A stretch of DNA of 32,000 nucleotides, taken from Schaalia odontolytica (lineage in GTDB: Bacteria > Actinomycetota > Actinomycetes > Actinomycetales > Actinomycetaceae). The number at the start of each line of letters is the position of its first letter. Position 1 is the stretch's first letter. The translations under genes and the position numbers were made by a program. The notes below the pieces were generated by a model. The model was not told the DNA's origin. It saw nothing but the letters and a program-made list of their open reading frames with translations, and ran no database searches. Below, one piece after another: positions 1-32,000 of the stretch. The stretch is taken from NCBI RefSeq assembly GCF_005696695.1, contig NZ_CP040006.1:1770001-1802000 (forward strand), written 5' to 3'.

Positions 1-884
1 TGGTCCTCCCACTCCTCGCGGGCCGTGTTGAAGACCTCGAGAATGTGAATGGCCTCGGTCTGGCTGGTCTGACGCTTAGAAACGTCGAGGAGCTCCGTGA
101 CCACGTTGGTCATGCGTTCCACCTGTTCGAGGCAGGTGCGGGCTTCGGCGCGCACCTCGTCCTCTGTGGAGATGAGTTCGATTTCCTCCAGGCGCATGGA
201 CAGAGCGGTCAGCGGCGTGCGCAGCTGGTGGGAGGCGTCAGCGGCAGCCTGTCGCTCGGCTGCGAGTCGGCCCGCCATGCGTTCGCCGGTGCGAGCGAGT
301 TCTTCGGAGACCAGGTCGATCTCTTCGATGCCGGACTTCTCCACGCGGGCACGCACGCCTCCCGAGCCGATCTGCTCAGCCTGGGCGGCCAGGTAGATGA
401 GTGGGGCCGACAGCTCACGCGACAGGGAGCGCGCGAGTACCCAGCCGATCACCATGGAAGCGACCATGCCCCCGCCGAACAGCGCGCACGTCCACGCGAT
501 GCGGTTCAGAGCGTTCGACGCCGACGCTGTGAGCTGGACAGAAACGCCGCTCGGAGACGAGGCCAGGGCGGTCATGGTCCGCCCAGGGAACGCCTTGCTG
601 TTGGTGGCGAGGTTGGCCTCGGGAACCTTAATGCGGTAGCCGAGTTCGTCCCCGCGGCTGTTCGCCTGATCCGCTACGAGCGAGGCCAGGGTTGCGGGGT
701 CGTTCCCCTCCCCCACGGCACGCCTACGCTCGATGTTTTGGAGGATGAGCTGCGCCTGAACGTCGAGGTTACGCTGTTCGGACGACCAGATGGAGACCGA
801 CGCAAAGAAGGCGCCGGGCAGGCCCATCAGCACGCACACGACGGCGACGATGGAGACGATCATCCTCACCGCGCGAGCGCGCAT
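1..884 (-). CDS. Sensor histidine kinase, N-terminal part only (the rest lies left of the window)
   Basis: Absent from the ORF track because it has no in-window stop. The minus strand from ATG at 884 reads MRARAVRMIVSIVAVVCVLMGLPGAFFAS (TM1), then WTCALFGGGMVASMVIGWVLA (TM2), a HAMP-like linker and the H-box AADASHQLRTPLTALSM. It starts about 24 nt after the stop of the response regulator on the same strand, a typical RR-HK operon. Confidence 0.85.
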   Translation of the reverse strand, partial: MRARAVRMIVSIVAVVCVLMGLPGAFFASVSIWSSEQRNLDVQAQLILQNIERRRAVGEGNDPATLASLVADQANSRGDELGYRIKVPEANLATNSKAFPGRTMTALASSPSGVSVQLTASASNALNRIAWTCALFGGGMVASMVIGWVLARSLSRELSAPLIYLAAQAEQIGSGGVRARVEKSGIEEIDLVSEELARTGERMAGRLAAERQAAADASHQLRTPLTALSMRLEEIELISTEDEVRAEARTCLEQVERMTNVVTELLDVSKRQTSQTEAIHILEVFNTAREEWED

Positions 885-908
885 GGCGGGCCTCCCTCAG
901 CGACGCGC

Positions 909-1586
909 TCAGCGCGCGTTCTCGAAGCGGAATCCCATCCCGCGCACGGTGGTGATGTAGTGCGGGTCGGTCGCGTCGTCACCGAGCTTGCGGCGCAGCC
1001 ACGACACGTGCATGTCGAGAGTCTTCGTGGAGCCGGTCGGATCCGAGCCCCACACCTCACGCATGAGGGTGTCGCGAGCAACGACGGAACCGGCCTCGCG
1101 CAGGAGCACGCGCAGCAGGTCGAATTCCTTGGCTGTCAGGCTCAGCTCAACATCGCCCACGAAGGCGCGATGCGCAGCGACATCCATGCGGATGTCCTGA
1201 GCGCGCAGCTCGCCCTCGGCAGGTTCGGCAGCCTGGCGACGCAGGAGTGCCCGCACGCGAGCGAGGAGCTCCGCGAGGCGGAAGGGCTTCGTCACGTAGT
1301 CGTCTGCGCCCGCATCCAGGCCGACGACCATGTCGACTTCGTCCGTGCGCGCAGTGAGGATCAGAATCGGGACTCGGTTGCCCGAGGAACGGATCTCGCG
1401 GGCGACATCCAGGCCGTCCATGTCGGGCAGGCCGAGGTCCAGGACGACCAGGTCAACGCCGCGAACATCCGCGAGGGCTTCAGCGCCTGTCGCGTGTGCG
1501 CGCACGTCGTAGCCTTCCCTGCCCAGTGCGCGGGCGAGGGGCTCAGAGATGGCCGGATCGTCTTCAACGAGGAGAACTGTAGTCAC
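909..1586 (-). CDS. OmpR/PhoB-family response regulator
   Basis: 225 aa. Receiver domain (VLLVEDDP, LVVLDLGLPDMDG, YVTKPF) followed by a winged-helix output domain (LTAKEFDLLRVL, YITTVRGMGFRF). GTG start. Confidence 0.95.
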   Translation of the reverse strand: MTTVLLVEDDPAISEPLARALGREGYDVRAHATGAEALADVRGVDLVVLDLGLPDMDGLDVAREIRSSGNRVPILILTARTDEVDMVVGLDAGADDYVTKPFRLAELLARVRALLRRQAAEPAEGELRAQDIRMDVAAHRAFVGDVELSLTAKEFDLLRVLLREAGSVVARDTLMREVWGSDPTGSTKTLDMHVSWLRRKLGDDATDPHYITTVRGMGFRFENAR

Positions 1587-1679
1587 GCTTACATCTTAGC
1601 AATTCTGAACCAAAACTTGCACCTTTCTTGACCCGTTATGCGGGCCGGTCAGGCACTCGTTCACACTGCGAGATGAACG

Positions 1680-2714
1680 TTATTTAACAACGCTTGAGAG
1701 CAGGTACGGCGAGACAGGACCGAAACCGCGCAAGTCTGCGGTCGGGAACTCTTCAAGCTCGTACCCGTCGCCAACCTCGCCAGCAGCGATGGCGGCAGCC
1801 GTGGTCGGATCGGTGAGGATTTTGCCAACCGGCGCAATGTCCACGAGGCGAGACGCGAGGTTCACCGTGGGCCCGAAGACGTCACCCGATCGAGAGAAGA
1901 CGTCTCCGCGCACGAAAGATGCTCGCACGGGCAGCATTTCGTCGTCGGCGTTCAGTCGCTCGATGAGGGCCGTGGCCACGCGCAGGCCAGTCGGCAGATC
2001 ATCGGCGATGTAGAGGACGGCGTCACCGATCATCTTGACGACGCGACCCCCCTCCTCGATGACGGCGTTACGACTCTCCTCCTCGAAGCGCTCAATGAGA
2101 CCCACGAGGGCATCACCGAGGATCGTCGAGGACGACGTGTAGGACACCATGTCGACGAAGCCGAGGCAGCGGTTGAGCGGGAAGCGGTTGTGCCTCTCCT
2201 CGTGCCCACGCTGGGATATCTCGCGATCAAAACGGGACAGGGTTGCCTCGAGCTGACGCCGCCAGGCGTATGTGAACATCTCCTGGAAGACGTCGATGTA
2301 CTCGCGCATATGGTCCAGCACGTACATGCGGGCCGTCGTGTCGTCCAGCATCAGACGACGCATTGAATCCTCGACCAGCGCCTCGAACTGCCACAGGGCC
2401 AGGCGATCGGCCAGGTGGGCGTTGGCGCGCAGGAGAGAGCGCGAGGTAGCTGTGTCAATGCCACCGGATTCGACAAGGTCGTGCCAGCGACTGAAAACTT
2501 CCAGATCACGCTGAGAGAAAACCTTGTCGTCTGCAGTGGGAGCCTGGAAGCCGAGGGCAATCCAGAAACGGAAGACGCGCTCGATAGGCGTATTCGTCAT
2601 CTCCGCGAGATCGCGGGCCGAATACGTCAGATGACCTCCGAGCAGCTGGGGAACATAGCTTGTTGCGGTCAGGTCATCAGGAGTTGCAGGGGACGAAGCC
2701 GCGTGCTCATCCAT
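1680..2714 (-). CDS. Class III adenylate/guanylate cyclase with an N-terminal MerR-like HTH/regulatory domain
   Basis: C-terminal half carries the class III cyclase signatures FVDMVSYT, KMIGDAVL and GPTVNLASRL. The N-terminal part (YSARDLAEMTNTPIERVFRFWIALGF) looks like a MerR-type HTH. I moved the start to ATG 2714, which is preceded by GAGGAGGG; the track start is GTG 2750. Confidence 0.85.
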   Translation of the reverse strand: MDEHAASSPATPDDLTATSYVPQLLGGHLTYSARDLAEMTNTPIERVFRFWIALGFQAPTADDKVFSQRDLEVFSRWHDLVESGGIDTATSRSLLRANAHLADRLALWQFEALVEDSMRRLMLDDTTARMYVLDHMREYIDVFQEMFTYAWRRQLEATLSRFDREISQRGHEERHNRFPLNRCLGFVDMVSYTSSSTILGDALVGLIERFEEESRNAVIEEGGRVVKMIGDAVLYIADDLPTGLRVATALIERLNADDEMLPVRASFVRGDVFSRSGDVFGPTVNLASRLVDIAPVGKILTDPTTAAAIAAGEVGDGYELEEFPTADLRGFGPVSPYLLSSVVK

Positions 2715-2940
2715 CGCAAATCCCTCCTCTTTGGGCTGACTCAACACCACATCAGCGGGTAACGGTATATCAGATCACTTTTCAAAGTCACATCGAGATT
2801 GTGACCTCGTACGTAGACAATTGTAGTAGTCTGATGAGTTTTTCACCAGGGTTTTGCACGTTTACCTGCGAAAACCCGCCATCTTGCAACAAATTGCAGT
2901 TTGTCTACACGCTTCTCGCGCGATGGTCCACAATGTCCCT

Positions 2941-3648
2941 ATGCGCCTTGTTCTTGCCTCCGCTTCCCCCGCTCGCCGCGCAACACTCATTGCGGCGGGC
3001 ATCACACCGATCGTCCAGGTGTCCACCGTCGACGAGGACGCCGTCCTTGCTGCGCTGCCCGGCGGGCGCGCATTCTCAGGCGGCACAACCACCCCGGCGG
3101 ACGAAGTTGCAGCGCTTGCCGCAGCCAAGTGCGCCGACGTCTGCGAGGCTCTGAGCACGCCCGGCACCAACGCCGAACTGCCCGAGGGCGAGGCCGTCCT
3201 CGTCGTGGGCTGCGACTCCATGCTCGAGATCGACGGCCAGATGCTCGGCAAGCCCCACACCCCCGACATAGCCCGCGAGCGCATCCGCGCCATGCGTCGC
3301 ACGAGCGCCACCCTGTGGACGGGCCACTCGGCCGCGATCCTCGCCCCGGCCTCGTCGGATGACGACCAGAGGCACGAACGCGCAGTCACCGCGACCGTTA
3401 CCCGCTCCGCCTCGACCCAGGTGCACTTCGGGGACATCTCGGATGCCGAGATCGACGCGTACGTCGCCACCGGCGAGCCCCTGCACGTCGCAGGGTCCTT
3501 CACGGTGGACGGACTGGGCGGCCCCTTCATCGAGGGCGTGACGGGCGATTATCACTCTGTCGTCGGCATCTCCTTGCCACTGCTGCGCTCCATGGCCACC
3601 GAGCTCGGGGTCTTCTGGCCGGACCTGTGGGATGCACCGCGCCCCTGA
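2941..3648 (+). CDS. maf: Maf-like nucleoside triphosphate pyrophosphatase / septum formation protein
   Basis: [21 protein letters not shown] is the typical Maf N-terminus. The C-terminal part reads [38 protein letters not shown]. The start is ambiguous (2941, or 2923/2854 upstream) and there is no strong SD. Confidence 0.88.
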
Positions 3649-3692
3649 GTTTCGGCGCCAATCACCCGCCCGTAGCGCCGTACTGTAGGGGC

Positions 3693-4649
3693 ATGGACAA
3701 CAGCACTGCATGGGGCATCGGCCTCGCAACGATCACTCTGGACGGCACGACACTCGACACGTGGTACCCCGCCCCGCACCTGGGCGAGCCCGGGACCGAC
3801 GAGGAGCTGGCGACCTCGCTGTCCGTGCTGGAGCGCGTCGATGACGCGCGCCGCGTGCGCACCGTCGTCGTGACCACGACGATTGACCTGCAGGAAGCTC
3901 CCGCCTCGACGGAGGACGCCTACCTGCGTCTGCACCTGCTTTCCCACCGCCTGGTACAGCCCAACACGATCAACCTGGACGGTATCTTCGCGGTGCTGCC
4001 CAACGTCGTGTGGACGGATGCTGGCCCGTGCGCCGTCGCCGACTTCGAGGCCACCCGCCTGCGCCTGCGCGCTCGCGACGGTCACCCCGTGACCGTGCAG
4101 GGCGTCGACAAGTTCCCGCCGATGGTCAACTACGTCCTGCCTTCCGGCGTTCGCATCGCCGACGGCACGCGCGTGCGCCTGGGCGCCTACCTGTCCGAGG
4201 GCACGACCGTCATGCACGCCGGCTTCGTCAACTTCAACGCGGGCACGCTGGGCCGCTCGATGGTCGAGGGCCGAGTCTCGCAGGGCGTCGTCATCGGCGA
4301 CGGCTCGGATGTGGGCGGCGGCGCCTCCACGATGGGCACCCTCTCGGGCGGCGGCAAGCAGCGCGTGCGCCTGGGGGAGCGCTGCCTGCTGGGCGCAAAC
4401 TCGGGCCTGGGCATCGCGCTCGGCGACGACTGCGTGGTCGAGGCCGGCCTGTACGTGACCGCTGGAGCGAAGGTCAAGCTCATCGACTCTTCCGGAGAGT
4501 CCGAGCCGCGCACGGTTGCCGCGCGCGAACTGTCGGGTGCGTCGAACATCCTGTTCCGCCGCAACTCCCAGACGGGCCGCATCGAGGCCATTGCCCGCGC
4601 GGGCGTCGTGGGTATCGAGCTCAACGACGCGCTGCACGCGTCGAACTGA
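3693..4649 (+). CDS. dapD: 2,3,4,5-tetrahydropyridine-2,6-dicarboxylate N-succinyltransferase (actinobacterial type)
   Basis: Left-handed beta-helix hexapeptide repeats ([49 protein letters not shown]) and an overall layout like corynebacterial/mycobacterial DapD. Start moved to ATG 3693 ([10 protein letters not shown]), preceded by GTAGGGG. Confidence 0.88.
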
Positions 4650-4661
4650 GTTTTCTCACCG

Positions 4662-4711
4662 ACGAGGCCGGGGCCGCCTTGCGCAGTGCGCGCGGGCGGC
4701 CCCGGCCTCGT
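4662..4711. terminator. Bidirectional intrinsic-terminator-like hairpin between convergent dapD and dapC
   Basis: Perfect 17-bp stem: acgaggccggggccgcc (4662-4678) pairs with ggcggccccggcctcgt (4695-4711), with a 16-nt loop. Confidence 0.7.
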
Positions 4712-4726
4712 TATGTGGCTGACGTG

Positions 4727-5872
4727 TCAGCGCGCCGTCCAGGCCTCGCGAATGCGGCTCGCGGCGGCCTGAATGCGCTCGTCGGTGGCGGTGAGGGCCA
4801 CGCGGACGCGCCCGTGAGCTGCCGTGCCGTAGAAGTCGCCGGGCGCCACGAGGATACCGAGATCGGCCAGGCGATTCACAAGGGCCCACGAGTCGGTCGG
4901 ATTCGCGGGGTCCGAGACCCACAGGTACAGGCCGGCCGCCGTATCGGGATCAACGTCGAGGCCGACGTCGGTCAGCGCCTCGAGGAGGAGGGCGCGACGC
5001 ACGGCGTAGACGCTGCGCTGGCGCTCCACGTGCTCGGTGTCGCGGAGGGCAACCGCCATCGCGTGCTGGACGGGGGCGGGCACCATGAGTCCGGAGTGCT
5101 TGCGCACGCTGACGATCGGTGCGACCAGCGCGGGGTCACCATAGATGAGGGCGCCGCGGTAGCCGGCAAGATTCGACTGCTTGGACAGCGAGTACAGGAC
5201 GAGGAGGCCGCTCGCGTCGCCGTCGCACACGTCCGTATCGAGCAGGGAGGGCACTCCCTCGCTCACGTAGGGCTCCGACCAGGGCAGGGCCGCGTAGCAC
5301 TCGTCGGACACGACGACGGCGCCGTGAGCGCGCGCCCAGCCGACGACCGCGCGCAGCTCGTCCTTACTCATGACGTGCCCGTCGGGGTTGCCCGGCGAGT
5401 TCAGGTAGACGAGGGCAGCCTCGGGCCAGGCATCGGTGTTCGTGGGGTCGACAGCGACGGGGGTGGCACCGGCCAGGCGGGCGCCAATGTCATAGGTCGG
5501 GTAGGCAACCTCGGGCACGAGGACCGTGTCGCCGGGGCGCACGCCCAGCAGGGCGGGAATCCAGGCGACTGCTTCCTTCGAGCCGATCGTGGGGATGACG
5601 CCGCCGTGGCCGACGTCGACCATGCCCCGTCGCTGTCCCCATGCGAGAATCGCGTCGCGCACCTCGGCGGTTCCGATCACCGTCGGGTAGCCGTGCGCGT
5701 TGGAGGCGTCGGCGAGGGCTTCGCGAATGAACGCGGGGGTGTCGTCGACCGGGGTTCCGACGCTCAGATCGCACATTCCCCCGGGATGTTCAGTGGCGCG
5801 CGCCTTGGCGGGCGCCAGCTGATCCCAGGGGAATTCAGGCAGGTCAAGAGGGCGGGGAAGGATCGTTGTCAT
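4727..5872 (-). CDS. dapC: Succinyldiaminopimelate aminotransferase (PLP-dependent class I aminotransferase)
   Basis: 381 aa. N-terminus LDLPEFPWDQLAPAKARA and the SLSKQSNLAGYR PLP-lysine motif. It sits next to dapD and fdxA, the conserved actinobacterial dapC context. Confidence 0.82.
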   Translation of the reverse strand: MTTILPRPLDLPEFPWDQLAPAKARATEHPGGMCDLSVGTPVDDTPAFIREALADASNAHGYPTVIGTAEVRDAILAWGQRRGMVDVGHGGVIPTIGSKEAVAWIPALLGVRPGDTVLVPEVAYPTYDIGARLAGATPVAVDPTNTDAWPEAALVYLNSPGNPDGHVMSKDELRAVVGWARAHGAVVVSDECYAALPWSEPYVSEGVPSLLDTDVCDGDASGLLVLYSLSKQSNLAGYRGALIYGDPALVAPIVSVRKHSGLMVPAPVQHAMAVALRDTEHVERQRSVYAVRRALLLEALTDVGLDVDPDTAAGLYLWVSDPANPTDSWALVNRLADLGILVAPGDFYGTAAHGRVRVALTATDERIQAAASRIREAWTAR

Positions 5873-5891
5873 ACCCCTACCCTATCGACTG

Positions 5892-6233
5892 TCAGAGGTT
5901 TTCGGCCTTCCATTCCTCATTCTGAGGCGGCAGCGCGGCGATCATCGGATCGTCGAAGTCCTGGACGCCGGTCTTCTGGGCGCCGCCAGGGCTGCCCAGG
6001 TCGTTGAAGAAGTCGACGTTGGCGCGCAGGTAGTCGGACCACTCGGAGGGCAGGTCGTCCTCGTAGAAGATGGCCTCGGTCGGGCACACGGGCTCACACG
6101 CACCGCAGTCCACGCACTCCTCGGGGTGGATGTAGAGCGAGCGAGCGCCCTCGTAGATGCAGTCGACGGGGCACTCGTCCACGCACGCGCGATCCTTGAC
6201 GTCCACGCAGGGCTGCGCGATGACGTAGGTCAT
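5892..6233 (-). CDS. fdxA: 7Fe ferredoxin
   Basis: MTYVIAQPCVDVKDRACVDECPVDCIY and CVDCGACEPVCP give the CX7CX3CP plus CX2CX2CX3CP cluster ligands. A strong AGGAGG precedes the ATG. Confidence 0.95.
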   Translation of the reverse strand: MTYVIAQPCVDVKDRACVDECPVDCIYEGARSLYIHPEECVDCGACEPVCPTEAIFYEDDLPSEWSDYLRANVDFFNDLGSPGGAQKTGVQDFDDPMIAALPPQNEEWKAENL

Positions 6234-6285
6234 GAGACGTTCCTCCTGGTCAGTTCTAAAGACTCGTTGATTCTATTATTCACGT

Positions 6286-6612
6286 ATGAGTAGCCCCGAG
6301 TCACCCCGCATCCCCGACAGCGCTGCGAGCGGCGAGAATACGCCGATTCAGCACACCGAGACCGAAGGGGCGCGCGAAGAAATTTCCACACGCGCGCCTG
6401 GCGCAATTCCCCAGCTGCCGTGGATGAGCTTCGCTGTCGGAGAGAGGATCGTCATCCGCTACCGTCTGGCAGACGGGTTGCACGACGCCCTGGGAGAGGC
6501 TCTCGAGGTGGCCCCCACGCACGTCACGGTCGCGACGAGGCGGGGGCCGGTTCGGGTGGATGCCCGCACGATGGTGACGGGCAAGCGCGTGCCTCCCCCG
6601 CCCACCATCTAG
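6286..6612 (+). CDS. Hypothetical small protein
   Basis: 108-aa ORF divergent from fdxA. Amino-acid composition is plausible (GERIVIRYRLADGLHDALGEALEV, VTGKRVPP). I recognise no family. Confidence 0.5.
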   Translation: MSSPESPRIPDSAASGENTPIQHTETEGAREEISTRAPGAIPQLPWMSFAVGERIVIRYRLADGLHDALGEALEVAPTHVTVATRRGPVRVDARTMVTGKRVPPPPTI

Positions 6613-6635
6613 CGAGCGGGGGAAGCAGGCGCGGT

Positions 6636-8555
6636 TCAGCGGTTGGCGCGGCGCTCGCGAGCGGCGATCTTGAAGCGCTCCTGGGCGTCCAGGACGACCT
6701 TGCGCACGCGCACGGCCTCAGGCGTGACCTCGACGCACTCGTCGTTGGCCGCGAACTCGAGGGACTCCTCGAGGGTCAGCTTGCGCGAGGGGGTCAGCGA
6801 CTCGTACACGTCGGCGGTCGCGCTACGCGTGTTCGTCTGCTTCTTCTCGCGGCAGATGTTCACGTCCATGTCCTCACCGCGCGGGTTTTCGCCCACGACC
6901 TGGCCCTCGTAGACCTCGGAGGAGGGCTCGACGATGAAGGAGCCGCGCTCCTGCAGGTTCGTCATCGCGTACGGGGTGGCCTGGCCGGCACGGTCGGCGA
7001 CGAGGGAGCCGGTGAGGCGCTGCTCGATGGTGCCCTGCCAGGGGGCGTAGCCCTCGGAGATGGACGAGGCGATACCGGTGCCGCGCGTTTCGGTGAGGAA
7101 GCGCGTACGGAAGCCGATGAGGCCTCGGGCGGGGACCACGAACTCAAGGCGGATCCAGCCCGAGCCGTGGTTCGCCATGGTCTCCATGCGGCCCTTGCGG
7201 GCGGCCATGAGCTGCGTGACGGCGCCCAGGTACTCCTCGGGGATGTCGATCGTCATGCGCTCCATAGGCTCGCTGAGGACGCCGTCGATCTCCTTGGTGA
7301 CGACCTGCGGCTTGCCGACGGTGAGCTCGAAGCCCTCGCGGCGCATCTGCTCCACCAGGATCGCCAGGGCGAGCTCGCCACGGCCCTGGACCTCCCAGGC
7401 GTCGGGGCGCTCGGTGGGCAGAACCTTCAGGGACACGTTGCCGATGAGCTCGCGGTCAAGGCGGTCCTTGACCTGGCGGGCCGTGACCTTAGCGCCCTTG
7501 ACGCGGCCGGCCATGGGCGAGGTGTTGATGCCGATGGTCATGGAGATGGCCGGGTCATCCACCGTAATGAGCGGCAGGGGACGCGGGTCCTCGAGGTCGA
7601 CGAGGGACTCGCCGATCATGATGTCTTCGATGCCGGCGACGGCGACGATGTCACCGGGGGCGGCGGAGTCGGTGGACACGCGCTCGAGGCCCTCGGTGGC
7701 CAGCAGCTCGGAGATGTGGACGCGCTGGATGGTGCCGTCGTGGCGCGCCAGGCCCACGTCAGCGCCCTTCTTCAGGGTCCCGTTGTGGATGCGCAGCAGG
7801 GCGAGACGGCCCAGGAACGGGGAGGCGTCCAGGTTGGTGACGTGGGCCTGCAGCGGCATGTCCTCGTCGTAGGTGGGGCCGGGGATACGGTTCAGGATGG
7901 TCTCGAACAGGGGCTCGAGGTTCTCGGTGGGCAGCTGGCCGTCACCGGGGTTTTCCAGCGAGCACTTGCCGGCCTTAGCGGAGGCGTAGACGACGGGGAC
8001 GTCCATGAGGGAGTCCACGTCGATGTCGATGCCTTCGTTCATGAGGTCCTCGCCCAGCGACAGGAGCAGGTCGGTCGTCTCGGAGACGACCTCCTCGATA
8101 CGCGAGTCGGGACGGTCGACCTTGTTGACGACGACGATGACGGGCAGATGGGCCTGGAGGGCCTTGCGCAGCACGAAGCGGGTCTGCGGGAGCGGGCCCT
8201 CGGAGGCATCGACCATGAGGACGACGCCGTCGACCATCGACAGGCCTCGCTCAACCTCGCCGCCGAAGTCGGCGTGGCCGGGGGTGTCGATAACGTTGAT
8301 GATGACGCCATCCTCGAGGCCCAGGGCCTGCGCGGCGGGGCCGGTGTAGTGGACGGCGGTGTTCTTGGCGAGAATGGTGATGCCCTTCTCGCGCTCGAGG
8401 TCGCCGGAGTCCATGACGCGCTCGCCGGTCTTTTCGACCGTGTCACGCTCGGAGAACGCTCCGGACTGCCAGAGCATTGCGTCAACCAGCGTGGTCTTGC
8501 CATGATCGACGTGCGCGACGATGGCGACATTTCGCAGGTCGGGACGCGTGGACAT
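6636..8555 (-). CDS. typA: Translational GTPase TypA/BipA
   Basis: MSTRPDLRNVAIVAHVDHGKTTLVDAML (G1), DTPGHADFGGEV (G3) and NKVDR (G4). The track ORF (990 aa) is over-extended upstream. I chose ATG 8555, with GAGGAG 8 nt upstream, giving 639 aa. Confidence 0.95.
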   Translation of the reverse strand: MSTRPDLRNVAIVAHVDHGKTTLVDAMLWQSGAFSERDTVEKTGERVMDSGDLEREKGITILAKNTAVHYTGPAAQALGLEDGVIINVIDTPGHADFGGEVERGLSMVDGVVLMVDASEGPLPQTRFVLRKALQAHLPVIVVVNKVDRPDSRIEEVVSETTDLLLSLGEDLMNEGIDIDVDSLMDVPVVYASAKAGKCSLENPGDGQLPTENLEPLFETILNRIPGPTYDEDMPLQAHVTNLDASPFLGRLALLRIHNGTLKKGADVGLARHDGTIQRVHISELLATEGLERVSTDSAAPGDIVAVAGIEDIMIGESLVDLEDPRPLPLITVDDPAISMTIGINTSPMAGRVKGAKVTARQVKDRLDRELIGNVSLKVLPTERPDAWEVQGRGELALAILVEQMRREGFELTVGKPQVVTKEIDGVLSEPMERMTIDIPEEYLGAVTQLMAARKGRMETMANHGSGWIRLEFVVPARGLIGFRTRFLTETRGTGIASSISEGYAPWQGTIEQRLTGSLVADRAGQATPYAMTNLQERGSFIVEPSSEVYEGQVVGENPRGEDMDVNICREKKQTNTRSATADVYESLTPSRKLTLEESLEFAANDECVEVTPEAVRVRKVVLDAQERFKIAARERRANR

Positions 8556-8792
8556 ATGTGGACTCCTCAAATGTGGATACAGATTTATGCGTGTGAGGGG
8601 GCAGGCAAGCCGCAGACACGACCGGTTCGAACCGATTTCACGCACATACGCCTCTAAGAATATCGGCTGAACGAGGGGCAACGCGATCCCCATGTTGCGA
8701 ATTCCACCACGTCGTGGACACATGGCTGAGATCTGAGGGCCCATCGGCCCGTCTATTTGCTCGTTCACAAGCAATGGCGTTAACTGGCTTGT

Positions 8793-9647
8793 ATGACTGA
8801 CATCGCCACGCTCAGCGCAGACGTTTCCACGGCCTCGGCCCTTGTCACCCCCTTCGGTGCGCACCTGCTGTCGTGGCGCCCTGCGGGCCACCCGGATGTC
8901 CTGTGGCTGTCCTCCCGTGCGGTGTTGGACGGCACGAAGGCGATCCGCGGCGGCATCCCCGTGTGCCTGCCCTGGTTCGGCAGCCCCACCGATTCCCCGA
9001 CGAGGCCCGGCCAGGGAGCGGGTGCCCACGGGTTCGCACGCACGAGCCCCTGGACACTGCTGGGAAGCACCCAGCCCGCGAACGACGCCCCGGCCTCGTT
9101 CTCCTTCGAGCTGCACCACACGGGCGAGACCTCTGCCCTCTACCCGCACTCCTTCTGCGCGCGCCTGGACATCGCCGCCGGAGCCGAGCTGAACGCGACC
9201 CTGACCCTCACGAACGATGACGACCACCCCTTCGCTATCGAGGCCGCCCTGCACACCTACCTGCACGTCGGCGACGTCAAGGACGTGACGGTAGAGGGCC
9301 TGGACGGGGAGCGCTACTACGACAAGGTCCGCGAGCGCTACGCCACGCAGACCGGCGACGTGACTTTTATCGGCCCGACGGACCGCGTCTACACGTCCAC
9401 CCAGCAGGTCCAGGTCGTCGATCCGAAGCTGGGACGACGCATCATCGTGGACAAGAACGGTTCGGGCTCGACGATCGTGTGGAACCCCTGGTCGCAGGGC
9501 GCGGCCACGATGAGCGACATCGGCGAGGGCGAGTGGCAGAACTTCGTGTGCGTAGAAACCGCGGCGGTGCGCGAGCGCGCGCTGACGCTGTGGCCGGGGC
9601 ACCCCCACATCATGACGCAGACCCTTGCCGTGGAGACGCTGGACTGA
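8793..9647 (+). CDS. Aldose 1-epimerase-family protein, D-hexose-6-phosphate mutarotase-like
   Basis: 284 aa. LLSWRPAGHPDVLWLS, IRGGIPVCLPWFG, HGFAR, HTYL and VVWNPW resemble the YeaD-type mutarotase family. Confidence 0.78.
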   Translation: MTDIATLSADVSTASALVTPFGAHLLSWRPAGHPDVLWLSSRAVLDGTKAIRGGIPVCLPWFGSPTDSPTRPGQGAGAHGFARTSPWTLLGSTQPANDAPASFSFELHHTGETSALYPHSFCARLDIAAGAELNATLTLTNDDDHPFAIEAALHTYLHVGDVKDVTVEGLDGERYYDKVRERYATQTGDVTFIGPTDRVYTSTQQVQVVDPKLGRRIIVDKNGSGSTIVWNPWSQGAATMSDIGEGEWQNFVCVETAAVRERALTLWPGHPHIMTQTLAVETLD

Positions 9648-9694
9648 CCGACCCGCGGGTAGGATTGGCTCCAGCTACGACCAGAAAGGCCCTC

Positions 9695-10273
9695 ATGGCT
9701 CTCACTTCCGCGATCGCGTCCGCGTACCTGTCCGTTTCCCGCTGGAAGCTGTCCACGCAGCCCCTGCCGGACAAGGTCATCGTCATCGGCGCCCCGCACA
9801 CCTCGAATTGGGACGGTGTCTTCATGGCGATTTCCATGTGGAAGTGTGGGCGCACGTTCTCGTTCCTCGTGAAGGATTCCGTCGTCAAGGCCCCGGTGCT
9901 CGGCTGGTTCGTGAAAAAGATTGGCGCGGTCGCCGTCGAGCGCAGCGCCTCGCACGGCCTGGTCGAGCAGGTTGCCCAGCGCATCCGCGAGGCCGACACC
10001 TTCACGCTGTGCATCACACCGAAGGGCACGCGATCGCCGCGAGATTTCTGGAAGTCTGGCTTCTACCGCATCGCAATGGAGGCGGGCGTGCCGATCCAGC
10101 TGGGCTTCATCGACCGCAACACCCGCACGTTCGGCTGGGGCCCGACGTACCAGCTGACGGGCGACGTGCGCGCCGACATGGAGGTCATCCGCGCGTTTTA
10201 CGCCGACAAGGTGGGTATTCGCCCCGAGAAGACATCTGTGCCGCGACTGCGCGCTGAGGACGAGGCCGAATGA
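9695..10273 (+). CDS. PlsC-family 1-acyl-sn-glycerol-3-phosphate acyltransferase-like protein
   Basis: HX4D motif in APHTSNWD, plus ITPKGTRS and GVPIQLGFID. Start moved to ATG 9695 (MALTSAIA), preceded by GAAAGG. The upstream part of track ORF 9479.. overlaps the mutarotase gene. Confidence 0.85.
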   Translation: MALTSAIASAYLSVSRWKLSTQPLPDKVIVIGAPHTSNWDGVFMAISMWKCGRTFSFLVKDSVVKAPVLGWFVKKIGAVAVERSASHGLVEQVAQRIREADTFTLCITPKGTRSPRDFWKSGFYRIAMEAGVPIQLGFIDRNTRTFGWGPTYQLTGDVRADMEVIRAFYADKVGIRPEKTSVPRLRAEDEAE

Positions 10274-11160
10274 GGCTCACGCGAGCGCTGCTCGGCACCG
10301 CTGGGGCTCTCGCCCTGACGGCGGGCGGCGCTGCGGCGTATGCGGACGAGCCGACGCAGATTCACCTCGTCGAGGTCTACGAGATGACGCCGGGTGTGAG
10401 CGCGACCCATGAGGTGACGCTGTCGACGGATCACGCATTGATCGGCGAGCAGTGCCAGTCGATGGGCACGGCCACGCAGGCGACTTCCTCACTGCTGGTG
10501 GATGTCGGCGGGGTCATGGGATGCCGTTTCACCTGGAACCTCGAGGACGCGGGCGCCGAGGTCGTCTCGGTCGACGACGGCGGGGTCTTCCACTTCGAGT
10601 CGACGTCGGCCCGCCTCCTGGAGGGTTTTTCCTCGCCCGAGGCGTCGGCCTCGATCGAGTCGGTGACCCTCATCGCTCACGATTCATTTGTCGTCGAAGC
10701 CTCTGACGGCGGGGAGATTTCGGTTCCTTCGTCGTCCACGAAGAACGATGCGAGCACGGTCGTGTGGCACGGCGTGACGGACAACGTGAGTGCGTCGGGC
10801 TCGGTTGAGCCGGGGGCCGCCGCACCGACGCCATCACCCTCCCCCTCTTCGAGTACCAGCCCCACGCCTTCCTCTGAGCAGCGAGGCGGCAGCTCAGTCG
10901 GGCGTTCTCTGCTGCCCGTCCTCGCACTAACCGGGTCGGTGCTGGCTCTGGTGATCATCGGAGCGCTCGTGCGTGGCCGCGTCGCGTCGCAGCGGCGAGC
11001 AGCAGACGCTCAGTTCGATCGCGATGCCTCGCTGAAGAATGCGCGCCGCGCTCAGGCAGGTGCGCGCAAGACCTCCGCACTCCCCTACGCGCGCAGCGCG
11101 GCGAGCTCGAACGACTACGAGCCACGATCGGACGAGGAGCGTTTCGCCCCGCCCGAGTGA
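10270..11160 (+). CDS. Secreted, membrane-anchored protein of unknown function
   Basis: Signal peptide MRLTRALLGTAGALALTAGGAAAYA/DE, an ectodomain with two Cys, a Pro/Ser linker and a TM helix SVLALVIIGALV followed by RGR. Its ATG overlaps the acyltransferase stop (ATGA), suggesting translational coupling. Confidence 0.7.
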   Translation: MRLTRALLGTAGALALTAGGAAAYADEPTQIHLVEVYEMTPGVSATHEVTLSTDHALIGEQCQSMGTATQATSSLLVDVGGVMGCRFTWNLEDAGAEVVSVDDGGVFHFESTSARLLEGFSSPEASASIESVTLIAHDSFVVEASDGGEISVPSSSTKNDASTVVWHGVTDNVSASGSVEPGAAAPTPSPSPSSSTSPTPSSEQRGGSSVGRSLLPVLALTGSVLALVIIGALVRGRVASQRRAADAQFDRDASLKNARRAQAGARKTSALPYARSAASSNDYEPRSDEERFAPPE

Positions 11161-11181
11161 CCTCGTTCGTCTGTGACAACG

Positions 11182-11216
11182 ACGTGCCCCGACCTCTTCG
11201 CGAGGCCGGGGCACGT
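11182..11216. terminator. Bidirectional terminator-like hairpin between convergent genes
   Basis: acgtgccccgacctc (11182-11196) pairs with gaggccggggcacgt (11202-11216): a 15-bp stem with one mismatch and a 5-nt loop. Confidence 0.55.
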
Positions 11217-11220
11217 GCCG

Positions 11221-12714
11221 TTAGCCGATGTGGAAGTAGCGTTCGACGAGTTCTTCCACCGAAATACGCGAGTCGGCCAGGTCGTCGCGCAGGTGCATGT
11301 CTCCGAGCGCAACCAGGTGAGACGCCCACGAATCAATGAGGCCGGCGGGGAACACGCCCTTCGCCTCGTAGTCCTCGCGCTGGGTGAGGAGCCTACCGGC
11401 GGCCTCGAAGCAGGAGCCGGGCAGCTGATCGAGGTCGGGGGTCTGCGAGGCGTCGCCGTCGACCTTGCGCTCGCGCGCGTAGTCGGCCATGCCCGGTTCG
11501 GTCAGGCCAATGCGCGCCGCAACAGCGATACCGGCCAGCAGCAGGTGGACGGCCGCGGAACCGTCGGGGCTGCGCAGCTCGACCGTTTGGGAGTCGTTCG
11601 GCAGCTCGTCAATGGGAGGCTCGGCGGGGTTCGCGTCACGGAACATCGAGTCGTCGATGTTCTGCCATCCCAGGGGCACGCGCACGAGGACGGAGCGGTT
11701 ACGGTCGCCCCAGCAAATCGCCGTGGGGGCCTCCTGGTGCGGCACGAGGCGCAGGAAGGAGGTGGGGACCGTGTTGCCAAAGGCGGTCAGGGAAGCGGCA
11801 TGCGACAGGTAACCGCCGATGACCTTCAGGGCCGTTTCCGTCAGGCCCGATCCGGTCGAGAACTGGTTGACACCGTCCTTGACGAGGCGGGTGTGGAAGT
11901 GCATGCCCGACCCTGCCTGTCCAACCGCGATCTTCGGCGAGAAAGAGACGTGAATGCCGTAGGAGTGGGCTACCTCGCGCAGCACCCACTTGGCGAGCAC
12001 CATCTGGTCGGCGGCATCCAGGGCGTCCACGGGCAGGAATTCGATCTCCTGCTGGACCATCTGACGACCGTCGGACACGAAGTTACCGACCTCCGAGTGG
12101 GCGTACTTGACCGAGCATCCCATGGACACCAGGTGCAAGAGGGTTTCCGTACGCACGCTCTCCCACTTCGAGAAGGGGCCCGATTCGTGGTAGCCGCGCT
12201 GCGGTTCAACGGGGAACAGGTCCTCCTCGTCGGAGAAGAGGTAGTACTCGAGTTCGCCGAGGGCCTGCAGCTCGCAGCCCGTCTCCTCCTTCAGGGCGCG
12301 CTGGGCCTTGCGCAGAATCTCCTGCGGCGCCGAGGCCAGGGGCTTGCCGTCGACGTCGTAGAAGCCGCACAGGATATCCAGGGTCGGAATGTGCGAGAAG
12401 GGGTTGAGGAAGGACGTGGCCAGGCGGGGCACGACGTACAGATCCGAGGAGGTTGCCTCGACGAAGGCGAAGAGCGACGAGCCGTCGACGCGTTCCCCCA
12501 GCGTCAGCACACGATCCAGGTGCGCCTTGGATTGGATCGCGAAGTTGAGTGTCTTCAGGCGACCATCCCCTCCGATGTAGCGCAGGTTGAGCATCCTGAT
12601 GCCGTTGTCCTCGATATAGCCGATGATGTCGGCTTTCGTAAATTCCTTCGCCGGCTTTCCAAGGGCAGCAACGAGGGGATTTGGACTGAGGGAAACGGTG
12701 TCGGTCGACAGCAT
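11221..12714 (-). CDS. Glutamine synthetase-family protein (gamma-glutamyl ligase catalytic domain)
   Basis: GS beta-grasp plus catalytic-domain signatures: MLNLRYIGGDGRLKTL, GELEYYLF, KYAHSEVG, QEIEF, FSPKIAVGQAGSGMHFH, NSFLRLVP-like TSFLRLVPHQEAP and GDRNRSVLVRVP. Start moved to ATG 12714 (MLSTDTV), preceded by AAGAGGAG. Confidence 0.85.
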   Translation of the reverse strand: MLSTDTVSLSPNPLVAALGKPAKEFTKADIIGYIEDNGIRMLNLRYIGGDGRLKTLNFAIQSKAHLDRVLTLGERVDGSSLFAFVEATSSDLYVVPRLATSFLNPFSHIPTLDILCGFYDVDGKPLASAPQEILRKAQRALKEETGCELQALGELEYYLFSDEEDLFPVEPQRGYHESGPFSKWESVRTETLLHLVSMGCSVKYAHSEVGNFVSDGRQMVQQEIEFLPVDALDAADQMVLAKWVLREVAHSYGIHVSFSPKIAVGQAGSGMHFHTRLVKDGVNQFSTGSGLTETALKVIGGYLSHAASLTAFGNTVPTSFLRLVPHQEAPTAICWGDRNRSVLVRVPLGWQNIDDSMFRDANPAEPPIDELPNDSQTVELRSPDGSAAVHLLLAGIAVAARIGLTEPGMADYARERKVDGDASQTPDLDQLPGSCFEAAGRLLTQREDYEAKGVFPAGLIDSWASHLVALGDMHLRDDLADSRISVEELVERYFHIG

Positions 12715-12898
12715 GAAGCACTCCTCTTTGAGCATGACTGGGTTCACATGAGCACGACCATTGTAGCCCCGTTCAACAAACCTGACAGGCGGGAGATAAT
12801 CGCGCCCTTCCAACAATTCCGCAGATTGACGAACGAAAACACTCCGCGCCATTAGTGACGCTTGTTACACTTTTTGTACCCAAGCCCAAGGAGCCGCC

Positions 12899-14062
12899 AT
12901 GGCGACCACTCACCCCCGCCTTCCCCACGACACAACCAGACCGCCCGCTTGCTCATGGCGCGGTCTCCTCGTCGATTCGGCGCGCACATTCTGGCCGGTC
13001 CCCACCATGGAATTGCTCCTGACCGTCATGGCGCGTTACCGATTCAACGTCTTGCACTGGCACCTCACCGACAACACCGGGTGGCGCATGCGCGTGCCCG
13101 GATACCCCATGCTGACAGCGATCGGCGGAAACATCCCACGGCAGCCCAGCGACTGGTACGACCCCGAGTGTGCCCCCGGCCGAAAAGGCTCATGGCGCCT
13201 CACACCTGCACACTCGACCCAAGGTTTCTACTCGGACGCCAACATTCGCCACCTCGTCAACTTTGCAGCGGCGCGCGACATCCGCATCGTTCCGGAAATT
13301 TCCATCCCCTCCCACGCCGGAGCCGCGATCCGCGCCTATCCCCACCTGGGAAACCCCACCCTCGTCAATAAGGCAGCCCAAGGGGTCAACGAAACGCTCT
13401 GGCCCAGTGCCGCCTCTCTCAGCTTCGTCGAAGCAGTATTCCATCACGCCTGCTCTCTCTTCCCCTCACCAACCATCCACATCGGGGGAGCATCGACCGA
13501 CTGGGGGCCATGGGAATCCGACCTCTCGCTGATGCGCGCAGGCCTCACCTCCGGCGCAGCGATTGAACGACTCTTTATCGACCGGGCACTGCGCACCCTC
13601 CACTTTCACGGCAGGCGCGCGGCCGCCTGGGATTCCTTCACGAGGACATATCCGACCCCTCCACCGGGAACCACTCTCCTTGCCCACTGTCCCGGGAACA
13701 CTGGCCGCCAGGCCGCCGAATCCTCTGGAGCGCCGTGGATCCTGGCGGACGCCGACATTCTCACCCTCAGCCACCCCGGGCGAACTAACAGCCCCCTCGA
13801 GCCCGCCCACGCCCTCTTCGACGACCTCACCCAGGCGTTGCACGGGGAGCGGCTGAAAGGAGTCGAGGCCGTGGCATGGTCCTCAAGCGTCACCACCCCA
13901 GACCTCCTCTTCTACCACCTCCTCCCCAGGCTCATCGTCGTCGCGGAAGCAGCGTGGCACGGGGAGGACGCCCTGCCCTGGGACAAGCTGGCACCCCTCG
14001 TCGAACACGAGATGGCACACCTGCGGCACACCATCCCCTACTGGAATCCGCAGCGGCCATGA
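12899..14062 (+). CDS. GH20 (beta-N-acetylhexosaminidase) family-like protein, catalytic Asp-Glu pair not conserved
   Basis: WRGLLVDSART, FNVLHWHLTDNTGWR and VPEISIPSHAGA match the GH20 catalytic-domain pattern. The expected HxGGDE reads HIGGAS (13478-13495). AAGGAG precedes the ATG. No signal peptide is evident. Confidence 0.78.
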   Translation: MATTHPRLPHDTTRPPACSWRGLLVDSARTFWPVPTMELLLTVMARYRFNVLHWHLTDNTGWRMRVPGYPMLTAIGGNIPRQPSDWYDPECAPGRKGSWRLTPAHSTQGFYSDANIRHLVNFAAARDIRIVPEISIPSHAGAAIRAYPHLGNPTLVNKAAQGVNETLWPSAASLSFVEAVFHHACSLFPSPTIHIGGASTDWGPWESDLSLMRAGLTSGAAIERLFIDRALRTLHFHGRRAAAWDSFTRTYPTPPPGTTLLAHCPGNTGRQAAESSGAPWILADADILTLSHPGRTNSPLEPAHALFDDLTQALHGERLKGVEAVAWSSSVTTPDLLFYHLLPRLIVVAEAAWHGEDALPWDKLAPLVEHEMAHLRHTIPYWNPQRP

Positions 14063-14162
14063 TGAAGGGCCGCGCACCCGAGTCGAATGCGCGGCCCCGT
14101 GCCCCCTAGCGGGGCAGGATTCGGAGCAGGCATGAACCCGCCCCACTAGGACTATGAAGGCG

Positions 14163-14618
14163 TTACGACCAGGCTTTCAGGCGCTCAGCAAGCGCACGCG
14201 CCGCAGCGTCCAAACGCTCGGCTTCCTGGGTGTCCCCACCCCTGATCGCACGCCAGTAGGAAACTTTCGTCCGCAAGAACTCGCGACGCAGCTCAAGAAT
14301 CTGCGCCTCTTCCCGCAGCCGCTCATCCTGCTGCTCCAGCAAGGTGATGAACTCGGAAATATCACGCTCACCACCAAGGCCCGAGCGAACGTACTCACGC
14401 ATATCAGCAATCGACATGCCGGACGCCGACAGGCATGACACCCACGTCAACAGCTCAAGGTCGTCTTCCTGATAGATGCGATGACCGCTCGAAGGGTCAC
14501 GCGCGATGGCGGGAATGACGCTCACATCCTCGTAGTAACGCAGGGTGGACGCGGGCAGCCCAACGAGCGCCGCTACCTCCTTGATGGAGTACGTGCGCCC
14601 GGAGCGAGTCCCTGCCAT
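14163..14618 (-). CDS. MerR-family transcriptional regulator
   Basis: YSIKEVAALVGLPASTLRYYEDVSVI, GHRIYQEDDLELL and a C-terminal coiled-coil dimerisation helix. Confidence 0.9.
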   Translation of the reverse strand: MAGTRSGRTYSIKEVAALVGLPASTLRYYEDVSVIPAIARDPSSGHRIYQEDDLELLTWVSCLSASGMSIADMREYVRSGLGGERDISEFITLLEQQDERLREEAQILELRREFLRTKVSYWRAIRGGDTQEAERLDAAARALAERLKAWS

Positions 14619-14624
14619 GACTTC

Positions 14625-14655
14625 ACCCTAAAAGACCTCAAGTCCTTGAAGTCAA
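14625..14655 (-). promoter_or_regulatory. MerR-type promoter with 19-bp spacer and a dyad operator, probably producing a leaderless merR mRNA
   Basis: The minus strand reads TTGACT (14655-14650), a 19-nt spacer TCAAGGACTTGAGGTCTTT, TAGGGT (14630-14625), 6 nt, then ATG (14618). Half-sites TCAAG/CTTGA form overlapping palindromes at 14638-14656. Confidence 0.6.
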
Positions 14656-14765
14656 GCGGAAGTGCGGGACGTGCATCACGCGCTGCGACCTGCACAAAGG
14701 CGCAATCGCTCATCTATTGCCACGCAGGGTTGAGAAACGGCGCAAAACGTCTGCATGCACCAGCG

Positions 14766-15392
14766 TTAGAGAAGCTCCGCACGCCTCTCAAAAGCCCAGA
14801 TCGGACAGGTCTCCTCGCGCATATGCACATCGACGCGGTCGAGGAGTTCACAACCGCCATTGAGATAGAAACGCGCATTCTTTTCCGTCGAGGTCACGAA
14901 GCCGTAGGCGCGCCCACCGCGCTTCGCCACGAAATCCGGCAAGACCTTGGAGACCAGCCAACGCCCCACGCCGCGGCCACGCATGCTCGAATCGACGGAG
15001 AGCACCTCGAGATACCAGTCGAAATCGCCATTATCGATGGCGATCTGATCAGATCGGTCGGTCACGTCGACAAAATCAGCCACGAGGCGCGGGGAAGCAT
15101 AGCGGAAGAGCTCATAGCCTCCACTGACAAAGCTACGCACCACGCCAACCTTGCGATCATGCATCAGCGCCGTTGCGACAACTCGCCCCTCATGCTCCAC
15201 GACAAGTGCGTGCCGTGCCCACTGATAGGAGGACGCAAGCATCCGATTGATCGCGGCCAGACATTGCGGGTAACGGTCCGGCTGGTAGAGGTAGGGCTTG
15301 AGCATGATATGCAGCGGATAGTCGAGGAACCCCTCGGTAATAATGCGCGTCATTTCGGGAATATCGTCGCGCGTAGCGGGTCGACACTTCAC
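14766..15392 (-). CDS. GNAT-family N-acetyltransferase
   Basis: 208 aa. Acetyl-CoA-binding-type motif VDSSMRGRGVGRWLV and the C-terminal NARFYLNGGCE. GTG start preceded by AAGGAGG. Confidence 0.85.
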   Translation of the reverse strand: MKCRPATRDDIPEMTRIITEGFLDYPLHIMLKPYLYQPDRYPQCLAAINRMLASSYQWARHALVVEHEGRVVATALMHDRKVGVVRSFVSGGYELFRYASPRLVADFVDVTDRSDQIAIDNGDFDWYLEVLSVDSSMRGRGVGRWLVSKVLPDFVAKRGGRAYGFVTSTEKNARFYLNGGCELLDRVDVHMREETCPIWAFERRAELL

Positions 15393-15634
15393 GGGCCACC
15401 TCCTTCATCAACATGGACGTATGGGCAATTTTCTATCGAAAACCGAACTACAGGTAGATACCTGTCATCCTACGGGATAGACACCGATCTAGCCTTGTCA
15501 ACGAGGCGTGTTTCTCTTTGTCACTCGGCCTTCTTTCATTTGACGATCGGTCAGGCATTCTCGCGCACACTCCCCCTCGTTGCTTTGTATCCACGAACGG
15601 ACGATAATCGAGTGGTTCATAACAGGAGGACTGC

Positions 15635-18406
15635 ATGCGACTCTTTCGCGCCCTGTGCGCCACGCTCGGGGCACTACTCATCGTGTCGACGCTACCGTCG
15701 GGAGCCTACGCCGCCGACGGGCCGACGTTGTCGGAGGCGTTCGTCCTGACCAAGGACGGCCAGCTCGTCGACACACTGACCATCATTGATCCGTCCCGGA
15801 CAATGAGTGAGTCGGCGTGCCAGCCCTACGCCGGTAAATCATCGGACCAGCATGTCGAGTTCGTGACGCGCGACGACGCAACCGTGTGCCACATGCAGCT
15901 CATGTACACGAATGCGGAGAATGAATCTGAGTTCTCCATTGAGGACTCCGGCGAGTTCGTCATGACTGCTCACGCCGAGCGCACGCTCACCGAGTCTCGA
16001 AAGTTGTTCCACCCGGACTTGACGCTGAAGTCTCTGTCCCTGAGCGTCGAGGGAGAGGTGCAGTCCGCCACTGCGGGCGCTTCCACGTCTGCAACGACGT
16101 ACGAGGGCCGCACGTTTTCCGTCACTTCGTGGACCGACACCGTGCCCCAAATAATCACCGTGAAGGGCTCTCTCACCCCTGGCGGAGACCCCAGTGCCGC
16201 GGCGACGACGAATGCACTGAAGGATCCGTGGGGCGTGACCCCGATGCCTGCCTCGGCCTCGGCGAGCCCGAGCGCAGCGCCGACGGCGGGCGCTGCCGCC
16301 GCACCCGAGTCCTCCGATCCTCCGATCGCTCTTCTCATTGGTCTCATCGTTGGCCTCGTCCTTCTCGTCATCGGCATCGTGGTTGTCGTCTACGTTGTGC
16401 GCGCCAAGCGCGGCAAGAAAGCCACATCCGGAACGCAGGCTACAGCCCCGGCTTCTCATGTACGCGCTCCCTCTCCTGCTCGTGGGAACGAGGGCGTGGA
16501 GCGTCACGCTCCTCCGACACCGATTGCGCCCGCCCCTACGTCCGCTCCTGCTCCGACTCCCACCGAGCGTCCTTCGGCCTCGATGAATCCTCCACAGCCG
16601 ACACCGCGCGACACCGGTTTCACGTGGGAGCACAAGTCGCGCCCAACGCCCACCGCCGCTCCCGCAGCTGCGACCCCGGAGGCTCCCAAGAGGCGACGCT
16701 CACGCAAGGACCACAGGCCTGCAGTCTTCCCCGAGCGCCCCACCCAGCCGATGGCCGGCCAGCCGATGCCTGGCGCCGGCATGTCCAGCGGCCCCTTCCA
16801 GGCCCCGATGACTGGCGTTTCTCAGCGCAGCGCGGCCCCGGTCGCTCCCCCTGTTTCCCCGCAGGCTCATACCGTCGCGCCTACCCCAGCCACCACTCCG
16901 ACACCCACGCAAGCGTCCCAGCCCATCGTGCCGGCGCCACAGGCCGCAGCATCGGCACCGCAGCGAGAGACTCACACGGAGTCCGCCTCTGATTCCTCGC
17001 TTCGTCGTCGTTCGCGCCAGGCCTCGGAGGCTCAGCCAGCGACAGACGCTCAGCCGGCGTTCCCGAGCAGACGTTCGCAGCGTCAGGCGGTCCGCGACGC
17101 GCACGTTCCTCAGCCTATTCCGGCCCCCGAAGAAGCACCTGCAGCACAGCAGGTGCCGATTCCCGTGCCCGCGCCTCCCGCTCCGCCCGTGCCGCCGCCT
17201 CCCACGAGCGCCGTCGACGCACCCGAGACGATGCTGATCCCGAAGGTCCGCCAGGCTGCTATTCCGATGCCCGAGCCCGTCGCGGTCGTCGAACCCAAGC
17301 CGGTCGCGGAACCCGAGCCCGTCGCGGAACCCGAGCCGATCGTCGAACCGGAACCCGTCGCTGTGGTCGAGCCCGAACCGATCATCGAACCCGAACCGGT
17401 CGCTGTGGTCGAGCCCGAACCGATCATCGAACCCGAACCGGTCGCTGTGGTCGAGCCCGAACCGATCATCGAACCCGAACCGGTCGCTGTGGTCGAGCCC
17501 GAACCGATCATCGAGCCGGAACCCGAGCCTATCGCGGTGGTCGAGCCCGAGCCGGTCGCTGTGGTCGAGCCGGAACCCGTCGCGGAACCCGAACCCGTCG
17601 CGGTCGTCGAACCCGAACCCATCGCGGAACCCGAACCCGAACTGTTCGTGGAGCCCGGGCCGGTCGCTATGGTCGAGCCCGAACCGATCGTCGAACCCGA
17701 GCCGATTATCGAGCCGGAACCCGAACTGTTCGTGGAGCCCGAGCCGATCGTGGAACCCGAGCCGATCGTGGAACCCGAACCCGTCGTGGTCGTCGAGCCT
17801 GAACCCGTCGCGGTCGTCGAACCCGAGCCCGTCGCGGAACCCGAGCCCGAGCCGATTGCCCAGCCGGAGCCCGTCGCGGAACCCGCCCCGGCCTCGTCGA
17901 TGTCGTTTATTGATGACGCGGAGATGCCGACCGCGCAGATTCGTCGTGTTCGTCGAGTGAGGCCCGCGGACTGGGGGACGCCCGAGCCGGCCGCGCCGGT
18001 GCAACAGTCCGAGCCCACCCCTCAGGTGTCTACTCCCCCGATGACGCCGGCTCCGTTCGAGCAGAGTGCGCCCGCTATGCCTTCGGTCGTCGAGCAGCCG
18101 CAGGCCCCCGCATCCCCGCAGATGCCTGCCCCCTTCCAGGCGCCGGCCGCTGCGACCCCCTTCCAGGAGGACTGGAACGCGGAAATCTCCCAGAAGAAGG
18201 AAGCCCCGCGCGAGCAGGAAGATGACAAGAAGCGCCGCAGGCTGTGGGGCTGGGGCAAGCGTCGCAAGAAGCGCAACGAGGCCGCCACCTCGCCCGAACC
18301 CGAGATCGATGAGCCGATCGAGTCCTCTCACGCGCCGATGATTTCAGTCGACGCGCAGGACGAGGACGATTGGAACGACTGGCAGAACTGGAACTCGCGC
18401 AGCTAA
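15635..18406 (+). CDS. Single-pass membrane protein with a globular ectodomain and a ~650-aa Pro/Glu-rich repetitive cytoplasmic tail
   Basis: AGGAGG precedes the ATG. Signal peptide [29 protein letters not shown], a ~200-aa ectodomain and a TM helix [25 protein letters not shown] followed by RAKRGKK. The tail is a long P/A/E-rich region with EPEP(V/I)x repeats, a basic cluster [16 protein letters not shown] and an acidic Trp-rich end [12 protein letters not shown]. Confidence 0.8.
17270..17890 (+). repeat. In-frame degenerate tandem repeat array encoding (EPEP-V/I-A/I/V-V/E)n, with a 42-bp core of three perfect copies plus one near-perfect copy at 17357-17524
   Basis: The unit gtcgctgtggtcgagcccgaaccgatcatcgaacccgaaccg repeats exactly at 17357, 17399 and 17441. 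The fourth copy (17483-17524) differs only near its end. Diverged copies flank the core. Confidence 0.92.
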
Positions 18407-18424
18407 CCGAGCGCCGGGGAGCGC

Positions 18425-19513
18425 CTATAGGCGGCTCTCGGCCTCGGCAAACTCGACGTAGTGCGCGAGCTCCTCATCCAGATCATCTGGATTGTCTGCC
18501 CCATCGGACGCGGCCTCGGCCTCTACATCCGCCTCTTCCTGTCCGTAGCGCTCCAACAGGAGGCGCTCTCGGTAGAGGTTGTCCGCTGTCACCCCGATGG
18601 TACGGATGAGGGATGCGTTCAGGGCCATGCCGATGATGATGCCGATAATCGGCAGGATCTGCGCCATCTTCAGGCCGACGAGACGCGCGCCCAGTGCCGC
18701 GAACAAGGAGTTCACGGACGCCGTCAGCGCATTGTTCCCGACGCTCTCCATCGATCCGCGTTTGGTGAGCTTACGCACCACCTTGTTGAACATGCGCATC
18801 GAGGTCTCCTTCTCGACGGCATGGTCACCAACCGTGCTACGAGGGGCGATCGCCTGGGATAAAACCATCGCGGAAAACAGCTTTTCTGCGGGGTCCTTCG
18901 TGTCATACCCGTAATACGCGGCCGTGTGCGACACGAGGCGCGCAGAGGAGGCCAAGAACGTCGCGATATCGAGGCCGATCGCCCCCACGATCACGCCGAT
19001 GCCGGGCGCCGATGCGATGCCCAGACCGAGGAGAGCAGCGACCGACCCTCCCGTCGCGAATATGCTGCTCACCGCTCCCTCGGTCGCGGTAGCAACGGCG
19101 TATCCGACCTTCAGGTGGGGCCTGACCGATTGGATCTCAGCCAGGTTCAGGTTTCGGATGTCCTCGAGACACTCCACGTCGTTGCCGGCCCGGCGATACG
19201 CCCTCACAATTCGCTTTCGCGGAACTGAGGATTCGGCGGCTGACGTTGCCTTCTCGACGAGTCCCAGGACAGCCGATGAGGTCTTATCCGCAATCGCGGC
19301 CCCGCCGGGCACCTTGCGCGCGAGGTCGACCGTCTTTTTCAAAGGGGCGAGCACGTACGAACGGATGCGCTGAGTGATGACGCGAGGACTGCGCGGGCTG
19401 ATCTGAGCGGCCTTCCATTCTTGGATCGCATCCCACTGCGCACGATCGTCACCGGTCATGCGGCCACGTATGTCGTCAGCTGTGCTGTTCGCTTCTTCTG
19501 AACAATCCGGCAT
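18425..19513 (-). CDS. EcsC-family protein (paralog 1 of a tandem pair)
   Basis: 362 aa. N-terminal WDAIQEWK motif, ARKVPGG and the hydrophobic Gly/Ala-rich core GAVSSIFATGGSVAALLGLGIASAPGIGV. HTAAYYGYD is typical of the family named after B. subtilis EcsC. Confidence 0.78.
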   Translation of the reverse strand: MPDCSEEANSTADDIRGRMTGDDRAQWDAIQEWKAAQISPRSPRVITQRIRSYVLAPLKKTVDLARKVPGGAAIADKTSSAVLGLVEKATSAAESSVPRKRIVRAYRRAGNDVECLEDIRNLNLAEIQSVRPHLKVGYAVATATEGAVSSIFATGGSVAALLGLGIASAPGIGVIVGAIGLDIATFLASSARLVSHTAAYYGYDTKDPAEKLFSAMVLSQAIAPRSTVGDHAVEKETSMRMFNKVVRKLTKRGSMESVGNNALTASVNSLFAALGARLVGLKMAQILPIIGIIIGMALNASLIRTIGVTADNLYRERLLLERYGQEEADVEAEAASDGADNPDDLDEELAHYVEFAEAESRL

Positions 19514-19578
19514 ACCCCCAGCCTACACGGCCAACAATCGCGACTTCATGGAACCGCGGGAGCGAGACTGCCGCTCTC

Positions 19579-20637
19579 CTACGGGCGGCTCTCGGCCTCG
19601 GCGATCTCCACGTAGCGCGCGATGTCGGCGCTCAGCTCCTGGGTATCGGCTGTCCTCACCAGGTCTGTCGAGGCACCGTCGGCAGCCTCCACGTGGCCGT
19701 AGCGTTCCGCGAGGAAGCGCTCGCGATACAGGTGATCGGCGGTCTCGCCAATGGTGCGCATGAGGGCGGCATTGAGCCCGGCGCTCACGACGACGCCCGC
19801 GACGGGGACGATCTGCGCGAGCTTGCGCGACGCCAGGCGCACACCCATCGCACTGAAGAGGGAGTTCATCGCGCTCACGACCACGTTGCCGCCGAGGCCG
19901 TCGAGCGAACCGCGCCGGGCGAGGTCGCGCATCACCTTGTTGAAGGCCAGCATCGTCGCTTGCTTTTCAACGACGAAATCGTGGCCGCTGCCCGTCGGAT
20001 CGATCGCCTGAGAGAGCACCATCGTGGAAAAGAGCCGCTCGGTGGGGTCCTCCGAGTCGTAGCCGTAGTAGGCGGCCGTGTGCGCAACGAGGCGGGTCGC
20101 GGCGGCCAGGAAGCTCGTGATATCAACGGCGATCGCCGAGGCCGTGACGCCCACTCCCGGGGCGGAAGCCACGCCCATGCCAAGCACTGCGGCAACGGAA
20201 CCACCCGAGGCGAACACGCCGCTTACCGCGCCCTCGGCGGCCGCGGTCGTCGAGTAGGCCAGGCTCAGGCGGGGCTTGACGGCGAGGATGTCGTCGAGCG
20301 TCAGAGAGCGGATGTCCTGCAGGGTCCGCACGTCAAAGCCCGCGGAACGGTAGGCCTTCAGGATGCGCTTGCGGCGCACCGAGGCCTCGGACGCGGATGC
20401 TGCCAGCTCCACGAGGCCGAGGGCAGCGGAGGACACGGTGCGGGTGAGCGCCTCGCCGCCGGGCACCTTGCGCGCGATGGACACCGCCTTACCCAGGGGC
20501 GCGAGGGCCGCCGAGCGGACGCGCTGGGAGATGACTCGGGGGCGCATCGGGCGCATCTGCGTGTCCTTCCACCGCTGGATTTCGTCCCAGTGGGCGGCGT
20601 CGGACTCGCTCATGCGTGCACGCAGATCGTCAGACAT
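19579..20637 (-). CDS. EcsC-family protein (paralog 2 of a tandem pair)
   Basis: 352 aa and colinear with 18425..19513; by eye more than half of positions are identical. The two share a C-terminal YVE(F/I)AEAESR and similar DNA at the 3' ends. Confidence 0.78.
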   Translation of the reverse strand: MSDDLRARMSESDAAHWDEIQRWKDTQMRPMRPRVISQRVRSAALAPLGKAVSIARKVPGGEALTRTVSSAALGLVELAASASEASVRRKRILKAYRSAGFDVRTLQDIRSLTLDDILAVKPRLSLAYSTTAAAEGAVSGVFASGGSVAAVLGMGVASAPGVGVTASAIAVDITSFLAAATRLVAHTAAYYGYDSEDPTERLFSTMVLSQAIDPTGSGHDFVVEKQATMLAFNKVMRDLARRGSLDGLGGNVVVSAMNSLFSAMGVRLASRKLAQIVPVAGVVVSAGLNAALMRTIGETADHLYRERFLAERYGHVEAADGASTDLVRTADTQELSADIARYVEIAEAESRP

Positions 20638-20776
20638 GCTCTCCCCGTTTCTCTCGCGGTCGCTAACTCACCAACACTACACAGTGAGGGCCGCCTGCGA
20701 GGCTGTAGCGCCGCCGCGTCCCCTGTTATGCTTGTGACCTGGTAGTCAGATTCGGCCTCGATACGAAGGAGCTTCC

Positions 20777-21595
20777 GTGGAATCTCGTGAGTCGCTCATC
20801 AACCAGATCGCTCTTCTCCATGAGGAGAAGGAACACCAGAAGATCATCGCGCTCATCGAGGGCCAGCCCCCGGCCGCGATGGACTACGAGCTGACGAGCC
20901 TTCTGGCGCGCGCCTACATCAATTACGCCCAGCCCTACATGGATTCTTTCCAGGAGCACATCAAGCACGCGGTGGAGCTGCTGCGCAGCGTTGAGGCTGA
21001 GGGCATGGCGGACCCGCAGTGGTACTACCGCATTGGCACCGCCCTGTACTGGCAGGACGAGGAAGAAAGCGCCATGACGTACCTGGAGCAGTGCCTCGCG
21101 ATGGACCCGACCCACGAGGACGCTCCGCAGGTCATCGAGGAGTGCAAGCGCGCCCTCGAGCGTCGCACAGTCGTGCGCCCCCTCGATATGCGTGCACTTA
21201 TCGACTTCTTCGAGCGCAACGACTACAGGTACGACGTTGAGGACAATCGCCTGCGCACGGGCTTCACGAACGGATACTACGTGTTCTCCGTGATCGACGA
21301 CGGCGCGGACCTGAGCATGTGGGGCGGCATCCGCGAGGATGTATCAATGGAGCTGCGCCCGCGCCTCATCCAGGCGTGCAACGACTGGAACGCGGCCACC
21401 AAGTGGCCCAAGGTCTACGTGGCGACGCTGGATGACGGCACGCAGCGCGTGTGCGCCGAGCAGTTCGTCTCATCTCGCTACGGCATGACTGACGCGCAGG
21501 TGTCGATCAACATCGACCGTTTCATCTCCGCGTCCGAGTCCTTCTTCAAGGAGCAGATCGAGCGCATCCCCGCGCTGGGTGGCGCAAGCGAGTAA
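20777..21595 (+). CDS. TPR-like N-terminal domain fused to a YbjN-like domain protein
   Basis: 272 aa. The N-terminal helical repeats (LLARAYINYAQ, YYRIGTALYWQDEEESAMTYLEQCLAMDP) look TPR-like. The C-terminal half (LIDFFERNDYRYDVED, NDWNAATKWPKVYV, GMTDAQV) resembles YbjN / type III chaperone-like domains. GTG start. Confidence 0.7.
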   Translation: MESRESLINQIALLHEEKEHQKIIALIEGQPPAAMDYELTSLLARAYINYAQPYMDSFQEHIKHAVELLRSVEAEGMADPQWYYRIGTALYWQDEEESAMTYLEQCLAMDPTHEDAPQVIEECKRALERRTVVRPLDMRALIDFFERNDYRYDVEDNRLRTGFTNGYYVFSVIDDGADLSMWGGIREDVSMELRPRLIQACNDWNAATKWPKVYVATLDDGTQRVCAEQFVSSRYGMTDAQVSINIDRFISASESFFKEQIERIPALGGASE

Positions 21596-21613
21596 CGCTC
21601 GCACAGAAACGTT

Positions 21614-21645
21614 CCCCGGCCTCGTCTTTTCGGACGAGGCCGGGG
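21614..21645. terminator. Bidirectional intrinsic terminator hairpin
   Basis: ccccggcctcgtc (21614-21626) pairs with gacgaggccgggg (21633-21645): a perfect 13-bp stem with a 6-nt loop, followed by ttcgtt. It lies between convergent genes. Confidence 0.75.
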
Positions 21646-21685
21646 TTCGTTATACGGTCACTGCCCGACGCGCTGCGCCAATGCC

Positions 21686-23179
21686 CTACTCGCTGCGGCG
21701 GGGCACGTAGACGCTGAGGCCGCCGTCGCTGACCACACCCGTGAGGATCCCGTCATCCGCGACGCGCACGGACGGGTGGCCTCCGAGGATGCACTCCCAC
21801 TCCTGGCCTGCGTGGCGCGTTCCCACGTAGAGGGTCTTCTCGGCTGCCATTCGGTCGGAGAGGATGACGGCGCAGCCGGAGCCGGGGATCTCCTCCTTGC
21901 CTTCGCGGGCAAAGCCCACCACGTCGGGGTCATCGAAAGCACTGTGCTGCGGGCCGACAGCCGCGCGGGCTCGGATACTCATGAGGACCGGCAGCTCACG
22001 CACGGCGGGCAGGTCGTCAGACTCGGGGGAACCCAGAAGGTCACCCCAGAAAACGCAGGGAACCCCGGCCTCGTTGAAGAGGATGATGGCGTAGGCGGCC
22101 GCCTTGAACCAGGGGGCGACCGTGGAGGCCAGGGACTGGCCGGGCTGCGTGTCGTGGTTTTCGACGAAAGTGACTGACTTGTCCGGATGGGAGGCGGTCA
22201 GCGTGTTCTCCCACAGGCGCGCCAGGTCCACGTTGCCATCCGAGACCGAGGCCTGATGGAGGTGATAGTGCAGAGGAACGTCAAAGAGCATGACGTTGGG
22301 GACCCGCTCCAGGTAGCCCTCGAGCTCGCGCACGTCGCCGCTCCAGTACTCGCCGACTGCGGGCAGGCGGCGCCCCGTGGAGGCGCGCAGGTCTTCGAGC
22401 CAGCGGGCGTAGAAGTCCGATCCGACGTGCTTGACGGCGTCCAGGCGCAGCCCGTCCACGCCGGTCGTCTCGACGTACCACTTGCCCCAGCGGTCCAGCT
22501 CCTCGCTGACGCGGGGGTCGGTGACGTGCACGTCGCAGCCCATCAGGTAGTCGAAGTTGCCGAACTCGGTGTCGACGGAATCGTTCCACTGCTTGCCTTC
22601 GAAGAGCCACAGGCCGTTGCGTTTCGTGGCTTCATCCCAGTCGATGCCGTGGAAGCACGTCCAGTCCCACGTGAAGTCCGAGTACACGCCGGCGCGCCCC
22701 GGGAATGTGAAGCGGGTCCACGCCTCGATCGTCTCGGGCTCGCCGATCGCCTCGTGACGGTTCTGGGGATTGATCGGGGTGGCTCGCACGGTCTCGGTCG
22801 CGTCGGCGCCCATGCGGTGGTTGAGGACGATGTCGGCGCACACGGCGATTCCCGCCTCGTGCAGGGCCTCGATGGCGGCCAGGTACTCGTCTTTCGTCCC
22901 GTACTTCGTGGGCACGGAGCCCCTCTGGTCGAACTCGCCCAGGTCGTACAGGTCGTAGACGCCGTAGCCGACGTCGTTGATGCCCTCGTGCCCCTTGTAG
23001 GCAGGCGGCAGCCAGACAATAGTGACGCCCAGGTCCGCGATCGCCCGGGCGTGCTCGGCGAGGTAGCGCCAGTGGCTGGCGTCCGGTGCCATGTCCCAGG
23101 CGAATGCCTGCAAGATCAGAGGGCCGGCCTCAGTCTGGGACGAGGCCAGGGCCGGTTTCGTCGTCTCATTCACCCGCAT
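21686..23179 (-). CDS. GH13 alpha-amylase, cytoplasmic type (no signal peptide)
   Basis: 497 aa. GVTIVWLPPAYKG, DIVLNHR, GLRLDAVKHV, AVGEYW and FVENHD are the conserved GH13 regions I-IV with the catalytic D/E/D. Confidence 0.92.
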   Translation of the reverse strand: MRVNETTKPALASSQTEAGPLILQAFAWDMAPDASHWRYLAEHARAIADLGVTIVWLPPAYKGHEGINDVGYGVYDLYDLGEFDQRGSVPTKYGTKDEYLAAIEALHEAGIAVCADIVLNHRMGADATETVRATPINPQNRHEAIGEPETIEAWTRFTFPGRAGVYSDFTWDWTCFHGIDWDEATKRNGLWLFEGKQWNDSVDTEFGNFDYLMGCDVHVTDPRVSEELDRWGKWYVETTGVDGLRLDAVKHVGSDFYARWLEDLRASTGRRLPAVGEYWSGDVRELEGYLERVPNVMLFDVPLHYHLHQASVSDGNVDLARLWENTLTASHPDKSVTFVENHDTQPGQSLASTVAPWFKAAAYAIILFNEAGVPCVFWGDLLGSPESDDLPAVRELPVLMSIRARAAVGPQHSAFDDPDVVGFAREGKEEIPGSGCAVILSDRMAAEKTLYVGTRHAGQEWECILGGHPSVRVADDGILTGVVSDGGLSVYVPRRSE

Positions 23180-23245
23180 ATGGTGGCAGGTTTTCTCTCT
23201 CCCGGGCGCGCGAGAATGGGAAACAGTGGCGGGATATACACGGTA

Positions 23246-23298
23246 ACGAGGCCGGGGCTAAGCATCACGATTAAGCGCGGTCCCAGCCCCGGCCTCGT
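23246..23298 (-). terminator. Hairpin downstream of the third EcsC-like gene
   Basis: acgaggccggggct (23246-23259) pairs with agccccggcctcgt (23285-23298): a perfect 14-bp stem. The 25-nt loop is long for a terminator. Confidence 0.5.
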
Positions 23299-23309
23299 CG
23301 GTGATGTCA

Positions 23310-24341
23310 TTACTTGCGGCGCCCGAGGCGCCCCTTCAGGCCCCCGGAGAGGCTGGAGGCGCCGTCGGCGATACCCGAGGCCGCGCTCTTAGCACCGACC
23401 ATCACGACCTTCGCTTTGCCGCGCAGCCCCTTCTTGATAGTCGTCGCCGTCTCAGGTGTCTGTCCCTGCCTGGTCACGCCGAGGCGATGCCGGTCCCACT
23501 CGTCGACGTCGACGCCGGGAGGCGGGATCTCGCGCAGGTGCTCTTTGAGGAGCGCGGACTGGGACTGAAGGGCCATGAAGGTCAGGCCACTCGATACGAA
23601 TCCGCCGATGACGGGGACGATCTTCGAGAATCCCTTGGCGGCGGTGCTCTTCGTGATGTTGATGCCGATGAGGCGCAGGCTGTGCTTGACGACCGGGTAC
23701 CAGGTGATACTCATGAGGGCGCGCTTGGTCGCGTGATTCTGGTAGGCGGTCTTGGCAGCCACGCGCGCGAACGCCGTGAGGGATTGGGCGGCGCCCCCAA
23801 CCCCCAGCATGACGCCGAAAAACACGGCGAGTACGCCGAGCGTGTCATCGTCAGCGTCTCGGCCGTCCGGGAGGAGATCTCCCCAGCCGTACAGGTAGGC
23901 GAGCTTTTGCATGATCCTCAGCGCGTGCGCGTAGTACTGCATCAGGTCCGCGGGGATGGTGCCGAGCATCGCGAAGCCGCCGGGGATACCCGCGACGAAG
24001 GAGATGGCCGCCGACTTGTTCGTCTCGTAGGAGATCGCTTCCTCCGCGAGTTTGTCGATCTCGGTCAGGGAGACGCCGGCGAGCAACGGGCTCGAGTCGA
24101 TTGCACGTGCGATTGCGTCGTCACCCATGCGGAGCTTGCGCAGCTCCTGGCGCAGGAACTCCTCGCGGTTGACGCGCACGCCGGGCACGCGTACGACCTT
24201 CGCCAGGAACTCGAGAGCACGCTGCTCAGCCTCGCTCCGTTGAGCTGCCGTCAACTCCCCACCGCTTGTTTCACGCTGCAGGTCTCGCCCATCTCCGACG
24301 TTTTCACCATGTGCGCCAGGTTTATTGAGGCTGCCCCACAT
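23310..24341 (-). CDS. EcsC-family-like protein (third, diverged copy)
   Basis: 343 aa. FVAGIPGGFAMLGTIPADLMQYYAHALRIMQKLAYLYGW and a Gly-rich hydrophobic segment resemble the EcsC family. Composition is protein-like, unlike the Arg/Gly-rich antisense ORF 23301..24401. Confidence 0.65.
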   Translation of the reverse strand: MWGSLNKPGAHGENVGDGRDLQRETSGGELTAAQRSEAEQRALEFLAKVVRVPGVRVNREEFLRQELRKLRMGDDAIARAIDSSPLLAGVSLTEIDKLAEEAISYETNKSAAISFVAGIPGGFAMLGTIPADLMQYYAHALRIMQKLAYLYGWGDLLPDGRDADDDTLGVLAVFFGVMLGVGGAAQSLTAFARVAAKTAYQNHATKRALMSITWYPVVKHSLRLIGINITKSTAAKGFSKIVPVIGGFVSSGLTFMALQSQSALLKEHLREIPPPGVDVDEWDRHRLGVTRQGQTPETATTIKKGLRGKAKVVMVGAKSAASGIADGASSLSGGLKGRLGRRK

Positions 24342-24668
24342 GTCATTCCTTTACACCCCGTTGTCGCCTCAGCACTAGGCCTGTATACGCGACAACAATA
24401 ACCTAGTTATCCTCCATGATGGCGCTCACAACACACCGTCATTTAGCTCGGGTGCGAGGACGTCAGGAACGGACATACTCTGGTCGCATGTGGATCCTCG
24501 CTGCTGCCCCTTCAACCCGTCCCACAGGACCAACAATCTAGACACCCAAATCAGAGGCATGAAAATACATACTGTAAGTTACAATTTCACACAATATGAA
24601 CGCCTGCTCCCACGAAGAGAAGTAGCCAAACCACATCCTCGAAGGGCATAAATATTCGGCAACTGGAA

Positions 24669-25445
24669 ATGCTACACGCTACCACATACAGGAAAGCAGA
24701 AATGACAACAATTCCCCCATGCAAAAATGAATCCAGCCTGCACCCATCACTCTCACGCACACAAGCGCTGGCATTAATCCAAGAAGCAACGTCCGCAAAG
24801 AATCTTCTGCGCGACTGCATAACATCTATACGCAATATGAAGTACCTCGCCAACGATGCAGATACAACATTCACACTCGGAAGTATTGGAGTTGAAAAAC
24901 TACTAAAGGTAATTCTAGGCTGCAACACGATAGAAGAATCAGGACAGTGGCCTTCCAAACACACACTCAGCAGGGACTGGGGACACGACATAGAGAACTT
25001 AAATGAAAGGATCAACACCATAATATCAGACAGCCTTCACAGTGGAAGAAGCAGCAACTACACACAGGAACTCGCAACAAAAATTACAACGAGCAGTATC
25101 ATCCCATTACTTTTCAAAAAACTTGCTTGCTACGGCAACTCCGGCCGCTTTTACTACTTAGACATACTCGCAACTGGAAACAACAGAGATAGAGAGGCGC
25201 CACTGAAATTATGGGAAGACCTAGAAGACCACATCACCTCCACAATTGATGAATTCAAACAAATACCAACAGAAAACGCAGAGATAGACGACTATGTCAA
25301 GCGCACAAACAACTGGATAGCAGATGAATTATCTAACTGGTGGTACTCTATATATCGTCTAGCACAGAATGATTATTTTGGAACGGTCGCAAAAACGATG
25401 GCACCGCAACTATGGGACCCTGATCAACATAATCCAAATACATAA
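24669..25445 (+). CDS. Hypothetical protein, all-helical looking, possible HEPN-like fold
   Basis: 258-aa ORF in the lowest-GC block; the true start may be ATG 24702 (MTTIPP). The segment FTLGSIGVEKLLKVILG is followed by SRDWGHDIENLNERI, an R-x3-H-D-x-x-L pattern at 24972-24986+. I recognise no family with confidence. Confidence 0.6.
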   Translation: MLHATTYRKAEMTTIPPCKNESSLHPSLSRTQALALIQEATSAKNLLRDCITSIRNMKYLANDADTTFTLGSIGVEKLLKVILGCNTIEESGQWPSKHTLSRDWGHDIENLNERINTIISDSLHSGRSSNYTQELATKITTSSIIPLLFKKLACYGNSGRFYYLDILATGNNRDREAPLKLWEDLEDHITSTIDEFKQIPTENAEIDDYVKRTNNWIADELSNWWYSIYRLAQNDYFGTVAKTMAPQLWDPDQHNPNT

Positions 25446-25540
25446 GACTCAGATGAATCTAATGACGAAAGCTGAGCAAGATGCGCTAGAACACTACTTC
25501 AACCAACGATTGAACGACAGCAAACTAAATCGATCAACGA

Positions 25541-26614
25541 TCAAACGATAACATCCCCCACATGATACCCAACAAGACTAGTCACCAGCATTAATACCTG
25601 CAAACAGTTCCGCTTACTGAATTGACGCCTCGAGACACCATGAACACTTGCATGCCGCGAATACACCCGTGGAACACTATCACCTTTATCAACCCAAAAT
25701 GCCTTATGCGCATTCCAAATTGGCAGCCAGACTAACCCCTGTCGCAGACTCAGATCATCAAACACATCAGGAACATTCGCCCCATTCCGATGATTAGTGA
25801 GAGAGCGACGCACCTTCGGATCCGGAACAAAACGTCGAATTAGAGTATCAAGCACAGCGGTCAACATCGCTTGAGCAGATCGAACGTAACCAGCCCGCAT
25901 CGCACCAATTGCGTCAACAATAAATGCGATCTCATCACCATCCCAATCCTCTGCGCGAGCTTCAAGAATGCTCACACAGTCTTCAATTATCTGTTCATAA
26001 CACGCACTTAGCACCTGACGCCGCGCAGCCGTATTTTGTGCTCGAACGAGACGCACGACAATGCGTTTCCGCGGCACCAAATATAGAGGAATTCCCTCTT
26101 GCTGGACAAAAGAGATTATTTCATCAAGATTGACCTCTTTGCTACAATCCTGCAAGTTCGAGGGAAGCGAACGCCACACAAGTTGCGAAGGGTCTGACAG
26201 ATTTGCAATCGACTCCACTAAATGGCGTGCCTGGTCTAGAATAGCCGACTGAGCCATTGCAATCTGATTAAATACAGAACTTGCACCAAAGTCACGCAGG
26301 GATAAAGCCACACTAGGCAATATCAGATTACTAAATGATGGAAACAGATTCTCGAATTTGAACTTGTTTACACAAATGGTATTCCTATAAGACTCTATCA
26401 ATGACAAGCCCGAATCATCAAGCTGCCGAAAAAACCGATTTAGGGCATGCACAGTTGCCTCACTTGACACCTGTATCGAAGACGATACAGATTTAGCAAA
26501 TTCTTGAAATGCTACCTTATTCACCGCGTCGCCATACAACCCGAACGCCCGCTTTGCCTGCGCCATCGCCCGCTGCTCGGGCCACTCAGCTAAAGAGGCC
26601 CCCAGATCTCGCAT
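25541..26614 (-). CDS. Hypothetical protein with a C-terminal Rx4HG (HEPN-type) motif
   Basis: 357-aa ORF, convergent with 24669..25445. The helix AFIVDAIGAMRAGYVRSAQAMLTAVLDTLIRRF is followed by YSRHASVHGVSRRQFSKRNCLQVLMLVTSLVGY. R320-x4-H325-G326 is encoded at 25637-25657. Confidence 0.65.
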   Translation of the reverse strand: MRDLGASLAEWPEQRAMAQAKRAFGLYGDAVNKVAFQEFAKSVSSSIQVSSEATVHALNRFFRQLDDSGLSLIESYRNTICVNKFKFENLFPSFSNLILPSVALSLRDFGASSVFNQIAMAQSAILDQARHLVESIANLSDPSQLVWRSLPSNLQDCSKEVNLDEIISFVQQEGIPLYLVPRKRIVVRLVRAQNTAARRQVLSACYEQIIEDCVSILEARAEDWDGDEIAFIVDAIGAMRAGYVRSAQAMLTAVLDTLIRRFVPDPKVRRSLTNHRNGANVPDVFDDLSLRQGLVWLPIWNAHKAFWVDKGDSVPRVYSRHASVHGVSRRQFSKRNCLQVLMLVTSLVGYHVGDVIV

Positions 26615-26985
26615 TTTCTAATACCGCTCACGCATATCTTGCAACTCAAGATTCGACACCACTGTTCCGCCTTCGCTCAGATGAGCACGATTTTGCTCTT
26701 TATTCATAGTTCAATGAAAAATCCCTTCAAAGACCGAACCACGCAAATGTGGAACATCTTTACACTTTGAACATTAAGATCGCAGCCACACTGCCACAAA
26801 TTAGATTACATGCACTTTTTCTCTTTTACCATACCGAAACTCTACTTCATACGTTTTGATTCCTTGCGCCAGTTTAGCTAGATACTTTCGATCAGCAGTC
26901 GCTTCATCGCATAACTGTATGACATAATGATACGTTAACACACAACTATTGACATTTGATGCACCACATCTCATCACAAGGATCG

Positions 26986-27396
26986 TTAATTCAGTGTATT
27001 TTTGACACAATCGACCGTGTAGCGTGTGTGCAGGTTCATCCAGAACCCCGGGGTGGTGCCGAATTAGCGGGAGAGACGCATGGCGGTGTCTGCCGTGATT
27101 CCCCGCTTCCCATGAACGATCTCAACCCCTTCTGGACCCGCGTCGCCCCACCTGAAGCAGATACGCCACTGATCGTTGATTCGGATACTGTACTGCCCCG
27201 CACGATTACCGCGCAGACGCTCGAGGCGGTTACCCGGAGGAATCCGGAGGTCTTCCAGACGGCACGCAGCATCAATCTGGCGTAACTTGCGCAGCGCGAT
27301 GCAGAAGGTTCCGAGGCTACTACCCCTCACCTCCGCCGGAGCCAACACTCCGCAGTTCACGTCCGCGCACGAGTTCCCATTTCTGCGACGCGGCAT
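26986..27396 (-). pseudogene. higBA: Decayed higB-higA toxin-antitoxin locus: in-frame fusion, premature stop and 3' truncation
   Basis: ALRKLRQIDAACRLEDLRIPPGNRLERLRGNRAGQYSIRINDQWRICFRWGDAGPEGVEIV is HigB-like. It runs directly into HGKRGITADTAMRLSR, the middle of a HigA HTH. A TAA at 27064-27066 sits where Tyr is expected, and the frame then continues FGTTPGFWMNLHTRY to 26986. Confidence 0.72.
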
Positions 27397-27856
27397 CGAC
27401 GAATGACACGTGAGTGATCATTTCTCCCGCTTTTCCCTTTGTCATCATATTCAGTTTTATCTGGGCAACTTCCTGGTCAATGACCGAGCCCCAGTTGTAA
27501 GTAGGGTGAGCAGGGATGACAAACTTCCCCGGCGGAAGCACGGCAAGGTCTAACGGTGGGTTTTCGCAGCTCTTATCAGCTCTCTGGCTCTCCACGCGAA
27601 TGTCGTAAATGGGCGCATCCGAACCATTCACCACCAAGATCGCGTACCGCTCCTCCTGTGGAGCATCAGGACATTGAACGCCGACAACTGTCACATGCTC
27701 GGCCTGCCAACGCTCAGCCTCAGTTTCACGCTCCCGATCACGCTTATGCTCGAGCTTCACCACTTTCTCACTCGTCTTCCATGAACCGTACGCGGCACTG
27801 ACGGCAAGCAGCCCACCGACGGCTCCCACCCAGTCAGCAAGTGTTCCCACGTCCAT
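27320..27856 (-). CDS. Small N-terminally membrane-anchored protein of unknown function
   Basis: 178-aa ORF with TM helix LADWVGAVGGLLAVSAAYGSW, a charged linker and a probable beta-rich domain. Its 3' end overlaps the higB-like ORF by 77 nt, so its true C-terminus is uncertain. Confidence 0.5.
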   Translation of the reverse strand: MDVGTLADWVGAVGGLLAVSAAYGSWKTSEKVVKLEHKRDRERETEAERWQAEHVTVVGVQCPDAPQEERYAILVVNGSDAPIYDIRVESQRADKSCENPPLDLAVLPPGKFVIPAHPTYNWGSVIDQEVAQIKLNMMTKGKAGEMITHVSFVDAASQKWELVRGRELRSVGSGGGEG

Positions 27857-28048
27857 CTACTGTCCTCCTTGACATCTATTCCAAACTCGACGAGGTCACC
27901 ATCAATCCCGTTAGAGGGCATGCACTGCAGGCTACCGAAACCGGGGCACAGTGTCAGGCCATTCATAAAGGGTTTACAGGGAGGCAACCATTTTTGTCAA
28001 ACAGGCACATGTGAGGGCATCGACTAGACACCTCACCCCCGATCACTC

Positions 28049-28098
28049 CACAACGGCAAAGCCGGGCCACGCCCTCGCGCGACCCGGCCAATGCCTCG
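28049..28098. repeat. 50-bp direct repeat, copy A (downstream of vapC)
   Basis: cacaacggcaaagccgggccacgccctcgcgcgacccggccaatgcctcg is 47/50 identical to 28761-28810. It contains an imperfect hairpin gccggg..cccggc. Confidence 0.9.
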
Positions 28099-28115
28099 AA
28101 AGAGACGAGAACCCC

Positions 28116-28487
28116 TCAGTCAAGGTCCGCTAACACGCCCACGTCGCGCGCTGCCTGACGCAGGCGCTTATCGCGTGTCCACAGCGAGACACCGGGGGTT
28201 ACGACAGCACTTGCCAGGAGCGCCACGTCTACCGCGCTGAGTCCCCTACCCCACAGCCTCCGCTCCTCTACGAGATGCCGCACGCCTTGATCATCAACGT
28301 TGCGCACGATCATCAAGCGCTCGAGCGCTTTCAGGAATACCGACCGATTCTTGAGATTCCCCAACGCGAGTTCAGTGATGACACTCTGATGCACGCACAC
28401 CTGGTCACGCTCGAGCAGATCAACCAGAACCGGCTCAGTTTTCCGCAGGTGATCGATCCAGATGTTGGTGTCAACCAGGACTCTCAC
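28116..28487 (-). CDS. vapC: PIN-domain toxin VapC
   Basis: MRVLVDTNIWIDHL, ITELALG and SAVDVALLA carry the PIN acidic residues. The GTG start overlaps the vapB stop (GTGA). Confidence 0.9.
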   Translation of the reverse strand: MRVLVDTNIWIDHLRKTEPVLVDLLERDQVCVHQSVITELALGNLKNRSVFLKALERLMIVRNVDDQGVRHLVEERRLWGRGLSAVDVALLASAVVTPGVSLWTRDKRLRQAARDVGVLADLD

Positions 28488-28678
28488 GCGCGCGCTCGAC
28501 TCCGAGGCGCAGCCTCCGCCGCCGAATCACTGCCACCGAGCGCAGCGAGCTGCCGACCGGTCTCGATGCGAACGAGGAGTTCTACCGCGTCCCGAATCAA
28601 AGCGGATCGCTCGCTGATCCCGGTCAGCTCCTCGGCGCGCGCAAGCAGATCATCATCGAGTGTCACTGTGGTTCTCAT
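28484..28678 (-). CDS. vapB: VapB-family antitoxin
   Basis: MRTTVTLDDDLLARAEELTGISERSALIRDAVELLVR is the typical VapB antitoxin N-terminus. Start moved to ATG 28678, preceded by GGAGG. It is coupled to vapC. Confidence 0.85.
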   Translation of the reverse strand: MRTTVTLDDDLLARAEELTGISERSALIRDAVELLVRIETGRQLAALGGSDSAAEAAPRSRARA

Positions 28679-28760
28679 GCTTACCTCCAGCTTCAGCATA
28701 GCACCACAGTCATCATCATTTGATTCTGATTTTGACGCAGCTCCTAGACCACCCAGCTCA

Positions 28761-28810
28761 CACAACAGCAAAGCCGGGCCACGCTCTCGCGCGACCCGGC
28801 CACTGCCTCG
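28761..28810. repeat. 50-bp direct repeat, copy B (upstream of vapB)
   Basis: cacaacagcaaagccgggccacgctctcgcgcgacccggccactgcctcg is 47/50 identical to copy A, 712 bp away in the same orientation. Confidence 0.9.
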
Positions 28811-29066
28811 TTCAGAAACGATCAGACATTGAAGCGGAACTCCACGGAGTGTCGTCGATAAATAACTATTCGATGCGCAAAGTACAACGAAATACCGCTA
28901 GAAACAGACAACATATGGGGGTGCACAGAAACACATATAGGTTCTGCGGAAAACCTATAGGGTGCGTCGCTAAAAACCGCTGTGCGCGAAAAACATAAAG
29001 GGTTTACGGACCCGGTCCCAGACCCCTCAATACTCTGAGCCGGAAGAATGGAAAGTGGAAGGTTGA

Positions 29067-29540
29067 TGTATCCCCACTATTTATTTTTTCCGTTTTTCGG
29101 AGTACATCGGGAGCTACAACTGCGGACCAGCTCTGTGTGAACTAGATGAGAAGGCGCAGCAGCGAATCATCGACGCTGGACAGTTGGTGCTGCGGGCACG
29201 CGAGCGGCACCCCCAGCGGTCACTCGCGGAGCACTACAACCCGTTATCGATGGACCCAATTCTGCTCAAGGCTCACAACAACTTGGACCGGGAAGTCGAT
29301 AAGGCTTTCGATGTGGCACGCAAACTCACCAACGAGCGCCAGCGCCAGGAGCTACTGTTCGCCAGCTACGGGGAGTTGGCGAGGGGCTATGTCTCCTCGC
29401 TTTCATCAAAATCGAAACCACCAGCAGGGTCGTTCCCCGTGCGGGTGATTTTGATCGGTCCCGCTGCTGGGTGTAGAACCCTGTCGCTGGCAACGCCGGG
29501 AACTATGACTGTGCCCGACGAGAACACGTCACTGCCATAA
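29067..29540 (+). pseudogene. 3' remnant of an MmeI-family (type IIL/IIG-like) DNA methyltransferase/restriction gene
   Basis: The open frame from 29067 reads ..YNCGPALCELDEKAQQRIIDAGQLVLRARERHPQRSLAEHYNPLSMDPILLKAHNNLDREVDKAFD..ERQRQELLFASYGEL. This matches the conserved extreme C-terminus of these ~900-aa enzymes. No upstream methyltransferase domain is present. Confidence 0.6.
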
Positions 29541-29610
29541 CGCGGCTCACGGTAGACGAACATGGGTCGTTCACTACTACTGGTGGATTTCGGTTTTGGT
29601 GGTGGGGGGA

Positions 29611-30465
29611 TTACCGCCGCCGGCCTCGATTTTTCCGTTGAGGAGGGCGTTGACTACTTCCCGATTGTGAAATGGGCCGATGGCGCGGTGAAGAGGAACC
29701 AGTCACCTGGAAGAGATCGATCCAGTCGCTGGTGTGCAATCTGGGAGGTAGGGTTGCGGGGTCGATTCCTCGCGAGCGCAACCATGATTGTGTCTCTGAA
29801 CGTGATGAAAACAACCCTGCCCTTCGGAGAATTTCCCCTATCCCGCGTCCCCGGGCGGTGAAAACGGTGTGCACCATCGCCTGAAAGGCTTTGCGTTGCT
29901 CTATCGGGATCTTCGGGTCACCCACCCGGCGGATCACTAAGATCCCCCCGTCAACGTTTGGCTGTGGCCGGAAAGCAGACCTTGGTACTCGGGAACCAAG
30001 GTGAAACGTGAACCATGGGGACCACTGAGCTGTCATCATCGTGCTTGCACCTACCCCGGCCCGGCGGCGAGCGACTTCCCACTGCATGAGGAGTACAGCG
30101 GCAGTCCATGCCGGCGCATGCAACAACTTTCGAAGAATGGCAGTGGTGAGGTGAAAGGGAATGTTTCCCACAATGACGCAGGGAGTGGCGGGTAACGGGA
30201 AGTTGAGGAAATCATCATGGACCACTTCGACCGACGCCGAGGCGGTCTTTTTTGTGAGTTTGGCAGCTAGTTTTGCGTCTACCTCAACTGCCGTTATTGC
30301 CCTCCCCAAGTGGGATATCGGGTGAGTGAGGGCACCGCTTCCTGGCCCGATCTCAATGATGGGGCCGGAGGTTTGTTTTACAAGATCGACGATGGAGTTG
30401 ATGATCTTGTGGTCTGTGAGAAAATTTTGGCCATGTTCGTGACGGCCGTATCCGTATGTAGACAT
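29611..30465 (-). CDS. erm(X): 23S rRNA (adenine-N6)-dimethyltransferase Erm(X), macrolide-lincosamide-streptogramin B resistance
   Basis: MSTYGYGRHEHGQNFLTDHKIINSIVDLVKQTSGPIIEIGPGSGALTHP carries the SAM motif, followed by VIVGNIPFHLTTAILRKLL. The C-terminal Ser/Pro/Arg tail ..SSQRPPQRKNRGRRR is as I recall for Erm(X). Start set at ATG 30465 (284 aa), with a GGAG SD upstream. Confidence 0.93.
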   Translation of the reverse strand: MSTYGYGRHEHGQNFLTDHKIINSIVDLVKQTSGPIIEIGPGSGALTHPISHLGRAITAVEVDAKLAAKLTKKTASASVEVVHDDFLNFPLPATPCVIVGNIPFHLTTAILRKLLHAPAWTAAVLLMQWEVARRRAGVGASTMMTAQWSPWFTFHLGSRVPRSAFRPQPNVDGGILVIRRVGDPKIPIEQRKAFQAMVHTVFTARGRGIGEILRRAGLFSSRSETQSWLRSRGIDPATLPPRLHTSDWIDLFQVTGSSSPRHRPISQSGSSQRPPQRKNRGRRR

Positions 30466-30566
30466 TAGGTGTGCTCCGTGGAGTTGAAACGGAGCCGGGC
30501 ATGGCAAATGGCCGCCCGGCTAAAGGACCGGAGCGGTTTCTAACCTGCGGGAGGGAGAAAGCCGCC
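30466..30566 (-). promoter_or_regulatory. Putative translational attenuator of erm(X)
   Basis: On the minus-strand RNA, hairpin GCUCCGU-UUCAACUCC-ACGGAGC (plus 30473-30495) buries the erm(X) SD GGAG. There is a second anti-SD copy GCUCCG (30529-30534), a GCCGGGC..GCCCGGC hairpin (30494-30520) and AGCCGC-UAAG-GCGGCU spanning the leader stop (30560-30575). Confidence 0.6.
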
Positions 30567-30614
30567 TTAGCGGCTGGTGAGCGGCCGCATGAAAACGGAA
30601 CCTGAAATCAACAT
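30567..30614 (-). CDS. erm(X) leader peptide (15 codons)
   Basis: ATG TTG ATT TCA GGT TCC GTT TTC ATG CGG CCG CTC ACC AGC CGC TAA encodes MLISGSVFMRPLTSR. It lies 101 nt upstream of erm(X), which is typical Erm-type leader architecture. Confidence 0.7.
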   Translation of the reverse strand: MLISGSVFMRPLTSR

Positions 30615-30620
30615 GGGCCT

Positions 30621-30650
30621 ATCGTATCCAATTAATTTCGCAGGGTCCAA
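30621..30650 (-). promoter_or_regulatory. Candidate promoter for the erm(X) leader transcript (would make the leader ORF leaderless)
   Basis: The minus strand reads TTGGAC (30650-30645), an 18-nt spacer, TACGAT (30626-30621), 6 nt, then the leader ATG (30614). This rests on sequence pattern only. Confidence 0.35.
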
Positions 30651-31305
30651 TACGGTGAGAAAGAAGACAACCGCACCGCAACAGTGCAAGACCTCTCTGG
30701 ATTGGAATTTAATTGAACATGGGTTTGGGGTACGACGCGCCCTACTCGGAGTGGCACGGACACTACGGCTGCGCGCCCACACACAACAGTAAAGAGCTCG
30801 GCAATGCACAGACACGTAACGAGAGCGCCACAAATGTATGTACGTTTAAGTTACAGCATCGACACTGACGCTCCACATGGAGGGACGGCCGCAGCCCTGC
30901 AGCAAGCACACGGCAGGGTGTCTGCTTCGGGCGACGTGAAATTACGCAGAAAAATACGAAACACATCACCGCAGGTCACGGTAGGTATTTGCGGGTCATT
31001 TCGTAATCTCGTAAACGAAAAGAACAAAACTACGAAACACAAAAACATACGTTGAGCAGCGTAAATGGTTTTCGTTTCGTAATTTTTCCACTTTTTGAAG
31101 AAAATCTAAATAAGAAGAGACACCTTGATTGCGATTGTGTCCCGTGTCACATAGCTGCAACCCCTGCAGCGTGCCCTCAACGAGGACGCTCTGTGTCGTA
31201 GACATGTGCCTGCAATGCGTGTCTGTGTCTCTCTCTTAAAAGGTTTGGGTCGAAATACCGCCCGATTACCGCACAGAAAAACATAGAGGGGGTAGAATTG
31301 ACCCC

Positions 31306-32000
31306 ATGAGACGAGACTTCCCCCGCCGCGCTGCCATGTACCTACGCGTCAGCCTCGACGCTACAGGCGAGCACCTCGCAGTTGACCGACAGCGTGCCGA
31401 CTGCCTCCGAATCATCCGCGAGCGCGGATGGACCCTCACGCAGGAATACGTCGACAACTCCGTTTCCGCGTCGAAGCGGACCGTTCGACGCCCTTCCTAC
31501 GACCGCATGGTGCAGGACTACGACGCGGGCCTGTTCGACGCCTTGGTGTGCTGGGACCTCGACCGTCTCACCCGTCAGCCCCGACAGCTAGAGGACTGGA
31601 TTGAACGGGCTGAGGAGCGCGGCCTTGTGATCACGACGGCGAACGGGGAGGCCGATCTATCCACCGACGGCGGGCGCATGTACGCGCGGATTAAGGCCAG
31701 CGTTGCCCGTAGCGAGGTTGAGCGTAAATCAGCCCGTCAGAAGGCCGCGAACGCACAGCGGGCGCGGATGGGACGCCCGCCGCTAGGAACGCGGCTCATG
31801 GGCTACACGGCCAAGGGCGAACTCATCCCCGAGGAGGCTAAGGTTGTGCGCAGCATCTTCGACAACTTCCTAGCCGGGGAGTCCTTGAAGGGTATCGCGC
31901 GAGCCTTGCAGGAAGCGGGTGTGCCCACGCGCCACGGGGGCCGTTGGAACCCCTCGTCTATCCGGACGATTCTCCTCAATGAGCGCTACGGGGGCATCAT
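31306..32000 (+). CDS. Large serine recombinase (integrase/transposase type), N-terminal ~231 aa; continues past the window
   Basis: Absent from the track because it has no in-window stop. It reads MRRDFPRRAAMYLRVSLDATGEHLAVDRQ, with the catalytic Ser in YLRVS. Then come DLDRLTRQPRQLEDWIE and RIKASVARSEVERKSARQK, followed by the recombinase domain GESLKGIARALQEAGVPTRHGGRWNPSSIRTILLNERYGG. Confidence 0.9.
   Translation, partial: MRRDFPRRAAMYLRVSLDATGEHLAVDRQRADCLRIIRERGWTLTQEYVDNSVSASKRTVRRPSYDRMVQDYDAGLFDALVCWDLDRLTRQPRQLEDWIERAEERGLVITTANGEADLSTDGGRMYARIKASVARSEVERKSARQKAANAQRARMGRPPLGTRLMGYTAKGELIPEEAKVVRSIFDNFLAGESLKGIARALQEAGVPTRHGGRWNPSSIRTILLNERYGGI

Follow-up and report, generated by a model that had tools for sequence, protein, structure and literature searches.

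Background

HEPN proteins are defined by an R-x4-6-H motif in which a polar residue (N, D or H) directly follows the arginine (PMC3710099). They share an all-alpha four-helix core; the motif lies where helix 3 ends or in the loop between helices 3 and 4, a region that is often distorted, and helix 2 carries a conserved acidic residue, typically within E-x3-[KR] (PMC3710099). A further mark of the superfamily is metal-independent endoribonuclease activity. Linkage to restriction-modification (R-M) genes is the commonest context of HEPN genes. The DUF4209/C6orf70 family is one of the HEPN families, with a conserved R-x4-6-H and with bacterial members in R-M operons (PMC3710099). AbiV (HEPN_AbiV, PF18728) is a type III toxin-antitoxin abortive-infection RNase, ApeA is a validated tRNA-cleaving HEPN defence protein that acts as a single gene, and PrrC and RloC are R-M-linked HEPN anticodon nucleases.

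Here we describe two convergent genes, named A and B, in the window, which is the 32,000-nucleotide stretch of Schaalia odontolytica DNA that was analysed. Our verdict is that B represents a new HEPN-type family and A an uncharacterised partner family, both located in a decaying island; the assignment of B, made from sequence and structure models, is supported, not proven. In the reading we prefer, to which we give a probability of roughly 55%, these are two abortive-infection-type genes, with B as a divergent HEPN RNase that would be held silent until infection and A as its AbiV-like companion.

The low-GC cassette and its flanks

Genes A and B lie in a ~2.65-kb block at about 24,350-27,000 with a GC content of 38-52% in a genome of ~66% GC, as the earlier note had stated in placing both reading frames in the lowest-GC block. 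The two frames that it listed, 24669..25445 on the plus strand (258 aa) and 25541..26614 on the minus strand (357 aa), are present with the peptides quoted from them. The coordinates of all features are collected in Table 1.

Table 1. Positions of genes, motifs and flanking elements, numbered along the window
Feature	Position	Strand	Remarks
Gene A, 247-aa all-alpha protein (probable start)	24702..25445	+	Unnamed actinobacterial family; longest ORF from 24669, 258 aa
E65-K66-x-x-K69 (E-x3-K) of A	24894..24908	+	Invariant in 63 diverse members
H95 of A	24984..24986	+	'WGH' of the peptide quoted earlier; invariant; upstream arginine not conserved
R149 of A in Y-G-x-S-G-R-F-x-x-L	25146..25163	+	Invariant; D/N at +5, R-x4-[D/N]
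Intergenic gap between convergent stop codons	25446..25540	.	95 bp, no stable hairpin
Gene B, native 388-codon frame	25541..26707	-	Amber-interrupted; longest open frame 25541-26614, 357 aa
Conserved C-terminal all-alpha domain of B, residues ~150-357	25544..26167	-	Common to 1,461 clusters
R320-H321-A-S-V-H325 of B, R-[H/N]-x3-H motif	25640..25657	-	Family-defining
In-frame TAG (Q30*) in gene B	26618..26620	-	CAG in L063/P0001
AT-rich spacer upstream of B, presumed promoter region	26708..26985	-	DNA conserved in all close-clade loci
higB::higA deletion-fusion remnant with in-frame TAA	26986..27396	-	B-side edge of the low-GC cassette

The gap between the two stop codons measures 79-95 bp across all close-clade loci; in the window it gives a fold z-score of -0.24, and neither the promoter/terminator scan nor folding revealed a terminator-like site. 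Upstream of B there is a single promoter-like site (26955-26927, minus strand), which does not rise above chance. The remnant at the B-side edge of the cassette has a HigB-like Pfam match, and its C-terminus matches the intact HigA of another locus (L005); the interpretation of its 110-aa ORF as an intact HigB toxin was rejected, as the ORF is a higB::higA fusion remnant. Together with vapBC and an MmeI remnant in the neighbourhood, this agrees with the earlier description of the region as a defence and toxin-antitoxin island.

Between strains, the cassette is 99.6% identical and the flanks ~91%. A search of the flanks for repeats marking the cassette ends gave short, chance-level matches only. 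An RNA antitoxin for the locus was sought with Rfam (no match) and with a tandem-repeat search (none), and no small antitoxin-like ORF was seen. No homologue of A or B was found in phage genomes using tblastn with both proteins. Single-protein scans of A and B gave zero matches in Pfam, PADLOC, NCBIfam and PHROGs, and the profiles of both families matched PDB sequences only spuriously (U1A and apolipoprotein). As these four libraries name neither family, the genes are indeed undescribed within them. They are not orphans, as had been proposed: the A family comprises more than 213 clusters at 90% identity, and the B domain 1,461 representative clusters at 50% identity.

The copy in this genome

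Gene B had been described as intact, but the native frame starts at 26707 and is interrupted by a TAG at codon 30. Compared with the uninterrupted copy (L063/P0001), B of the window is 99.6% identical, with five nucleotide differences in 1,167 nt; Q30* is one of the five, and three of the remaining four are non-synonymous. Gene A differs from the same locus at three nucleotides, two of which are non-synonymous. Because of Q30* in B and the state of the adjacent higBA, which is a remnant, the module in this genome is probably decaying.

It is quite possible, though we lean the other way, that the locus here has already become a non-functional relic, with B a pseudogene, A drifting and neither gene expressed or selected. 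Besides the amber codon, the non-synonymous share of the differences in both genes, the deletion and nonsense codon in the neighbouring higBA and the nearby MmeI remnant speak for this. On the other hand, only eight differences in 1,911 nt separate the two genes from the intact allele, so the nonsense mutation in B must be very recent, and A is full length. Moreover, the 357-aa ORF of B begins at ATG 26614, one codon past the TAG, and the 31 residues lost fall in a non-conserved, disordered region, so that re-initiation at M32 could still give a product with the entire conserved domain. A relic would in any case describe the state of this copy, not the nature of the genes, and the window's own copy is of limited value since its B is interrupted.

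Family, motif and fold of gene B

The B family is restricted to Actinomycetota. The earlier note called the N-terminal ~220 aa of B unrecognisable; this holds only in part, as the conserved domain begins near residue 150. The peptide YSRHASVHG is present as reported and encoded at 25637-25657, and it contains the motif shared by the family. Among 75 diverse representatives (23-44% identical to B), R320 and H325 are each kept in 74, and position 321 is H in 71 and N in four; the R-[H/N]-x3-H is invariant in 52 close homologs and in four plasmid homologs with 21-28% identity. With the polar residue after its arginine, B fits the HEPN definition. The presence of R-x4-6-H in the B sequence alone is no better than chance, as it arises in 83% of composition-matched shuffles (mean 1.66, observed 4); it is conservation that gives the motif its meaning.

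Further conserved positions were compared with the HEPN pattern. D256, on the upstream helix 244-262, is D in 71 of the 75 representatives and E in three, whereas position 261, to be compared with the basic residue in the E-x3-[K/R] of HEPN helix 2 if this helix is assigned correctly, is R or K in just 34. Four other invariant residues (C213, Q248, Q331 and N336) fall outside the HEPN signature, and the chemistry of B could therefore differ from that of HEPN proteins.

In the AlphaFold model, the C-terminal domain of B is all-alpha, with a pLDDT of ~80-97 over residues ~150-357, and the secondary structure confirms the helices proposed earlier from the sequence (H228-240, H244-262 and H334-355). 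The motif forms a short helix (320-325) between the long helices 290-309 and 334-355. Around it, at residues 321-326, the pLDDT drops below 50, which fits the flexible or distorted active-site region of HEPN proteins. A Foldseek search of BFVD with this model gave a DUF4209 protein as the top match (probability 1.00, with a weak E-value of 0.053), aligned over 262 of 269 columns with 12% identity. In the PDB, the sole notable match was 2q00, a PaREP1 HEPN-T structure (TM 0.55, with a weak E-value of 4.5).

The nearest structural match to the B model is thus DUF4209/C6orf70 (ERMARD, PF13910), for which Pfam gives an RNxxxHG motif; B carries R-[H/N]-x3-H-[G/A]. B is set apart from DUF4209 by a variable N-terminal region of its own, by additional invariant residues and by a distribution limited to Actinomycetota. 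At the sequence level, the PF13910 HMM did not match B at E<=10 or any of the 75 relatives at E<=0.001; B and these relatives had no Pfam match, and no profile ties B to any named HEPN family. Comparisons of B with Ymh and with A using hhalign gave no signal from shallow alignments; these negatives and those of the other profile-profile comparisons carry little weight because the templates are shallow. The conserved motif, the all-alpha domain and the HEPN structural neighbours support the earlier HEPN call for B. A correspondence of B to the HEPN architecture 'MTES_1575' from the 2013 survey was considered and rejected, MTES_1575 being an unrelated giant protein.

Genomic context of gene B

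We surveyed the context of B in 39 species-representative genomes plus others. The upstream neighbours are co-directional in 29 of 32 cases. In about nine loci a type I hsdMSR set precedes B; in 13 loci a gene for a Ymh HEPN protein overlaps the B start by 4 bp, sometimes preceded by a type III Res gene; and in seven loci a true HEPN_AbiV gene lies immediately after B in convergent orientation. Homologs of B also occur on plasmids and beside large serine recombinases. The homologs are thus found in R-M and abortive-infection settings, which supports the defence reading of the earlier note.

Like PrrC and RloC, the homologs of B are probable HEPN-type genes linked to R-M, ending type I or III operons, and by analogy B may be a latent RNase backing up restriction. 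Unlike them, B has no ABC-ATPase domain; no sequence relationship to these nucleases was seen, and the B of the window adjoins no R-M operon, the MmeI remnant being ~2.6 kb away. Hypoth_Ymh (PF09509), which has an RNPTAH motif and is R-M linked, is the commonest partner of B and is translationally coupled upstream of it, whereas the window has no Ymh gene. Since hhalign gives no similarity between the two, we regard Ymh as a partner, not a relative, of B.

Gene A and its likeness to AbiV

Gene A probably starts at ATG 24702, giving 247 aa: the homolog alignment and the conserved ATGACAACAA point to this codon, where all homologs start, and the preceding DNA shows no conservation. The AlphaFold model of A is confident (pLDDT 92.7, pTM 0.90) and has ten helices. 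The invariant E65-K69 sits on the second long helix within T-x-x-S-I-G-V-E-K-x-x-K; it matches the E-x3-[KR] of HEPN helix 2 (PMC3710099) and is kept in distant A->B pairs. The peptides VEKLLKVILG and SRDWGHDIENL, from which a HEPN helix pair with an R-x3-H had been proposed, are both present, but the HEPN call itself does not hold: the family does not conserve the arginine of R-x3-H, an R-x4-6-H is absent, and neither a profile match nor a fold match to HEPN structures was obtained. The 63 relatives of A matched nothing in Pfam or PADLOC. There was no HEPN structure among the 50 PDB matches listed by Foldseek (all E >=0.2), a library from which the AbiV entries 9BJ5-7 may be absent. A HEPN nature of A is accordingly a hypothesis only.

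Homologs of A occur in defence islands with GmrSD, Abi_2, methylase and SNF2/ResIII genes. In some loci A adjoins ApeA HEPN genes, and it is repeatedly the first gene of short co-directional pairs whose variable ~450-aa partners include ApeA HEPN.

Several features recall AbiV. A fills the convergent slot beside B that true AbiV genes hold in the seven loci described above; it is likewise helical and of similar size, and one distant member of its family is named 'AbiV family' by UniRef. In AbiV an E/K pair on the dimer helix (E67/K70) precedes a catalytic H (H97); A has the invariant E65 with K66/K69 and H95, and the 30 residues from E65 to H95 equal the spacing from E67 to H97 in Lactococcus AbiV, a resemblance only, with no supporting alignment. 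Unlike AbiV, A has no R-x4-6-H and no Foldseek match to HEPN-T. Neither PF18728 nor the PADLOC AbiV model matched A or the 63 members, and a sub-threshold Pfam scan of distant members for HEPN_AbiV was also negative; as a control, that library recognises the true AbiV from locus L062 at E 3.5e-36. In hhalign, A and the actinobacterial AbiV proteins gave a score of about 0 bits (shallow alignments), and its comparisons with Ymh, and with single Abi_2 and Ymh sequences, gave no signal from shallow templates. Upstream of A, where a type III antitoxin RNA would be expected, the DNA is unconserved and has no Rfam match and no repeats, although a novel RNA is possible.

Relationship between A and B

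The pair is retained in every close-clade locus despite differing flanks. Co-directional A->B adjacency is found in two distant lineages, with gaps of 41 and 195 bp and with the motifs kept, but most loci of each family lack the partner: an A-family gene is present at none of the 39 species-representative B loci, and most A loci have no B. A type II toxin-antitoxin operon of A and B was rejected on orientation and distribution, the genes being convergent here and co-directional in only the two distant lineages.

We consider it unlikely that A and B form one two-gene system in which A would act as a sensor, regulator or antitoxin-like inhibitor and B as one effector among several that can stand in for each other, with ApeA-type proteins as another. 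The constant close-clade pairing, the recurrence of A->B, the place of A ahead of variable partners and the conservation of the cassette, far better than that of its flanks, are what such a system would produce. However, the distribution among distant loci does not follow it, the convergent arrangement of the window clade is atypical of toxin-antitoxin or sensor-effector operons, and ApeA functions without a partner. Two adjacencies among ~55 distant loci might arise from defence-island clustering alone. Our preferred reading is two abortive-infection-type genes.

Proposed mechanism and significance

In this reading, B encodes a protein of two parts: its N-terminal region is helical, variable and poorly structured, whereas the C-terminal domain of ~200 residues is all-alpha and conserved. 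This domain is proposed to be a divergent HEPN-superfamily endoribonuclease with a fold nearest the DUF4209/C6orf70 clade, in which R320, H321 and H325 would be the catalytic residues and would probably work together across a dimer. If B behaves like PrrC-type and other HEPN proteins linked to R-M, it may stay silent in healthy cells, where the N-terminal part of the protein itself, a partner encoded upstream (for example HsdR or a Ymh protein) or another inhibitor would silence it. Once a phage disables or overwhelms the first-line system, B would be released and cut essential RNA (tRNA, rRNA or mRNA), stopping the infected cell. A, the second helical protein, transcribed separately and occupying the slot that bona fide AbiV genes hold beside other B homologs, would most likely be an independent AbiV-like effector or modulator travelling with B.

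That the B domain is not an RNase at all, but another all-alpha enzyme or a non-catalytic subunit of R-M systems or mobile elements with a convergent resemblance to HEPN, seems improbable to us: the missing profile link, the weak Foldseek E-values, the four invariant residues outside the signature, the consistent place of B directly behind hsdR or res genes and the homologs near Streptomyces linear-plasmid ends and after a relaxase gene would suit it, but the residue after the arginine is only H or N, as the HEPN rule has it, in each of the two independent structure libraries a HEPN family is the best or the sole sensible match, three further HEPN families (Ymh, AbiV and, via A, ApeA) occur clustered with B, and R-M linkage is itself what HEPN genes most often show.

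If B is a HEPN RNase, a large Actinomycetota-only family missing from Pfam, NCBIfam, PADLOC and PHROGs would be wired to type I and III restriction and to three other HEPN families. This would fill an annotation gap in Corynebacterium, Rothia, Kocuria, Microbacterium and Propionibacteria, and likewise in Streptomyces plasmids and oral Actinomyces-like bacteria, and hsdMSR-B and Ymh-B would be clean systems in which to study how restriction failure leads to RNA-level cell suicide. A bolder idea, which we regard as a long shot, is that A has a new fold and serves as a modular sensor or controller of several unrelated HEPN RNase effectors (B-type, ApeA-type), with B, Ymh and AbiV forming multi-HEPN assemblies that back up actinobacterial R-M by abortive infection; if true, they would constitute an unrecognised, widespread layer (>1,400 clusters) of Actinomycetota immunity. 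Family A is a candidate new regulator, given its confident model without a structural neighbour and its habitual place beside HEPN effectors.

Gene starts and distribution of the families

The two convergent genes that an earlier note had put forward as an HEPN-like orphan defence pair, here called A (plus strand) and B (minus strand), lie in a 2.65-kb block at 38-52% GC in a surrounding genome of ~66% GC. The open reading frames were located exactly in that note (24669..25445, plus, 258 aa; 25541..26614, minus, 357 aa) and the quoted peptides were found, but neither frame corresponds to the full or real gene. All A homologs start at Met12 of the 258-aa frame and the DNA conservation begins at the same codon, so gene A is 33 nucleotides shorter than the frame. 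The 357-aa frame of B, taken to be intact, is incomplete; its frame runs upstream and is broken by a TAG, and the ATG of the 357-aa ORF sits one codon past this stop. The copy of B from sample P0001 (locus L063), which is 99.6% identical, has CAG (Gln30) at the TAG site and encodes 388 aa. If translation restarts at M32, a B protein that includes the whole conserved domain could still be made.

Coordinates of the genes and neighbouring features (window positions unless a homologous locus, L, is named)
Feature	Position	Strand	Remarks
Gene A	24702..25445	+	247 aa; start from homologs and DNA conservation
Gene B, full frame	upstream ATG at 26707; TAG at 26618-26620	-	longest open ORF 25541..26614
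higB::higA deletion fusion	26986-27396	-	110-aa "HigB-like" ORF upstream of B; higB joined to second half of higA, then in-frame TAA
178-aa ORF	27320-27856	-	between higBA remnant and vapBC; no Pfam match
vapBC, apparently intact	28116-28771	-	PIN toxin 28116-28487; VapB/RHH antitoxin 28484-28771; 4-bp overlap
MmeI remnant	29184-29540	+	118-aa ORF; matches only the MmeI-type C-terminal domain, E 6.6e-16
erm(X), 23S rRNA methyltransferase gene	29611-30507	-	macrolide-lincosamide-streptogramin B resistance
683-737-aa B partner	L016:3395-5608; L018:3611-5662; L029:3485-5536; also L047, L053		no Pfam domain
First unannotated convergent family after B	L019:6912-7397; L024:6895-7599; L035; L052
Second unannotated convergent family after B	L032:6875-7411; L033; L036; L051		overlaps B 3' end by 32 bp
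Distant A-to-B loci	L119; L142/L143		co-directional; gap 195 bp (L119), 41 bp (L142/L143)

Pfam, NCBIfam, PADLOC, and PHROGs gave no credible match for either protein, and no family was assigned when 75 relatives of B and 63 of A were scanned one by one with Pfam, or the 63 A relatives with PADLOC. However, the two proteins are not orphans. For B, >230 close relatives, every one "hypothetical", occur in Micrococcus, Corynebacterium, Rothia, Kocuria, Microbacterium, Propionibacteria, Actinomyces, and others, and A has eight relatives by single-sequence search and >213 by profile search, all actinobacterial. An exhaustive HMMER search placed the B domain in 1,461 representative clusters at E<=1e-3 (281 at E<=1e-30), and the part shared by all 1,461 is the C-terminal ~215 residues. 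More divergent copies of B, with 21-34% identity, are carried by Streptomyces, Nocardia, and Dietzia plasmids. On linear Streptomyces plasmids (H3, H5, H8, H14, H15, and H17; L012 and L014), such homologs often lie in the terminal regions, within ~2-8 kb of one end of the record.

Probable HEPN-type domain of B

In the AlphaFold model, residues ~150-357 of B form a confident all-alpha domain; the N-terminal ~115-150 residues vary from clade to clade, and the helices predicted there have low confidence. The R-x4-6-H motif occurs in 83% of shuffled B sequences (mean 1.66 versus 4 observed); hence, in one sequence alone it carries no weight. In a set of 75 representatives with 23-44% identity to the window protein, R320 and H325 are each kept in 74, and position 321 is His in 71 and Asn in four. 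C213, Q248, and Q331 are invariant in this set, and P315 (74), N336 (73), D212 (72), and D256 (71, with Glu in three more) are nearly so. R320, H321, and H325 are invariant also in the plasmid homologs at 21-28% identity. The HEPN superfamily is defined by an R-x4-6-H in which a polar residue (N, D, or H) follows the arginine; the motif sits at the end of helix 3 in an often distorted or flexible segment, and helix 2 bears an acidic residue (PMC3710099). Judged from the alignment, B agrees exactly with the motif and its polar residue. The model places the motif between helices 290-309 and 334-355, where the pLDDT is locally low, and D256 on helix 244-262, which plausibly corresponds to the expected motif placement, flexible segment, and helix-2 acidic residue.

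A Foldseek comparison of the B model with the PDB gave no significant match; the only sensible one was 2q00 (E 4.5, TM 0.55 over a 120-residue target), listed as a PaREP1/8 HEPN-T structure in the 2013 superfamily survey (PMC3710099). The top match among predicted viral structures was a DUF4209 protein (probability 1.00, E 0.053), with 262 aligned columns on a target of 269 residues. The HEPN family DUF4209/C6orf70 conserves an R-x4-6-H and includes bacterial proteins encoded in R-M operons (PMC3710099). Thus, two structure libraries indicate HEPN independently, both weakly. A profile-profile comparison of B with a shallow, self-built Ymh alignment was negative. B very probably has an HEPN-type domain, nearest to DUF4209, but it cannot be shown to belong to a named family.

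Genomic context of B

We compared 39 loci from species-representative genomes, together with loci with precomputed annotation, using GC3-aware gene calls. B is the last gene of a co-directional unit in 29 of 32 cases, and three classes of upstream partner recur: a complete type I system, hsdM-hsdS-hsdR (about nine loci); a Hypoth_Ymh protein that carries an RNPTAH motif and ends with a stop codon overlapping the B start by 4 bp (13 loci, several with a type III Res subunit before Ymh-B); and a co-directional, unannotated 683-737-aa protein (about five loci). A STAND NTPase or a TrwC relaxase takes this place in single cases. The gene 3' of B is usually small and convergent, being a genuine HEPN_AbiV (E 3.5e-36) in seven loci and a member of one of two unannotated small families in others. 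In L022, L030, and L031, three HEPN-type genes stand in series: Ymh, B with the 4-bp overlap, and a convergent AbiV. Genes often seen nearby encode large serine recombinases, ArdA, TIR, Abi_2, and HigBA. R-M linkage is the commonest prokaryotic context of the HEPN superfamily (PMC3710099), and the context of B matches this setting.

The B islands repeatedly lie directly 3' of ychF, sometimes after xseA, and adjoin a large serine recombinase (L008, L010, L062, L019, L026, and others), which suggests a common integration hotspot in Actinomycetota.

Structure of A and its likeness to AbiV

The A model is confident (AlphaFold; pLDDT 92.7, pTM 0.90), contains ten helices, and has no meaningful match in the PDB. 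The arginine of the R-x3-H on which the HEPN assignment of A had been based is not conserved. Instead, the invariant residues are E65, K66, and K69 (E-x3-K, in the second long helix), W83, H95, and the segment Y144-G-x-S-G-R149-F, followed by D/N at +5. This pattern resembles the AbiV/HEPN-T variant, in which the canonical His is lost, an alternative His lies in the helix 2-3 insert, and the basic residue is kept (PMC3710099). A second likeness is to AbiV from Lactococcus, whose crystal structure is described with conservation highest at E67 and K70 and with H97 in a flexible stretch (10.1101/2024.05.05.592566); the E-to-H spacing of 30 residues is the same as in A. UniRef labels one distant member of the A family "AbiV family". 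However, A differs from AbiV in that AbiV models matched none of 63 A members, and true AbiV proteins from actinobacteria scored about 0 bits with the A-family HMM; therefore, A is a positional analogue of AbiV and not a shown relative.

Pairing of A and B

In the close clade, where A is >=67% identical, the convergent A-B pair is always present with a gap of 79-95 bp, and the A-side flanks vary (McrBC with type I R-M, a transposase, or an EcsC-like gene). An A-family gene is absent from all 39 representative B loci, and the majority of A loci are without B. In a set of 80 A loci from metagenomes, two distant lineages (A ~30% identical) have a co-directional B-domain gene immediately downstream, and both proteins retain their signature residues in L119 and L142/L143. 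A 280-aa gene (L142:3927-4769, L143:4144-4986) ends 2 bp before A, and the three genes possibly form an operon. In several loci, an ApeA_NTD1+HEPN_Apea protein lies 75-76 bp downstream of A, and the defence role of the HEPN protein ApeA has been validated; the gene after A in Kocuria encodes an unannotated 453-aa protein and sits beside GmrSD, a methylase, and Abi_2. The recurrent adjacency of A to HEPN effectors is real, and it may reflect either functional coupling or the clustering of genes in defence islands.

Between the window and L063, A and B differ at 8 of 1,911 positions, and the whole 3.3-kb alignment is 96% identical. Over window positions 23883-27169, the A-B genes are 99.6% identical and the surrounding DNA ~91%, which suggests a recent exchange of the cassette or a much stronger constraint on it.

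Proposed mechanism

The earlier proposal of an HEPN-like effector in an undescribed defence module holds largely for B but lacks support for A as argued. What emerges is a new family within a kind that is already well known, not a novel type of system. In the following scheme, we infer every step other than the motif, the fold class, and the context. B would be a latent HEPN-type endoribonuclease, held inactive by its own variable N-terminal region or by whichever partner lies upstream (HsdR, Ymh, or the 683-aa protein). An infection that knocks out the first-line system would free B, which would then cut an essential RNA with an active site of R320, H321, and H325, probably across a dimer. 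A may be a further Abi-type protein that occupies the AbiV slot, where it would either act on its own as an effector or modulate B.

State of the island in the window

Given the Q30* in B, the higBA fusion, vapBC, the MmeI-type ORF, and erm(X), the island combines defence, TA, and resistance genes in a mosaic that is partly decaying. An intact 72-aa HigA lies at the matching position in L005 (7503-7721), and higA is likewise interrupted by a stop in L001/L003. The 118-aa MmeI-type ORF is what remains of a type IIL enzyme. The erm(X) DNA is ~94% identical to plasmid-borne copies in Corynebacterium, Trueperella, Glutamicibacter, and Cutibacterium.
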